A stretch of DNA of 59,795 nt, counting the filler, from Sphacelaria rigidula (taxonomy: Eukaryota): the NCBI GenBank assembly GCA_964200075.2. It is 10 parts of 10 records of this genome, joined end to end, with 100 filler letters (N's around TTAATTAATTAA, not from the genome) between each part and the next. Parts side by side here need not be neighbours in the genome. Positions count along the whole stretch, not along the records: positions 23,961 to 29,850 come from CAXNAA020023702.1; 9 more parts are not named here. One strand, 5' to 3'. Below the pieces are notes generated by a model, which searched no databases, was not told the DNA's origin, and was given only the letters and a program-made list of their open reading frames with translations. Position numbers and translations under genes: made by a program. This document shows, piece after piece, positions 1 to 59,795 of this stretch. The first letter of the stretch is position 1, and each line of letters begins with the position of its first letter.

Positions 1-359
1 CCCCCCCCCCCCCCCCCCTCCCCCCGGGTTTATCGGAGTGAGGCAAAAACAAACCCTTCAGTGGCACTTCTTTTTCGAATTTGAATGGGCATCAGCTCAA
101 CGGGTGCTGACCCTTTCTGTGTGCGGTGGACACGCGTCTCACACAAACCATGTTTTCTCGCCGAATTCTGAAAAGGTTTCCGCAAGGCCTCGAACAAAGT
201 GGTGATTCCATGAGCTGCTACAGCTTTGCCAAACTGTGCCATGAACCATTACGCAACGCTTATGGGTATCACCGGTGCCCATGTATCTTTCTTGTCGATC
301 CATTGAGCGTGGCGGCGATCGTCGCCGAAAATCCTGTGTGTCTACATATATATATATAT

Positions 360-692
360 TATTCATTTCATGATATCGTTTTATTCTATCGTTTTGTAGT
401 TCTTCTCCGTCCCATTCCTTTCCCTTCCTGCTTGGCTATGTTTCATTGTTCCTCTGCTTTCAGTTTTCGGTTCACGTTTGTTTTTGATTTGTTTGTTTCA
501 GTTTTTGTTCCTGAGTTTACTCTATTTGTTCCACCCCTCTTTGTTTTTTTCCCCATGTTCCTTGACTTTCCTCCATTTTAAGAGAGGATTTTCATTTCGT
601 CTATTTTGGGTACATCTATCTTGTGGATAATGACCACCACTGGGCCCTTCGGGGATCACTCTGTGTACATCAATCAATCGAATCAGTCAAAT
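360..692 (+). mobile_element. Diverged 3' end of a LINE/SINE family with stem-loop and (TCAA)n tail
   Basis: Pyrimidine-rich body, then gggtacatctatc...accactgggcccttcggggatca...caatcaatcgaatcagtcaa. Homologous to 38448-38641 (-), 39386-39652 and 52905-52976. The tail resumes at 1289-1310 after the TRIM insertion. Confidence 0.65.
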
Positions 693-1284
693 TGTGAAAA
701 GGTGGTTCCTTGACAGGCACTTGTGGGAATTCGTCCCTTTTATGTATGTGGTGGGTCTTACATCACCCCCCCCCCCCCCCCCCGCCCCCCCCCCCGGCGG
801 TTTCAGCGGCGACGTCGTTTGACTCGCTACCCCCTGAAAGCCTTCAGCGCACAACCACNNNNNNNNNNTGTCTGTTCGGATTGCGTTTTGGGGTCTTCTC
901 TTTTTTTTTGGGTGTGGGGTTTCTTCCCCCCCCCCCCCCCCCCCCCCCCTCATGAACCAACCCCTTGGAGGTTTGTAGGAGTATCCTTTTACACCGGCTA
1001 GCGGTTGAAATCTTGCCTTTGAAGTCACATATCTTTTACGTGTGTTGGGTCACCCAACCAACAATCGCCGCAGGAGGTTTCCCGTGAGTTTTGAGCTCTG
1101 CTTCAAAGGGTATCCACCATTTATGTTGGCTCCCATCATTTTGGTGGCATCCGGGATTTGAACCCGAGACTTTGTGTTCGTGCAGCGTTCGAGCTATCTC
1201 ATTGGTGTCGCCAGTGTGAAAAGGTGATTCCTTGATAGATTGTAGCGGAAATTTGTCCCTCGTATGTATGTGGTGGTTCCCACA
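693..1284 (-). mobile_element. TRIM (miniature non-autonomous LTR retrotransposon)
   Basis: Two diverged 70-bp TG...CA direct repeats (693-762, 1215-1284) and a 4-bp TSD AAAT (689-692, 1285-1288). On the minus strand the 5' LTR is followed by C-TGGCGACACC (PBS-like) and the 3' LTR is preceded by a poly-G tract (PPT). Contains a 10-N gap at 859-868. Confidence 0.8.
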
Positions 1285-1705
1285 AAATCAATCGAATCAA
1301 TTAAATCAATACTATGAGTGCTTTATTGATGAGCGTTTGGAATTTTGTTATCGGAATAACAGACTAAGGAATGAGAGAAACATACCTGTGTAAAGCAGAA
1401 GGCCATAAAAATGCGGTCTCGCGGCAGCGTCCGCCTACTTCTCTAGGACACACAAATGCAAGGGGAAAACCCACCCCCGGGACCTCGGTTTGTACATTCG
1501 ACGCAAGGTAGCTTAAGTAAGGCACTACATTTCCCACGGTGTGACAGCAACATGTTCCCATCTAGTGCGTTAAAAAAACCCATCAAATATCTATCTTTTT
1601 ATTCTTCTATGTATATGCCTTCCCGGCACAATGGTGAGGTATGACATGCTGCCACCTCATGGCGCGTGTTTTTTCCCCCCCTGGTCGTCTCTCGACTATA
1701 CACAG

Positions 1706-2501
1706 GTACCTGCGACACAGGGCGAGGCCATTATTTACTCTGGAGAATGACGCTGATGGTACGGCTCGTGGGTCAAGCACTAGAAGCGACATCGAAACTG
1801 GCAATAGCGTCAGAAACAGTGCGGAAGAGACGATCGCGTCGTCCTGGGAGAGGCGGGGTTTGCTCGTGCTGCTGAGGGCGCGATACGATAATGCTCGAGA
1901 TGATGACACCGCCCGTCAACTGTGTCCTCAAAACATTTGTTCCGAAATCCAATATACCCACGGGAAGTTCAGCGGTAGTACCAGTCGTAGTAGTAGTACT
2001 AGAAGTAGCTGTACTACGAGGAGTACAAATACACTTCCTCTTGGTCATGATGATGTCGAGCTGTTCGATTGTGATATCAGCGACAATGAGAACCATAACA
2101 TCAGGGAGTGCTCCACGATCCACCCTGCCGTCGTGGTCACCTCTCATGAGGATTCAGATTTTTACTGCCGCCGACAAGACGGCAGATCGAGCAGAGATCG
2201 AAGAGGAATAGTAACAGCACGAAGCCTATTTTGGTCCTTGTCAATGCCGAAAATTTGGGGGGTGGCGCGTCGAGCTGGACGTCAACATACAAGAAAACAA
2301 GAATGCTCCTGTGGCAGCAGCAACGATGATCATAACAACGGCGGTTGTGGTCGTTCGTGGGGGAAATCGTTCGCATTTTTCACGAGTTGTGGGTTTTTCA
2401 CGGGCAGGCGGCAAGATGAGCGACGACTGAGAGGTGTTCTGTCGTTTGCGGTGTCTGTGGAAGAACACGGGATATTCCGAAACATTGTTGGGTATTTGTA
2501 G
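1706..2501 (+). CDS. Probable terminal exon of a brown-algal ankyrin-repeat family protein (possibly pseudogene)
   Basis: Long open frame after acceptor cacag|. Motifs SWERRGLLVLLRAR and C-terminal VEEHGIFRNIVGYL* resemble the WxRRGxLV...EEGIFRxIVGFL tail I recall from Ectocarpus ankyrin proteins. A phase-compatible upstream donor lies at 1507|1508. Family call is from recall, not a search. Confidence 0.5.
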
Positions 2502-3554
2502 ACACATGCATCATGTGAAGAAAAATGGAGGTTGTCTTCGTCATGTACCTGTATTTAACAGGGGATTCTGAGAAACGAGAATCCAAATTTCATGTGTTTC
2601 ACGATTTTTTTTCTATGTTGGGAACTGAGGGAAATGGTACCCCACGAAGCAAACTGAGGAAATTTCATGTGTTTCATGTTGGGAACTGAGGCGCCTTCGA
2701 GGGATACCTTGCTTCGTTTGCTTCGACGGTGTTCGGGTTTGTGGGTGATGATAACCTCGAAGGCACCTTCGAGAGACTTGGAGGTTCGAAAACATGTTTC
2801 TGGGGGTCTCCAGTTCCCTTAAGATGCCTTCGAGGGATACTATTTCCCACAACTCGTGACACATCACTGAAAACATAATTGTGTTCATTTTTCGCAACCA
2901 TGTTGAAATTTACTATTAGAAGGATAAGTAGCACGCAGTTTTATGACGCACAGTAGTGCTTGTACACACATACACAGGTGAATGAAGTGTACCACGTGTA
3001 CAAAAAATAAAGCAGGAGATGTTCTAATTTATGCGCACTCTTTGAATGATAATGGAGGGAGTTTTTATAGATTTGCGTGGCACCCATGATCGTGAGAGAT
3101 CAATCGAACGGGTGAACGGCGTCGTTTCAATTTTGCACATGCAGAAATACTTTTTCAAGATACAATACGTGGGGAAGTTGTTAGCTCTATATTTGATAGT
3201 GTGTTTTCATCGTAGTACATCTGTACACAAGCAAATAACGCTCGTCATTGATTAGACTTGAAAAAATTCAGCAGTCCGTGGTAAAATAATTGGATGTTAG
3301 ACAAACCTTTTGCTGCACAGAGTACCCGACTATTTTGTTGCCGGGGAGTTTGCGAGGTAGATATTTGTTTTGATGGTGTGAAGGGAGGGGTTTCAGACGG
3401 TAACGAGAGAACAGTCTTTCTTTGAATTTTTATAATTAAAACGTTGCTTTTATCATGTTTACTCTGTTATCTCTGTTATCTCTGTTATCTCTGTTTATAG
3501 TAAAGCCATTTCTCGATTTTCTTCAGCGAGTAGTTTTCCCAATGTTTTGATCGC

Positions 3555-4019
3555 TAGGGTACGGTTTTCTGTATACCCGGGATAGGCTCCCGAGTATTTA
3601 CCGTACCCAACAGTTCTGTGACTTCTGTGAGACTTTCATACCAGTACCCGACAGTTTGATGAACTCTGTAAAACTTTCATACCGGTACCCAACACTTCTG
3701 TGAGCTCTGTAAGCCTTCCGAACCGTTACCGGGGGGCACGGGTATGCTCTTGATGAGATACCCGGTTGAGGGTAAGGTTCTCTGTGCAACCTCCATACCC
3801 TACCCGGCAGTTCTGTGAGTTTTGTACGTAATGTTTACCCGTACCCGCGGCGCGGGTATGCCCTTGAAGAAATACCCAATTGCCGATAGGGGTTTCTGTA
3901 AGCCTCCCATGCCTTACCCGACAAGTTCTGTAATTTCTGCAAGACTTTCATATCAGTACCATATGTTTCTGCAAGTTCTGTAAGGACTCTCATGCCCTAC
4001 AGAACATACCCGTACTCTA
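3555..4019. mobile_element. hAT-like non-autonomous element with ~41-bp TACCCG-rich internal repeats
   Basis: Termini TAGGGTACGG ... CCGTACTCTA with repeated ttctgt..agactttcataccrgtacccr units. A partial reverse copy lies at 23698-23860. No 8-bp TSD visible. Confidence 0.55.
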
Positions 4020-5400
4020 TAGAATACAAACTTGAGCGTTTCAGTTCATGTCCGTCTGGTACCTTGATATCTTTACCATGGCTGGATGCGAGTCATGCGA
4101 CGGCAGAGGTTGAACATTTGGGCCCAAATGGTCTCTCATTGAGGGTCTGCAAAAGTCAGGAGCTATGGGACGGTTGTGTCCTTTCGGTATCTCCAGGGGC
4201 AAGCGAGGTGCGCAGCAGACAAGTAAACTACAGTATGCTACAGTTGGGGCATTATTACGCCGAGCGCATAAACGTCGAGTTTGATGCAGCACTGTATCAG
4301 GTCTAGACTCACGTCGAGAAGAGCCTTGGAGTGCAAGAGGGATCTCGCAAGAAAAACGGTGGCTGATATCACTTACAATAGTGGTCTGCTTGCTGAGGCT
4401 GCCTTTTCGTTGTTGTAATCAAAGAGGGGGTAGAAACACCTGCTGGAATGAGACCTTTTGTACCCTACATGAATGGAATACTGCATACTGTACGCGGAAT
4501 AGGTCCTTCAAAACGTCTCTTACGCGTGCAGTGCATACCACCCGCAACATCCCCCCCTATTCTTCCGCGTTTTCGCAGCAGGGGTTGGAATGATTTCGAC
4601 GCAAACGGAACACAGCGGTTCTAATTTAAGGGTAACATACAAAAAGGGGGTACACCTAGGTGCTTTTGGAACAAACAAAGGGTAACGCATTTTTCGGCTT
4701 TGGGCGCGGCGCTACATGCGTGCCCGACACCTCGAAGCACGTTCCAGCGCCTCAGCCACACGCCCAAGGTGTGTGGGCAGCGTGCCCGACCTTTTGTTTT
4801 TAACTTTCACACGTGGTTCTAGGCTTAGCTACGTCGGGGAAAAAAACAGCCTGTGAGAGTACTATTTTTGTAAACGAACCAGGAGGGTACACGCTGCTTT
4901 ATGCCAAAAAACATCTGTTACGGCAGATACCGACGGTATGTGTAGTAGGCGTTTTGCAGTACGCGTGGCAAGTGCAATAGGTCTTATTCCATTCGCATGT
5001 TGGGTGTTGTATTCCAATCCGGCGTCCTTGACCGGAGCCCACCGCCCACACAACTTCCAGCACCCAGCAACTCTCGTTTAGCTGCCTAGCTAAGACTAAT
5101 TAATAACAGCTATCAGCCACCACTTGGAGACATCTCGCTTGCAAGTAAGTCAAGAGCACCTATTCTGCACGGGAAAGTGAGTCCCTGCTTGGCCTTGCGA
5201 TGCAGTGCTTATCGGACTCGATGGTCTGTTACTCACGAGCTCAAGTGTTATTCCTCTCGACTGCGATTGTTCAATGTGGCAGGCCGCTGACCTCGTGTCA
5301 CCCCGGGCCGGGCGTGTGCTTTGAGAGTGATGCCAGTATCACCTTCATCAGACCACGACATGGTGATCAATCGAGAATGTAAGCAGTAGTGCATAGTCGC

Positions 5401-5890
5401 ATCATTAAGCTGCGAGTCTGCGTAAAAACGCAAACGAGCCACACGGGCGGTCTGAACACGACCCGAAACACTGTTTTGAATCTCAAAAACGTGCGGGTGG
5501 TGAGCAGCAACCACTCTCCATGAACCAGTCCGCGTCGCCATCAACTTGGGCGTAACACCCCGACGACGCACGCGTACATACAAGACATAGTCGCCTACCT
5601 CAAACTTCGACACTTCCAGCCCCGATGACCGACTTCATTCTGCGTTGTCCCATGGACCGTTTCGCCGAGCGGGCGGGGAACAACACCGGTCCACCTCGAG
5701 TCAGCACAGTGAAGGCCCTGGCGGACGAATTCGCGCACACGAGTTTCTATCCCCTGCCAGACACAAAACTCTTGCAAGCGCACGAGCGTCGCAGCCACAC
5801 CACGGTGGCCGGCGTCGCGCATGTGCGCGAAACTCATCACACGTACCTGCAACTGCTTGTCAGAACTCTCAATCCACAAAACGTTTCGGC
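5401..5890 (-). pseudogene. Ty3/gypsy integrase remnant with internal deletion of the catalytic core
   Basis: Zn-binding region (AHMRDAGHRG...LHCADS) joined directly to the GPY/F-type region (FEVGDYVL...TGSWRV...RLRFYADS). Same family as 12051-14247. Confidence 0.85.
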
Positions 5891-5990
5891 NNNNNNNNNN
5901 NNNNNNNNNNNNNNNNNNNNNNNNNNNNNNNNNNTTAATTAATTAANNNNNNNNNNNNNNNNNNNNNNNNNNNNNNNNNNNNNNNNNNNN
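5891..5990. other. Artificial scaffold-joining linker (first of nine)
   Basis: N44-TTAATTAATTAA-N44 (stops in six frames). Identical copies at 11881, 17871, 23861, 29851, 35840, 41829, 47818 and 53807. Confidence 0.98.
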
Positions 5991-6626
5991 GGGAGTGTAC
6001 TCATGATCATAAAACGGGAGGGGGGGGAATATAAGAAAAAATGGGGGGGGGGGGGGTTGATGCTGATTCCGTGCTTGTTTTTGCTAGACGCGCGGTGCGG
6101 GTAGTCCATCGGATCACCCATACTTTTTCAAGTGAATATTGATGCCGATTCAGTAGGTGACCTACCCTCGCGGTCAAAGGGTTTTAAAGGTGCTGAGCGG
6201 TTTTGTTCAGCCGGTCGCCGAGGGAAGTAGTGACTTGATAGGGGTATGATGCGTGATGGTCGTCTTAGTTGTAACATGCGGAGACTTGACAAACTGTTTT
6301 ACTTGGTTTGACTTTGAGGAAATTCGGAGTGTTCCGAAGAATCTAGGTGTCAGGGCTTCGAATAATGGGGCATGCGTACTGTGTGCGACGTACGATCTTG
6401 TTCACGTGACGCAGGTGGGTAGATGCTGGGTGCAAGCCAAATAAGCTACCTTCGGGGGGTATGGTTTAGTACGATGTGTCAAGTATGACGTGCGATTGCC
6501 TGGACCGACGCTTTGTGTAGGCTGTGTTGTTTGTAGTGTTCGATGGCACATGATGCGCCCATACATGCTTCCGTTTTGACGTTTTACATATTTTTTCTGG
6601 TGTTGAGAGAGCCCGACTAAAGCCAA

Positions 6627-7085
6627 TTCTAATGGGCGCCGTTCAAAATTCCTGTCGAAAACTGCCTTTTGGGTCCTTCTCCGTCGATTTACGCCCGAAA
6701 AGAGGGCTAGGTGGATGTTGACGCCTTGGAATGACTTGCTCTACTCGTCGAGACCCTTCTACGGCAATTTTGTATTTCCCGCTGGCCGCACTTTTGTTTT
6801 GGCCAAATGAGGCCAAACACAGATTTTCAGTAAAAAACGGTCAGGTGATCAAAATTTCCCCCTTGTTTTTCATCGCCTGACCGTTTTTTGTTGGCAATCC
6901 GTGTTTGGCCAAAAATGAAGGTGCGGCCAGCGGGAAATGCAAAGTTGCCCTGGAACGGCCTCAATGAGTAGAGCAAGTCGTTCCAAGGCGTCAGTATCCG
7001 CCTAGCCCTCTTGTCAGGCGTGAAACGACGGAGAAGAATCGAAAAGGCACTTTTGAACAGAAATTTTAAACGGCTCCCATCGGAG
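6627..7085. repeat. Long imperfect palindrome (foldback/MITE-like)
   Basis: About 225-bp arms (6627-6854 vs 6867-7085) around a ~12-nt loop. A diverged homologue of the left arm lies at ~17370-17550. Confidence 0.9.
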
Positions 7086-8544
7086 TCGGTATTACCCCGG
7101 ATATTCCACGTTACCTACCGGTAATTACCGCTACCTCGAAAGAACCAAAGTGCCCCATCTCCGGGGCTTCCGTGCCTCACCGTGTTGTTGTGTTCTGCGC
7201 GTTTCTCGGCGTAAAAATGTAAAAAGGTTGTTGTCGGGTGCTGCCCTCTCTACAGCTGCATGTGTTGTCATCTATGATGCGGGAGCACCGTCACTGGAAA
7301 CCCGGAACATCACCCGGGAAATACCGTGTTACCTACCCCCCACCTCATTACCGGTAATTACCGGTAACCAGTGATGCACATCCCTGATTTTTGGAGACCC
7401 CAATTCTGAAAACTTCGGGAAAACTCAAATTCGCGAACTGATAATCGGGAGGACCGTTTTATCGTACAGGCGGTATCACAGATTTGTGAAACAGTTTTGT
7501 ACACAGATGGCCATTTTCTGGATGAGTGTGGTACTGCTTACTCGTGCATGAAGCTAAAGAGCAGGCACGCGGTGAATGATCCTTCGAGTACAGTGCCGTA
7601 CCTTGGTACCCTAGCGTGATACAGTGCGCAGGACACTCCATCAGTACAGTACATGATAATGCCGTGCGGTAGTACATGATGGTACAGTCGGTATTGCGAG
7701 AACACTGAAGAAGCAGTGCACGAGCAGAGTTCAGTAGTGCAGTGCCATACATCACCCCTCAATTACAGCGCAACAAAGTAGGAGACTAGACTATAATAGC
7801 ATTCGTTATAGTGATACATGCGGCAGCCCAGCGTAGCATAAAATATTACCATCGCCGCAGGGTACGGCGTCAACACTTGTAATCCGCTTGTCAAACCCGT
7901 GCGAAGCTGCTTCAGCAGCTGGCGCGGGCAGGCACGCCCTGCGCTGTCACGAGGCTGTCTTCAGCTGCGGTTGCAAAAGTATCAAACACCTTGTACCCCA
8001 CCATTGTACGTCAATGCACGAACGTCACGTGAAAAAAATGGAGGTAAGTCACCATCTCCGAACGGTTTCCCCCGATTGTTTCGAAAAATTCGGGGGGAAA
8101 CGTTCCGATATCGTGATACCCCAATTTTTTCTCCCCCGAGTGGGTCCAAATCGGGGTCCAAAAAATGCATTCCCTTATTTTGTTCTCCCCATGCTCGGAG
8201 AAATTGAGATTGGTGACTGCCATGAAAGATGGTCTAATAAATAGGGGGTATCTCCAACTCGAGACTTCCGGCATTTTTCACAGTGATTTACAGATGAATT
8301 CATCCGGAACCCCTAACGATCCTCGTATCCCTTTGGTCCTGAAAGACACCATAATGCGGCGTGACATGTGGGTGGCTCCCGCTTGTTAGATGCAGCTCAC
8401 GCCTGCCCACCATCTCCTTGTACTGCCGTGATTTTGACCCCATATTCTCGGTGCATCACTAATGTAATGAGGGCGCGTGAGCTGTCATATTGATTGCTGA
8501 AAAGCCCGACCCGGCCTGACATGCATACCCAGTTGGAGTTATAA

Positions 8545-9056
8545 TGTGTGTGTTGTTGTTCGTGTTGTCATCCCATACGTTCTCAACGTCGGTCTACACC
8601 TTTCGGTGTATGTGGGCGCCCCAGTCGGGGTCACACCGGAAGAAGGCCAACACAGGAGTTTTTCCTTCACCTTCCTTCTGCGGTGCTTGCCTTCCCTTTT
8701 TATCGCGAGAGGGGTTCAGCGGTCCCTTTCCCTCGTCGACCGTGAAGCCGAATTTCGTGTACGCAAGACGTAAGCCACTCTCCACTGTTGGGCACTGTGT
8801 GATGAAAAATCCAAGATCGCTGCGAGACTCGAACGCACGACCCAACCGTCAGAAGGTTTCGAGGTTACCAGACATATCAAACGGTCCTTTTCCCTCGTTG
8901 ACCGTCGAGTCGAATTTTGCGTACCTACGACGTGGTCGCTCTCCACTGTTGGGCATTATGTGAAAAAAAAATCCCAGATTGTCCCGAGACTCGAGCCCAC
9001 GACCCATTTGACGCAATGTTTCTAGGTTACCATCTGAGCCACTGGCGCGACCGGCC
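8545..9056 (-). mobile_element. tRNA-derived SINE, family A, with internal partial duplication
   Basis: Minus-strand head with A box TGGCTCAGATGG, B box-like GGCTCGAGTC and (AAC)/(AC) tail. Segment ~8720-8870 repeats at ~8882-9031. Homologues at 40143-40637 and 58752-58985. Confidence 0.8.
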
Positions 9057-9645
9057 TAAAATGGTATTCGTCGCATTATTATAGAGTGCTACCGTTGCTG
9101 TTGCACTGTAATCTCATCACGGACAGTACTGATCTCCTCGTTGACCTGTCTTCGCCGGCAAAATGACCAGGATAATGCTGCCTGAACGTGTATGGCGTTC
9201 AAATTGCGTTAAACATCTTCACGGTTAAGACGAATCATCACGGGTTCGAATCACCAAATCCGCGATTTCTTCTGCCTGATTGCCCAACAGGGAGAAAAAT
9301 GTTCACCGCTGGTCCAAGGGGTATCCACGCAACTTTCGCGCCATTCCACGTGTCTGGGCTGCGTATACCTGGGTTGCAACGTTGAAAACAAAGCCTCGGG
9401 ATTGACCGTACGATTCGAATCAATTTTACTAAATCCAAGTAATTTCCAGACGAAGAATTGATTTATCCGACCCTTGAACAGCTTTCTAGCAACCTCGTGG
9501 TGCAACGGGGTAGGACCCGGAAAGGCGAGGGCGTGATGGACCTGTCCACCCGGAATGCAGCAACAGAATACACAGATTCAAACACCGGTTGTTGAAATGC
9601 TCGAGAAGAGGATAGAAAAAGAGCTGTTCGACCCATGGCTTCACA

Positions 9646-9850
9646 ACAGAGAGTTTCGGAAAACGCTTTTTTTGTCATTTCAGCGTGCAAATATCTCAAG
9701 ATCAGAGTGACAAAAAAAAAATCCCCTCCGTCGAATATGGATCCCCTTGACTTTTTGTGGATGAGTTTTTTTTTTCAATTCTGCACCCTGCTCCTGAGAT
9801 ATTTCCACTATGAATTGACAAAAAAGCGTTTTCCGAAACTCTCCGATGTA
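9646..9850. mobile_element. MITE with ~50-bp terminal inverted repeats (Tc1/mariner-like)
   Basis: gagagtttcggaaaacgcttttt.tgtcatttca (from 9649) is the inverse of tgaattgacaaaaaagcgttttccgaaactctc (to 9843). Ends are compatible with a degenerate TA-CAG terminus. Confidence 0.75.
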
Positions 9851-10400
9851 CACTCTTGGTCACAAGCACACGCTATTTTGCCACGAGCAACTACGCGTGC
9901 CATGACGCTGTACTCTGCTGTTGTATCTGCGCGGACTGCTGTATGCTGTGTTGTGAAAATTGCTGAGGTATCTCGCCCTCTTCGACGTTTTCTGTTACCG
10001 GGGTCATCAACGGCATGATTGCTCGTAGTAGGTCGCTGTCGAACTGAACAAAAGACACTCGGTTGCTCAGTGCAAAGTTGCAACATGCTGGCTTTCCGTC
10101 CGTCATGTGTTCACATGAACGCACTACATCACCAGCTACAGACTTCACAGACGGTGCGGTAGCGTACACTTGTAGAAACAGCGCAGAAAGAAAGTAGGTC
10201 GCTGCTGGATTGTTTATGCCGCTCACACTTCGAAAGTGTGCAAAGGTGTGCTGGGTGGGGTATTTCCTACTATGTATGGGTATTTTGGAAAGTCGTACTC
10301 TACGCACCCAAAACTTGGGGTAGAGTTTTGCGATCGCGTACTCAGCAATACCCAGGTATTAGACAGAGTATCGTATCTAAGGCCCATTATGATCGAAACA

Positions 10401-11221
10401 GTTTTTTTTAGATCTCCAACGGCAGGTCGAGTAGAGTAAAGTGTACTCTTTTGCGGGGTATTTTGAAAGTCGTTCTTAGAGTACACAAATTGGGGGTCAG
10501 GGTTTTGGATATCGCTTTCCAGTTATTTTTTGCGTACGACTCCCAACACTCTACTAGCTGGGGGCTGCTAAAACTTGCTCACACCACAGCTTCCCCAGTT
10601 TCTCGAATGAACCCGATGTAAGCGTATCACTGTGAAGTGTAGACCAACCTGGTGACACACGGCACCGCCGCTGAATAGTTGGGGGAAAAAATGATTGCAT
10701 AATGTATGACCTTAAGGACGGACGAAAAAAAAGGATATGTCGGGATTCGAACTCATGACCTCCATGATTGGAGTCTCCCATCACTTGATTTATAGAGGTG
10801 CAACATAGTCACGGAAAATGTAAAACGCACTGCTCAATTCGACGAGTCTTGAGCTGAAATTGTAGGAAGACCTTCTGCACCCAAGGAACTGATACTTCAC
10901 GTGTCCAGCTGCAGATTCTTCTTTTTCCCCTGGACTAATGACATTATCTTGTTTTTTGCTGAAATTTCAAATGCCCATACCTTTTTTTTTCTTTGCTGGT
11001 CCCATGATCTTCTGCATTTGGATCGTAAAAAGCTGCTGTCAAAAATTCCAGCGTCCAACTCCTAATATAGCGCCGTGCGTCGCCTGAGCGAGATTCACAC
11101 TTACTCTTGGGTGGCCCAGCTCGTATACGAATTTGAGTATCTATAATAGTACGTCTTTCAAAATACTCCGCACTTGAGTATACTCTACTCCACCTGCCCT
11201 TGGAGATCTCCGAAAAAAATT
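10401..11221. repeat. Pair of ~85-bp inverted repeats enclosing ~650 bp
   Basis: Reverse complement of 10401-10492 aligns to 11140-11221 (tttcaaaatacyccgca...tactctactc.acctgcc.ttggagatct). The enclosed region contains a SINE. Confidence 0.7.
10616..10790 (-). mobile_element. tRNA-derived SINE, family B (partial)
   Basis: B box GAGTTCGAATCCC on the minus strand. Body (ataatgtatgaccttaa.gacgga) is shared with 20671-20885. Confidence 0.65.
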
Positions 11222-11700
11222 GGGACTGGGAAAGTACCCGGTGACTCTCGAACGCTTGCGAGCGCCACGAGCAAGGCTACAGTAGGGGTACACAAGTATT
11301 TTCTGAGGTCAGAATTGTTAGGGGCCCTTTATCTCATCCACAACAAGACTTTTGAAAATCTGCGAGAGCACGCCAGGATTACTGTTCCAATGCGCTGGGG
11401 ATATCCCGAACTAATCTGCAAACGGGGATGCCCTGACCCATATTCTTGTGCATCTCGAATCTTTAGGAGCCTCTGGACCAGATGAAATTTTCGCGAAAAA
11501 AGTGCACCCCTACCGTAGCATTGCTCCCACGGCGTACAAACAGGACAGCTCTCCGAAGTGCCGTGTTGCAGTCCGATTTTTTTTTGACTTCGGCGAAAAT
11601 GAAGCTTCGAAGAAAAAATCAAGCCGCTTCGCTCGCGGTGAAGTCTGAACGCAGCGTCCAAAATTCATGAAATTTCTGATGTCTCCGGGAAATCAGTGTG
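11200..11700 (+). repeat. Unclassified interspersed repeat
   Basis: 11200-11270 plus 11525-11700 align co-linearly with 56905-57170 on another scaffold (e.g. acaggrcagctctc.raagtgc). Confidence 0.6.
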
Positions 11701-11980
11701 GATTATAATAGAGGTAACTCGAACTCGGTTCCCAGTTTCCTGGCTTGTTTTGTTCTATTTTTTCGAGTGAAAGTGATGACGATTTTATGGATAGGACAAA
11801 TAATGATTCGTCAGGAAATTACTTGGGTTTAGTATCATGAGTTGACTCGTGATAAATAAATCCCAAAGACTCATTTTCACNNNNNNNNNNNNNNNNNNNN
11901 NNNNNNNNNNNNNNNNNNNNNNNNTTAATTAATTAANNNNNNNNNNNNNNNNNNNNNNNNNNNNNNNNNNNNNNNNNNNN

Positions 11981-12052
11981 TGTGGGGGAAGCACTGTTTT
12001 AGGCTTGAACCTCATCTCGGAGTTAAACCTCAATTCGCACAATTTGTTGTTA
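11981..12052. repeat. 72-bp repeat at scaffold start, inverted at scaffold end (17793-17864)
   Basis: Near-identical reverse complements. Both lose similarity at the same base (…aatttgttgtTA). Confidence 0.9.
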
Positions 12053-14247
12053 AAACCTGGGGCATCCGCGGTGAAGACGAAGCCGCGGCGGTACGACCCA
12101 GTGAAGTCCAGTTGGTTGGCGTTGTGCGTGGTGGCTCTTTTGGCGCTCGGGTTTGTGTTTAGGAAATTGAAGACGGGGTGGTCCAGTCCAGATATGGCGT
12201 TTCCGAACAATGCTGCATCATGGACGGAGGGCAGGCTGCAGGCGTTGGCGGCAGCGAAGGATCTGGTCACTCATGCCGTGACGCTGTTCCATCCTCGTCC
12301 TGATTGTCAGGTGTTTATGTTTCCGGATGCATCTGAGTGTCATTGGGGTAGTTTGGTCATGCAAGTGCCTACAGTTGAAATTGAAATGCCTGTTCGCGCT
12401 GTGGCTGTGTATGGTCCGTGTGAACCTGATGACTCGATGCCGTCTAAATCTATTTTCCGCCAACTGCAACAAAATACCTTGGGGCCGAAGATGCGGATGT
12501 GCAATCTTTCGAGTCGGACGTTGATACTGCTATCTTGGACAATGAAGGTCTGTTTTGTGTGCATGTGCGTGGCCGACCGTTTTGTGGATTCCGAGTTCTG
12601 ACAAGCAGTTGCAGGTACGTGCACATGCGCGACGGACACTTTCTACGATACCCCCCCCCCCCCGAAAAAAAAAGTGCATGGTTTTGGGAGGCAAAATTTT
12701 CACGTCAATCGAAATGGAAAAAGCCAAGCACAGCAAGCAGCTGAGAACTGCCACGCTTGGGTTCGTTTTCGTTAATGTTGCCAATATGAGGCGCTTCATG
12801 CAGCCTGAACCCAAACATCAGGCGCTGTACGGCCATTTTTTTCGTGAAACGTTTAGGCTGGATTTGGGGGGGGGGCTATCGTCGTCGGAAGTGTCGACGC
12901 TGGGCATCGTGGTGTGGCTGCGACGCTCGTGCGCTTGCGAGAGTTTTGTTTCTGGCGGGGGAGAGAAACTCATGCTCGCGAATTTGTCCACCAGTGTCTT
13001 CACTTTTCTGACTCGAGGGCGGGTGATTTTGTTACCCGCCCGCTCGGCGAACCGATCCATGGGACCACGCTGAATGAAGTCGTTCATTCTGACTTCATGT
13101 AAGTGGGCGAGAGTGGCCCGCTAGTTTCCCAAGATTTGTCGGGGGATGCTGGTTTTCGGTACATTTTGGTAATCATAGATGATTTCAGCAACTTTGTGGC
13201 TCTGGAATCAGCAGAAGTGTGTACTGCTGAACCGACCGCTGCATCTTTGCTATATCGGTGCAAAAACGTTGGGGGTGCCGCGTTGGGGTGCCGTGTGTGT
13301 GTGAGTGATACCGTCCCGCATTTCAAGAATGCGATTTTGGCCCGATTGCGTGAGGCTCCGCGCGTTGATCACCAGTTTGCGGTAGCGTATTGTCCTTGGT
13401 CTAACAGCACGTGCGAACGCATGGTCAGGGAAGTAGTTCGTGCTCTTCACTCTATTCTTCCCGAGTAGCGTAAAGCGGTTTCCGAGTGGGTGGACGTGTT
13501 GCCTACGGTGCAATGAGCGCTTAATACAGCGTATCGTCGTCGTTACGATAGTACGCCGTACCACGTGATAATTGGTCGTGCCCCTCGGACGTCTGTCTCG
13601 GTGCTGGCGTCTTTGTTGGCGGGGGAATGGATTTGTGATATTTTTGATGATGTTCAAATCAAGAGTGTATTGCAAGTAGGCTTGGACTTGCCATAACGTT
13701 TCCACGTTCAAGTGCAGGAACGTGTTGCCGCTGAACGTGCGCGTAGACGTGAGGGGTCCTCGTCGGGGCTGGAATTTTTTAGGTAGGCGACCATGTCTTG
13801 TATGCATGCGTGCGTCGTCCGGGTGCTACGCCCAGGTTCATCGCGACATGGACTGGTCCATGAAGAGTGGTTGGTGCTCACCACCCGTACGTGCTTGAGA
13901 TTCAGAACATCGTTTCGAGTCGTGTTCAGATCGCCCATGTAGCTTGTTTTCATTTTGATGTAGACTCGCAGCTTGATGTTACGGCTGACGTTAAGGACGT
14001 GTTCCAGCATACTTTCAATCAGAGGCAATTTCAGATAGCGGGTATTGTCCCAGTGACACAAGCAGATGATCGTTCGTTGATCGTGTTGGTCGACTGGGTT
14101 GGTTTCGAAGTTGAGGAGCGTACGTGGGAACCTCTCAAGGACATTTTCGTGGCCGCTACGGAATTTCTTATGAAGGAGTTGCGTAAATTGCACGTGACTC
14201 GTGCCGTTGCTTCTCGCCTTACGAGTGAGTTTGGTATTCAAATATGA
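12051..14247 (+). pseudogene. Decayed Ty3/gypsy (chromovirus-type) pol: RT start, RNase H fragment, integrase, chromodomain
   Basis: LKPGASAVKTKPRRYDP, FPDASECHWG, YILVIIDDFS, VSDTVPHF, WSNSTCER and chromodomain VLVDWVGFEVEERTWEPL. Contains stops, frameshifts, deletions and a MITE insertion. Confidence 0.9.
12635..12895 (+). mobile_element. MITE with 4-bp TSD (Sola-like family)
   Basis: TIR GACACTTTCTACGATACCCC...GGGCTATCGTCGTCGGAAGTGTC with TSD GACG (12631-12634, 12896-12899). Removing it restores HMRDAGH, and the empty site is seen in the paralogue at ~5805-5825. Confidence 0.9.
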
Positions 14248-14321
14248 CTTACTCATCGTTTTGGCGTTTTCCATGCCTCAAGCTTGTTGGTCGATTATCG
14301 TCCAACGCGCTTTGGGGGTGC

Positions 14322-14500
14322 TGTGACGAAAGTACGCCGTTACGTTGAGTTGGTAGTGATGACATGGACAATCGCCGTTGGTAGTGATGATCTGGATAAT
14401 GATCGGGGGCGCTAGGTTGATACCCCGGCGTGTCTAGGTGGGTGCCTTGGAAGATCATTCCGATAATATGCGATGCACACCCGGCCATTTGGCTCGCCCC
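14322..14500 (+). mobile_element. Probable start of the gypsy 3' LTR
   Basis: GGGGGTGC tract followed by TGTGACGAAAG, ~75 nt after the pol stop. End not determinable. Confidence 0.5.
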
Positions 14501-14859
14501 AAGATTTTCTCTAGGGGGAAATTTCCCCCTCTAGCGGGGGAAAACACCCTCTACAGGACCTTTGGAGGGGGGAAAAGTGGTAAAGGGGTCCATTTTCCAC
14601 CATTCTAGAGGGTTTGTCAGCCCGCACATCAATAGCCCACTGGAGACCCTCTGGAGGGAGGACCTTGGGCTCCCCCTAGAGGGGTCGCGTGCATTCTGCG
14701 GAGGCTCTACGACAAATGAAACCCTCCAGAGGGATGTGTCGACTGCTGCAACTCTACAGCGATGGTATGGATGGCCCAGCCCCCAGAGATCATTCTGGTT
14801 CCACGCTCTCGTCGTCGTTGTTTCACCCTCTGGATGAATGAAATACGCGTGTCGCATTT

Positions 14860-15270
14860 CTTTTTTCAAAATAGTGCGGTCGATTTTTTTTTGCCGATCT
14901 AATAGGTCCACCGCGTTTATGTTCCTAGATGGTTTTCACTCAAGATTATAATTAGCAGCGCGCGGAGAAGAATTGCTTGAGGTGACAAAACAACCGTTTT
15001 CGATCGAAACCATGCGGTCGAAAGGCACGAAGCGGCACTTATTGACTCCTATCTCCTATCTTACAGACCACCTCGCCAGATGACACCTGTTCACAGGACT
15101 GTGTAGGCTCCATCCAAATTATTCTCAGCTACCACCACAACCCTGCAGCATAGAGCACGAGTTGAGCCCAGGGATAAAAACACCGCAGTAGTCGGGTGTG
15201 CTTTGTTTATTTTTTTGTCGGCGAAAACTTGCGCGCCGTCCTTCTCTGATCTCTGATGGTACGGGTGCGT
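14860..15270 (+). repeat. Interspersed repeat, direct copy of ~16570-16985
   Basis: Shared cgatcgaaa.catgcggtcg.aaggcacgaagcggcactt...ttgagcccagggata. Reverse homologue at ~23480-23680. Confidence 0.8.
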
Positions 15271-16569
15271 GCAGGTTGGGACAAACAACCTGACGGAGCT
15301 GTTGTATCCTCGTTTATTGCCGGAAGCAGCTGTCTGTGCCGAAGCGGCGCAATGTGTCGGCCAATCGCAGCTGGTTTTTGACTTCATTGCTACAAATATC
15401 TCTCATCTGATTGAAGAAAGGTCGCCGTATTTTGGTGTATTCAAAGACTCTGATTGGTCGAGAAACTTTGCTACTCATAAATGTTGCCCCTATCTGTGGG
15501 CCCAGTTCCTATATTTTCGCATTAAACGGGGTTTTGTGCATAAGCACATGCGTGTTTTGAAAAGCATATGTTTTTTTAGATTTCAGCATAACGAAGGCAT
15601 AAAAGCTGTAAGCTTTACGCCCAACTTGGCGCATGCAGTACTCCAAAGGGATTTTGCACCCCATGTTCAGCAGCTAGTACCTGCTCACGGGTGCTCCATG
15701 TGACGTGGTTCGTGGAGTCGTGGCGTTTGTTTGTGCTCGTAATTTTTTCAGCTTTGTTGCGGGTCTGATACCGGTTTTGGTTCTGTATGTGAGCTAGTCT
15801 ATGTTCATCTTAAACTGATCAAGAAATAAATGTGTCATTTTTCACATCGAACAGCGGCTCCCGCCACAATGTCACACGCCAATCTAATCCACAACCGTAC
15901 AGTGTACAGCGCACATAACACAGTGCACCGACAGTACAGCAGTGATCACTACTATCCTCTGGCAGAGCAGAAAGAGGTCGAGGTGACCGAGATGCGGACT
16001 CCAGCGCCCCAACGGCGCGACGGGAAGCAGACCGCTGAGGAGCAGAGAACGAGAGGGAAAGCGCAGAAATTTTCTTTTTCTTTCTCCTACTTCTTTTTTA
16101 TTATTATTTCCGTAATGGCCTTCAACATCGATGAACGACGAAAAACGAGCGGGCTTTCCTTCCAAGCAATCGTGATTTCTCGAACTGTTCACATTTGAAC
16201 ATGAAAACACGCGCATAAAAAATGAAAACACGCGCATAAAAAAATATTACTATTACTCGAAGTATATGTATATGTCTCCATGGATCATGTGGCATTTTGA
16301 ACTGGCACAAGACTAAAAAAACAACACATGTCAGGAATATCACTCGAGAAATATATGCGAACCATGAGACACGCGAGAGAGATGTGCGGTAGGGTGTTTT
16401 TCTTCAACATGGGGGGGCGCAAGAAATTTAGGGTCGAAAAAGAACTTGAGGAGCCGAAAAAAAGGGGAAGGGGGCGCAAAAGAGCAAGAAAGAAGCGCAG
16501 AAAAAGCGCGGAAAAGCGAAAAAAAAACAGGAAATAAAATATAGTAGGAAACGCAGAAAACGATAATCC

Positions 16570-17345
16570 CCTTTTTTCGATCGAAAAAGTGCCGTCTTTT
16601 TTTTGCCGATCTGATGGATTCACCGCATTTATCTTCCCTGAAGGCTTCAACTCAAAATTATAATGAGTGGCGTGCAAGAAACTCTTGGACACGAAACATG
16701 AACCTTTTCGATCGAAAGCATGCGGTCGGAAGGCACGAAGCGGCACTTGACTCCTATCTTACAGACCACCACGCAAGAGAGCACCTGTTCACAGGATGAT
16801 GCAAACTCCATCCAACTCATTCTCAGCTACCATCGCAACACACGCGGCATAGGGCACGACTTGAGCCCAGGGATAGATAAACTGCAGTAGCTTGGTATGC
16901 TTTGTTAATTTTCGTTGGCGAAAACTTGCGCATCTTCTTTCATGGTGGGAATCAGCGACGGAACTGCGTGATACGGTGGGCAACCGAGTTGCGCGCACGC
17001 TTATGAACAATGCAGGCAGTGCACAGCTACACCTATGCTGAAATCCATTTCACGTCGCATTGTAAGCAGAGAGAACTGATAGCCCTGCATGGGCTGTCTG
17101 CGCTGCACGTTGCCCACTTCTCTTTTACATCCCCCTGTGCAAACCACGTACATACGCTCTCAAGATACTGCTTTCAAGCAGTGCTGACAGTACACACTGT
17201 ACTGCACACGAGTGACCATGTACGGTTTCACGAATTTCACTGCCTTTTTTCAGATCGGAAGGTTGCAGAGTCGCTTGGACCCAACTCAATTCTACCGCCC
17301 CATTTTTTTCGATCGATAAAAAAAACTTCGTAAGATACTCCCTCA
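16570..17345 (+). repeat. Longer copy of the same family (possible hAT-type non-autonomous element)
   Basis: Both ends align in reverse to 23112-23680, whose end reads CAGGGCGTGACTTAG. The palindrome TTCGATCGAA recurs. Confidence 0.6.
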
Positions 17346-19535
17346 GCGAACAAAGAAACAGACCCGTCAAAATACTGTTCTAGTCCTTCTTCGTTGTTTC
17401 ACGCCCTAAAAAAGAGCTAGGCGGTTAAGGTTGACATATTGGAATAACTTTCTCTGCTCCCTGAGATGGTTCCCAGATATCTTCGCGTTGTCCGGCAGCC
17501 GCAGACTTTCTTTTGACCAAGCTTTCATTTTTGTCTGAGAAAACGGTAAAACATAGGCACAGGACTCATCATACATGGCGATGATTTTGTAGTGAACTCA
17601 ACTATCTGCGCGAAGCGCGATTATGGCCGGGCATTCAAGATCGGCACCCGTCAAACACCGAGGACCCGTTTGAAATCAGCCGAAGGACTGAAACATGATA
17701 AATGTACTGTTTCACGGTCTGTACTGCAGCACAAACACACTCCCTTCCCGTCTCATATGTGCTGTACGAGCTGGTTCAGATTGAACGCCCAATAACAACA
17801 AATTGTGCGAATTGAGGTTTTACTCCGAGATGAGGTTCAAGCCTAAAACAGTGCTTTCCCCACACTTTCANNNNNNNNNNNNNNNNNNNNNNNNNNNNNN
17901 NNNNNNNNNNNNNNTTAATTAATTAANNNNNNNNNNNNNNNNNNNNNNNNNNNNNNNNNNNNNNNNNNNNAGCTCGCGCTTTGCCTCACTGGGGGGGAAC
18001 CACATATTCCATTCACGACATGTACCGCCGCGCCTCGGTCGTCTAAAGTGGTGACGGCAGTCGATATCGATACGGTACGGGACAGCTGATTTAATCCGCG
18101 ATTCCAGAATGCCAGACAGGTACTGCGGGAGAGAATGGTTCATCTCCCGAGACTACGGTATCGTTTCAATGGAGAGGAGGGGATGAGAATACGGCAAGAA
18201 AAAACAATGAAAAAAGTCTACAGAAATTGCCAGAGATAACCCCCGGGTGTAGCATTCGAACAGAAAGTAAACTGCGAGCAAGGCCATGTACGAATATGGA
18301 CAAGTAGGTAGAACAAGGCGTCGCTACCAATCAAGAAGAGAGCGATGAAAATAGATCGGCAGGAGTGCCCAAGGAGCAGCATCAAAAAAGAGTTCAACAG
18401 CACCACCGACAGCTATAGAACGGGCAGGATAAACGGCGCCCTCTGGAGCGGTGCAGGGGATCCCAGGACACCAGAACGATCACCTATATCGCCGAAGACC
18501 AACACTGCAGTAATAACAACCCACGACGTACGACACCTCACCGACACTTACACTACAGCAACACTCCGCTGTACTGTGCTGTTCTTGTGCTCAATTCGTG
18601 CAGTGCAACGCGTTTCACCTCAAGGCCTTGGCGCTGCTCCGAACTCACCCGCTGTCCCTTCACGCGGCGCGTGTGCGCCACAGCGCCTGCTGCCGTCATC
18701 ACGGCGCCGCCGGCCAAGATTAGACTTGCCGGAACGTTGCCGTGGGCTTGGTGGCAAACCGTCGCTAAAACCTGCAGCCCCGCGCCGCGTTCCGCCATTT
18801 CTTGCAGGGAGGGCAGTCTGGCCCACATCCCCGAGTCGACTCGACGACTCAGCCACGACGTGACCCACACACCGGCCGCAACTACCCCAGCAACACCCAC
18901 ACAGCACGCCACCTGTTGGGGGAGTGGAGGCAAACGTGGACGGTGCACATGTGCACCAAGGGAACAACGTCGGTACCGTCAGTACGGGAAAGTACAGGGC
19001 CGACGAGTTTACGCGGACCAAGGACAGTCATTGGTGGCGGTGCTAAGGTTAGGCATAGATGACGCGAACGGACGACAGACGCATGCTCCTGCCAGATAAA
19101 CTTGTATGCCATTTTCGCATTTCGAGCCGGCACGCCTTGTGTTTGGTGCTAAAATAGACGCTGGAACGTCAAAATGAAAGGGGGGTTCGGTTGTCAAGCG
19201 AGGTCGCGTTCTTGTTGGAGGATCGAGCGGGCTCAACAGAGAACAACACACGTGCCGACACGACAGAGACGTCTACTCTTTTTGAAACTGCTAAACGGGA
19301 GTCCAAAATCGTCATGATGTTTCGAAGCTGATTGGTGCAGGGTGTAGACTAAAAATTAAAACGAAAAAGTTAAGACGAAAACGAAAAGTCGTGGAGACAG
19401 ATTGCCGCTCATCTATTTCGGCCACACTATTTTCAAAGGGTATGAGCTCCCACCCATGAGCCCAACGGAAGTGAAGCACCAAACTGCGATTTGCATACAC
19501 TACACGAGGGAAAAAGAAAAAACAAATAATAATAA

Positions 19536-19547
19536 AATATATATATA

Positions 19548-19599
<52 letters not shown>
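19536..19599. repeat. Compound (AT)n(GA)n microsatellite
   Basis: Directly visible. Confidence 0.95.
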
Positions 19600-19602
<3 letters not shown>

Positions 19603-20670
19603 CACAAAAAAAGCTTGGTTTGCTGCTCAATGCCGGGAGTTCCGACCCAAACGGAAAAATTACACAGACCTCCTACGAGCAAGTTACAAATCCTACGAAA
19701 GTACCAGATCGAGGTTTTTCGTTTGTTCATCGAGTCATGACGTTTGCTTTTTTTTGCCAGAAATTTCACATCCCCCTGACATTCTCTTTTTTCCTTTTTT
19801 TCTTCCCGCTAGCTTCCGCTACTTTCCGCGTATTGATGATGTTAATCTCCCATCAATATTTCAGCTCTTACTTTCCAAAATCAAGCCGGGCAAGGTTGTT
19901 CAACCACCGATAGGAAATCGCTGACCCAGCTCGTACGATGCTGTGGTTGGCTCGCTGCCCTACACCCCAACCCAAGTACTTCCGATTGTTGGATACCTCG
20001 CTACAAAGATCCCAAGACTTGTCCAAGACAGGGAAGTTGAAGGTCATTTATCGAAAGGGGGCCGAGAAGCGACGTCAGAAGAACATGGAGATAAACATCT
20101 GCTCGCACGGTCGTCAACCCATGTCGAAAGGCTTTGGCATGTCAACGTATGTCCATCACTTTAGAGCATGCGGTATCGTTTTCGAACACCCAAGATAGAA
20201 CGAACGCGCACGCATCCGCAGCTAACCTGACTACTAAAGCGTATAGTGAGCTTCGACCGAATGCATTCGGTTTCGTACTGAGCGAGCAAGCGCACATAGT
20301 CTGCGGTCTTTTTTGCCCCACAGCGCCAAGTTGTGGAACTGTGCACTACGGTTTTGCCAGAACAGACAGTTTCCCCCCTCGCCCGTGACACTGGTCCAAT
20401 CCCTCTCTTCCTCAGGACGACCCTGTAGTGCCACCGGGTCAACCCGTCTCTTCCCCTGTACGTGCCGGACATTTTTGTATCTAGGACTGGATTATGACCA
20501 TCAGTACTGCCGCACCGAGTCGATTTTCGTCGACTTCTCTTCGCCACTATACCCGTGTCCTGACGGTGTCAAAGACGGCAACCGGATAGTGTACGACCTG
20601 GGTCAGTCTAAAAGCACATTTATCTCTACAAAAGCACACGATAACTTTTTCAGCTTCCGGAATCAGCCTC

Positions 20671-20885
20671 ATGTAAGTATATCGCTGTGATCGGGTGCAG
20701 GCCAACCTGCTGATGGACGGTCTGCAGGTGAAAAGATAAATGGAAAAATGTCCTGTATAATGTATGACCTTAACGACGGAACCAGAATCTGTAAAAGAGG
20801 GATATATATGTCGGGATTCCAACTCGTGACTTTTCGCCCTTGTGGACGTAACTTACACCAGCTGGACTTCGGGTGTAACCGTGCC
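20671..20885 (-). mobile_element. tRNA-derived SINE, family B
   Basis: Minus-strand AGTCCAGCTGG (A-like) and GAGTTGGAATCCC (B-like). Homologous to 10616-10790. Confidence 0.65.
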
Positions 20886-22662
20886 ACACAATAAGTGGAA
20901 TGCAAAGACCAATTGGAGGGTTGTTGAGCTTTAGCCTCACACGCACCATGTACGCATCAAGAGGCAAGGAATTACTGCGGCAGCCGAATGTGTCAACATT
21001 TTCTTTCAGTCATGACCTTCTCAATTCTTGTCAATTTTAAACTGGACTAACTTGCCGGGGGTGGGGGGCAGGGGGGGTTGGTACCTTTTGGCTACCTCAG
21101 CACATTTTTGCGTCTTGATTTGAACCTTGTTCCCAAATCCCAGCTTCTAATTTTTGAAAACAGGCCGTGCCAAGCTTATCACGCGCCAAAAAAATGCTTC
21201 AGGGTGACCCAGCTCGTACTCGCGAGGGAAAAAGTCGGTATGAGCCATTGCAACCATATTCTCTGGCAGACCGAAACCAACAGAAACACACCATGCCCTG
21301 TTGAGTGACAGCTATCTTGAGGGCTGTCGCGCACTGTTTGGGGGGCAGTGCGATCATCTTGGTCAACACTTTAACCCCTCGCATCGATCGCGGATGAACA
21401 GCTGATGATCGTCACGGGCTCAATTCTCAATCACATCTCTGAGGTATCTTCATGTGTGCTGAACACACCGTGAATAATCAAGCTATCGACAAAGAATGAG
21501 ACTGACATCTGCATATTGGAATCACAGCTGCAGAGTATTCTCCCGAGAAATTTTCCATTGTGCAGCTTTCGCAAGGCCATAAGCGCGCCGACGAAAGTTG
21601 TGCCTGACACCGACCGGTAGGCGATAGGCGGTAGGCTGTAGACAGGACACCTCTGACGCCTCCGGTGAAGGTCTGCCTTGGCGCAATATCACATCATTAC
21701 TCGCGAACGCGCCATCGTCAACGCTTCATGTTTTCCTTCATGTTGACAATTGTTCGACAGAAATAGCGGTGATTGATCACCACCCAATTGAATCAAAACG
21801 CGCTGCAGATGAGCACACACGCACACAGTACATGGCAGTACAAGGGACAACATTGAATACGTGGAGTGAATACACTCGGTCAGTCTAAAAGGCAAGCATA
21901 TCTCGACCAACCCCTCCTTGTACATGAAACCCCACATGCTTGCACAATTTCCCGTCTGTATTGGCGGTAGCTATGGTGTGGCCGTCCGATGTCGTAGTTG
22001 TTTACGAAATACAGTACAGTCCACGCGACCAGCACTAGGCAAGGGGCAGTCTAAACTTTGGCAAATCGACTTCATTCATGTCTCACATATTGGTGCACGT
22101 TGAGGTGACAGCCGGAAAAAGTGACCACATGTTTTTGAGTAACTGCCGCATCCGGAGTTTTTTTTCGGAGAGATGGGTCAGACCTTGTGTCCTTCGCTTC
22201 ACCATCTCGGGCGAACAGCAATTCTACCAAAGGCACCAACATGTCAGTGAGACACCTCTGCGTCCTCTGGTGTAGGCCTGACTGAAATATCTCGCCGTTA
22301 GAAATAGTGGATTCGCCCTCGTCAACGTGCGGCCTGTCCCACGAGAAAACCGCAAATTCCGACCCGCAGTCCACCTCTTATTTTCGAACTCTAAGCTGGT
22401 GCAATGCCTGTCTTTTCGGTGCCGATGCCAGGCCCACGAGCAACTTCGAGAATCGAAAAACGATTTCGACAGCGGTTCCTTCTTTTGTGAGAGGCACCCC
22501 GTCAGGGTCGCTTGAACCTATGTTCGTGTATGTACAATTTAATGCACAAGAGACAGAGATCGGCAACAACATAAAATAAACTCAGGTTGTAAGGCCTAGG
22601 TTTAGCGCTAGGGCTTGCTGAGTTTGAAACCCAGGAGAAAAGGTGAAGACTTCACGGGAACC

Positions 22663-23068
22663 GTAGGTAAGGTGCCCTACCGAGCGTACCCCCGGTTTTT
22701 ACCGGTGTATCTCATACCGTGGTATGCGTGGGTATCGTAGGTATGAGTTTTGATATTACCTGATTGAGCGGGTACGGTAGGTACTGAAATCTCGAGATAC
22801 CGTGGTATCGTAGGTAGTAGTTTTGAAAATACCTGATTGAGCGGGTACGGCGGGTACTGGTATCTCGAAATACCGTGGTATCGTAGGGTATCGTAGGTAT
22901 GACATCTGAAAATACCCAATTGAGCGGGTGCGGTAGGCACTGGCATCTCCAAGTACCGTGGTATCGTGCGTATCGCATGTATTACATTTGAAAATATTCG
23001 ACTGGGTCGGTATCGGTAGGGTATGAGATGTCCCAAATACCAGTACCCGGTACCTGCCTTACCCTCTA
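22663..23068. repeat. Minisatellite-bearing element, ~73-83-bp units
   Basis: ccgtggtat recurs at 22717, 22800, 22873 and 22956, with aatacctgattgagcgggtacgg cores. Confidence 0.8.
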
Positions 23069-23111
23069 TACCGACTTCAACACTGTCATCGGGCAGTGCA
23101 GAGAAGCACTT

Positions 23112-23680
23112 CAGGGCGTGACTTAGTAATTTTTTCTTCCATCGAAAAAATGGGGCGGTGCAATCGACTTGAGCGAAGATCGCACATTTTTGTCGAGTTC
23201 GGTCTAAGCGAATTTCAAGCTTTCGATCGAAAAAAAAAGGTGAAAATCTTGAAACGGTACATGGTCACTCGTGTACAGTATAAAGAGTCTGTACTATCTG
23301 CACTGCTTGCAAGCAATGTGTCGTGCGTGCGTGTGTGCGTGTTTCGTACAGTAGGATTTTTAAGAGAAGCGGGAAACGTGCAGTGCAGGCAGTCCAGGAC
23401 TATCAGTTCTCTCCGCTTACAATGCGACGTGAAAAGGACTTCAACAACGTGTAGCTATGTACTGGCTGCACTCTCCATGAGGGTGCACGCAACTCGGTTG
23501 CCCACCGCACCACGCAGTTCCATCGCTGATATCATCATGAAATAAAATGCAAAAGTTTTCGCCAACAAAAAAGGAACAAAGCATACCCAACTACTGCAGT
23601 GTATCCATCCCTGTGCTCAACTCGCACTCGATGCTGCAGGTTTGCGGTGGAAGCTGAGAATGAGTTCGATGGAGTTTTTT
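23112..23680 (-). repeat. Reverse copy of the 16570-17345 family
   Basis: aaaaaatggggcggt and gcaactcggttgcccaccg...gctgagaatgagtt match in reverse complement. Confidence 0.65.
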
Positions 23681-23697
23681 CCATGGTTGTGTTCTGT

Positions 23698-23860
23698 AAG
23701 GTAAGGGTACGTTCTGTAGGGTATGAGATTCCGTACAGAGTTTACAAAAATATCGGGTACCGGTATGGAAGTCTCACAGAGTTTACAGAACTGTCGGGTA
23801 CCGGTATGAAAGTCTTACAGACTTTACAGAACGTGTCGGGTACGGTACGGGAGGCTTACA
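23698..23860 (-). mobile_element. Truncated copy of the 3555-4019 element
   Basis: acagaactgtcgggtaccggtatgaaagtctt units, cut by the scaffold end. Confidence 0.75.
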
Positions 23861-23960
23861 NNNNNNNNNNNNNNNNNNNNNNNNNNNNNNNNNNNNNNNN
23901 NNNNTTAATTAATTAANNNNNNNNNNNNNNNNNNNNNNNNNNNNNNNNNNNNNNNNNNNN

Positions 23961-26900
23961 GGAGATGGGAAGCAGCTCTTAGCTGCAACTAAGAAAGATC
24001 CAGTAGCGCTATGGAGAGTAGTAGAAAGCATATGTTTATATCCTGCGGCTACTACTACGGAACAGGTTGAGGATTCTGCACTGAATGATTATGTTAATTT
24101 CCCTGCATGTCCATATAAGCTGGACATATATGTATATAATGAGCGTTATAAAATTATTAGAAATAATTATTTAAAACATATTGGGCAATTATCTAATTAC
24201 TCTAGTCTTAAGCATTATACGGATAGAATTAAAGCTAATAAATTTGAAGCTGTAATCAAACGAGTACAAGCTGATCTGTTAGAGACTAAGGGTACATCAT
24301 ATACCATAGAAAGGGTTATGAATTTACTCGAAGAGTTGGACCTGCAGTTAGATACCAAGAAGCCTGTAGGTACGCAAGTATATGGAGCATGGGGAACTAA
24401 AGTTCGTAACAGGAAAAGAGAAGAGTCTAAGGTGAAGACTGAGTCCAAGGACAAGGGTGCACAAGATGATGGGGGTGCACAAGATCATAAGGGTGCACAA
24501 GATCATAAGGATGCACAAGATCATAAGGGTGCTGAAGAGAACAAGAAGCCGAGACCAAGTGGTGGTAGTGGTGGTGATGGTGAAAGTCGTGTGTGTCATC
24601 ACTGTCGGCTTCCAGGGCATCTCAAGAAGGATTGTCAAGTGTTGCGGGCACAGGCACTGAGTGGTAAAGGATATAGGTGCTGCGAGGATGTACCTGCCAA
24701 GCAGAATTTCATCTGTGCAAAGGGTGACGTTGGTGCTAGCAATATATATGAACCGTGTGTGCCGATATTGAGCTACCCATCGTACTGCGGTAGTGTGCGA
24801 CGCAATGATGAGGTCTTAGAGTTCACGTGGGATCCCGGATCTCAGGAGACGATTACTAGCTATCCACACACACTGTCTAATAAAGTGAAAGGCCCAAGAA
24901 TAGCATTTGATTCGATGGGTGGGTTAACAAGCAGTTGTGTGAAGGGTGATCTGGGTCCATTTGGCAGTGCTTATCTTGGACCACCTGGACAGGATATTAT
25001 ATTGTTGTCCCAAGCATCCATGAAGAAGCAGTTTGGATCTGATATGCATGTGTATTATGATAATGAAGGAAACTTCTATGATATCACACTGCATGGTGTA
25101 GTTTATCGGTTTGAAGCTGACGAGAATGAGAACACTGACAAACCTCTGTACAAACTGAAGTTACCTGTGAGCGAGATCCATATAAACACTGTGCACAAGA
25201 ACGAAGAGGGGCTGTCGCGTCGAGAGCGAGAGAAGAATCGTCGATGCATCAGACTTATTTCTGATGCAGGGTATAACAATGTTAAAGAGATGCTGACACA
25301 TGGAATGATTACTGACTGTGATGAGACTTCAACTGAAGTTGCAGAGGCGCTGCGAGTGCATGGCTATCCTGCGGGATGGCATCAAGGCAAGACGGTTACC
25401 AAGTCATCCAAGTTACCTCATGTGGAGCCAGCGCTGTCATATCTGATCAAGCAACAAGACATGGAACTGGACCTGATGTTTATAGCTGGTGTTGGTTTTC
25501 TTATCTCTGTGACGCGCCCGTTGAGTATGACTGTTGTCACTCATATAGGGGGAAAGAGTGCGCCGATATTACGCAAGGCTCTACAGAGTGTATTGAAACT
25601 GTATGATCAGCGAGGCTTTAAGCTGCGGCGTATTACTGTGGATGGTGAGAGTGGTATTGGTCAACTGGATGAATGGTTGTCAACGCGCAACATTCAGTTG
25701 GATCAACGCACTGCTGGAGAGCATGTCAAGTTAGTAGAGCGCAAGATTCGCTTAATTAAGGAGCGTGTGCGTTGCCATCTATCAGCTCTACCATTCAAGC
25801 TACCTTATTCACTGCTGAAGTGGTTGGTGATGTATTGTGTGTATAATATCAATATGATACCATACCATGATGGAGCGGGGCTATGGGTCACACCAAGGGA
25901 GATGTTTACTGGGCGCAAGTGTAACCGTAAGAGAGATCTGTATTCTTTCGGTGAATATGTCCAAGTAAAGACAGTGGATAGTGTTGACTCCAATTCAGTA
26001 GAACTACCTCGCACTGAAGGAGGAATAGTGTTACTACCTACTGGGTGCATTGATGGGGGTGTTATGATTTTGCTGCTGAGATCCATGCGTGTTGTGCGTC
26101 GTACACAGATGACTAGGCTTCCTATGCCAGATACAGTCATTCAGTATCTGACGGCGTTTGCGTTGAGTCAGAATAAGCAAATTCCACAACAGCCCAGCTA
26201 TATTGTTGGAACACGTGCACTAGCAGACATTGATGACGATGAGGACATCTATGAAGATGAGTTTGAAGATGGAGCCGAGGTTGTGCCAGAACACGTTGAT
26301 CGTGTACCTGAACATGATGTAGAGGAGTGGATTGAGAATGTGCATGAGTATACTGAGGAGGAAGTCGTGTATGAATTTATGACTCCTGATCACCCTCAAC
26401 CGCCCCAACAAGGTGAAAATATTGATGTTGAGCAAGAAGTTGAAACTACTGTGGCTGTACCGTTGGCTATTGAGGACGATGTTGAGTTGGTAGAACTGGA
26501 ACCACCTGCACGACATGTGCTGGAAGCTGAGGCTGTACCTATTGAACCTGATCCACCACCCGCTGATGAAGGAGCTATCCTCCGTAGAGGAAGACGTGAG
26601 CGACGAACTCCAGCTCGGTATGTGAACAACATGACTTTTGCACAGGCGAAGGAGAAGCATGGTCATCTGGTAGAAGAAGCACAGGCACTAGAAGCACAGG
26701 CTTTCATTGCAAGAGATGTATTTGATCCAGTGTACCGACGGGATGTACCAGCTGATAAAGTTATTATCCCTTCGAAAGACATATACAGTGAAAAGTTAGA
26801 TTCAGAAGGAAAGTTAATACGAGTCAAAGGGAGGTATGTTGCCGGAGGTCATCGACAAGATCGATCTGTATATGATGATGTTAGTTCACCGACAGTAGCG

Positions 26901-28214
26901 TCCGAAGCAATCTTCATTAATGCTGCATTAGCTGCGAAAGAAAAGAGGTGTGTAGTAGCGTTGGATGTAGGCACTGCATATTTATATGCGCACAATCATT
27001 TTGAGAATTATATGGAGCTCAAGGCCCCGTTTGCTGCTGCGATTATTAAGCAAAACCCAAAGTGGAAGAAGTATCTCGATTCGAAGGGCAAAATGGTTGT
27101 TAGGTTGAAGAAAGCTCTGTATGGATGTATAGAGTCAGCTAGGTTATGGTATGAACATATAACTAATGTACTCAAGGAACTATCTTTTAAGGCGAACGCG
27201 TATGAGCCATGTGTACTCAATACTATAATGGATGGCGAGCAGGTGACTGTGTCTCTGCATGTGGATGATCTTTTTGTGTCGAGTGTATCTGAGAAGAACG
27301 TGATGAAGGTGGTCGAGTTCCTTCAAGCCAAGTTTGAGAAGATTACAGTGCACAGAGGAAAAATACTGACATACTTGGGAATGATGTTTGATTTTTCAAA
27401 GGAGGGCGAAGTGACCATTAGTATGGACCGATATATTGAAGATATTATTGCGCAGTGGAATAGTGATGCTAAGGGTTCCGCTTTGACGCCAGCGACAGGG
27501 GTGCTGTTCAATGTGGACACAGATAGTCCCATCCTATCTAAAAAGGAAAGTGAGAGATTTCATTCTACAGTTGCAAAGCTACTATATATTGCAAAGCGAG
27601 TACGTCCAGATATCTTAACTGCTGTGACAGCACTGACTACTCGAGTTCAAGATCCTCGTGAAGCCGATTTGGAGAAGTTAGCTCGTATTATTAGGTACTT
27701 GAAGGCATCGAAGCATGTGAAGTTAGTGTTGCGATGCGATGATAAAATTACTGTTAATTCATACGTTGACGCGTCGTATGGAGTTCACCCAGATATGAAG
27801 AGTCATAGTGGTTCTGTGGTGAGTTTAGGAGAGGGTGCTGTAAGTGCAGGCTCAACTAAGCAGAAAATTAATACAAAGTCGTCATGTGAGGCGGAGTTAA
27901 CTGCAGTAGCTGATAAGATCGGTAAGGCCATATGGATCCGTAATTATTTAATTGATCAGGGATATGATCCCGGACCAGTGGTACTTCATCAGGATAATCA
28001 GGCGACTATGCAACTACTACAGAAGGGTTACCCAGCAAGTGACCGCACACGCCACATCAACATAAAATATTTTTTCGTGAATGATTTAATACATCGGGGA
28101 GAGGTGAAGATTGTGTACTTGGAGACGGGAGATATGGTTGCAGATGGGATGACCAAGCCACTCCAAGGAGATTTATTCCGGCGATTCCGCACTAAGGTGC
28201 AAGGAGGAAAATAA
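23961..28214 (+). CDS. Ty1/copia gag-pol polyprotein (CoDi-like), uninterrupted
   Basis: Frame is open from the scaffold start. Domain order is copia: CCHC knuckle (CHHCRLPGHLKKDC), PR (WDPGS), IN (LDLMF, VDGE, EHVKLVERKIR), RT (DVGTAYL, LKKALYG, LHVDDL), RNase H (YVDASY, EAEL, QDNQ, ADGMTKPL). Confidence 0.97.
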   Translation, partial: GDGKQLLAATKKDPVALWRVVESICLYPAATTTEQVEDSALNDYVNFPACPYKLDIYVYNERYKIIRNNYLKHIGQLSNYSSLKHYTDRIKANKFEAVIKRVQADLLETKGTSYTIERVMNLLEELDLQLDTKKPVGTQVYGAWGTKVRNRKREESKVKTESKDKGAQDDGGAQDHKGAQDHKDAQDHKGAEENKKPRPSGGSGGDGESRVCHHCRLPGHLKKDCQVLRAQALSGKGYRCCEDVPAKQNFICAKGDVGASNIYEPCVPILSYPSYCGSVRRNDEVLEFTWDPGSQETITSYPHTLSNKVKGPRIAFDSMGGLTSSCVKGDLGPFGSAYLGPPGQDIILLSQASMKKQFGSDMHVYYDNEGNFYDITLHGVVYRFEADENENTDKPLYKLKLPVSEIHINTVHKNEEGLSRREREKNRRCIRLISDAGYNNVKEMLTHGMITDCDETSTEVAEALRVHGYPAGWHQGKTVTKSSKLPHVEPALSYLIKQQDMELDLMFIAGVGFLISVTRPLSMTVVTHIGGKSAPILRKALQSVLKLYDQRGFKLRRITVDGESGIGQLDEWLSTRNIQLDQRTAGEHVKLVERKIRLIKERVRCHLSALPFKLPYSLLKWLVMYCVYNINMIPYHDGAGLWVTPREMFTGRKCNRKRDLYSFGEYVQVKTVDSVDSNSVELPRTEGGIVLLPTGCIDGGVMILLLRSMRVVRRTQMTRLPMPDTVIQYLTAFALSQNKQIPQQPSYIVGTRALADIDDDEDIYEDEFEDGAEVVPEHVDRVPEHDVEEWIENVHEYTEEEVVYEFMTPDHPQPPQQGENIDVEQEVETTVAVPLAIEDDVELVELEPPARHVLEAEAVPIEPDPPPADEGAILRRGRRERRTPARYVNNMTFAQAKEKHGHLVEEAQALEAQAFIARDVFDPVYRRDVPADKVIIPSKDIYSEKLDSEGKLIRVKGRYVAGGHRQDRSVYDDVSSPTVASEAIFINAALAAKEKRCVVALDVGTAYLYAHNHFENYMELKAPFAAAIIKQNPKWKKYLDSKGKMVVRLKKALYGCIESARLWYEHITNVLKELSFKANAYEPCVLNTIMDGEQVTVSLHVDDLFVSSVSEKNVMKVVEFLQAKFEKITVHRGKILTYLGMMFDFSKEGEVTISMDRYIEDIIAQWNSDAKGSALTPATGVLFNVDTDSPILSKKESERFHSTVAKLLYIAKRVRPDILTAVTALTTRVQDPREADLEKLARIIRYLKASKHVKLVLRCDDKITVNSYVDASYGVHPDMKSHSGSVVSLGEGAVSAGSTKQKINTKSSCEAELTAVADKIGKAIWIRNYLIDQGYDPGPVVLHQDNQATMQLLQKGYPASDRTRHINIKYFFVNDLIHRGEVKIVYLETGDMVADGMTKPLQGDLFRRFRTKVQGGK
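24452..24532 (+). repeat. 18-nt coding tandem repeat in gag (GAQDHK-like x4)
   Basis: aagggtgcacaagatcat units. Confidence 0.9.
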
Positions 28215-28366
28215 ATACTTTTCTATAATTATGCGATGCATGAATAATTTAGGAATTAGGAATTAATAATGCTGTTCTAATGTTACTGCTATTCTATTGT
28301 GTACCTATGCTGCTGTGTAGTATCGTGTCACTATATATTTTGCTATCACCGTACACGGGAAGGGTG

Positions 28367-28667
28367 TGTTGGAATATGATGATTCCGCCCGTGATCGGTT
28401 GCAGCTAATGTTTCTAGTTTGTGCGTTATGTGTCATTTGTGGCATACATTTGATGCATATAAATGGACGCTATTTTCTAGAAATTTCCATGCTGCTGTTT
28501 GCCATGATTGCATGTGTTGTTTTGTATAATTAATTAGTCTACTGATAGTCAAGTAATCTGTCTGAGGACATTTGTTTAGGTGAATTGCGATTCACCATTG
28601 ATAAGATAGTAGGCAAATTGTTATCCTGTCATTGGTAAGTGACAGAATAGTCTGTGTAATTTTAACA
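28367..28667 (+). mobile_element. Copia LTR (301 bp)
   Basis: Follows PPT GGGAAGGG (28357-28364). Termini TGTTGGAAT...ATTTTAACA, TATAAA at 28458. Only one copy is present, so the 3' boundary rests on the terminal inverted repeat. Confidence 0.8.
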
Positions 28668-28683
28668 TAGACTAATTAATTAT
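28668..28683 (+). promoter_or_regulatory. Putative self-priming primer-binding site
   Basis: TAGACTAATTAATTAT is the exact reverse complement of 28526-28541 inside the LTR. Confidence 0.7.
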
Positions 28684-28744
28684 CCGTTCTTTCTCTGATC
28701 GCGATCAGAGTGTTATAGAAGGACGAGATTTTGACTCAGACAAG

Positions 28745-29850
28745 ATGTCTGGCAAGTATGATGTGAAGAAGAGAGGCTTCGAGAAGCCTGATTCACAAGA
28801 GAAGAGAAAGGATGCTCTCTCTCAAGACCTAAAATTCAAGAACAATGAAACGAAGAATAAAATTCCTGAAGATTCTTTAGTTGCTGCGGCAAATAAGAAT
28901 GCAAAAATTAGGTTTAATAAGAAGTCTAATACTACTGCTCTACAAACGAATTTCCTTGAGGTAAAGGAGATTGTCTTGAACGACCTCATTGAGAAGTTCC
29001 CACTGGTAGCACCAAGACTCCATCCGGACTATATTGGAGAGGAAACTAATACTCCATCTTTGACTCTGCTACAAGTTCATCATAAGGAGAAGTGTAGAGA
29101 AGAAGGAAGGAGAATAGTGAAAGTACAGTCTGAGCTATGGGATGAGGTTAAGCAACGTCGGCAGGTACGGAGGCTTCCGGTAACTCGAAAGTCGGATACT
29201 TCATCCAGTGTGAGTTCATCCAAATCGAGTAAGGCTAAGCCGGTTTCATCTACTGAACTTGATGAATATGATGATTTTGATCTTGAAGATGATGATTCTG
29301 ATGATGGGGATGATGTTGAAGGTCAGTCAGAACTACTCTTTGAGCCATATGAAGAGGCTTTTCAGGCTTGGAAAGTAGCATTCCGACAGCAGTGTCTGGA
29401 AAACTGTAGAATATCTGCTATGAAGGAGTATGAGTTACTCACCAAGACAGCTGCTAAGGAAGAGGAAGAGAGCAAGGAGCAGTCAGTGGCATTATTTTCT
29501 GCAATACAACGGCTGTTGGACTATCAGCTTCTTAGGATGTTACAGAAGCATGAAGATGGGAAGCAGCTCTTAGCTGCAACTAAGAAAGATCCAGTAGCGC
29601 TATGGAGAGTAGTAGAAAGTATATGTTTATATCCTGCGGCTACTACTACGGAACAGGTTGAGGATTCCCTGCATGTCCATATAAGCTGGACATATATGTA
29701 TATAATGAGCGTTATAAAATCATTAGAAATAATTATTTAAAACACATTGGGCAATTATCTAATTACTCTAGTCTTAAGCATTATACGGATAGAATTAAAG
29801 CTAATAAATTTGAAGCTGTAATCAATTGAGTACAAGCTGATCTGTTAGAG
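28745..29850 (+). CDS. Copia gag N-terminus (second copy, frameshifted near 29668)
   Basis: ATG 78 nt after the LTR. 29552-29850 repeats 23961-24284 in frame but with a 25-bp deletion and several substitutions. Confidence 0.9.
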
Positions 29851-30029
29851 NNNNNNNNNNNNNNNNNNNNNNNNNNNNNNNNNNNNNNNNNNNNTTAATT
29901 AATTAANNNNNNNNNNNNNNNNNNNNNNNNNNNNNNNNNNNNNNNNNNNNTTTTTTTTTTTTTTTCCCCCTTCCCCTCTCCCCCCCCCCCCCCCCCCCCT
30001 TCTCCGGCCGGAGCGGGGGGACCCCGTGT

Positions 30030-30061
<32 letters not shown>

Positions 30062-30125
30062 CGTACTCATTTGTTGCTTGCCTTAGTCATTTGACAATTG
30101 ACCACGCATCCCTTTCGAGACGGAT
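30030..30125 (-). mobile_element. 3' end of LINE family abutting oligo(C)
   Basis: Reverse complement of 47717-47790 and 55440-55570, next to a ~30-nt G run. Confidence 0.75.
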
Positions 30126-30299
30126 CGCGGGAAGGGGGGGGGGGGGCAATGAAGCTAGTACCGTCACCTACCCGCCGGCATCCCCGCAGCCGCTGATTCA
30201 CGCGGTAGAACCTGAGCCGCTACCGACACCCCCGTCGCCAACACAGTAGTGTTTAGCGCTTGGTCAATTAGAACCTTCTAGGAATTTCATCACTTGATT

Positions 30300-30530
30300 T
30301 GAGCGTAAACACCGATATTCGGATGCTTAGCGGGGCTGACAGTCCCAACTGCCCCTCGCGTGCGCAGAACGCGTTTTCGTCGAGATCGGCGCGTACGGCG
30401 CCGTTTTCAGGTCTACCAGCGCCACACTTTGCCTGGAGAACGCTTTGCACCCCCCTCGCCCGAGGGTTCTCGGTATGCCTTCGGTTGGGGTTAGGGTTAG
30501 GGTCAGCGTTATTTCAGAACATACGTTTCC
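30300..30530 (+). repeat. Interspersed repeat carrying a few TTAGGG units
   Basis: cacactttgcct...gcccgagggttctc.gtatgcctt...ggggttagggttaggg. Homologues at ~52760-52900 (-) and ~59150-59270. Confidence 0.8.
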
Positions 30531-30599
30531 GATAAATTTCTTCATCGACCAAGTGGTGAACACACCCCGGCCAACACGTGATGCGATGCAGCTGCAGCG

Positions 30600-31130
30600 A
30601 ACACATATCCTTACCCCGCACAGCCATCACCGCCACCGTCATTTCCACCCGCCGGTGCTGCTGCTGCGCCGCCACCATCATTTCCGCCCGCCGCTGCGCC
30701 GCCGATCTCATCGATACCGTCGCCATCACCGCAGTCTTTGCCACCAACACCTACCGCGCCGACAACATCGCAGCCGCTACCGCTGCCTCATACTCTCCCG
30801 ACTTTATCGGTATCGTCGCCAAGATCGCAGCCACTGCCATTGTAGCTGACTCTGCCAACAACACCGTCAACAGTACAACAGCAACCGCTGTCGCCGCCAC
30901 TAACTCTGTCGGCAATACCGTCTCACGTGTGGCGTCAGCGGTGCTGGGCGAATAGGGCAGGGGGGCGGGGACGCACAGCGACTCTGCCAGCAACATCGCA
31001 AACAACAAAAATGCCGCTGCCGCTGCCGCTGCCGCTGCTGCTGCCGCTGCCATTGCCACTGCCACCGACTCTGTCGGCAACACGTTTTTACGGGTGGCGT
31101 CGTCGGTGCCGGTCAAATGGAGAAGGGGGG
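30600..31130. repeat. GC-rich low-complexity triplet region with a ~130-150-bp tandem duplication
   Basis: gactctgcca.caaca...actctgtcggcaa...gtggcgtc..cggtgc occurs at 30848-30966 and 30980-31130. Confidence 0.7.
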
Positions 31131-32141
31131 CTCGTATTCATCTCCACACGATCAAGTATCGGCGACCAAGGAAGCAGGGGGGCACTAGGATAGCATGAGA
31201 ATACGGGGAAGCAGATGAACTGGAATGGAGAACGGAGAAGGGGGCGACGTTTTTGACCAGAGGAGAGGTACAGAGGCCGGAGATAGATTTCGGAGAATAC
31301 TATGCTCCGAATGTGGCCATTTCCATCGTCTATTTTGAATGAGGACGCATTTATGCGACTACTGCCGGGCTGCGGTAACTCATTTGATAAAATATATCAA
31401 ACTTGCAATGGTTAATGATTGGCATGCGTCACCAGCCATTTTAGGATCTGGCGAGGATCATTTTGCGTGGAGGTAGCCGGCGCGGATCAAACACGCTTGA
31501 ACAGTCAGGTTTATGATGTTGACCTTACGGAGGGATCTCGATCTGTTTATTTTTTATTTTTCTCGTACTACATCTCCATTTGGACTTTTCATGCATGTAC
31601 TACCGTAGTTCACTTCAAGTTTATTTGTATTCACCTCGGGTTTTAATATCACCGATTTTCTAACCTAGTTCCAAACATTTCTTCGTCTGAGATTAGTTTT
31701 TGTTCTCAACAAAAGTCCCATAATCAGAATCTTATGAGTCCAATCACATGTATGTATGGGCATTGTTTGATTTTCATGGGAAGTGGACTACACGATTTTT
31801 CTGCTTGATGATATAATGACAAGGATTAAGCTCCAGCAAGGGGAGCTATTTGAGTATGGCCAGAATAAGCCCTTGTGCATATGAACAAGGATTGATTTGG
31901 AATTGATTGGTACAACTTGGTGCAGATTGATCGTGCAATGGATCTGGGGGGCGGTGAGAAAACGGACCAACTGGAGGATCCGGATTGTAATATGACTAGA
32001 TGTACCGCATATGAGGCAGCGGACGTAGCAGTGCTGCATGCTTCGTTGTCACTTCATACTTGGTCTACACGTTTTTGCATTCTGGGAGTGTACGGCATCT
32101 CCAGGAGCGTGCATTTCATGATCTATGTCTGATTAGTGAGT

Positions 32142-32388
32142 GACACTTTCTATGACAACCCCCCCCCGAAACAGCCCAAAAGTGTCACAAACAAAATGGC
32201 CATACAGCGCATGATGCTGGGGTTCAGGCCGCATGAAGCGCCTCATATTGGCGACATTGGCTAAAGCGAACCAAGGCGTGGGAATTCCCAGCTGCTCGTT
32301 GTGCTCGGCTTTTCCCATTTCGATTCATGTGAAGATTTTGCCTTCCAAGACCATACACTTTTGGGGGGGGGCTATCGTGGAAAGTGTC
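32142..32388 (-). mobile_element. MITE with 4-bp TSD (same family as 12635-12895)
   Basis: GACACTTTC...GAAAGTGTC with TSD GAGT (32138-32141, 32389-32392). Confidence 0.92.
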
Positions 32389-33548
32389 GAGTCAAGAGCA
32401 TGTGTTATAGTGTTTTAAGGCAGGATGCACCCTCTTGTGTGCACGCCGGGTCAGGTCAGATACTCTTCAGGTCTATCCTGGCAGGGTCAGCTTGTGTCCG
32501 AAATTGATTCACACCAATATAGATTCACGCAATAAGCTCTACCCACTTGATACAAAAGCGTCTTGTTCACTCGTATTCTTTGTCGCTCCGTTCGATGCTC
32601 TCTCACGTTGCTCACCAGGTATAGCAAAGCTTGGCAGTCAGCTCCAGATCGCAAGTGGGTGAAGAGGGCTCCGACCGGTTGGAAAAACCATGTCTGTACC
32701 TTTTATCAATCTCACATCCGTCCTAGTCAAGCTTGATCAGACCCGCAACTATGAAATCCTAGATTTGATTATAAACGCCTCCTAGCTTCATGACACTCGC
32801 CCATCCAGACGAACCTCTATTACAGTTGCGATGAGAAATCTCGAAAAGCAACGAAAATCAAAGTTCTTCTCTACGTCAAGTCATGAGCGACAAGGAAGGC
32901 GAACTCAATGCTATAAATGCACACGGTCGTAGTGGCTGAAAAAAAGAAGGTACACCCCAGACGATGAGGGCAACATCCACTCCGTTGCCCGATCCTCCCA
33001 CACCACAAGCAAGGTAAGCGAAATCCGCTACCGAAAAGCAAGTGCGCTTGAAGGCGCAGGAGCACACAATGCTGCAGCGGGCTAGCGAACTTAACAGACG
33101 AACATAAAAAATGCTTCGACGTGCTAGCCAAAATATAGAGGCAGAAGGGAAAACACACCAGGGGCACAACGTCTACGCGGGTGGTACCAATCTCAACCGC
33201 CGAAAGGTCAATCGCAGGCGGTGAGCGCATGGCGGCTGAGGAAAGCAAAGGAATCAGCAACATAAAGACTGCATGTAGTCCAGCGCCCGTCATATTAATC
33301 AAGATCGAGAAGGCGAAAAGCTCCAGTAGCCGAAGATGAAGGTGCTCCAGGCAAGGTCCATTCGTGGTCCGACGTTGTGCGTTGAGGAAGCTTCGGTTGT
33401 AGGCTGTTGAAGAAGTTGGTGGACAGCACTGGTGTGTCTTGAGTGGTGGGAGAAGGGAAAACAAAATATCCAAAAGACAACGACAGAGGGAGAGAAAAAA
33501 AACCCCGAAAAAATGCCGGGGAGGGGGAAGCAAGAGGTCTGTGTAAGC

Positions 33549-35839
33549 TCAAAGCGGTGCGTTGACATCATGTGTGCGATCGATGTTATGTTGAATTCCG
33601 CGGCGGAGGCCTTTGGACGTGAGTCGCTGAAGACACCAAGACCCGCGTGGTGCGGATGGACTGGTGGCATGGAGCTCTGGGCGGAGCTTGAGCTGCACAC
33701 GTCCGGGGTCATCGATGAAGCGCACGACGTATGTGTCAGGCGCGATGAGGCCTGTGGAATGGGTCTGGCCCAGCCACCAGAGGTCATCGCTGCCTTTGTA
33801 CCAGAGGTAGGCGCCTTTGGGGAGGATTTCCTGTTTCGCGCGAGTCTTTTCTTGCCAATGCTTGGTGGCTACCAATTCATAGCCATCGGCGACAAAGCTC
33901 AAACCTTCCTCACGGTGAAGTTTGCGTGCTGCTGCGCCGCGGCGCATGTTGCGATATTTCTTTTTGTTAGCAAGATATTGCTGTTGAGGTTGTGTCCAGT
34001 ACAGGAGAACAGCTCGGCGTTGCAGCTGAAGGTCGGATTCGCATTCCCAAGACGCTCTCCGAAGACCTTGCCAGTGAGTTTTGTACATGACAGCAATCTT
34101 ACCGCCTCGACGACGGGTGATCTGGTGACCAGAAATGTGGGACACGGCGAGACGATGGGGTTGTTCCGTCACATCGTCGGTAGTAACGTGATGAGGTGGT
34201 GATCTAGTCGAATAGCTGTTAAGTACGTACTGCGTAAGACCGGCAGGCAGATATTTGGGCATGTCTCTAGTGTCATGCGGATTGATGGAAGGTTTACAAC
34301 GGTGCACAGAGACGCGAGATTTCGCGTTACGTCCCTGAAGATCGCGAGGGAGATCGAGATGAAGAAGTTTGTCAACAACAGGTTTGCCTTCAGGTGATGA
34401 TGGCGAGGGCCCTACTGTCAGAATTTTGAATGGTCCTGTCCAGTTGAGGGATAGCTTAGTCTTCAAGACTGTCCTGTTGGCGGCTTTGTCGGCGCCTTGG
34501 CGGATGGTTGACAAGCTGTTGTAAACCCAGACCCAATCGCCAACCTTCCAAGTAGGTCGTTTGTGCATCAGGTTGTAGAGAGCATTACTAGATATCTCAA
34601 GAGGGGAGGCGTTGATAGCGTGTTGTTCACGCACGAGAGTGACAGCTTTGCGCTGGCGTGCACGTGCCAGGTCATGGTAGGATAGCTGATCCTGATCCAA
34701 ACCTTGGTGGCCATCAAAGGTGTGTCTCTTAAACACTGTGATGGGCAGGCGGGGGTAGCGGCCGAGATGTAACTCGTTCGGAGAAAGGTCGGTAGCAGCG
34801 TTGACCGAGTTGTTATAAGACAGCATGATATGTGAGAGATGGAAATCCCAATCGTTTTGTTGATCGTTGACTACCATAGACAGCATCTGGACCATGGTGT
34901 GGTTAACTCTTTCAGTACTACGGTTACTATTGGGGTGATAAGCGCTCGTGGCTATCTTTCGAATGCCCAGGAGCGTATACAATTCGTCCGAGAGATCGGA
35001 GCAGAATTGCTGACCATTATCGGAGAGAAGCCGTTTCGGGCAACCATAGTGCCTGGTATAGTCATGAACTAAGATGTTAGCGGTGCCTGCCGCTGCGAAG
35101 TCTCCAGTGATGACGGCGTACATGGCTGCGTGACGACTGAAACGGTCGGTGAAGAGCAAGATGTAGGTGTTGCCACGGTCAGTGGGCGGTAACGGACCGA
35201 AATAGTTGAAAGACACGAGGTGATCAGGAGCGTTGGGAAGTGCCGTCGAAATGACTGGCCAACGTATAGTCTGTCGTGAGGTTTTGCGAGCTTGACACTT
35301 GAAGCATCGCCGAATCCAGAAACGGGTGGACACTTCCATGCCGATCCACCAGTAAAAGCGTTCGAGTAACGCTAATGTGCGCGTGACATCAAGGTGGCAA
35401 GACAGGTCAGTGTGGCAGCCTTTCAGTACCCACGGTCGCTTAAAAAATGGGACATATATTCGAGTGGGTGCATCATCGAGAAGGCGTGCATGACGTCCAG
35501 TGGGCGCGGATGAAGTTACACCCGCTGAGGCGTAGGGTGGCGGACAAGCAGTTCAATTCCGTCATCAGTTGTGAAGATAGTACCTTTACGTGCGAGTTCG
35601 TACACTTCAGCGGCGATTGGTGGTGGCAGTGTGCCAACCGGGGTCAATACATTGGCCGGGATAGGGGCGCAGCCAGCACGGAGGTATCGCATGGTAGCGC
35701 GGCATAATGGCTCTACTTGTTGTTCACGAGCCCAATCACGATAGGAGTAGCTGGCGAGAAATTCGCGCAGTTGGCCATCCGCCGGAGAGCCGACCAGACA
35801 TGGTGGCTCAGGAAGCGGTGAAACAGGCGACGGGGGGGG
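33549..35839 (-). mobile_element. Ty3/gypsy pol 3' part: integrase with long C-terminal extension
   Basis: CHTDLSCH...CFKC Zn motif, YILLFTDRFS, LLSDNG, TERVN, WTGPFKI, then chromo-like YKTHWQGLRRASWE. 596-aa ORF at 33549-35339. The expected first catalytic Asp reads Asn (VSFNYFGP). Confidence 0.92.
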
Positions 35840-38447
35840 NNNNNNNNNNNNNNNNNNNNNNNNNNNNNNNNNNNNNNNNNNNNTTAATTAATTAANNNNN
35901 NNNNNNNNNNNNNNNNNNNNNNNNNNNNNNNNNNNNNNNCTTTGTTCCTCTCTTTTTTTTTCTCTCCCAGTTGTGGATTGTTGTGACCTTGTCTGTTTTC
36001 CCGACGGGCCAGCTACACTTCTTTTTCGTTTTTTTTTGTTGTTGCTCGTATGAGCACGTGATTTGTTCGCTTTTTAATTTTCGTTGTGTCAATAGGCCCT
36101 GATCGTCGATTTTTGCTTTTATTGCGTTGTCGTTTATTCTTTTATTTTTTTTTCGTGTTCTAACACGTCAATCGTATTTTGAGTTGGTCTTTTCCTCCCA
36201 TGTGGATGGAGGTCAATCGTCTTCGCAGACATGTGCTGCTAGAGAGGTTCCCTATTGTACTGTGCAGTAGGCGGTAGTGCACCCTCTGGAATTGCCACTG
36301 CAGTGCGTGTCGTACGCCTCACCAGAAGAGAGATTCTTGATGTGCACTGTAAAAAGTGGCGGGGAAGTCACTTTCTTCACCGAAAAAGTAAGCATCCCTG
36401 TAACTCCATGATTTGAAAAAAAAAAAGGAGGAAAAAGATAGAACGAGAAAAGGAGGGCAGATATCCGTGATCCTCGCCCCGAAAGTTATTTGCTCTGAAA
36501 ATATTGCCACAAAATAAAAAAATGAATCGGGCTTACCACGGGTCTTGAAGCCTTTTTAGTTCGTGCGCAATAAAGCGGGAGGATCCGTGATGCTCGAACC
36601 GAAATAGATTCGCACGGGAAAATTTTTCGATGTTTTTTTTTTGCAGGCTTACTGCCGGTCTGAAAGCTTTTCATTCATCCGCAACAAAGGGTTGGCGAAC
36701 AAACATGCGCTTGTAGTGTATATTGTATGGTCGATGGCGATGTGGTATGTATAGGGTGCGAATAATGTACCCCCTCTGACCCTTCTTTCATCTGTCCCAG
36801 ATATGCTACCTGTGTGTATACCTGGCTTGACATTTCCTGAATTTTGAGCTGTCATTTTCCAATCAAGTGTTGAATCTCGTGTCATTTTCTGGTCGAGTGT
36901 AACTGCTATGCCCATGAATGAAGACCCTAGCGACCAGAAATCCGTGGGCAAAAAACAATGAAAAAAAACGCGGGGGGATGATGAGGAATAATGAAGAATT
37001 CACAGACTGACCGGACATGTGCGCCGAACCTCTGCCGAACAAAACACACGCGTCATCCCAAGTTAGCTAGGTTTAGTATGCGATATCGGTCATTTTTTCG
37101 CGCATTCTTCTCGAGACGAGAAGCAAACCGGCCTGTGGAACTTCACAGCCCCCCGTAAACACACCAGACCCATTCGGTGTGGCGACGGAGTTGCTCAATT
37201 CGCCACAGCGGATCCGAAAAGCCCCAGAACATTGGAGAAAACGCATTTATTAGTATATTTCGTATTTGATTCGGCACGCGTCCCGGTACCTGTCGCTACA
37301 CTGAGTCGTTCTGGTATGTGGAAAGCGCACGCATCAAACCGCAGTTCAATTCTCTGCTTCGGTACCGAGGAAAATGCGTTGAAAGATGGGCACAACAACA
37401 ACCTGAGCAGCAGCTTCTACCCTCCTGTTGCCACCCTGCGTACAGGTGTACAGCAACGCCAGTCACAGGTTTGTTGTGGAATGTACTACAGTAATATAAG
37501 TAGATTTTGTATGAGCGTCATCGTCGTTACGAGTGACGTGTGTACTTGTGATTGATACTGATTGGCTCATTTAGGTTTCATTTTTTCCGCATTCAAATGA
37601 CTTGTGTAGTTGGTCGGTCCATTTTCCAGAAACATTGTGCCCAAAATCGGGCCCCATTGACGGGGATGACCGTACCACCCTTCAATAAAGGGTATATACA
37701 AAATAGCACATACATACAATTTATTACTATCCATACCCGATTTTCAGCGGATACGACCGCGCTTAATCTTTTCTTAAGATTGCGGATGTACAGGGCACAC
37801 ACAGCTTCCACATCAGTTTGGGGTTTTCAGAGAGCACTCTACGCGAAGGACCGGGAGTTGAGGGGGCCCTGCTACAGTAGGTCTAGGACGAGTCTCTATC
37901 TCGTGACAATGCAAGGGCTGCTTTTTCCTTGTTTCCTTGAAGGAAGGAGGAAACCTCACCCAACACCGATCACACATGCGGGTTCGTTTGCCGATCACCC
38001 AGGGGCTTGGGTAGACTGCCTCCCGGCAGTCATCTCAAACCACTGTTCATCTCGGAAGGTTGAAAAAATACCACCCGCCCCTCGATTCGTCCGTCCCTGA
38101 TGTCTCAGCTCTCGATGACTTGTTTTTAGGTACAAAGTTGTGGGGTAGGCGCCTCGAGCGTGTTCGGAAATCTTTGCTCAAGCCAGTGCTGGGGTTGAAC
38201 TCACTAAAACTCCTTGTCAACGTGGCGCAGTGCACGCGCCGCCCTCATGAACTTTGGTACTGGGGGCAGGGGTGCCGTCCCATAGAATGAGAAACGTGAC
38301 CATAACCAGGGCGGGAGATTGGAAGATGACAGTTCCGGGGGGTTGACAGACGGGAGTCGTGGGTGGGCGAGCCGAGTTATAGGGAGGTGGTGAATCACAC
38401 CACACCCTGGATAATGACAAAATATTACACTATCATGAAGTGTACTG

Positions 38448-38641
38448 ATTGATCGATTGATTTGATCGATTTGATTGTCGCACTTTAACTGATCCCCCAG
38501 GGGTCCAGCCGTGGTCTCATGATAGATGTACCCAACAAAAACGGAACTGAAACACGCTCTGAGAAAAAAAGAAGGAACGGAAAAAAAAAAGGGGGTCGAA
38601 CAGAACGACATAGCAGACTAGGTCGTGATAAAAAAAAAAGG
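38448..38641 (-). mobile_element. 5'-truncated LINE/SINE 3' end with (TCAA/TCGA)n tail
   Basis: accacggctggacccctgggggatcagttaaagtgcgac plus tail, flanked by GTACTG on both sides (38442-38447, 38642-38647). Confidence 0.8.
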
Positions 38642-38934
38642 GTACTGTGTACAGTATTGACTGTTGCGTCTATTGCAATAGACTATAGTTTTCATACTGT
38701 ACGCAGTACAATTTTTGGCGATGTAATTTTTTGTCCGGGGCATGAATCACACACGTTGGTCACTCAATAAATGGATACAGCTGAGCGCCACAGTTTTTTA
38801 CTCTTGTATTTCGTCGTAATCCAAGGCCGGCGGTTCGAGCTTATTTGTGCCGTCGTCGTGACTTTTTTTTAAGGCTGATTTTAACTTTTGATTCTGCGCC
38901 GATGCGTGTTCTTGTGTTTTTTCTGTGTTATCAG

Positions 38935-39005
38935 CTTTGCTGTTCCCTTCGAGGAGGACCTGCGCAACCCCAACATCTGGTACTTGGATCACAACTTCTT
39001 GGAAG
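38935..39005 (+). CDS. PSMD7: Internal exon of 26S proteasome regulatory subunit RPN8 (MPN domain)
   Basis: ag|c [23 protein letters not shown] g|gt matches the conserved RPN8 SFAVPF(D/E)ED...W(F/Y)LDH motif. Pyrimidine-rich acceptor. Confidence 0.92.
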
Positions 39006-39194
39006 GTCGGTTTATATGGGTGATGTTTACTGTCGTGATGCCATTTTTTTTCGCCCACAGCCGTTTTTTTTACAAGCATTATTCTTTCAAAGTCAGTTGT
39101 CTCACCTTTTCAATTTTTTTGTTTTCGGTAATGTCTGGAGGTCCCTCCAACGGTTAAGTGTTTCGATTTTGGTTTACCTTAGGTATGTGTCACA

Positions 39195-39364
39195 CACACC
39201 CTGGACAATATATGGCCAATAGATGCAATAGACAAAATGTGTACTGGATAAAGTATAGGCCTATCGCAACTATTGACAGCCGACAGCAGTTGCAATTGGT
39301 CTATGCTTTACCCAGTACACTTTTTGTCGATTGCATCTATTGACCATATATTGTCCAGGGTGTG
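39195..39364. mobile_element. 170-bp near-perfect palindrome (hairpin MITE)
   Basis: ~80-bp arms cacaccctggacaatatatgg... / ...ccatatattgtccagggtgtg. A related terminus cacaccctggataat lies at 38401. Confidence 0.88.
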
Positions 39365-39385
39365 GTATATATGTTATATAAATGC

Positions 39386-39652
39386 ATTTCATTTGCTCTT
39401 TACTTTCCTCTTCCTTGTTTTGTTTTTTTTACGTCGGCCATTTCTTTCTGTGCTTTGCTTGTGTTGACTTTTTATGTTGATTTGTTACGACTTAGTCTGC
39501 TATGTCGTTCTCTTCGACTTTTTGTTCTGTTCTGTTCCTTTTTTTTTTCAGGGTGTGTTTGAGTTTCGTTTTTTTGGATACGTCTATCATAAGACCACGG
39601 CTGGACCCCTGGGGGGTCAGTTAAAGTGCGACCATCAAACAATCAATCAATC
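39386..39652 (+). mobile_element. LINE/SINE 3' end with (TCAA)n tail
   Basis: Same family as 38448-38641. Possible TSD AAATGC (39380-39385, 39653-39658). Confidence 0.8.
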
Positions 39653-40142
39653 AAATGCGTCAATCCTGTGACTCAGTGAACCACTGGCCACGGCGGCATC
39701 CCTCGATCATGAGTTGATGATCGACAATCAGTAGCCGCTGCGCCCTGGTGGTCTGAATTGAAACGATCTGACTGTTATCATTAGGGTAGAGTTGATTCCC
39801 GATTGTATGTGTTGGGTTTTTACTCCGAATTATCTGATTTCCACCGTCTGAAGCGTGAATATTAATGAGTGATTAAAGAAGTAATTGACTGAGTTTATCT
39901 GACGAGAGTTGACTCGATGCCGGAGTGGAGTGCTGAACAGTCATGATCCAATCCGCGAGACGATCGAAATGCAAGGCGTGTATTGCACCGGGGGAGAGAT
40001 GGGTTGATTGACCCCTCAAGGCATGAGACCACGGACTTGTCCCGAGGAAGGGGAGGGATTTGGTGTGTGACAACGGGGGGGAAAGAATAACCATCACGTG
40101 GGTCACTAACCACGGCTACATCCTTTTGTTGATCACTTGATA

Positions 40143-40637
40143 TGTGTGTGTCGTCATCCCATTAATTCTGGACGTCAGTCTACATCGTTCGGTATATGTG
40201 AGCGCGTCAGTCGGGGTCACACATGAGGGAGGCCAACACGGGGTTTTTTATTTCTCTTTTTTTCTTCTGTCCTTGTACTTTACCTTCGTCCTGCGGTCCT
40301 CTATTAGTCAACAACTTTCAGTATATATGTGGGCGCATTAGCCGTGGTCACACAGGAGGAAGGCCAACACAGGATATTTTTTCTTCTTTGGTTTTAGTAC
40401 TCCACCTTTCTTCTGCGGTGCTTTTTCTCCTTTTTTTAATTGCGAGAGGGGTTCAGCAGTCTCTCCCTCGTCGACCGTGAAGTCGATTTTTTTGCACGCA
40501 CGATATAGTCGCTCTCCACTGTTGGGCATTGTGTGATAAACAATCCCAGATCATGTGACTGCACCGAGATTCGAACCCACGACCCAACCTTTAGGAGTTT
40601 GGTCGAAGTTACCAGCTGAACCACCAGGGCGACCGGC
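40143..40637 (-). mobile_element. tRNA-derived SINE, family A
   Basis: Minus-strand head GCCGGTCGCCCTGGTGGTTCAGCTGG...GGGTTCGAATCTC. Body homologous to 8545-9056. Confidence 0.85.
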
Positions 40638-41189
40638 TCAGTTAATGTGAAGCAAAAAACAACATATAAATCAATCGATCGATCAATCAATCAAGGAATC
40701 AATTATCCTGCTGATGCTAGCGTCAGCGCTGGTGCCGATGTTCCCGTCTGTTGTCGATCAGACTTAGATCGCGAGGACGGTAGTCCATCTGGATCATGGC
40801 ATATATATATATGTATTCGAAGTGAAAATTGATGGCGATTCAGCGCATGGCCCACTCTCGCCGTCTATGAGGGTTGACGTTGTTGACTTTTGCTGTTCAT
40901 ACGAGAGTGCTTGATTTTTCCTTTTCTTGTCTACACTCAAGAACCCCAGGATACTCTTTGACCAAGTAATATGTATACATGGTGGTGGCGGTGTTTTTTG
41001 TTGTCATCGCTGCCCCCTTTCTTTCCTTTCTGAGGCCGTTGCTTCTGTCGTTTTTCTGTTCCTTTCGTTCTTTATTGTATATATATATATTTATTATTCT
41101 GTTCTATTTTTGCTGGTTCTGACCACGGGCTGGATTGTTGCAATCAGCTAATGTGAGATAATCCATATATGTATATATATATATAAATA

Positions 41190-41380
41190 CCGCGATACCC
41201 CCGTCCCCCCCGTCCCCCCGCCCGCCCCCAAACCGGCCCCTAAACTACCACGAAGAAATTGGCCATGCAGCGAATAAACGCTGGTTTCAGACTTCATGAA
41301 GCGCCCCATCTAAGCGATATTGTCGATAACCATCCCGAGCATGGGAGTTCCCAGCTGCTTGGTGTGCTCGGTATTTTGAC
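41190..41380 (-). mobile_element. Truncated, diverged copy of the 4-bp-TSD MITE family
   Basis: catgaagcgcc.cat...ggga.ttcccagctgct..gtgtgctcgg is shared with 32142-32388. Confidence 0.7.
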
Positions 41381-41394
41381 ATTTTGTTTCACAT

Positions 41395-41818
41395 GACTCT
41401 ACGGTAGCACCCCCCCCCCCAAAAAAAAAAAAAAAAAGAGGAGGAATTGGCTCGAGAAAAAGAAAAACAAAAAAGAAAAAAAAAAAACCGACCCACCAAA
41501 AAAGATANNNNNNNNNNTTTTTTTAAAATTATTTTACGGTAGAACCCCCACCACAAAAAAAAAAAAAAAAAGGTGGCTGATTTGGCTCGGCAAAATGTAC
41601 ACGTGAATCGAAATGAAACAAGCCGAGCACCACGAGCAGCTATGATAGGAATTCCCACGCTTGGGTTCGTTTTCGCCAACGTCGCCCATATATGACGCTT
41701 CATGTATGCCCGAAACCGACCGTCAGGCGCTACATGGTCAATTTCTTCGTGACAGTTTTCGGCTTCTTTTTTTTTTTTTTTGCGGGGGGTGGGTGCGGGT
41801 GGTATCGTAGGAAGACTC
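41395..41818 (+). mobile_element. MITE with 4-bp TSD (related subfamily; spans a 10-N gap)
   Basis: Right end GGTATCGTAGGAAGACTC, TSD ACAT (41391-41394, 41819-41822). Left end appears twice around the gap, likely an assembly artefact. Confidence 0.75.
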
Positions 41819-43487
41819 ACATGTAGATNNNNNNNNNNNNNNNNNNNNNNNNNNNNNNNNNNNNNNNNNNNNTTAATTAATTAANNNNNNNNNNNNNNNN
41901 NNNNNNNNNNNNNNNNNNNNNNNNNNNNGGTCTTCCGTGCAAGAGATATGCCACTTCAACCCCATATTTTGTATGAACCCCAAAATTTAAAATCGGCTTT
42001 TAGTTGTCAAAAGCTATGAGGAGATGAAAAATTGGGACCATATTTCGAATATTCGGTGTGGATACGAAGATTTTAATTGTCCGGGTTTCTCATCCCCAAT
42101 AAAATATCCATCCCCAATAAAAGATCCATCCCCAATTTGTAAGATTCCGTGTTATACCACAAACAACTGTTGGAAAAACCTAGGCACAAAGCAGTCTATT
42201 TTCCTAATTTTGAATATCAGTTTCTATAGCAAACATACGTACAAGCGAAAACTATACGGTTTATCGTTGTGGGTAATGAACTGAACTGGCTAACATAGTC
42301 CATCACAGTACAGTACTGTAGTAAGGCAAGTAGGAAGGGAATTTTTTGTAACTAATGATTATTGAGAGAGAACTTGATCCGGATACGTTGACTTGTCAGC
42401 AGGCAATGGGGTGTTATACGTGTGTGCAGGGCATTGTCATTTTGTTTGTCGGTATTTGGAAGTGTTTTGTTTCATTCTGAGAGTCATTGCAGCCCATGAT
42501 CGACAACGTCGATCACTCACAGCTTTCACTCTTCTTTTTGTACCTATTTCGGAAAGGACTAGGTGTTACTTTATTCGGCCGACTAAGCGGCCACAGCACA
42601 CTCGATCTCTAATCTGCTGTTCTTATATATTCTGCTGCGAACAGCAAAGTAAGGTTAACGGCTACCGTGCAACTCTTCGAGCCTGTCTAGTGAGACAGTT
42701 GGCCCACCAAGTTTATTTATACTGTACCACACGCCACCAGTCCCTTCAAAACCTACCGTGAGGAACATTTGATTCTAAAGTTTGGGATCGACAGATCTCA
42801 CTACCCGCCACTGATTCTCAACGAAAAAAAAATTCTGCTTCAATTTTGAACCCGACGGAGGCTAACCAGTTGTAAGAGCTCCTAGGAGTACTGGGAACAT
42901 CTCGCAATCGTCGTCGCTGCCGTCGTCCCCGCGGGTTGATTGCGGCACCCGCGAAGGACCACACTCCTCCCGACTAGCACCGCACTCATCCCTGCTGCTG
43001 CTGCTGCTGTACTCCTCCTCCTCATCATCGCTATAGCCGACGAGTAGGTTTGCTCTCGTGCTGGAACCCTCCATATGCGCATCTGTACTGTGTACTGTGT
43101 ACTGTGTACTGTCAGTAGTCTGCAGTGTGTGCATGTGTGTACGGACTGTTGTTTATTATACATTACTGCTGTGCAGATCAGATGAGGCGATGAGAAGGTC
43201 TGAGAGTCCGCGAAGCAGCAACGAATGCGCGCTGGGGTTTCGCACACAGAAGGAATCCCCAGTGGTTGAAGATATTGCCGAAAAGAAGGGTCTTGGATTG
43301 GAAACATATCATGCGCGAAAGGAGACAGGATCCTACACGTTACACTTCCAGAGTTAAATGTGTATCTCGAAAATTAATTATCGATGAGGGACCACGTGGG
43401 GAGCCCTGATTTGACTTACCTTTTGTACAGAAGTCCCCATGTGATCCCCGTCCCTCATCGTAGTACTAGCCTGGCTGAACGTTTGAC

Positions 43488-43646
43488 GCGAAATGTAAAA
43501 CGTGAAACGTGAAACGTGAAACGTGAAACGTGAAACGTGAAACGTGAAACGTGAAACGTGAAACGTGAAACGTGAAACGTGAAACGTGAAACGTGAAACG
43601 TGAAACGTGAAACGTGAAACGTGAACGTGTAACGTGTAGGACCCTG
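43488..43646. repeat. (CGTGAAA)n heptamer array ending at a CAGGG-type terminus
   Basis: 17 perfect units at 43501-43619 with degenerate flanking units, then gtaggaccctg. Confidence 0.93.
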
Positions 43647-44692
43647 AAAGTTGGAGGTCTCTTGGTCTGTCTGCAGGTTATTTGCCCGGGGAAATCGCAA
43701 GTCGCGCTGTCCTAATGAAAACCTGCGTCAATAGTGCTCTGTCTTCTCGAAAATCTGCTCTATTTTCTGAAAATCTGCGACATATTTCGGTTCTCCTGCT
43801 GTTTTTTCACAGCCGTTTTTCTGCGGAAAAATACGGAATTCTACTTTTTCTGCGGTCGCAGATGAAGCCAGAGCCTAGTGTCTTCGCAACCTATTTCTCG
43901 ACCGAGAATGCGCGGTAAAAAAGGAAAGCGCCGCTCTGATAGGTTGCGATTTCAACTATCGTGGCGTTTGCTGAAGATGGTAAAAATCACGACCTATCAG
44001 ATCGGATGTTTGTTTCCCACCAAGGGTCTGTCGAGAGGGAAATTTCTGACACGGAGACCGCCCCCCCTACCGGAGGGCATTTTTTCGAAAATTGTCATGA
44101 TTCCTGATATATGCTCCTGTGGTTTTTTCAAGAATTTTTCAAAGTTTTTGTAAAAATCGTTGAAGGAAATTGATCGACAAACACTGATAACTACCGAAAA
44201 GTTTAGCGGGCTTTGCGAGGTTCGAATATTTGCCTCTGCTCCTCGCCCGCCCTGAACCGATGACCTCGGATGCCGGCAAGGCTCACACACATCTATGTAC
44301 AACACATGAGCGTACGGTAGCGACAGCCTGTAGCCGAAGTAGCAATATTATCTCACGCCTCGCCAGAGTCGCCCGGACTACCAGTAGTGGTAGGTAGTCG
44401 AGGCACACGACACGGAACATGATTCCATAAATGTAATCATGGTACAGTAGAGTAAACGTCCCAATTACGGAACAGTACCAACACAGGAACCCTTTCTATA
44501 TATCATCCATAATTCCGCGAAATACTAACCGTTTTCCATTCTGGTTTTTGCTGCGTGTGCACAAGAGAACGGCGCTTAGTTTGAGCTACTGCACGTGTAT
44601 TTTGCATCAAAAAACACCATCCCACAGCACTGCAAATAAGCGCGTGTGTGTCTTTCTCCAAAAAGAGCATTTTGGTGGATCGGCTGCTAAGC

Positions 44693-45213
44693 ATGCAGAG
44701 AGCAAGGGTAAACCCAGAACGTGCAGCAGAGGCCGTAGAGGCGATACGCAGCGGTCGCATAACCTTTAATGCTGCTACAAAGACCTTTAACATCTCCGTT
44801 GGTCCGCTGCAGAAGCGTGTCAGTGGTAGCCTGGGCATAGCTGGCAGGGTTGGCCTGGGTACTGTACTTCCGATGGAGGAAGAAGATTCTATTGAAGATA
44901 TGCTGAAATTTGTTGCAGCTCGTCAACGGGCCTGAATAGAGATGGCCTGAAGTAGGCGATTATTACACTCTGCAGCGACAATCGATCGGTGCCATAGGAC
45001 CAGATAGTGATTTGTTTCAGGTCGAAAATGGCTCGACTTGTTTCTTCGGAGGCACCCGCGACTAGGTGCGCGCAGCAACCGCATCTGCAAGGCCGGCTGG
45101 GTGGTGCGACCGACGAAGAAGATCGCATGCCAGAGTTGTCCGCGGCCTATGAGGACTACGTGGACAGGGAGAAGCCAGCAATCGACCACAGATAGAACAC
45201 TGACGAGACAGGT
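44693..45213 (+). pseudogene. pogo/Fot1-type (Tc1/mariner superfamily) transposase N-terminal remnant
   Basis: Psq-like HTH (AVEAIRSGRITFNAATKTFNI), CENP-B-type segment (TVLPMEEE...GRKWLDLFLRRHP) and first catalytic motif NTDETG. Contains stops and frameshifts. Confidence 0.85.
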
Positions 45214-45224
45214 GCTTTACAGTA

Positions 45225-45475
45225 GAGTCATCCTCCGATAGGGGGGGGGGGTATTTTGGGCCATTTGTTGCTCGAAATTTCGAGTCAGATGGTCGTTGAA
45301 AGCAGCAACGGTTGTTCGAACAAGCTTGTTGTAGATCAATAACGCTCATCCATACTGCCTGACACCGTTTGGAACCAAATACAAGCGCAACATAAGTGTA
45401 GAACGATATCTGGCACGCTTATGAGACTCTTTTTTCGTGCAACTTAATACCCCCCCCCCTATCGTAGGATGACTC
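45225..45475. mobile_element. MITE with ~30-bp TIR and 4-bp TSD (Sola2-like GAG...CTC ends)
   Basis: GAGTCATCCTCCGATAG(G)nTATT ... AATAC(C)nTATCGTAGGATGACTC with TSD AGTA (45221-45224, 45476-45479). Confidence 0.9.
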
Positions 45476-46179
45476 AGTAGTTTGTCAAGAGCCGTTCTGT
45501 TATATGGTACAATGCATGTGCCTAGAGCAAGCGCCAGAGGCCGTTGCTGTGGATATTTGTCTCCCCTTGGTTATGCTGCGTTTGAAACGGTATTATTCTC
45601 GCCGCATTCTTGGCCGACAAAGCCCTTGGCGTTTGCCTGCTCATTGCTCTCTCGGCGTGTTCTGTTGATTGCACTTACTCTTTACGAGTATAGAGGTACT
45701 GCCTATACGGTCTGTAAAGGTGTTGCAAGTACTGCGGTTAAAGGTGATGCCAGTATTGTGCATACCACCCGATACTCGACGTACTACTCTGTACCGTGCC
45801 CCGACCACCCCCCTTCTCCCCCCCCCCCCCAAACACGCCACTCGTGGATACCTTCTGCGTAGGTGTTACTGCGCAAGGGACCAGGGCGTGGGAGGCCATC
45901 GCCGAGAAAGATTCCGCGGAGTTTTGATTGCTTGGTTTTCTCTCTTCCATGCTCGCTGCTGTCTGCAAGCTGCGTCTGCCGTTCTCGTAGTCATGGTCGA
46001 TTTTGGTGAAAATGTTGTGTGTAGGGGGGAGGGAGGGGCGGGGGCGGGGGGGGCAGCAAACGTGTTTCATTGCAACTCGGTCACTTCCGTTGAACACCAA
46101 CTTTTGCGAGAACTATGTCGAAACTAATCCCCCTTGGTTGAGTAGCTCTCAACAAACAGAAGGCACAGAGCTTCACGAA

Positions 46180-47025
46180 CGTGTTCGACGACTTCGGCGT
46201 TGCCAAACACGAAGAAGAACGCTCAAATTTGTTCCGAAAATATGGTGACAGGCCAATTTGTCCCCGAAATGACTCTTCCCCCTCTTTGGTGCCGGAGAGC
46301 GATGCATTGTGATGCATTGTGATGCGTAAAAGTTAGTGCCAAATGAAAATATCTGGAACGTCCTAGCTCCAGGTGTTCCGTTTTTGTAGTCATTTTCGAT
46401 TTCTGGTAGTTAGGGGGCATCACTCAACGTGCGCCATGGTACTTTAATCGTAACGTATGAACACCAAATTCTGGAAGATTACTTTCAAAACGTATTTCGA
46501 TGAGTCAATGAAGGAGAAGGAGAAAAAAACGTTTTCGTCGAGTACGGCGTTGCCAATCACAGACACAATGACCAAATTTGTTCCGGAAACTAGGGAATAG
46601 GCCATTTTCGTCCCCGCATTTCTTTTTTTCGAAGCGGATCCTACTAGTCTCATAAACATTCGTACCAGAACAGGAGGTCTTAAACGTCCCAGGTGTTCCA
46701 TTTTCGTAGTCATTGTCGATTTATGGTGACTAAGGAGCATCACTCAACGTGCGTCATAGAGTACGTTAATCGTAACCGATGAACACTAAACTTTGAGAGA
46801 TCACCACCAAAACGTATTTCAATGGGTTGACGAAGAAGAAGAAAAAAACAATAGTTTTTGTCGAGTGCGGCGTTGCCAAACACCGACTTGATGGCGAAAT
46901 TTGTTCCGAAAACCAGGGGGTAGGCGATTTCTATCCCCGCATTATCTTGTTTTTCCCCTTTAAAACGGCCCGCACAAATTTCTTGAACATCCGTACCAAA
47001 GGAGAGTTCTAAGACATCTAAGGTG
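46180..47025. repeat. Diverged tandem repeat, ~320-350-bp unit, ~2.5 copies
   Basis: cggcgttgccaa at 46195, 46545 and 46868. gcatcactcaacgtgcg occurs twice. Confidence 0.85.
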
Positions 47026-47445
47026 GCGAGAAATCAACAGCTACACAAAGGGTACCGCAATTGAAACAGGGGGTGTTTCGGCCGCATTTTTACGTCAAAA
47101 GAGCCATACTTCACATCTACTCCTGCAACTTGACTTGATTTTTTTTCAGTTTTGGAAAGCTTGGGTGGTGAAAGATTAAAGTGTTTCTCTCCGGATGCTC
47201 TGGGCATTGTTCTACGTGTCGTGGTTCCCACGAACCAGAGTTTTTCTCGCCAGGTGGCTTAAGCGTACCTTAATTGGGACAGTTACCGCTAGGTGATGAA
47301 CTTGAAGGGGCGTTCTGTCCGTCATCTCAGCGGTCTCCATACCAAGGATCTCTGTACACGAAAGCTGACCGCATCCGCCAACGCCTGGATAATATACCAG
47401 GGGGCAGCAGGCTGGGTCCCCCCCCCCTCCTTCCCCCCTCAAAAA

Positions 47446-47800
47446 CAACTATACAAGGAGGACCGGGACGTGCTAGGGGGGGAAATGCGGAACGTGAACA
47501 AAGGTGGCATGAACTCTTTTGATGCATTAGACAATAGGGAGAAAACGATGGCAATACTAGGAGATAGATGGTGGCCACAGACGGCGAAACAGGACGGGGA
47601 TAAGATATGTAAAAGGTTTTTGTGTAATGTATGGACGAATCGTCATGATGAGCTGCTGAAGAAACGTAATGAGCGCCAGAATGTAGGAGGTGTCCCTATT
47701 AGGAGTACGAACGGTGCTCCGTCTCGAAAGGGATGCGTGGTCAATGGTCAAACTACTAAGGCAAGCAACGAATACGTACGCCCCCCCCCCCCAAAACCCC
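47446..47800 (+). mobile_element. LINE ORF C-terminus and 3' end
   Basis: LYKEDRDVL...AILGDRWWPQTAKQDGDKICKRFLCNVW...GQTTKASN runs into oligo(C). Shorter 5'-truncated copies elsewhere share the same end. The LINE call is inference. Confidence 0.65.
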
Positions 47801-49085
47801 CAACGACCACCCACCACNNNNNNNNNNNNNNNNNNNNNNNNNNNNNNNNNNNNNNNNNNNNTTAATTAATTAANNNNNNNNNNNNNNNNNNNNNNNNNNN
47901 NNNNNNNNNNNNNNNNNCCCAAAAGGGGGGATTTAAAATGGAAAACAAAAAAAGACAAAAAAAAAAGGAAGCCCCCCCCCCCCCCCCCCCCCCCTCATTG
48001 TCGAGAGCGTCCGAGGTGGGGCGTTCGTTTTACTGTTCTAGTACCCAACCCTCATTCTGTAAAGGAGGGGCGGTGGATCATGATTTGCATTTAGAAAGGC
48101 CCTTCGTATTATCCCGCAATCTCCAATTGGACAAGAGGCATACGGACTTCCCTCCCTCCTGGAGATTGCATACCCTCCGCGATATGCGCGTGTACTATCT
48201 GACAGTGGGTGCCGTGTGTTGAAGTGCGCAAAATGCTCATATTCTGCATCAAAATGCCACAAAAGACAGGGCTCGCCTTTCCGACTGCAACGAAAATTGG
48301 ATGGAAATGTGTAAGGTGCTACAGCAGGTCGCATTCCACTTTCACGAACACGTTCACACGAGCTCACCATGATTCTCTGTACAGTTCTACTGTTGCCTAC
48401 TCGTCTGTACACGCGCATACGATACTACCACTTCAGCTTCATCAGAATGGGCTTCCGATGGGGTATTTTGTAATGGAACCATGTACGCTGACCGTCTTTC
48501 CTCCCTTCCTCAATGGCACGTGCCAGCGCCGTTGGCACACACGCGTTGGCGCGTGCCTCTTAGTGCGGTGACATCAGGGAGGCAACATGTTCGTTTTCAG
48601 TCGACCAGTTCAGCAAACCGACACCAGGGTCCAAATAGAGTCAGTACACCATGTGCGTTTGTGCTGCAAGCTCACGGCGCTACCCCGCAGGCGGTGGCGA
48701 TTGAGTTGTCGCCGTGAGCTTTGACCATGAGGTGTTACACGGCTAGAGGGATACAGTAGGCTGTAACCTGCCTTGTTCCCTCTTCCGAACAGGAGGTACT
48801 GACTGCTGTAAGAGTGGGCATTCCGGGCTTCAGGATCATAACAGCGGACACCTCATCGTTGGAAGGAAAGCCGCACGCAAGTCTACAATGCGCTGCGTGC
48901 AGCGACATGCAGATGAATATTCAGGTGATTCGCGTTGGATAGTGCAAGAGTGCAGCAATATTAAGAGGTGAACACGGGACAGATCTCAGTCTCTCGTGCT
49001 CTACACGTCGTGCTGCACACGATGAGGGCAAGACGAGAGGCAATCTGCCTGGACAGGAGGCTGAGATCCTTGCGCACAAACTCAC

Positions 49086-49155
49086 CTATTTGGTAGAGCC
49101 TGCCCTGGGGAGAGAAGACGGTGATTTGGTGGTCGTAGTTGGAATCCCTAGACAT
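49086..49155 (-). CDS. PSMA6: First exon of 20S proteasome subunit alpha type-6
   Basis: MSRDSNYDHQITVFSPQGRLYQI g|gtgagt, the alpha-subunit N-terminal signature YD..IT.FSP.GRL.Q. Alpha-type is secure, the paralogue call less so. Confidence 0.88.
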
Positions 49156-50641
49156 GGTACAGCAAAGTAGCTGAGCCTGGCGATGATCTCTCTCAACTGA
49201 CCACTACAACCTCTCTCCCCTGTACCACCCTCTCAAGCTCCGTGAGCCCTCCTCTCCGGGATTGCAGACGCCCCCCTTTGGTTGTTGTTGCACGACGGCA
49301 AACTAGAAAGACCTTCACGAGATAACTGCAGATTTATGGAACTCAGTCAGTTTTCAAAGCCAATACTGAACTTGTGCGTGACTTGCAGGGAGAGCGAGCT
49401 GGTGTGTTTACTCTTGTTGCTGTTTGTTCTTCGTCGAGAGAAGGTTGCCCTTCTCCTGAACTCCGCATTACCTGTGGCTGCCTATTTGCCATTTTCCAAA
49501 CATTCTAAATATTTTAACGCCACACCAACCAATTCGCAGACCGCTGTCGACAACGCAAGAGCCGATGGGGTCTCACAACGTAGTACTGTCTGTAGTCTGT
49601 AGAGTAGAGATGTAACTGTGGTCTGTAGAGTAGAGATGTAACTCAATCCGTACTCGGTACTCGACGAATCTGATTCCAACTTCCAGGATGCAAAGTAAAC
49701 TCTTGTTAAAATTGGTGGGTTATTTATGCCGTAGTACGACTTGAGGATCTAGCCGATAAATCCAGACCCGTATGTTTGCATCCGATCACAGATGCGCATC
49801 ATATCTCACCGCTTTCTGATGCCGCCTCGCCCACATATACCCTCCGAGATATAGTGATACATTGCAATTCAATATTCAGGCTGGTGCCTTGCACTGCGGT
49901 GAGGTAGCTCACTCAAGATAGATTTCGACATGGTCAAAGCGAAAACATGATGGGACTATTCAACATGATGAGTATGCACGACAGACAGCATAAATGTCAC
50001 TACCGTGTGCACGTTGAATATCACCCCTCCATCTGTGAAACAGCATTCAACGATTCGTCGAAGAATGGCCGAAGCATGATTGTGTGCTGCACGTTAGATG
50101 ACTTCATTGAATACAAAAAGTACAGACCCACTCGTCCAGTAGGGAGCGGGATCACCACGTGGATCGAATACACATGCTCAATTGTTTCGTATGTCTCTTC
50201 GTATTGGTCGCGACGCCCGTGGTGATTCACGCACACAGCCCGATGGCCTAAGGATCTATGCAAACGCACTGAATCGCGCCGAACACCGGATAGTACCCCT
50301 ACAAGGTCGGTAGACAGTACACTTTGTACATTTGCCCCCAGCTTCATCCATCGTGGACGAAGGGCATGTCGCCATAACCCTTTGCTCTTAGAGCCCGGCG
50401 TGTATATCAATCCATGGAATATCCAGGTAGTACAAGTATCCTTCGGAATATTCAATTGACGGATTATATCATCGTGAGACTTTTCTTCATGAGAATCCAT
50501 CCAAGATAATCCGTGAAGCCAATCCGATTTGCATGTCTGCTTTTCACCGAGGGCAATCTCTGACAGAGGTAAATTCCCGTCCGCTGTTTGTCACAAATAT
50601 CAAGTACCTAGACCCAACCGCTGCCGATATATCAAGTCAAG

Positions 50642-50773
50642 ATGTTCTTCAATTCCGTGTCCCCGTTCTTCGTTGCCATGGTATGCTGCCTATTGGTGGC
50701 AACGCAGGCATTTATGGCTCCCTCCGTTGTTGTACGATCGGCTGCGAGACCAGCATCATCGAGCTTAAAAATG
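50642..50773 (+). CDS. First exon encoding a bipartite plastid-targeting presequence
   Basis: Hydrophobic signal peptide, ASAFAP-type site TQA-FMAP, S/R/A-rich transit peptide ending SSSLKM|gtgagt. Confidence 0.75.
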
Positions 50774-51240
50774 GTGAGTCGTGTCGCGATCATGAGCGAA
50801 AGTTTGGCCCTACTGTGCGTGCCCCACCCATGAGTTGACGGGGGATGTAGACGAAGAGTCACCGTCACCGTTCAGCGAAACCCGCCACGCTGCTGGCTAA
50901 CTGTGCTCCAGAGTGTTTATTGAGCAATTGTATTTCGGGTCGTTCTATGTGCGAGAGGTTTTGTGATGAAACATGTCACATCATCGTCACCCGACAGGAC
51001 TGTACAATCGAGTTATGTGAAGGGTAACAACAGCGAATCCATCGTGTCCCTCAACCGCAACGCAAATGCTGCAACACACGCACACGTTGAAGGTTGAAAG
51101 TCTGCAGTATTGCTGTCGAAAGTCTGCAGTCGTAGGGTCTGTAGTGTCTAGGTTGTCTTTGCTCGAGCGCATGTTGGAGGGACTTGAAACCCTTTTTACT
51201 TGAACCCTGAGGGCGCCTCCAGGCGCAACGCATTCACCCC

Positions 51241-52018
51241 TCACGATCTGCCCGTTACCAACACACACACGTACTTGCCGTGACTACGTAACATTAGACA
51301 CGATTGCCAGACATTTAAGCCTACGCAATGTGCACTCTCGCAAGGCTTCTGCCCATATCATGCCCTCGATCCTTCTCACAGATCACAATAGCTCATTATC
51401 GTCGTTTAAACCCGCAAAACCGTATTGCGGAATCTATTCGGTTACCGGTGCTGTGCAACACTCCCAGCAGACGGTTGTATCGCACAGCCAACACAGCCAG
51501 TAAAGTAGTCAGTGCTCCATGTGCGTGGTTCGGGGAGTCCGACACACCTTTTCGCTGGCCCTCTCTCGAATGAGGACGGAACGGGCTGTTGTAGGTGAAT
51601 CGTTGTATGTATTGTACTGTATGCATCCTGTATGGTGTGGCATACACACCGACCCGCGACGTTACTGCACAAGTACTGTAGTGTAGTGCTGTCCTGTCGG
51701 TACAACCGCGACGTTGCTAGTCAGGGTACAGACGAGAAAGTACTTGGCCCGTCTTCAACGTACGTTGACTTCCGATCCGAAGTTGTGCGCAGCTAGTCGT
51801 GCGTAAACGACCTTCATCTGCCGAAAAAATACCAAGCTAGACGAAAATAGTCGATAGTTGTACGAGTACAGGATGTGACCACTTCCGTTCCTTATCCGGC
51901 AAAGGGACGGAAGAGGGCGGGGGGCAAGTGCCGAAACGGAGAGAAGCGATGTTCCGTACACTCACCCGGGAATAGAGAACGAACTCGCTCGCGAGGTGAT
52001 TGTTGGGTTGGGTTCCCC
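51241..52018 (-). CDS. Putative last four exons of an unknown gene (52018-51966, 51817-51764, 51585-51548, 51247-51241)
   Basis: Phase-consistent GT-AG junctions give GTQPNNHLASEFVLYSR|MKVVYARLAAHNFGSEVN|PVPSSFERGPAKR|S*. No homology recognised. Confidence 0.45.
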
Positions 52019-52759
52019 CTTTCGTCAAGAAGAAGAAAAGACCAAGAATATAAGATGGATCACTCTTGAGTAGAGGTCGGAAACGGTACCAGATATAACT
52101 GGCCATTATCACTATGATGGTCATGATGGTAATGGTTGTATGATTTTTTTGGAAAATGGTTTCAAACCATTATTTACCGTTACCGGCTACGTATGCTACA
52201 GTCCTTAAAAATCGGCCCAAATTACCATTTTACTGGTTTATGAGTGCGCTACGCGTAACCGTTCTACTGGTTAATGGTTAGACTAACAATTCCCGAGCTC
52301 TGCTCTTGAGCATGCTGCAACTGGCATGTGCGAAGTAACCTTTTTCGACAGCTCATGTTCGAGCTTTTTGTCTCTGTGCTTCTATCATTTACTCCACCAC
52401 TAGAATACGAAGCATACCAACAGCGCCCATGTGTGTTTGTTCCCTTAGGTATACCTCGACTGCAGTCTCACTAGTTGGGTGGGCAAAAATTGTGTCGGAT
52501 CTTGATTGTTGCCTCAAACGTAGTACAGTGCAGTTGCTGGCTGTTACCCGTATCACCGCGGGTAAAAAGCACCCCAAAACAGACCGTCCAAGAGTAATCT
52601 TGAAAATCTCAAGGCTTGGATACACCTACTGAGATGTGGCAACGTTCTTTTCTTCATCTATTCCTTGGAGAATGGCGTAATGAGGTGGATACACGGCAGC
52701 CAAGTATGGTTTCTCAAGAAGTCAGTTTACCACTTGGTCGGACAAGAAATTTCTCGGAA

Positions 52760-52900
52760 ATATGCGATCTCGAACCAACGCTAACGCTGACCCTAACCCT
52801 AACCCCCACCCAAGGCATATCGAATACCCTTCGGGCGAGGGGGTTGCGAAGTGTTCCCGAGGCAAAGTGTGGCGTTGGTAGGCCTCAAATCGGTGCCACA
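52760..52900 (-). repeat. TTAGGG-bearing interspersed repeat
   Basis: Reverse homologue of 30400-30510. Confidence 0.8.
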
Positions 52901-52904
52901 GGCA

Positions 52905-52976
52905 CCGTCTATCATGAGACCACGGCTGGACCCCTGGGGGGTCAGTAAAAGTGCGACAATCAACCAATCAAATCAA
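52905..52976 (+). mobile_element. Very short LINE/SINE 3' end with TCAA-type tail
   Basis: tctatcatgagaccacggctggacccctggggggtcag...caatcaaccaatcaaatc. Confidence 0.8.
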
Positions 52977-53559
52977 AAGGTGGCGATTTCGACAGAAACG
53001 CGTTCTGTGCAATTTATTATAGGAGCACCTGGAACTGTCAGCCCCACTAAAGATCCGACTACCGGTGTTTACGCTCAATCCACGCAACAGGATTCCGTGG
53101 AAGTTTCATCCCACCACGTGGTGAAATCTACTGCGCAAGGAATCGAGAATGTATGTAAAGGTATGATTCGCACGCAGCGTTCGCTGACTTGAACACACTT
53201 CCCGACATTGAGACACGGCAAGGTGCAGCTACGCGCCGGCTTGAAATGACTCGATCATTTTGGCTGTTAGTATGCCAATTTGTGTCGGATTTATGGTTGC
53301 TGCGGACGTCTGTGAGGCTTGGTTTTGATGTATCAATCCTCAGGCAGTGCAATATCCCTAATTGCTCATCGTGAAGAGGTCAAGCGCGGTACAGACACTC
53401 CATGTGCCCTCAGCCACACCTTCGTGGTCGTCTGCACTACAGTCGAAGAGCATCGTCATTCGATACATGAGCGAATTTGCCTCTGAATCCGCTTTTTTAT
53501 TTTCGACCTTGCGACGCACTGAGCTCTTGACTTCGCCCGAGAGTTTCCATCAGTGAGTG

Positions 53560-53770
53560 ATGCCGCGCGGTAGCCTCCTCCAGAAAAAGGGCTGATTTGA
53601 GGAGGCAAAATCTACATGTACACCGACGTGACACAAACAGGGCACACCGAACAGCTAGGCACTCCCGGATTGTTTTCGCCAATGTCGTCCATATGAGGAG
53701 CTTCATGAAGTCTGAACCTGGTTATCATAAAATGAATGACCGTATTCTTCATGACAGTATGAGGGGGGGG
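53560..53770 (+). mobile_element. Old copy of the 4-bp-TSD MITE family
   Basis: gttttcgccaatgtcgtccatatgagg.gcttcatg.ag.ctgaacc is shared with 12635-12895. Confidence 0.65.
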
Positions 53771-54708
53771 GGGTGTACTCATGATCATGCATGCCATAGT
53801 CATAAGNNNNNNNNNNNNNNNNNNNNNNNNNNNNNNNNNNNNNNNNNNNNTTAATTAATTAANNNNNNNNNNNNNNNNNNNNNNNNNNNNNNNNNNNNNN
53901 NNNNNNCCCCCCCCCCCTTCACTCCTCGTGGCACCGACTCCTCCCCTGCTCAAGGTCCGCGCGGTGTTGCGTGCATTAATCTCGCGGTTGGCGTCCGCTG
54001 AGTTCCACGTTCACCGCCTATTCTAATTTTGCTCCCGATGTTGTTCCACCGCGAATCGTTTCAAAATTGATCGTTACAGACGGGCGAGGGAAACACGTAT
54101 GCCGACCTGTGCAGCAAAGCGGCCGGCTCCGAGGAGTGCGACCCGTCCGTACGCGGCGTCACTCGCTTCTGGGGTAACGACTTTGACACATACGAGGTGC
54201 GTGTGTACGATATACGCCAGATACGCACAATACGTGCGTCTACGAACGTACGGTATGTGTACAACAAGATGTAGACGGTACTGGTGTAAGGTATACGTGA
54301 GAAATGCGCGAAACCTACGCAAGATGTGAGTAACGATCTTACGATATCTTTATACATCAAACGTACGATGGAGTAGGCAAGACATGGGTACACGCGGGAC
54401 CTACACAAGTAGAACGTAGTCGGGACGCGCGTGAAATATACTATCAGACGTATGTAATACGTATACGAGACGTACGATAGGTATGAACTGTGGGCGTACA
54501 TGAGGATGGCGTTACGAGATGACGCATCGTGCAGCACAGTAGTCGCGCCCGTCTACAAACGGCTAGGGCTCGACCGAGCTGAGGGGTACCGCAACTTGAG
54601 TCCTGGATGTTACAAAGCAAGAAGATGTTGAGAGGGGCGGTACATACACGCCAAGGGTACACATGGCGTATAAATATGAACTGACGTTGATCCACAACGT
54701 TCCAACAG

Positions 54709-54858
54709 GCCTCGGTGACGAACGATGCCGACCTGCTGGAGGCCGTCAACATGGAGTTCTACCCGGACGGTCAGCAGGTTGCCCCCGCCTCACTGTTCGG
54801 CAACAGCGTCGTCTATGACTCCGAAGGGGCAGTAGTGTCTGCTGTGGCCATGGCCCAG
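54709..54858 (+). CDS. Patched/NPC1-like sterol-sensing-domain protein, exon a
   Basis: cag|ASVTNDADLLEAVN...AVAMAQ|gt, phase 0/0. Confidence 0.8.
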
Positions 54859-55424
54859 GTATACAAGAAACAACGCGCTTGCTTCCTCCCCAACCGAATC
54901 ACTTTTATTATGCTTCGCCCACCATGTGCATTATGTATATATATATATATATATTATGATATATCTAGAAGGAGTCATAACTCAACATCAGAACCAACCG
55001 ATTGCGTACCCTGTGAGGTGTAGTTAACTTCGGTGTGTTGCTTTTTGCCAAAAACCTTCGAGTCCTTCCCTTTGCTTGCGCCCATCCTGTGTTCGTTCGC
55101 TGTTATACGTAGCTCCAACTCCGCTTTGACGCGGATCATATGTTGACGTTATTTTTTGTTTTCTTCTGCTGGAGGCGTGAATTCTGCTCCCATTGAATCG
55201 TTCACTTTTTTTTTTTTGCAGCCTTCGTAACAGCGGCTACGTTGTTTTTGTTTTTAAAGCGAACGGCTGTCGCGTGCATTTTAATATAGATGCGGTATAA
55301 CATTGTGGACCTAGCAAGTGACGGGTCTCAGACTTACATGAACTGAGTGCTGTTATGTAAAAGTTGAACCAACGTGACCTTGCGTGCTCTGTTTGCGAGT
55401 TTTTTTTTTTTTGCGTGGTTCCCC

Positions 55425-55570
55425 GCACTGCCCCAGTGCTCCGTCTCGAAAGGGATGCGTGGTCAATGGTCAAACGACCAAGGCAAGCAACAAATAGGCA
55501 CACGTCCTCTGCCCCCCTGGTCAATGGTCCAACGACTAAGGCAAGCAACAAATGAGTACGCCCCCTCCCG
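55425..55570 (+). mobile_element. LINE 3' end (terminal segment duplicated), intronic
   Basis: gctccgtctcgaaagggatgcgtggtcaatggtc...aaatgagtacgccccc. Confidence 0.75.
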
Positions 55571-55669
55571 CCATTGTGTCGCAATCACATGATTAATTTG
55601 CTCTCGGTCGTTGTTCCGTCTGATCATGTCGGGCCGCCTCGATTCGCTTGACTGGTGATCACATGTCAG

Positions 55670-55753
55670 TCGTACTCCGTCTTCAAGAGTAGCGATTTCG
55701 AGGAGGAACCGCTGGCGTGGCAGGCGCAGTTTCAGGATCTCCTTGAAGCCGAG
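55670..55753 (+). CDS. Patched/NPC1-like protein, exon b
   Basis: cag|SYSVFKSSDFEEEPLAWQAQFQDLLEAE|gt, phase 0/0. Confidence 0.82.
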
Positions 55754-56388
55754 GTGAATACAACCATGTTTTATGACATCTTGATGTTTTGGCGGGTGCT
55801 GGAGTTGAGAATGGTTCGGCAGACGACGGGCGTGAGCCACATTATACACTCTGAGCAAGATGACGCTTGGGCATGCGTACAAGGACGCCGTTTCCTAGCC
55901 GTAGAAGCCGGAATGTAGCACGAGTAGCGCGAGTAGCGCGAGTAGGATGCTTGGCATTGCTGTCTTCAACATACCAACCGAACCATATGTTCCGAATCAA
56001 GGGTTCACCTCGCCCCCCCCCCCCCACCCCCCGCCAAATTGCAACAATTATTGACACAACTCATTATTACACAGTATGTGTGCCGTACATCCCCACTTAC
56101 TATTGGTGTTAATAGCGCAGGCTATAATAGGCACACGCTCACAAACAATTTGTGCCAAATCATACATGCTTTTGGTTTGTTTGCCCCCATCCGTTTTCAC
56201 GTCGAGGATGCAATGCAAAGTGCACACAGTACGGCATATCTTTCCTGAGCTCCGCGTCCGTTTACACTTAATGCACCCTTTTCCCATTCCCCGTCCCCGA
56301 GCACCATTCCGTTGTACACGTGCGGAACATTCGCGAACCATTCGATCGAAACTGATGGCATATCATGTGCTTTTTTTTGTGTGATTAG

Positions 56389-56497
56389 GGGGAGGCCTAT
56401 AGCAATATCTTCAGCGTGAGGTACATTACCGGAAGATCCATCGAAGATGCGCTGGCGGAGTCGCTATCGGGGGAGATCTTCCTTTTCGTCTGCACCT
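56389..56497 (+). CDS. Patched/NPC1-like protein, exon c
   Basis: tag|GEAYSNIFSVRYITGRSIEDALAESLSGEIFLFVCT t|gt. RSIED motif precedes the SSD as in NPC1. Not in the ORF track. Confidence 0.88.
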
Positions 56498-57872
56498 GTA
56501 CGTCGTGAGCGTGACATGATCTTGTGATTGTTATTGTTGTTGTTGTTTCTCACACTATTAATAGCCATTTTATGAAAAAAGTCTTGAGCCCGTGGTCGCA
56601 GAGCCGTGACACAAAAAGACAGAATACAGGGGGAGGGGAGGGAGAGATAATAAAGCGACCACGAACATAATTAATGAACACGATGCCCCGCAGAACGGGG
56701 TTCTTGAAACAGATATGTCAGCGACAAAGTGGTGTATGATTTTTCTTTTGTATGTTCTGTGTGTGTATGTGTGTGTGTTTTGTTCGCCGACAATACCGGA
56801 GAATTTCGTCTTTTCGAGTTTTGTTGAAGTATGCATACACACACATGTAGAGAGAGATGGGGTTACATGACACTGCGTCGCATGGCTTAAGGCCAATCAA
56901 CACTATTTTTTGGGAGACCTCCGAATTTTTCGGGACTGGCTAGGTGCCTGATGACTCTTGAGTTCTTGCGAGAGCGCCACCGGGGTGCGCACAGGGCAGC
57001 TCTCGAAAGTGCTTCCGTTGCATTCCGAATTTCTCGAACTTTGCCAGAGAGAGCTTTGGAAAAAAAAAAATGAAGCCGATTCATTTTCGGAGAATTCTGA
57101 ACGGAGAGCCCAGAAAGTCCGAAAATTTATGACACCTCTTGAAAAAAAAAACAGTGTCGATCGAAAATAATGGGCCTTACACATGTTGGCGTTTTTTTCA
57201 GATAGCATTGATGTCTTGTCTCCTCCATGTGTGTTGGTGACGATTTGCGCGGTTTCACATTTCCTTGAAGTTGTGCCTGCCAAGATAAGTATGTCGTGTG
57301 CATCCGAACGTCGGAGCTGCAGCTTTTGGCGTAGCGGAATTTTCCCCCCACATTGCACACGAAACGATACGCACGAGGATTGTGTTTCAAAACTAGTTGG
57401 TTGCATTTGAATTGTAGGGTGCAGGAAAAGTAGTTGTTCCGTCTCAAAAACGATGTCGAAAACAAGCGTTTATTTAAATATCAATACGTGTATTGTTCAG
57501 GGAAAATACCTGTTTTCCTCGGTTATATCTATTTATTGTCCTTCCCTTTTCCAAAAAATAAAATCCAACCTACTATCCAACCATCCATCTCCTAACAACC
57601 TTGAATTAATCAGTTAATTCAATTAATTAATTAATTAATTGATCAAAGATTGTTCGAGGATGGGTGTATATATATTTTCTCTTTTCTGTTATTTTGTCTC
57701 TCCGCGTGTGTTTGCGTCTTGCGATTTTCCCTTCGCATAGAGCTCCGTTTTCACTTGAATACCCGTGTTGTGATTTCCGAATAATAACACGTCAACTTTC
57801 ATACGTTCGTTGTTCGTTTGGGTGATTGCGCGTTGACGTGTTTTCCCGTGATCGGTTGGATACTGCGCGCAG

Positions 57873-58016
57873 ACATCATCATGATCATCTTTGTGACCAT
57901 CATCATCGGCAAGTGCCGCGGAGGGTCCGTCCGCCGTCGCACGTGGCTGGGGCTGGGCGGCGTCGGGCTTGTGGTCGCCGCCGGTCTCGCAGGCTACGGC
58001 GTCAACAGCGGATTCG
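57873..58016 (+). CDS. Patched/NPC1-like protein, exon d
   Basis: YIIMIIFVTIIIG...RTWLGLGGVGLVVAAGLAGYG, SSD transmembrane helices, phase 1/1. Confidence 0.92.
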
Positions 58017-58266
58017 GTCAGTCTTGTTCGTTTGATTTGGAGTCGATGGAGGTTGTTGTTGTTGTTGATGATGATTATGATGATTATGTTGCTGTTGATG
58101 CTGCTGCCGCTGTTTGCTGCTTTTCCCATGCGAATCCCGGCAATCCGCACCCTTTTTTCTCATTTTTTATTTCTAACGTTTCTTGTCTTCGCGGTTGCTG
58201 CTTGTCACTTGTTGCTCTTTTTATTTGTGTGCGTGTGTGGGTTGCCCGTGTCCTTGGTGTACACAG

Positions 58267-58334
58267 GCGTCCCCTTCACGTCACTTCTGCAGATCTTGCC
58301 TTTCATCCTCATCGGTATCGGAGTTGACGATATG
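58267..58334 (+). CDS. Patched/NPC1-like protein, exon e
   Basis: GVPFTSLLQILPFILIGIGVDDM, the GxxxDD motif of RND/SSD proteins. Confidence 0.95.
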
Positions 58335-58751
58335 GTGAGCCAGCTAGCCAGCCATGTGAACTACGAACAACACGCCGTCCATCGTATCTCACGAGTGCAT
58401 TTCTTGTGCAAACAGAAACTCAGTCCGTCCCACTTCGCTCGTCATTCTACGCCTCCTCGGTAGGAGGGTAGCTCTTTTGGCTCTTGAAAATAGCCAGATC
58501 TTGTATATCATGAGTTGTTTATGCCCCGTTGTAATCTGAGCACACTTTCGTTCCACCTGTGTTTTACTTTTTTGTGTGGACGATTAGTTGTTGTGTGTGA
58601 TGTTGGCGAGAATCCCGTGGTTTCATCGTCGTGTTTGTTTCAGATTGTATGCATGTGATGATGTATTTTTCGCGTATTTTCGAGAACACTTTGTTTTGCT
58701 ATATAGTAAACACAAGAAGTTCTCGCGTCGTCTGTTATGCATGTCCAATTT

Positions 58752-58985
58752 TCAAAATTCGATTTCACGGTCGACGAGGGAAAAGGGGCTGCTTAACCCC
58801 TCTCGCGATAAAATATAAAAGGCAAGCACCGCAGAAGGAAGGTGGAGTACTCTTGAAACAAACAAAAAGGAAAAAAAATACTCCTGTGTTGTTGACCTTT
58901 CTCCTGTGTGACCCCGGCTGATGCGCCCACATATACCGAAAGGTGTACACTGTCGTCCAGAATAGAAGGGACAACAACACACCAG
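58752..58985 (+). mobile_element. SINE family A, 5'-truncated, intronic
   Basis: Reverse complement of the 8545-8760 body, tail acaacaacacac. Confidence 0.8.
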
Positions 58986-59149
58986 TAGATCTGAGGGCTT
59001 GTACGTGAACAATGGTTGGCACTCGATTTTACTCGATTTCAGACTGAACAAAGTTCTGAGAAAATTCATGGTCTGAGGCAGGTGAGCAGTGGTGAGCAGT
59101 AGACCCAGCTCGTCCAGAACGTGTTTTGGGTCCAAGATCGACTAAAAGG

Positions 59150-59270
59150 CGGCGATTTGAGCTCTGGCAACGCACACTTTGCCTATGGAACACTCTGCAC
59201 CCCCTTGCCCGAGGGTTCTCCGTATGCCTTGGTCGGGGTTAGGGTTAGGGTTAGGGTTAGTGTCAGGGCT
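59150..59270 (+). repeat. TTAGGG-bearing interspersed repeat, intronic
   Basis: Homologue of 30421-30510 with about three gggtta units. Confidence 0.8.
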
Positions 59271-59326
59271 GGCGGCATCTCCATAGTACCAACCATTGTT
59301 TAGGTACAAATCCTCAGATCGCCTCC

Positions 59327-59327
<1 letters not shown>

Positions 59328-59380
<53 letters not shown>
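59328..59380. repeat. (CA)n microsatellite
   Basis: Directly visible. Confidence 0.95.
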
Positions 59381-59382
<2 letters not shown>

Positions 59383-59596
59383 TTTCTTGTTGTTCTTGTT
59401 CCTCTCGTTGGTTGTTCGGTCGGTCGGTTGGTTGGTGGGTTGGAAACTGAAGGCGCCAACGGCTTTCGACAAGCAAAAAACATAATTTGTGGTCGACAAT
59501 GCGTCTCCATCGCCCGCCATTGTGCTATGTTTGTACAGTTACCTGCTTCCTTTGTCGCCCGTCGTGTTCTTGCGCCCCCATATTATTATCTCGCAG

Positions 59597-59693
59597 TTCG
59601 TCATCGTGGCTAGCTTGGATCACACCGACGTAAATCTGCCGAACGAGGAGCGGATCGCACTGGCTATTAAACGCTGTGGAGTGTCGGTGACAT
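59597..59693 (+). CDS. Patched/NPC1-like protein, exon f
   Basis: cag|FVIVASLDHTDVNLPNEERIALAIKRCGVSVT t|gt, continuing directly from DDM. Not in the ORF track. Confidence 0.92.
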
Positions 59694-59795
59694 GTGAGGA
59701 GGGGGAGGGGGGGGGGGGGGGGGGGGGGTCTTTTGTTTTTGTTTTCTTTTTGTTTTGTCAAACGCAACCCCACCCCCTTTGGCGGGGGGGGGGGG

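Follow-up and report, generated by a model that had tools for sequence, protein, structure and literature searches.

The window, as we call the whole 59,795-nt stretch of DNA analysed here, carries a Ty1/copia-type LTR retrotransposon that probably primes its reverse transcription with the 5′ end of its own transcript, in the manner of Tf1 and without a tRNA. This reading draws on a 16-nt site directly after the LTR that has its perfect partner inside the same LTR, on the recurrence of such pairs across a clade of related elements, and on an initiator-like motif that marks the outer end of the LTR-internal partner. We class the finding as a further clade among self-primed LTR retrotransposons and not as a new mechanism.

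An integrated copia-type element with a collapsed LTR

The window is a composite of pieces of 5889-5890 nt that recur about every 5990 nt and are separated by N linkers and a short stop-codon spacer. Because the lengths are equal or descending, the pieces are probably entire contigs of a fragmented assembly sorted by length. The element fills one complete piece, along which its parts follow in the order gag 3′ part, pol, 3′ UTR, LTR, primer binding site (PBS) and gag 5′ part. The ends of this contig overlap (23963-24284 against 29554-29850, 98-99% match, with a 25-nt indel), so the contig is circularly permuted and holds a single LTR copy. Joined at a period of 5591 nt, the ends yield one 1686-aa gag-pol ORF and 530 nt of non-coding sequence. 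The uninterrupted gag-pol frame is seen only after this joining, and the gag ORF of the window copy stops early because of the 25-nt indel. One more retroelement integrase ORF lies elsewhere in the window. The contig and its coding region comprise the following features.

23961-29850, plus strand: complete 5890-nt piece with N linkers on both sides, consisting of one Ty1/copia-type element, circularly permuted and with its LTR collapsed
28745-29740, plus strand: gag start of the gag-pol frame, from the ORF list, with an early stop at 29740 in this copy
24318-28214, plus strand: pol part of the frame, from the ORF list, 1298 aa counted from the first ATG
24588-24638, plus strand: weak, nucleocapsid-like CCHC zinc knuckle (Pfam zf-CCHC, E 0.031, below the cut-off)
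25215-26237, plus strand: integrase with N-terminal, catalytic core and C-terminal domains, from the predicted fold, 5′ of the reverse transcriptase
26742-27470, plus strand: reverse transcriptase of copia type (Pfam RVT_2, E 2.6e-29, pol residues 809-1051)

RVT_2 matches all 20 of 20 aligned relatives and is the only Pfam family to do so, with no integrase or gag matches among them; zf-CCHC is matched in 4/20, with E-values down to 2.6e-5. Pfam rve has no match in this element nor in any of the 20 aligned clade members, and the integrase likewise went undetected by PDB sequence profiles and by hhalign against the window's other integrase ORF. The sole approach that recovered it was a fold search. 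Pol residues 300-640 were modelled with AlphaFold from 38 relatives (pLDDT 86.5), and the model retrieved the RSV, PFV and HIV integrases in Foldseek (E ~1e-9, probability 1.00). The Copia VLP capsid 8vvw is a weak hit of a profile made from the relatives (E 1.8e-4). With an RVT_2 reverse transcriptase and a predicted integrase fold encoded before it, which is the Ty1/copia order, the element is of Ty1/copia type, and the copia assignment made in an initial reading of the DNA without database searches (hereafter the sequence-only reading) is borne out by both domains.

The LTR edges were tested with Logan contigs of four public runs over 27400-29600, the window itself having one LTR copy. Runs that contain the element are coded organisms and marine metagenomes. 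They delimit two further features.

28367-28667, plus strand: LTR of 301 nt that begins with TG and ends with CA, from an X2 unitig and branch points
28357-28366, plus strand: polypurine tract (GGGAAGGG plus TG), adjoining the LTR start, directly 5′ of the branch point at 28367

Branch points at 28367 and 28667 emerge from the contigs of three independent public runs. In run X2, one 301-nt unitig covers exactly 28367-28667 at a depth of 60.4, and an internal unitig of 5350 nt runs from 28638 via gag-pol to 28396 at a depth of 30.8, an LTR-to-internal ratio of 2:1. Contigs with unrelated sequence enter at 28367 (X1, X2) or at 28366 (X5), and one exits at 28667 (X2); the left and right flanks lie on separate unitigs. 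The contigs of run X7, possibly an RNA run, extend over parts of pol and gag and not over the LTR. This pattern of branches and depths is that of an integrated element with two LTRs at several insertion sites. The branch points place the LTR at 28367-28667 and let the 16-nt PBS begin at the first base beyond it; the LTR end that had been proposed at 28667 thus coincides with a branch point independent of the window contig. The purine tract itself spans 28357-28364, and the polypurine tract is kept in the window, in both copies of L001 and in L010. These two are the closest of the 109 related loci that we examined, and they have the LTR in common with the window element. We conclude that the contig is an integrated, multi-copy Ty1/copia-type LTR retrotransposon of a marine eukaryote.

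Complementary arms in the element and its relatives

Two short segments, one inside the LTR and one directly after it, form the pair on which the self-priming reading turns.

28526-28541, plus strand: 5′ arm, the proposed self-primer, putatively the 16 nt with which the transcript and its R region begin, exact complement of 28668-28683
28668-28683, plus strand: 3′ arm, the putative PBS, from the first base after the LTR onward

The 3′ arm is the exact reverse complement of the 5′ arm over 16/16 nt. With up to two mismatches allowed, these two segments are the only matches in the 59.8-kb window; 100 shuffles gave an expectation of 0.02 matches, and 0/100 gave two or more. The perfect complementarity described in the sequence-only reading is therefore present, with one exact partner that is unique in the window, and its polarity argument holds as well, as the PBS pairs with the LTR-internal segment in the orientation needed for minus-strand priming. 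A TGG directly 3′ of the LTR is absent, which agrees with the earlier claim that no TGG-type site follows the LTR. ARAGORN found 0 tRNA genes and Rfam 0 families in the window. The duplex is AT-rich and has the 10-nt palindromic core that had been pointed out beforehand, so that in this element 6 of the 16 positions alone distinguish an inverted from a direct repeat.

Both arms are identical in L001, at 76% amino-acid identity, and L010 keeps the upstream arm unchanged together with the initial 7 nt of the PBS, at which point its contig ends. The U3 just upstream of the arm has diverged in L001 and L010 while the upstream arm itself is perfectly kept. The same arm sequence is present in unitigs of three independent runs. 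Base 28525, directly before the 5′ arm, is a T in the window copy, so no TCA stands there; three runs carry C at this base, which gives CA at -1/+1.

For the pol protein 171 homologues were found, almost every one of them on a contig of some 5-6 kb, and 546 homologous stretches were confirmed in metagenome contigs. The sole named homologue is a ‘Copia protein’ of Porphyridium purpureum (44% identity over 38% of the query). The element and its relatives derive from marine and freshwater samples. The viral contigs scanned held no relative, and the ESM Atlas returned generic RVT_2 clusters only.

Arm pairs were sought in 29 related units, each a circular-looking or tandem contig that combines a single long ORF with 156-690 nt of non-coding sequence (2313 nt in one frameshifted unit). 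For each unit we took the longest perfect inverted repeat in the non-coding region, with no positional prior. This top repeat measured at least 12 nt in 21/29 units and at least 14 nt in 16/29, and the shuffle P was at most 0.005 in 19/29. As a control, 550-nt windows were drawn from the coding parts of these elements; 3/250 contained a 12-nt repeat and none a longer one. The geometry recurs as well: almost every unit has its downstream arm 2-60 nt ahead of the ORF start and right after CA, with the upstream arm 46-224 nt further up, and in two relatives the downstream arm overlaps the ORF start. Collapsed, circular-looking contigs of these elements also turn up in bacterial genome bins.

Six more loci, all non-circular, have the same arm pattern. 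Locus L063 has two 900-nt LTRs, 95% identical and ending in AACA just before the arm, and its upstream arm occurs in both LTRs and its downstream arm once. Pooled, the data give 28 distinct perfect arm pairs of 9-18 nt, whose sequences differ among families and are mostly non-palindromic in the relatives. The sequence-only reading had suggested related families as a check on covariation between the two 16-mers, and this set of distinct yet perfect pairs, against 3/250 coding windows, answers it in favour of covariation. In 25/28 pairs a CA stands directly before the downstream arm or overlaps its first base, TGG is found there in 0/28, and a classical iMet-type PBS motif in 0/109 loci.

Some loci depart from the pattern. 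No inverted repeat was found in L101 and no significant one in L016 or L050; six units have arms of 9-10 nt that are not significant singly and show the same geometry. The three outgroup loci (L098, L101 and L106) have no arm pair, and several loci were uninformative, frameshifts having shifted the ORF start taken for the search. The arm feature is spread across the whole ingroup of a gag-pol tree of 44 sequences, whose topology, from a fast alignment with a midpoint root, is to be read loosely.

Signals at the outer edge of the upstream arm bear on where the transcript may begin. When the elements are anchored on this edge, TCA stands there in one of two registers in 19/28, where about 1 would be expected from its frequency in these regions (binomial P ~1e-21), and a pyrimidine-A step is found in 27/28. 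In many eukaryotes the initiator element has at its core a TCA whose A is position +1. The place of TCA at the arm edge fits what a Tf1-like model would require, namely that the complementary segment begin at the first transcribed base. A second candidate signal lies further upstream.

28458-28463, plus strand: TATAAA, 68 nt upstream of the 5′ arm, conserved in L001 and not in L010

This TATAAA is present as the sequence-only reading had reported, but the box at -68 probably does not set the start site. TATAWA occurs within 100 nt upstream of the arm in 3/28 distinct relatives, against 19/28 for TCA at the edge, and among the 28 distinct elements none is conserved at a fixed distance from the arm. 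Considered as transcript-like molecules, none of the related contigs begins at its upstream arm. The terminal overlaps of ‘circular’ contigs were rejected as R repeats, being assembler overlaps.

Predicted priming route and rival explanations

In the route that we propose, transcription would start at or next to 28526, at the initiator-like pyrimidine-A step, and the first 16 nt of the RNA would fold back over about 126 nt of structured R-U5 onto 28668-28683. RNase H would cut after 28541, and the freed 3′ OH would be extended, copying U5-R. The first DNA base would lie opposite 28667 and would so define the LTR end. Plus-strand strong-stop synthesis would then copy the RNA primer to its 5′ end, and the PBS would be rewritten from the primer in each cycle, a step that we propose by analogy with retroviral replication in general and in view of a Tf1 paper, according to whose title the self primer is not removed. 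Such rewriting would explain why the arms are perfectly complementary within a family and differ between families, and also why the duplex ends sharply at the LTR edge and at TCA. We infer the transcript start, the cut, the priming itself and the pairing within one RNA. As far as sequence reaches, the self-priming proposal of the sequence-only reading gains support from the copia type of the element, the lack of a tRNA-type site, the LTR-PBS pairing and the clade-wide pairs.

The region between and behind the arms contains several predicted structures.

28579-28596, plus strand: R-U5 hairpin 1, with a 7-bp stem in which two base pairs are changed on both sides in L010, with pairing kept
28626-28645, plus strand: R-U5 hairpin 2, its stem conserved in the window, L001 and L010
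28649-28673, plus strand: local hairpin competing for the first 6-7 nt of the PBS, in MFE and alifold structures, family-specific
28693-28710, plus strand: 18-nt perfect palindrome of the leader, placed after the PBS and before the gag ATG, folded as a hairpin in every prediction

The leader is strongly structured (z -4.6). Folding of 28526-28744 gives an MFE of -66.6 kcal/mol, against -60.2 kcal/mol with the arms enforced, and an arm pair probability of ~0; for 28526-28683 alone the two values nearly tie (-45.6 and -45.2 kcal/mol). Energy-based folding thus disfavours the 16-bp duplex once downstream sequence is included. In the RNAalifold structure of three family members, 28609-28624 is the partner of the 5′ arm, and a local stem takes up part of the PBS. 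The annealing of retroelement primers is usually chaperoned by nucleocapsid, so the unfavourable folding weakens the case for self-priming only mildly. A PBS-sequestering local hairpin, analogous to the U5-IR, was rejected as a feature of the clade, being significant in just 2/28 distinct elements.

The two arms might form a long-range closing stem of the 5′ leader, for packaging, dimerisation or translation control, while another primer is used; the U5-AUG pairing of HIV-1 is a comparable leader stem. Such a role would suit the position of the downstream arm, which most relatives place just 2-60 nt ahead of the ORF start and two place across it, as well as the leader structure with its compensatory changes in hairpins and the existence of alternative pairings. 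However, the site right after the LTR, where a primer must anneal, is the arm itself, and its sequence varies and never begins with TGG, so no common cellular primer fits. A selected stem should moreover show some G-U pairs or mismatches, whereas the duplexes are perfectly Watson-Crick with sharp ends at the LTR edge and TCA, and we regard a leader stem with a separate primer as unlikely. It is rather improbable that the element self-primes with an upstream arm located in U3, ahead of the transcript start. In that case the PBS would anneal to the copy of the arm in the 3′ LTR or in a second packaged RNA, from which a cut would release the primer, comparable to the 5′-3′ cyclisation of Ty1. The TATA-like, AT-rich arm and the long spacing of the TATAAA 68 nt upstream would agree with a U3 position, but TCA (19/28) and the pyrimidine-A step (27/28) exactly at the outer edge of the arm fit an initiator there. 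Extra upstream primer RNA would also be copied past the PBS and so hinder the second strand transfer, if the retroviral scheme applies.

A host RNA might prime instead, either an internal tRNA fragment (half-tRNA, as in copia, Ty5, Osser or FunCo1) or a small RNA sharing the sequence of the upstream arm, and some relatives' arms hold a stretch that may resemble a tRNA-Lys anticodon loop. Against this, 28 different PBSs of related elements cannot all match conserved tRNAs, each PBS perfectly matches its own LTR, and nuclear tRNA stems have a far lower AT content than the 16-mer. Priming by a host RNA is thus very improbable here, even though half-tRNA primers are known in Ty1/copia lineages (passages in PMC6317226 and PMC5445492). 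Chance complementarity of an AT-rich, partly palindromic sequence, or an artefact of assembly, is effectively refuted. The 10-nt palindromic core, the AT-rich LTR and the collapsed contig would invite such an explanation, but the observed count is reached in 0/100 shuffles, P is at most 0.005 in 19/29 units, only 3/250 coding windows contain 12 nt, and unitigs of three independent runs carry the same sequence. Self-priming from the 5′ end of the transcript is the reading that we prefer over these four.

Relation to known elements and significance

Self-primed reverse transcription has, to our knowledge, been shown experimentally for Tf1 only, and in other groups it is a sequence-based prediction. 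As in Tf1/Tf2 of Schizosaccharomyces pombe and the Tf1/sushi group at large, the PBS right after the 5′ LTR complements an LTR segment at the presumed transcript start, a tRNA-type site is lacking and a structured U5 lies between the arms. Unlike Tf1/sushi elements, which are Ty3/gypsy chromoviruses with the reverse transcriptase before the integrase and a chromodomain, this element has an RVT_2 reverse transcriptase preceded by the integrase. According to the passages on priming in PMC7175516, the Tf1 RNA anneals its initial 11 nt to the PBS, and the RNase H cut falls between nt 11 and nt 12; the duplex is longer here (16 nt, and 9-18 nt in the clade), and the Tf1 mechanism is demonstrated whereas the present one is predicted. 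The element is predicted to work like Tf1 but lies outside the Tf1/sushi family.

Among copia elements, self-priming would not be a first. It is already predicted for the plant Ty1/copia lineage TAR (Neumann et al. 2019, PMC6317226), in a paper that cites an earlier proposal for Houba and Osr-1, both in TAR. The present elements resemble TAR in being Ty1/copia elements whose self-priming is predicted from sequence. TAR belongs to land plants, whereas the relatives here are marine or freshwater and their Pfam matches are to RVT_2 only (20/20). The fungal copia element GalEa is described in the relevant passages of PMC5445492 as having no tRNA-type PBS and a Conserved Hairpin Site at the PBS position. 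Like our element, it is a copia element that lacks a tRNA-type PBS and has a structured site there, but the authors of those passages found no LTR sequence complementary to the hairpin site, and such a segment is central here.

The diatom CoDi elements are, as described in the main text of PMC2806351, copia elements with TG/CA LTRs of 153-844 nt and a total length of 5.2-8.1 kb. Compared by description, they share with our element that they are copia-like elements of marine protists with TG/CA LTRs. The worry of the sequence-only reading that a similar arrangement might already be reported for CoDi finds no ground in that main text, where ‘tRNA’, ‘priming’ and ‘polypurine’ do not occur and ‘PBS’ stands only for the buffer. 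In the half-tRNA-primed copia elements (copia, Osser, Bryco, Bianca and FunCo1), the PBS does not begin with TGG either (passages in PMC6317226 and PMC5445492), as in our element. Half-tRNA sites match conserved internal tRNA segments and are common within lineages, whereas the sites described here are family-specific and matched by the element's own LTR. The open-access literature searched contained no description of self-priming in an algal or protist copia clade; one paper that often mentions self-priming deals with siRNA biogenesis and has no bearing here.

We consider the chances even that a large marine and freshwater protist clade of Ty1/copia has abandoned tRNA primers, with private, family-specific primer/PBS pairs that co-evolve and a capped transcript start set by TCA, independently of Tf1/sushi and TAR. 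The general picture of LTR element replication is unchanged, as both the mechanism and its predicted occurrence in copia elements are already published. What the finding adds is a copia clade, broad and abundant in the environment, that comprises at least 28 distinct putative primer/PBS pairs, with the same geometry throughout and an initiator-like motif at the primer edge. LTR-retrotransposon finders that need a tRNA-complementary PBS will miss or misjudge these elements. The pairs form a natural covariation series that could teach the rules of self-priming, such as primer length, cut position and the role of U5 structure, and could test whether self-priming has arisen repeatedly. If the clade-wide reading is true, private primer/PBS pairs could hide the elements from host tRNA-fragment defences directed against tRNA-type sites.

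Composition of the window and its other repeats

The window is a composite of pieces of 5889-5890 nt joined by 100-nt linkers, each consisting of N's that flank a short spacer with stops in all frames. A feature that spans a linker between pieces is therefore not to be taken as continuous.

Linkers (100 nt each): 5891-5990, 11881-11980, 17871-17970, 23861-23960, 29851-29950, 35840-35939, 41829-41928, 47818-47917 and 53807-53906

The piece preceding the contig of the studied Ty1/copia-type element ends in a tandem repeat with three copies of a 41-nt unit (23735-23857), and two other pieces have segments in common (8557-8979 and 40143-40552, similarity 72-87%). These repeats and segments are other repeat families of the same assembly. 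Another piece opens with long G, C and T homopolymer runs (29951-30150), and an array of a 7-nt unit in about 25 copies occupies 43450-43639. On a neighbouring contig unrelated to the studied element, an ORF on the minus strand (33549-35339, 596 aa) resembles the integrase core at a level below the cut-off (Pfam rve, E 2.5e-6); it looks like a second retroelement.

Element copies and the assembly of relatives

The two ends of the element contig (23963-24284 and 29554-29850) are 98-99% identical and differ by a 25-nt indel, and the second end copy carries an additional stop. Contig 23961-29850 is therefore a mixture of two or more element copies.

Most relatives are 'circle' assemblies with terminal overlaps of 99-315 nt and a single LTR per unit, and three are tandems of several units.

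Circle-type relatives (whole contigs): L002, L007, L011, L015, L022, L026, L033, L035, L044, L045, L051, L057, L073, L078, L079, L081, L082, L087, L093, L101
Multi-unit tandem relatives: L005, L025, L039

Collapse of LTRs by assemblers explains most of these circle and tandem contigs. The units of L025 are only 88% identical, and for the three tandems genuine arrays, or circles with a single LTR, are conceivable. Genome bins labelled as bacterial, among them Rickettsiales, Babeliales, Chlamydiaceae and Actinomycetes, also contain contigs from this clade of eukaryotic retrotransposons (L078-L109). Probably, protist DNA present in high copy number was mis-binned.

Integrase of the clade

Pfam rve detected the clade's integrase (25215-26237 in the window, plus relatives) in none of 20 members, and PDB sequence profiles likewise did not detect it. 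Structure prediction confidently assigns it a retroviral-type, three-domain fold.

RNA pairing and the proposed start site

At position 28525, immediately before the upstream arm (28526-28541) that is the proposed self-primer, contigs from three public sequencing runs (X1, X2, X5) have C and the window has T. With C, the proposed start site has a CA step. Between the primer-binding site (PBS, 28668-28683) and the gag ATG lies a further structure.

28693-28710: perfect palindrome/hairpin, 18 nt

The hairpin is retained with G-U changes in L001, a close relative, and our guess is that it serves dimerisation or packaging.

Within the family of the window element, U5 holds an alternative, imperfect partner for the upstream arm (28609-28624), and the PBS can pair through its first 6-7 nt in a local stem (28649-28673), which is significant in only 2 of the 28 distinct elements. 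These alternative pairings may be a switch, with one closed and one primer-annealed form.
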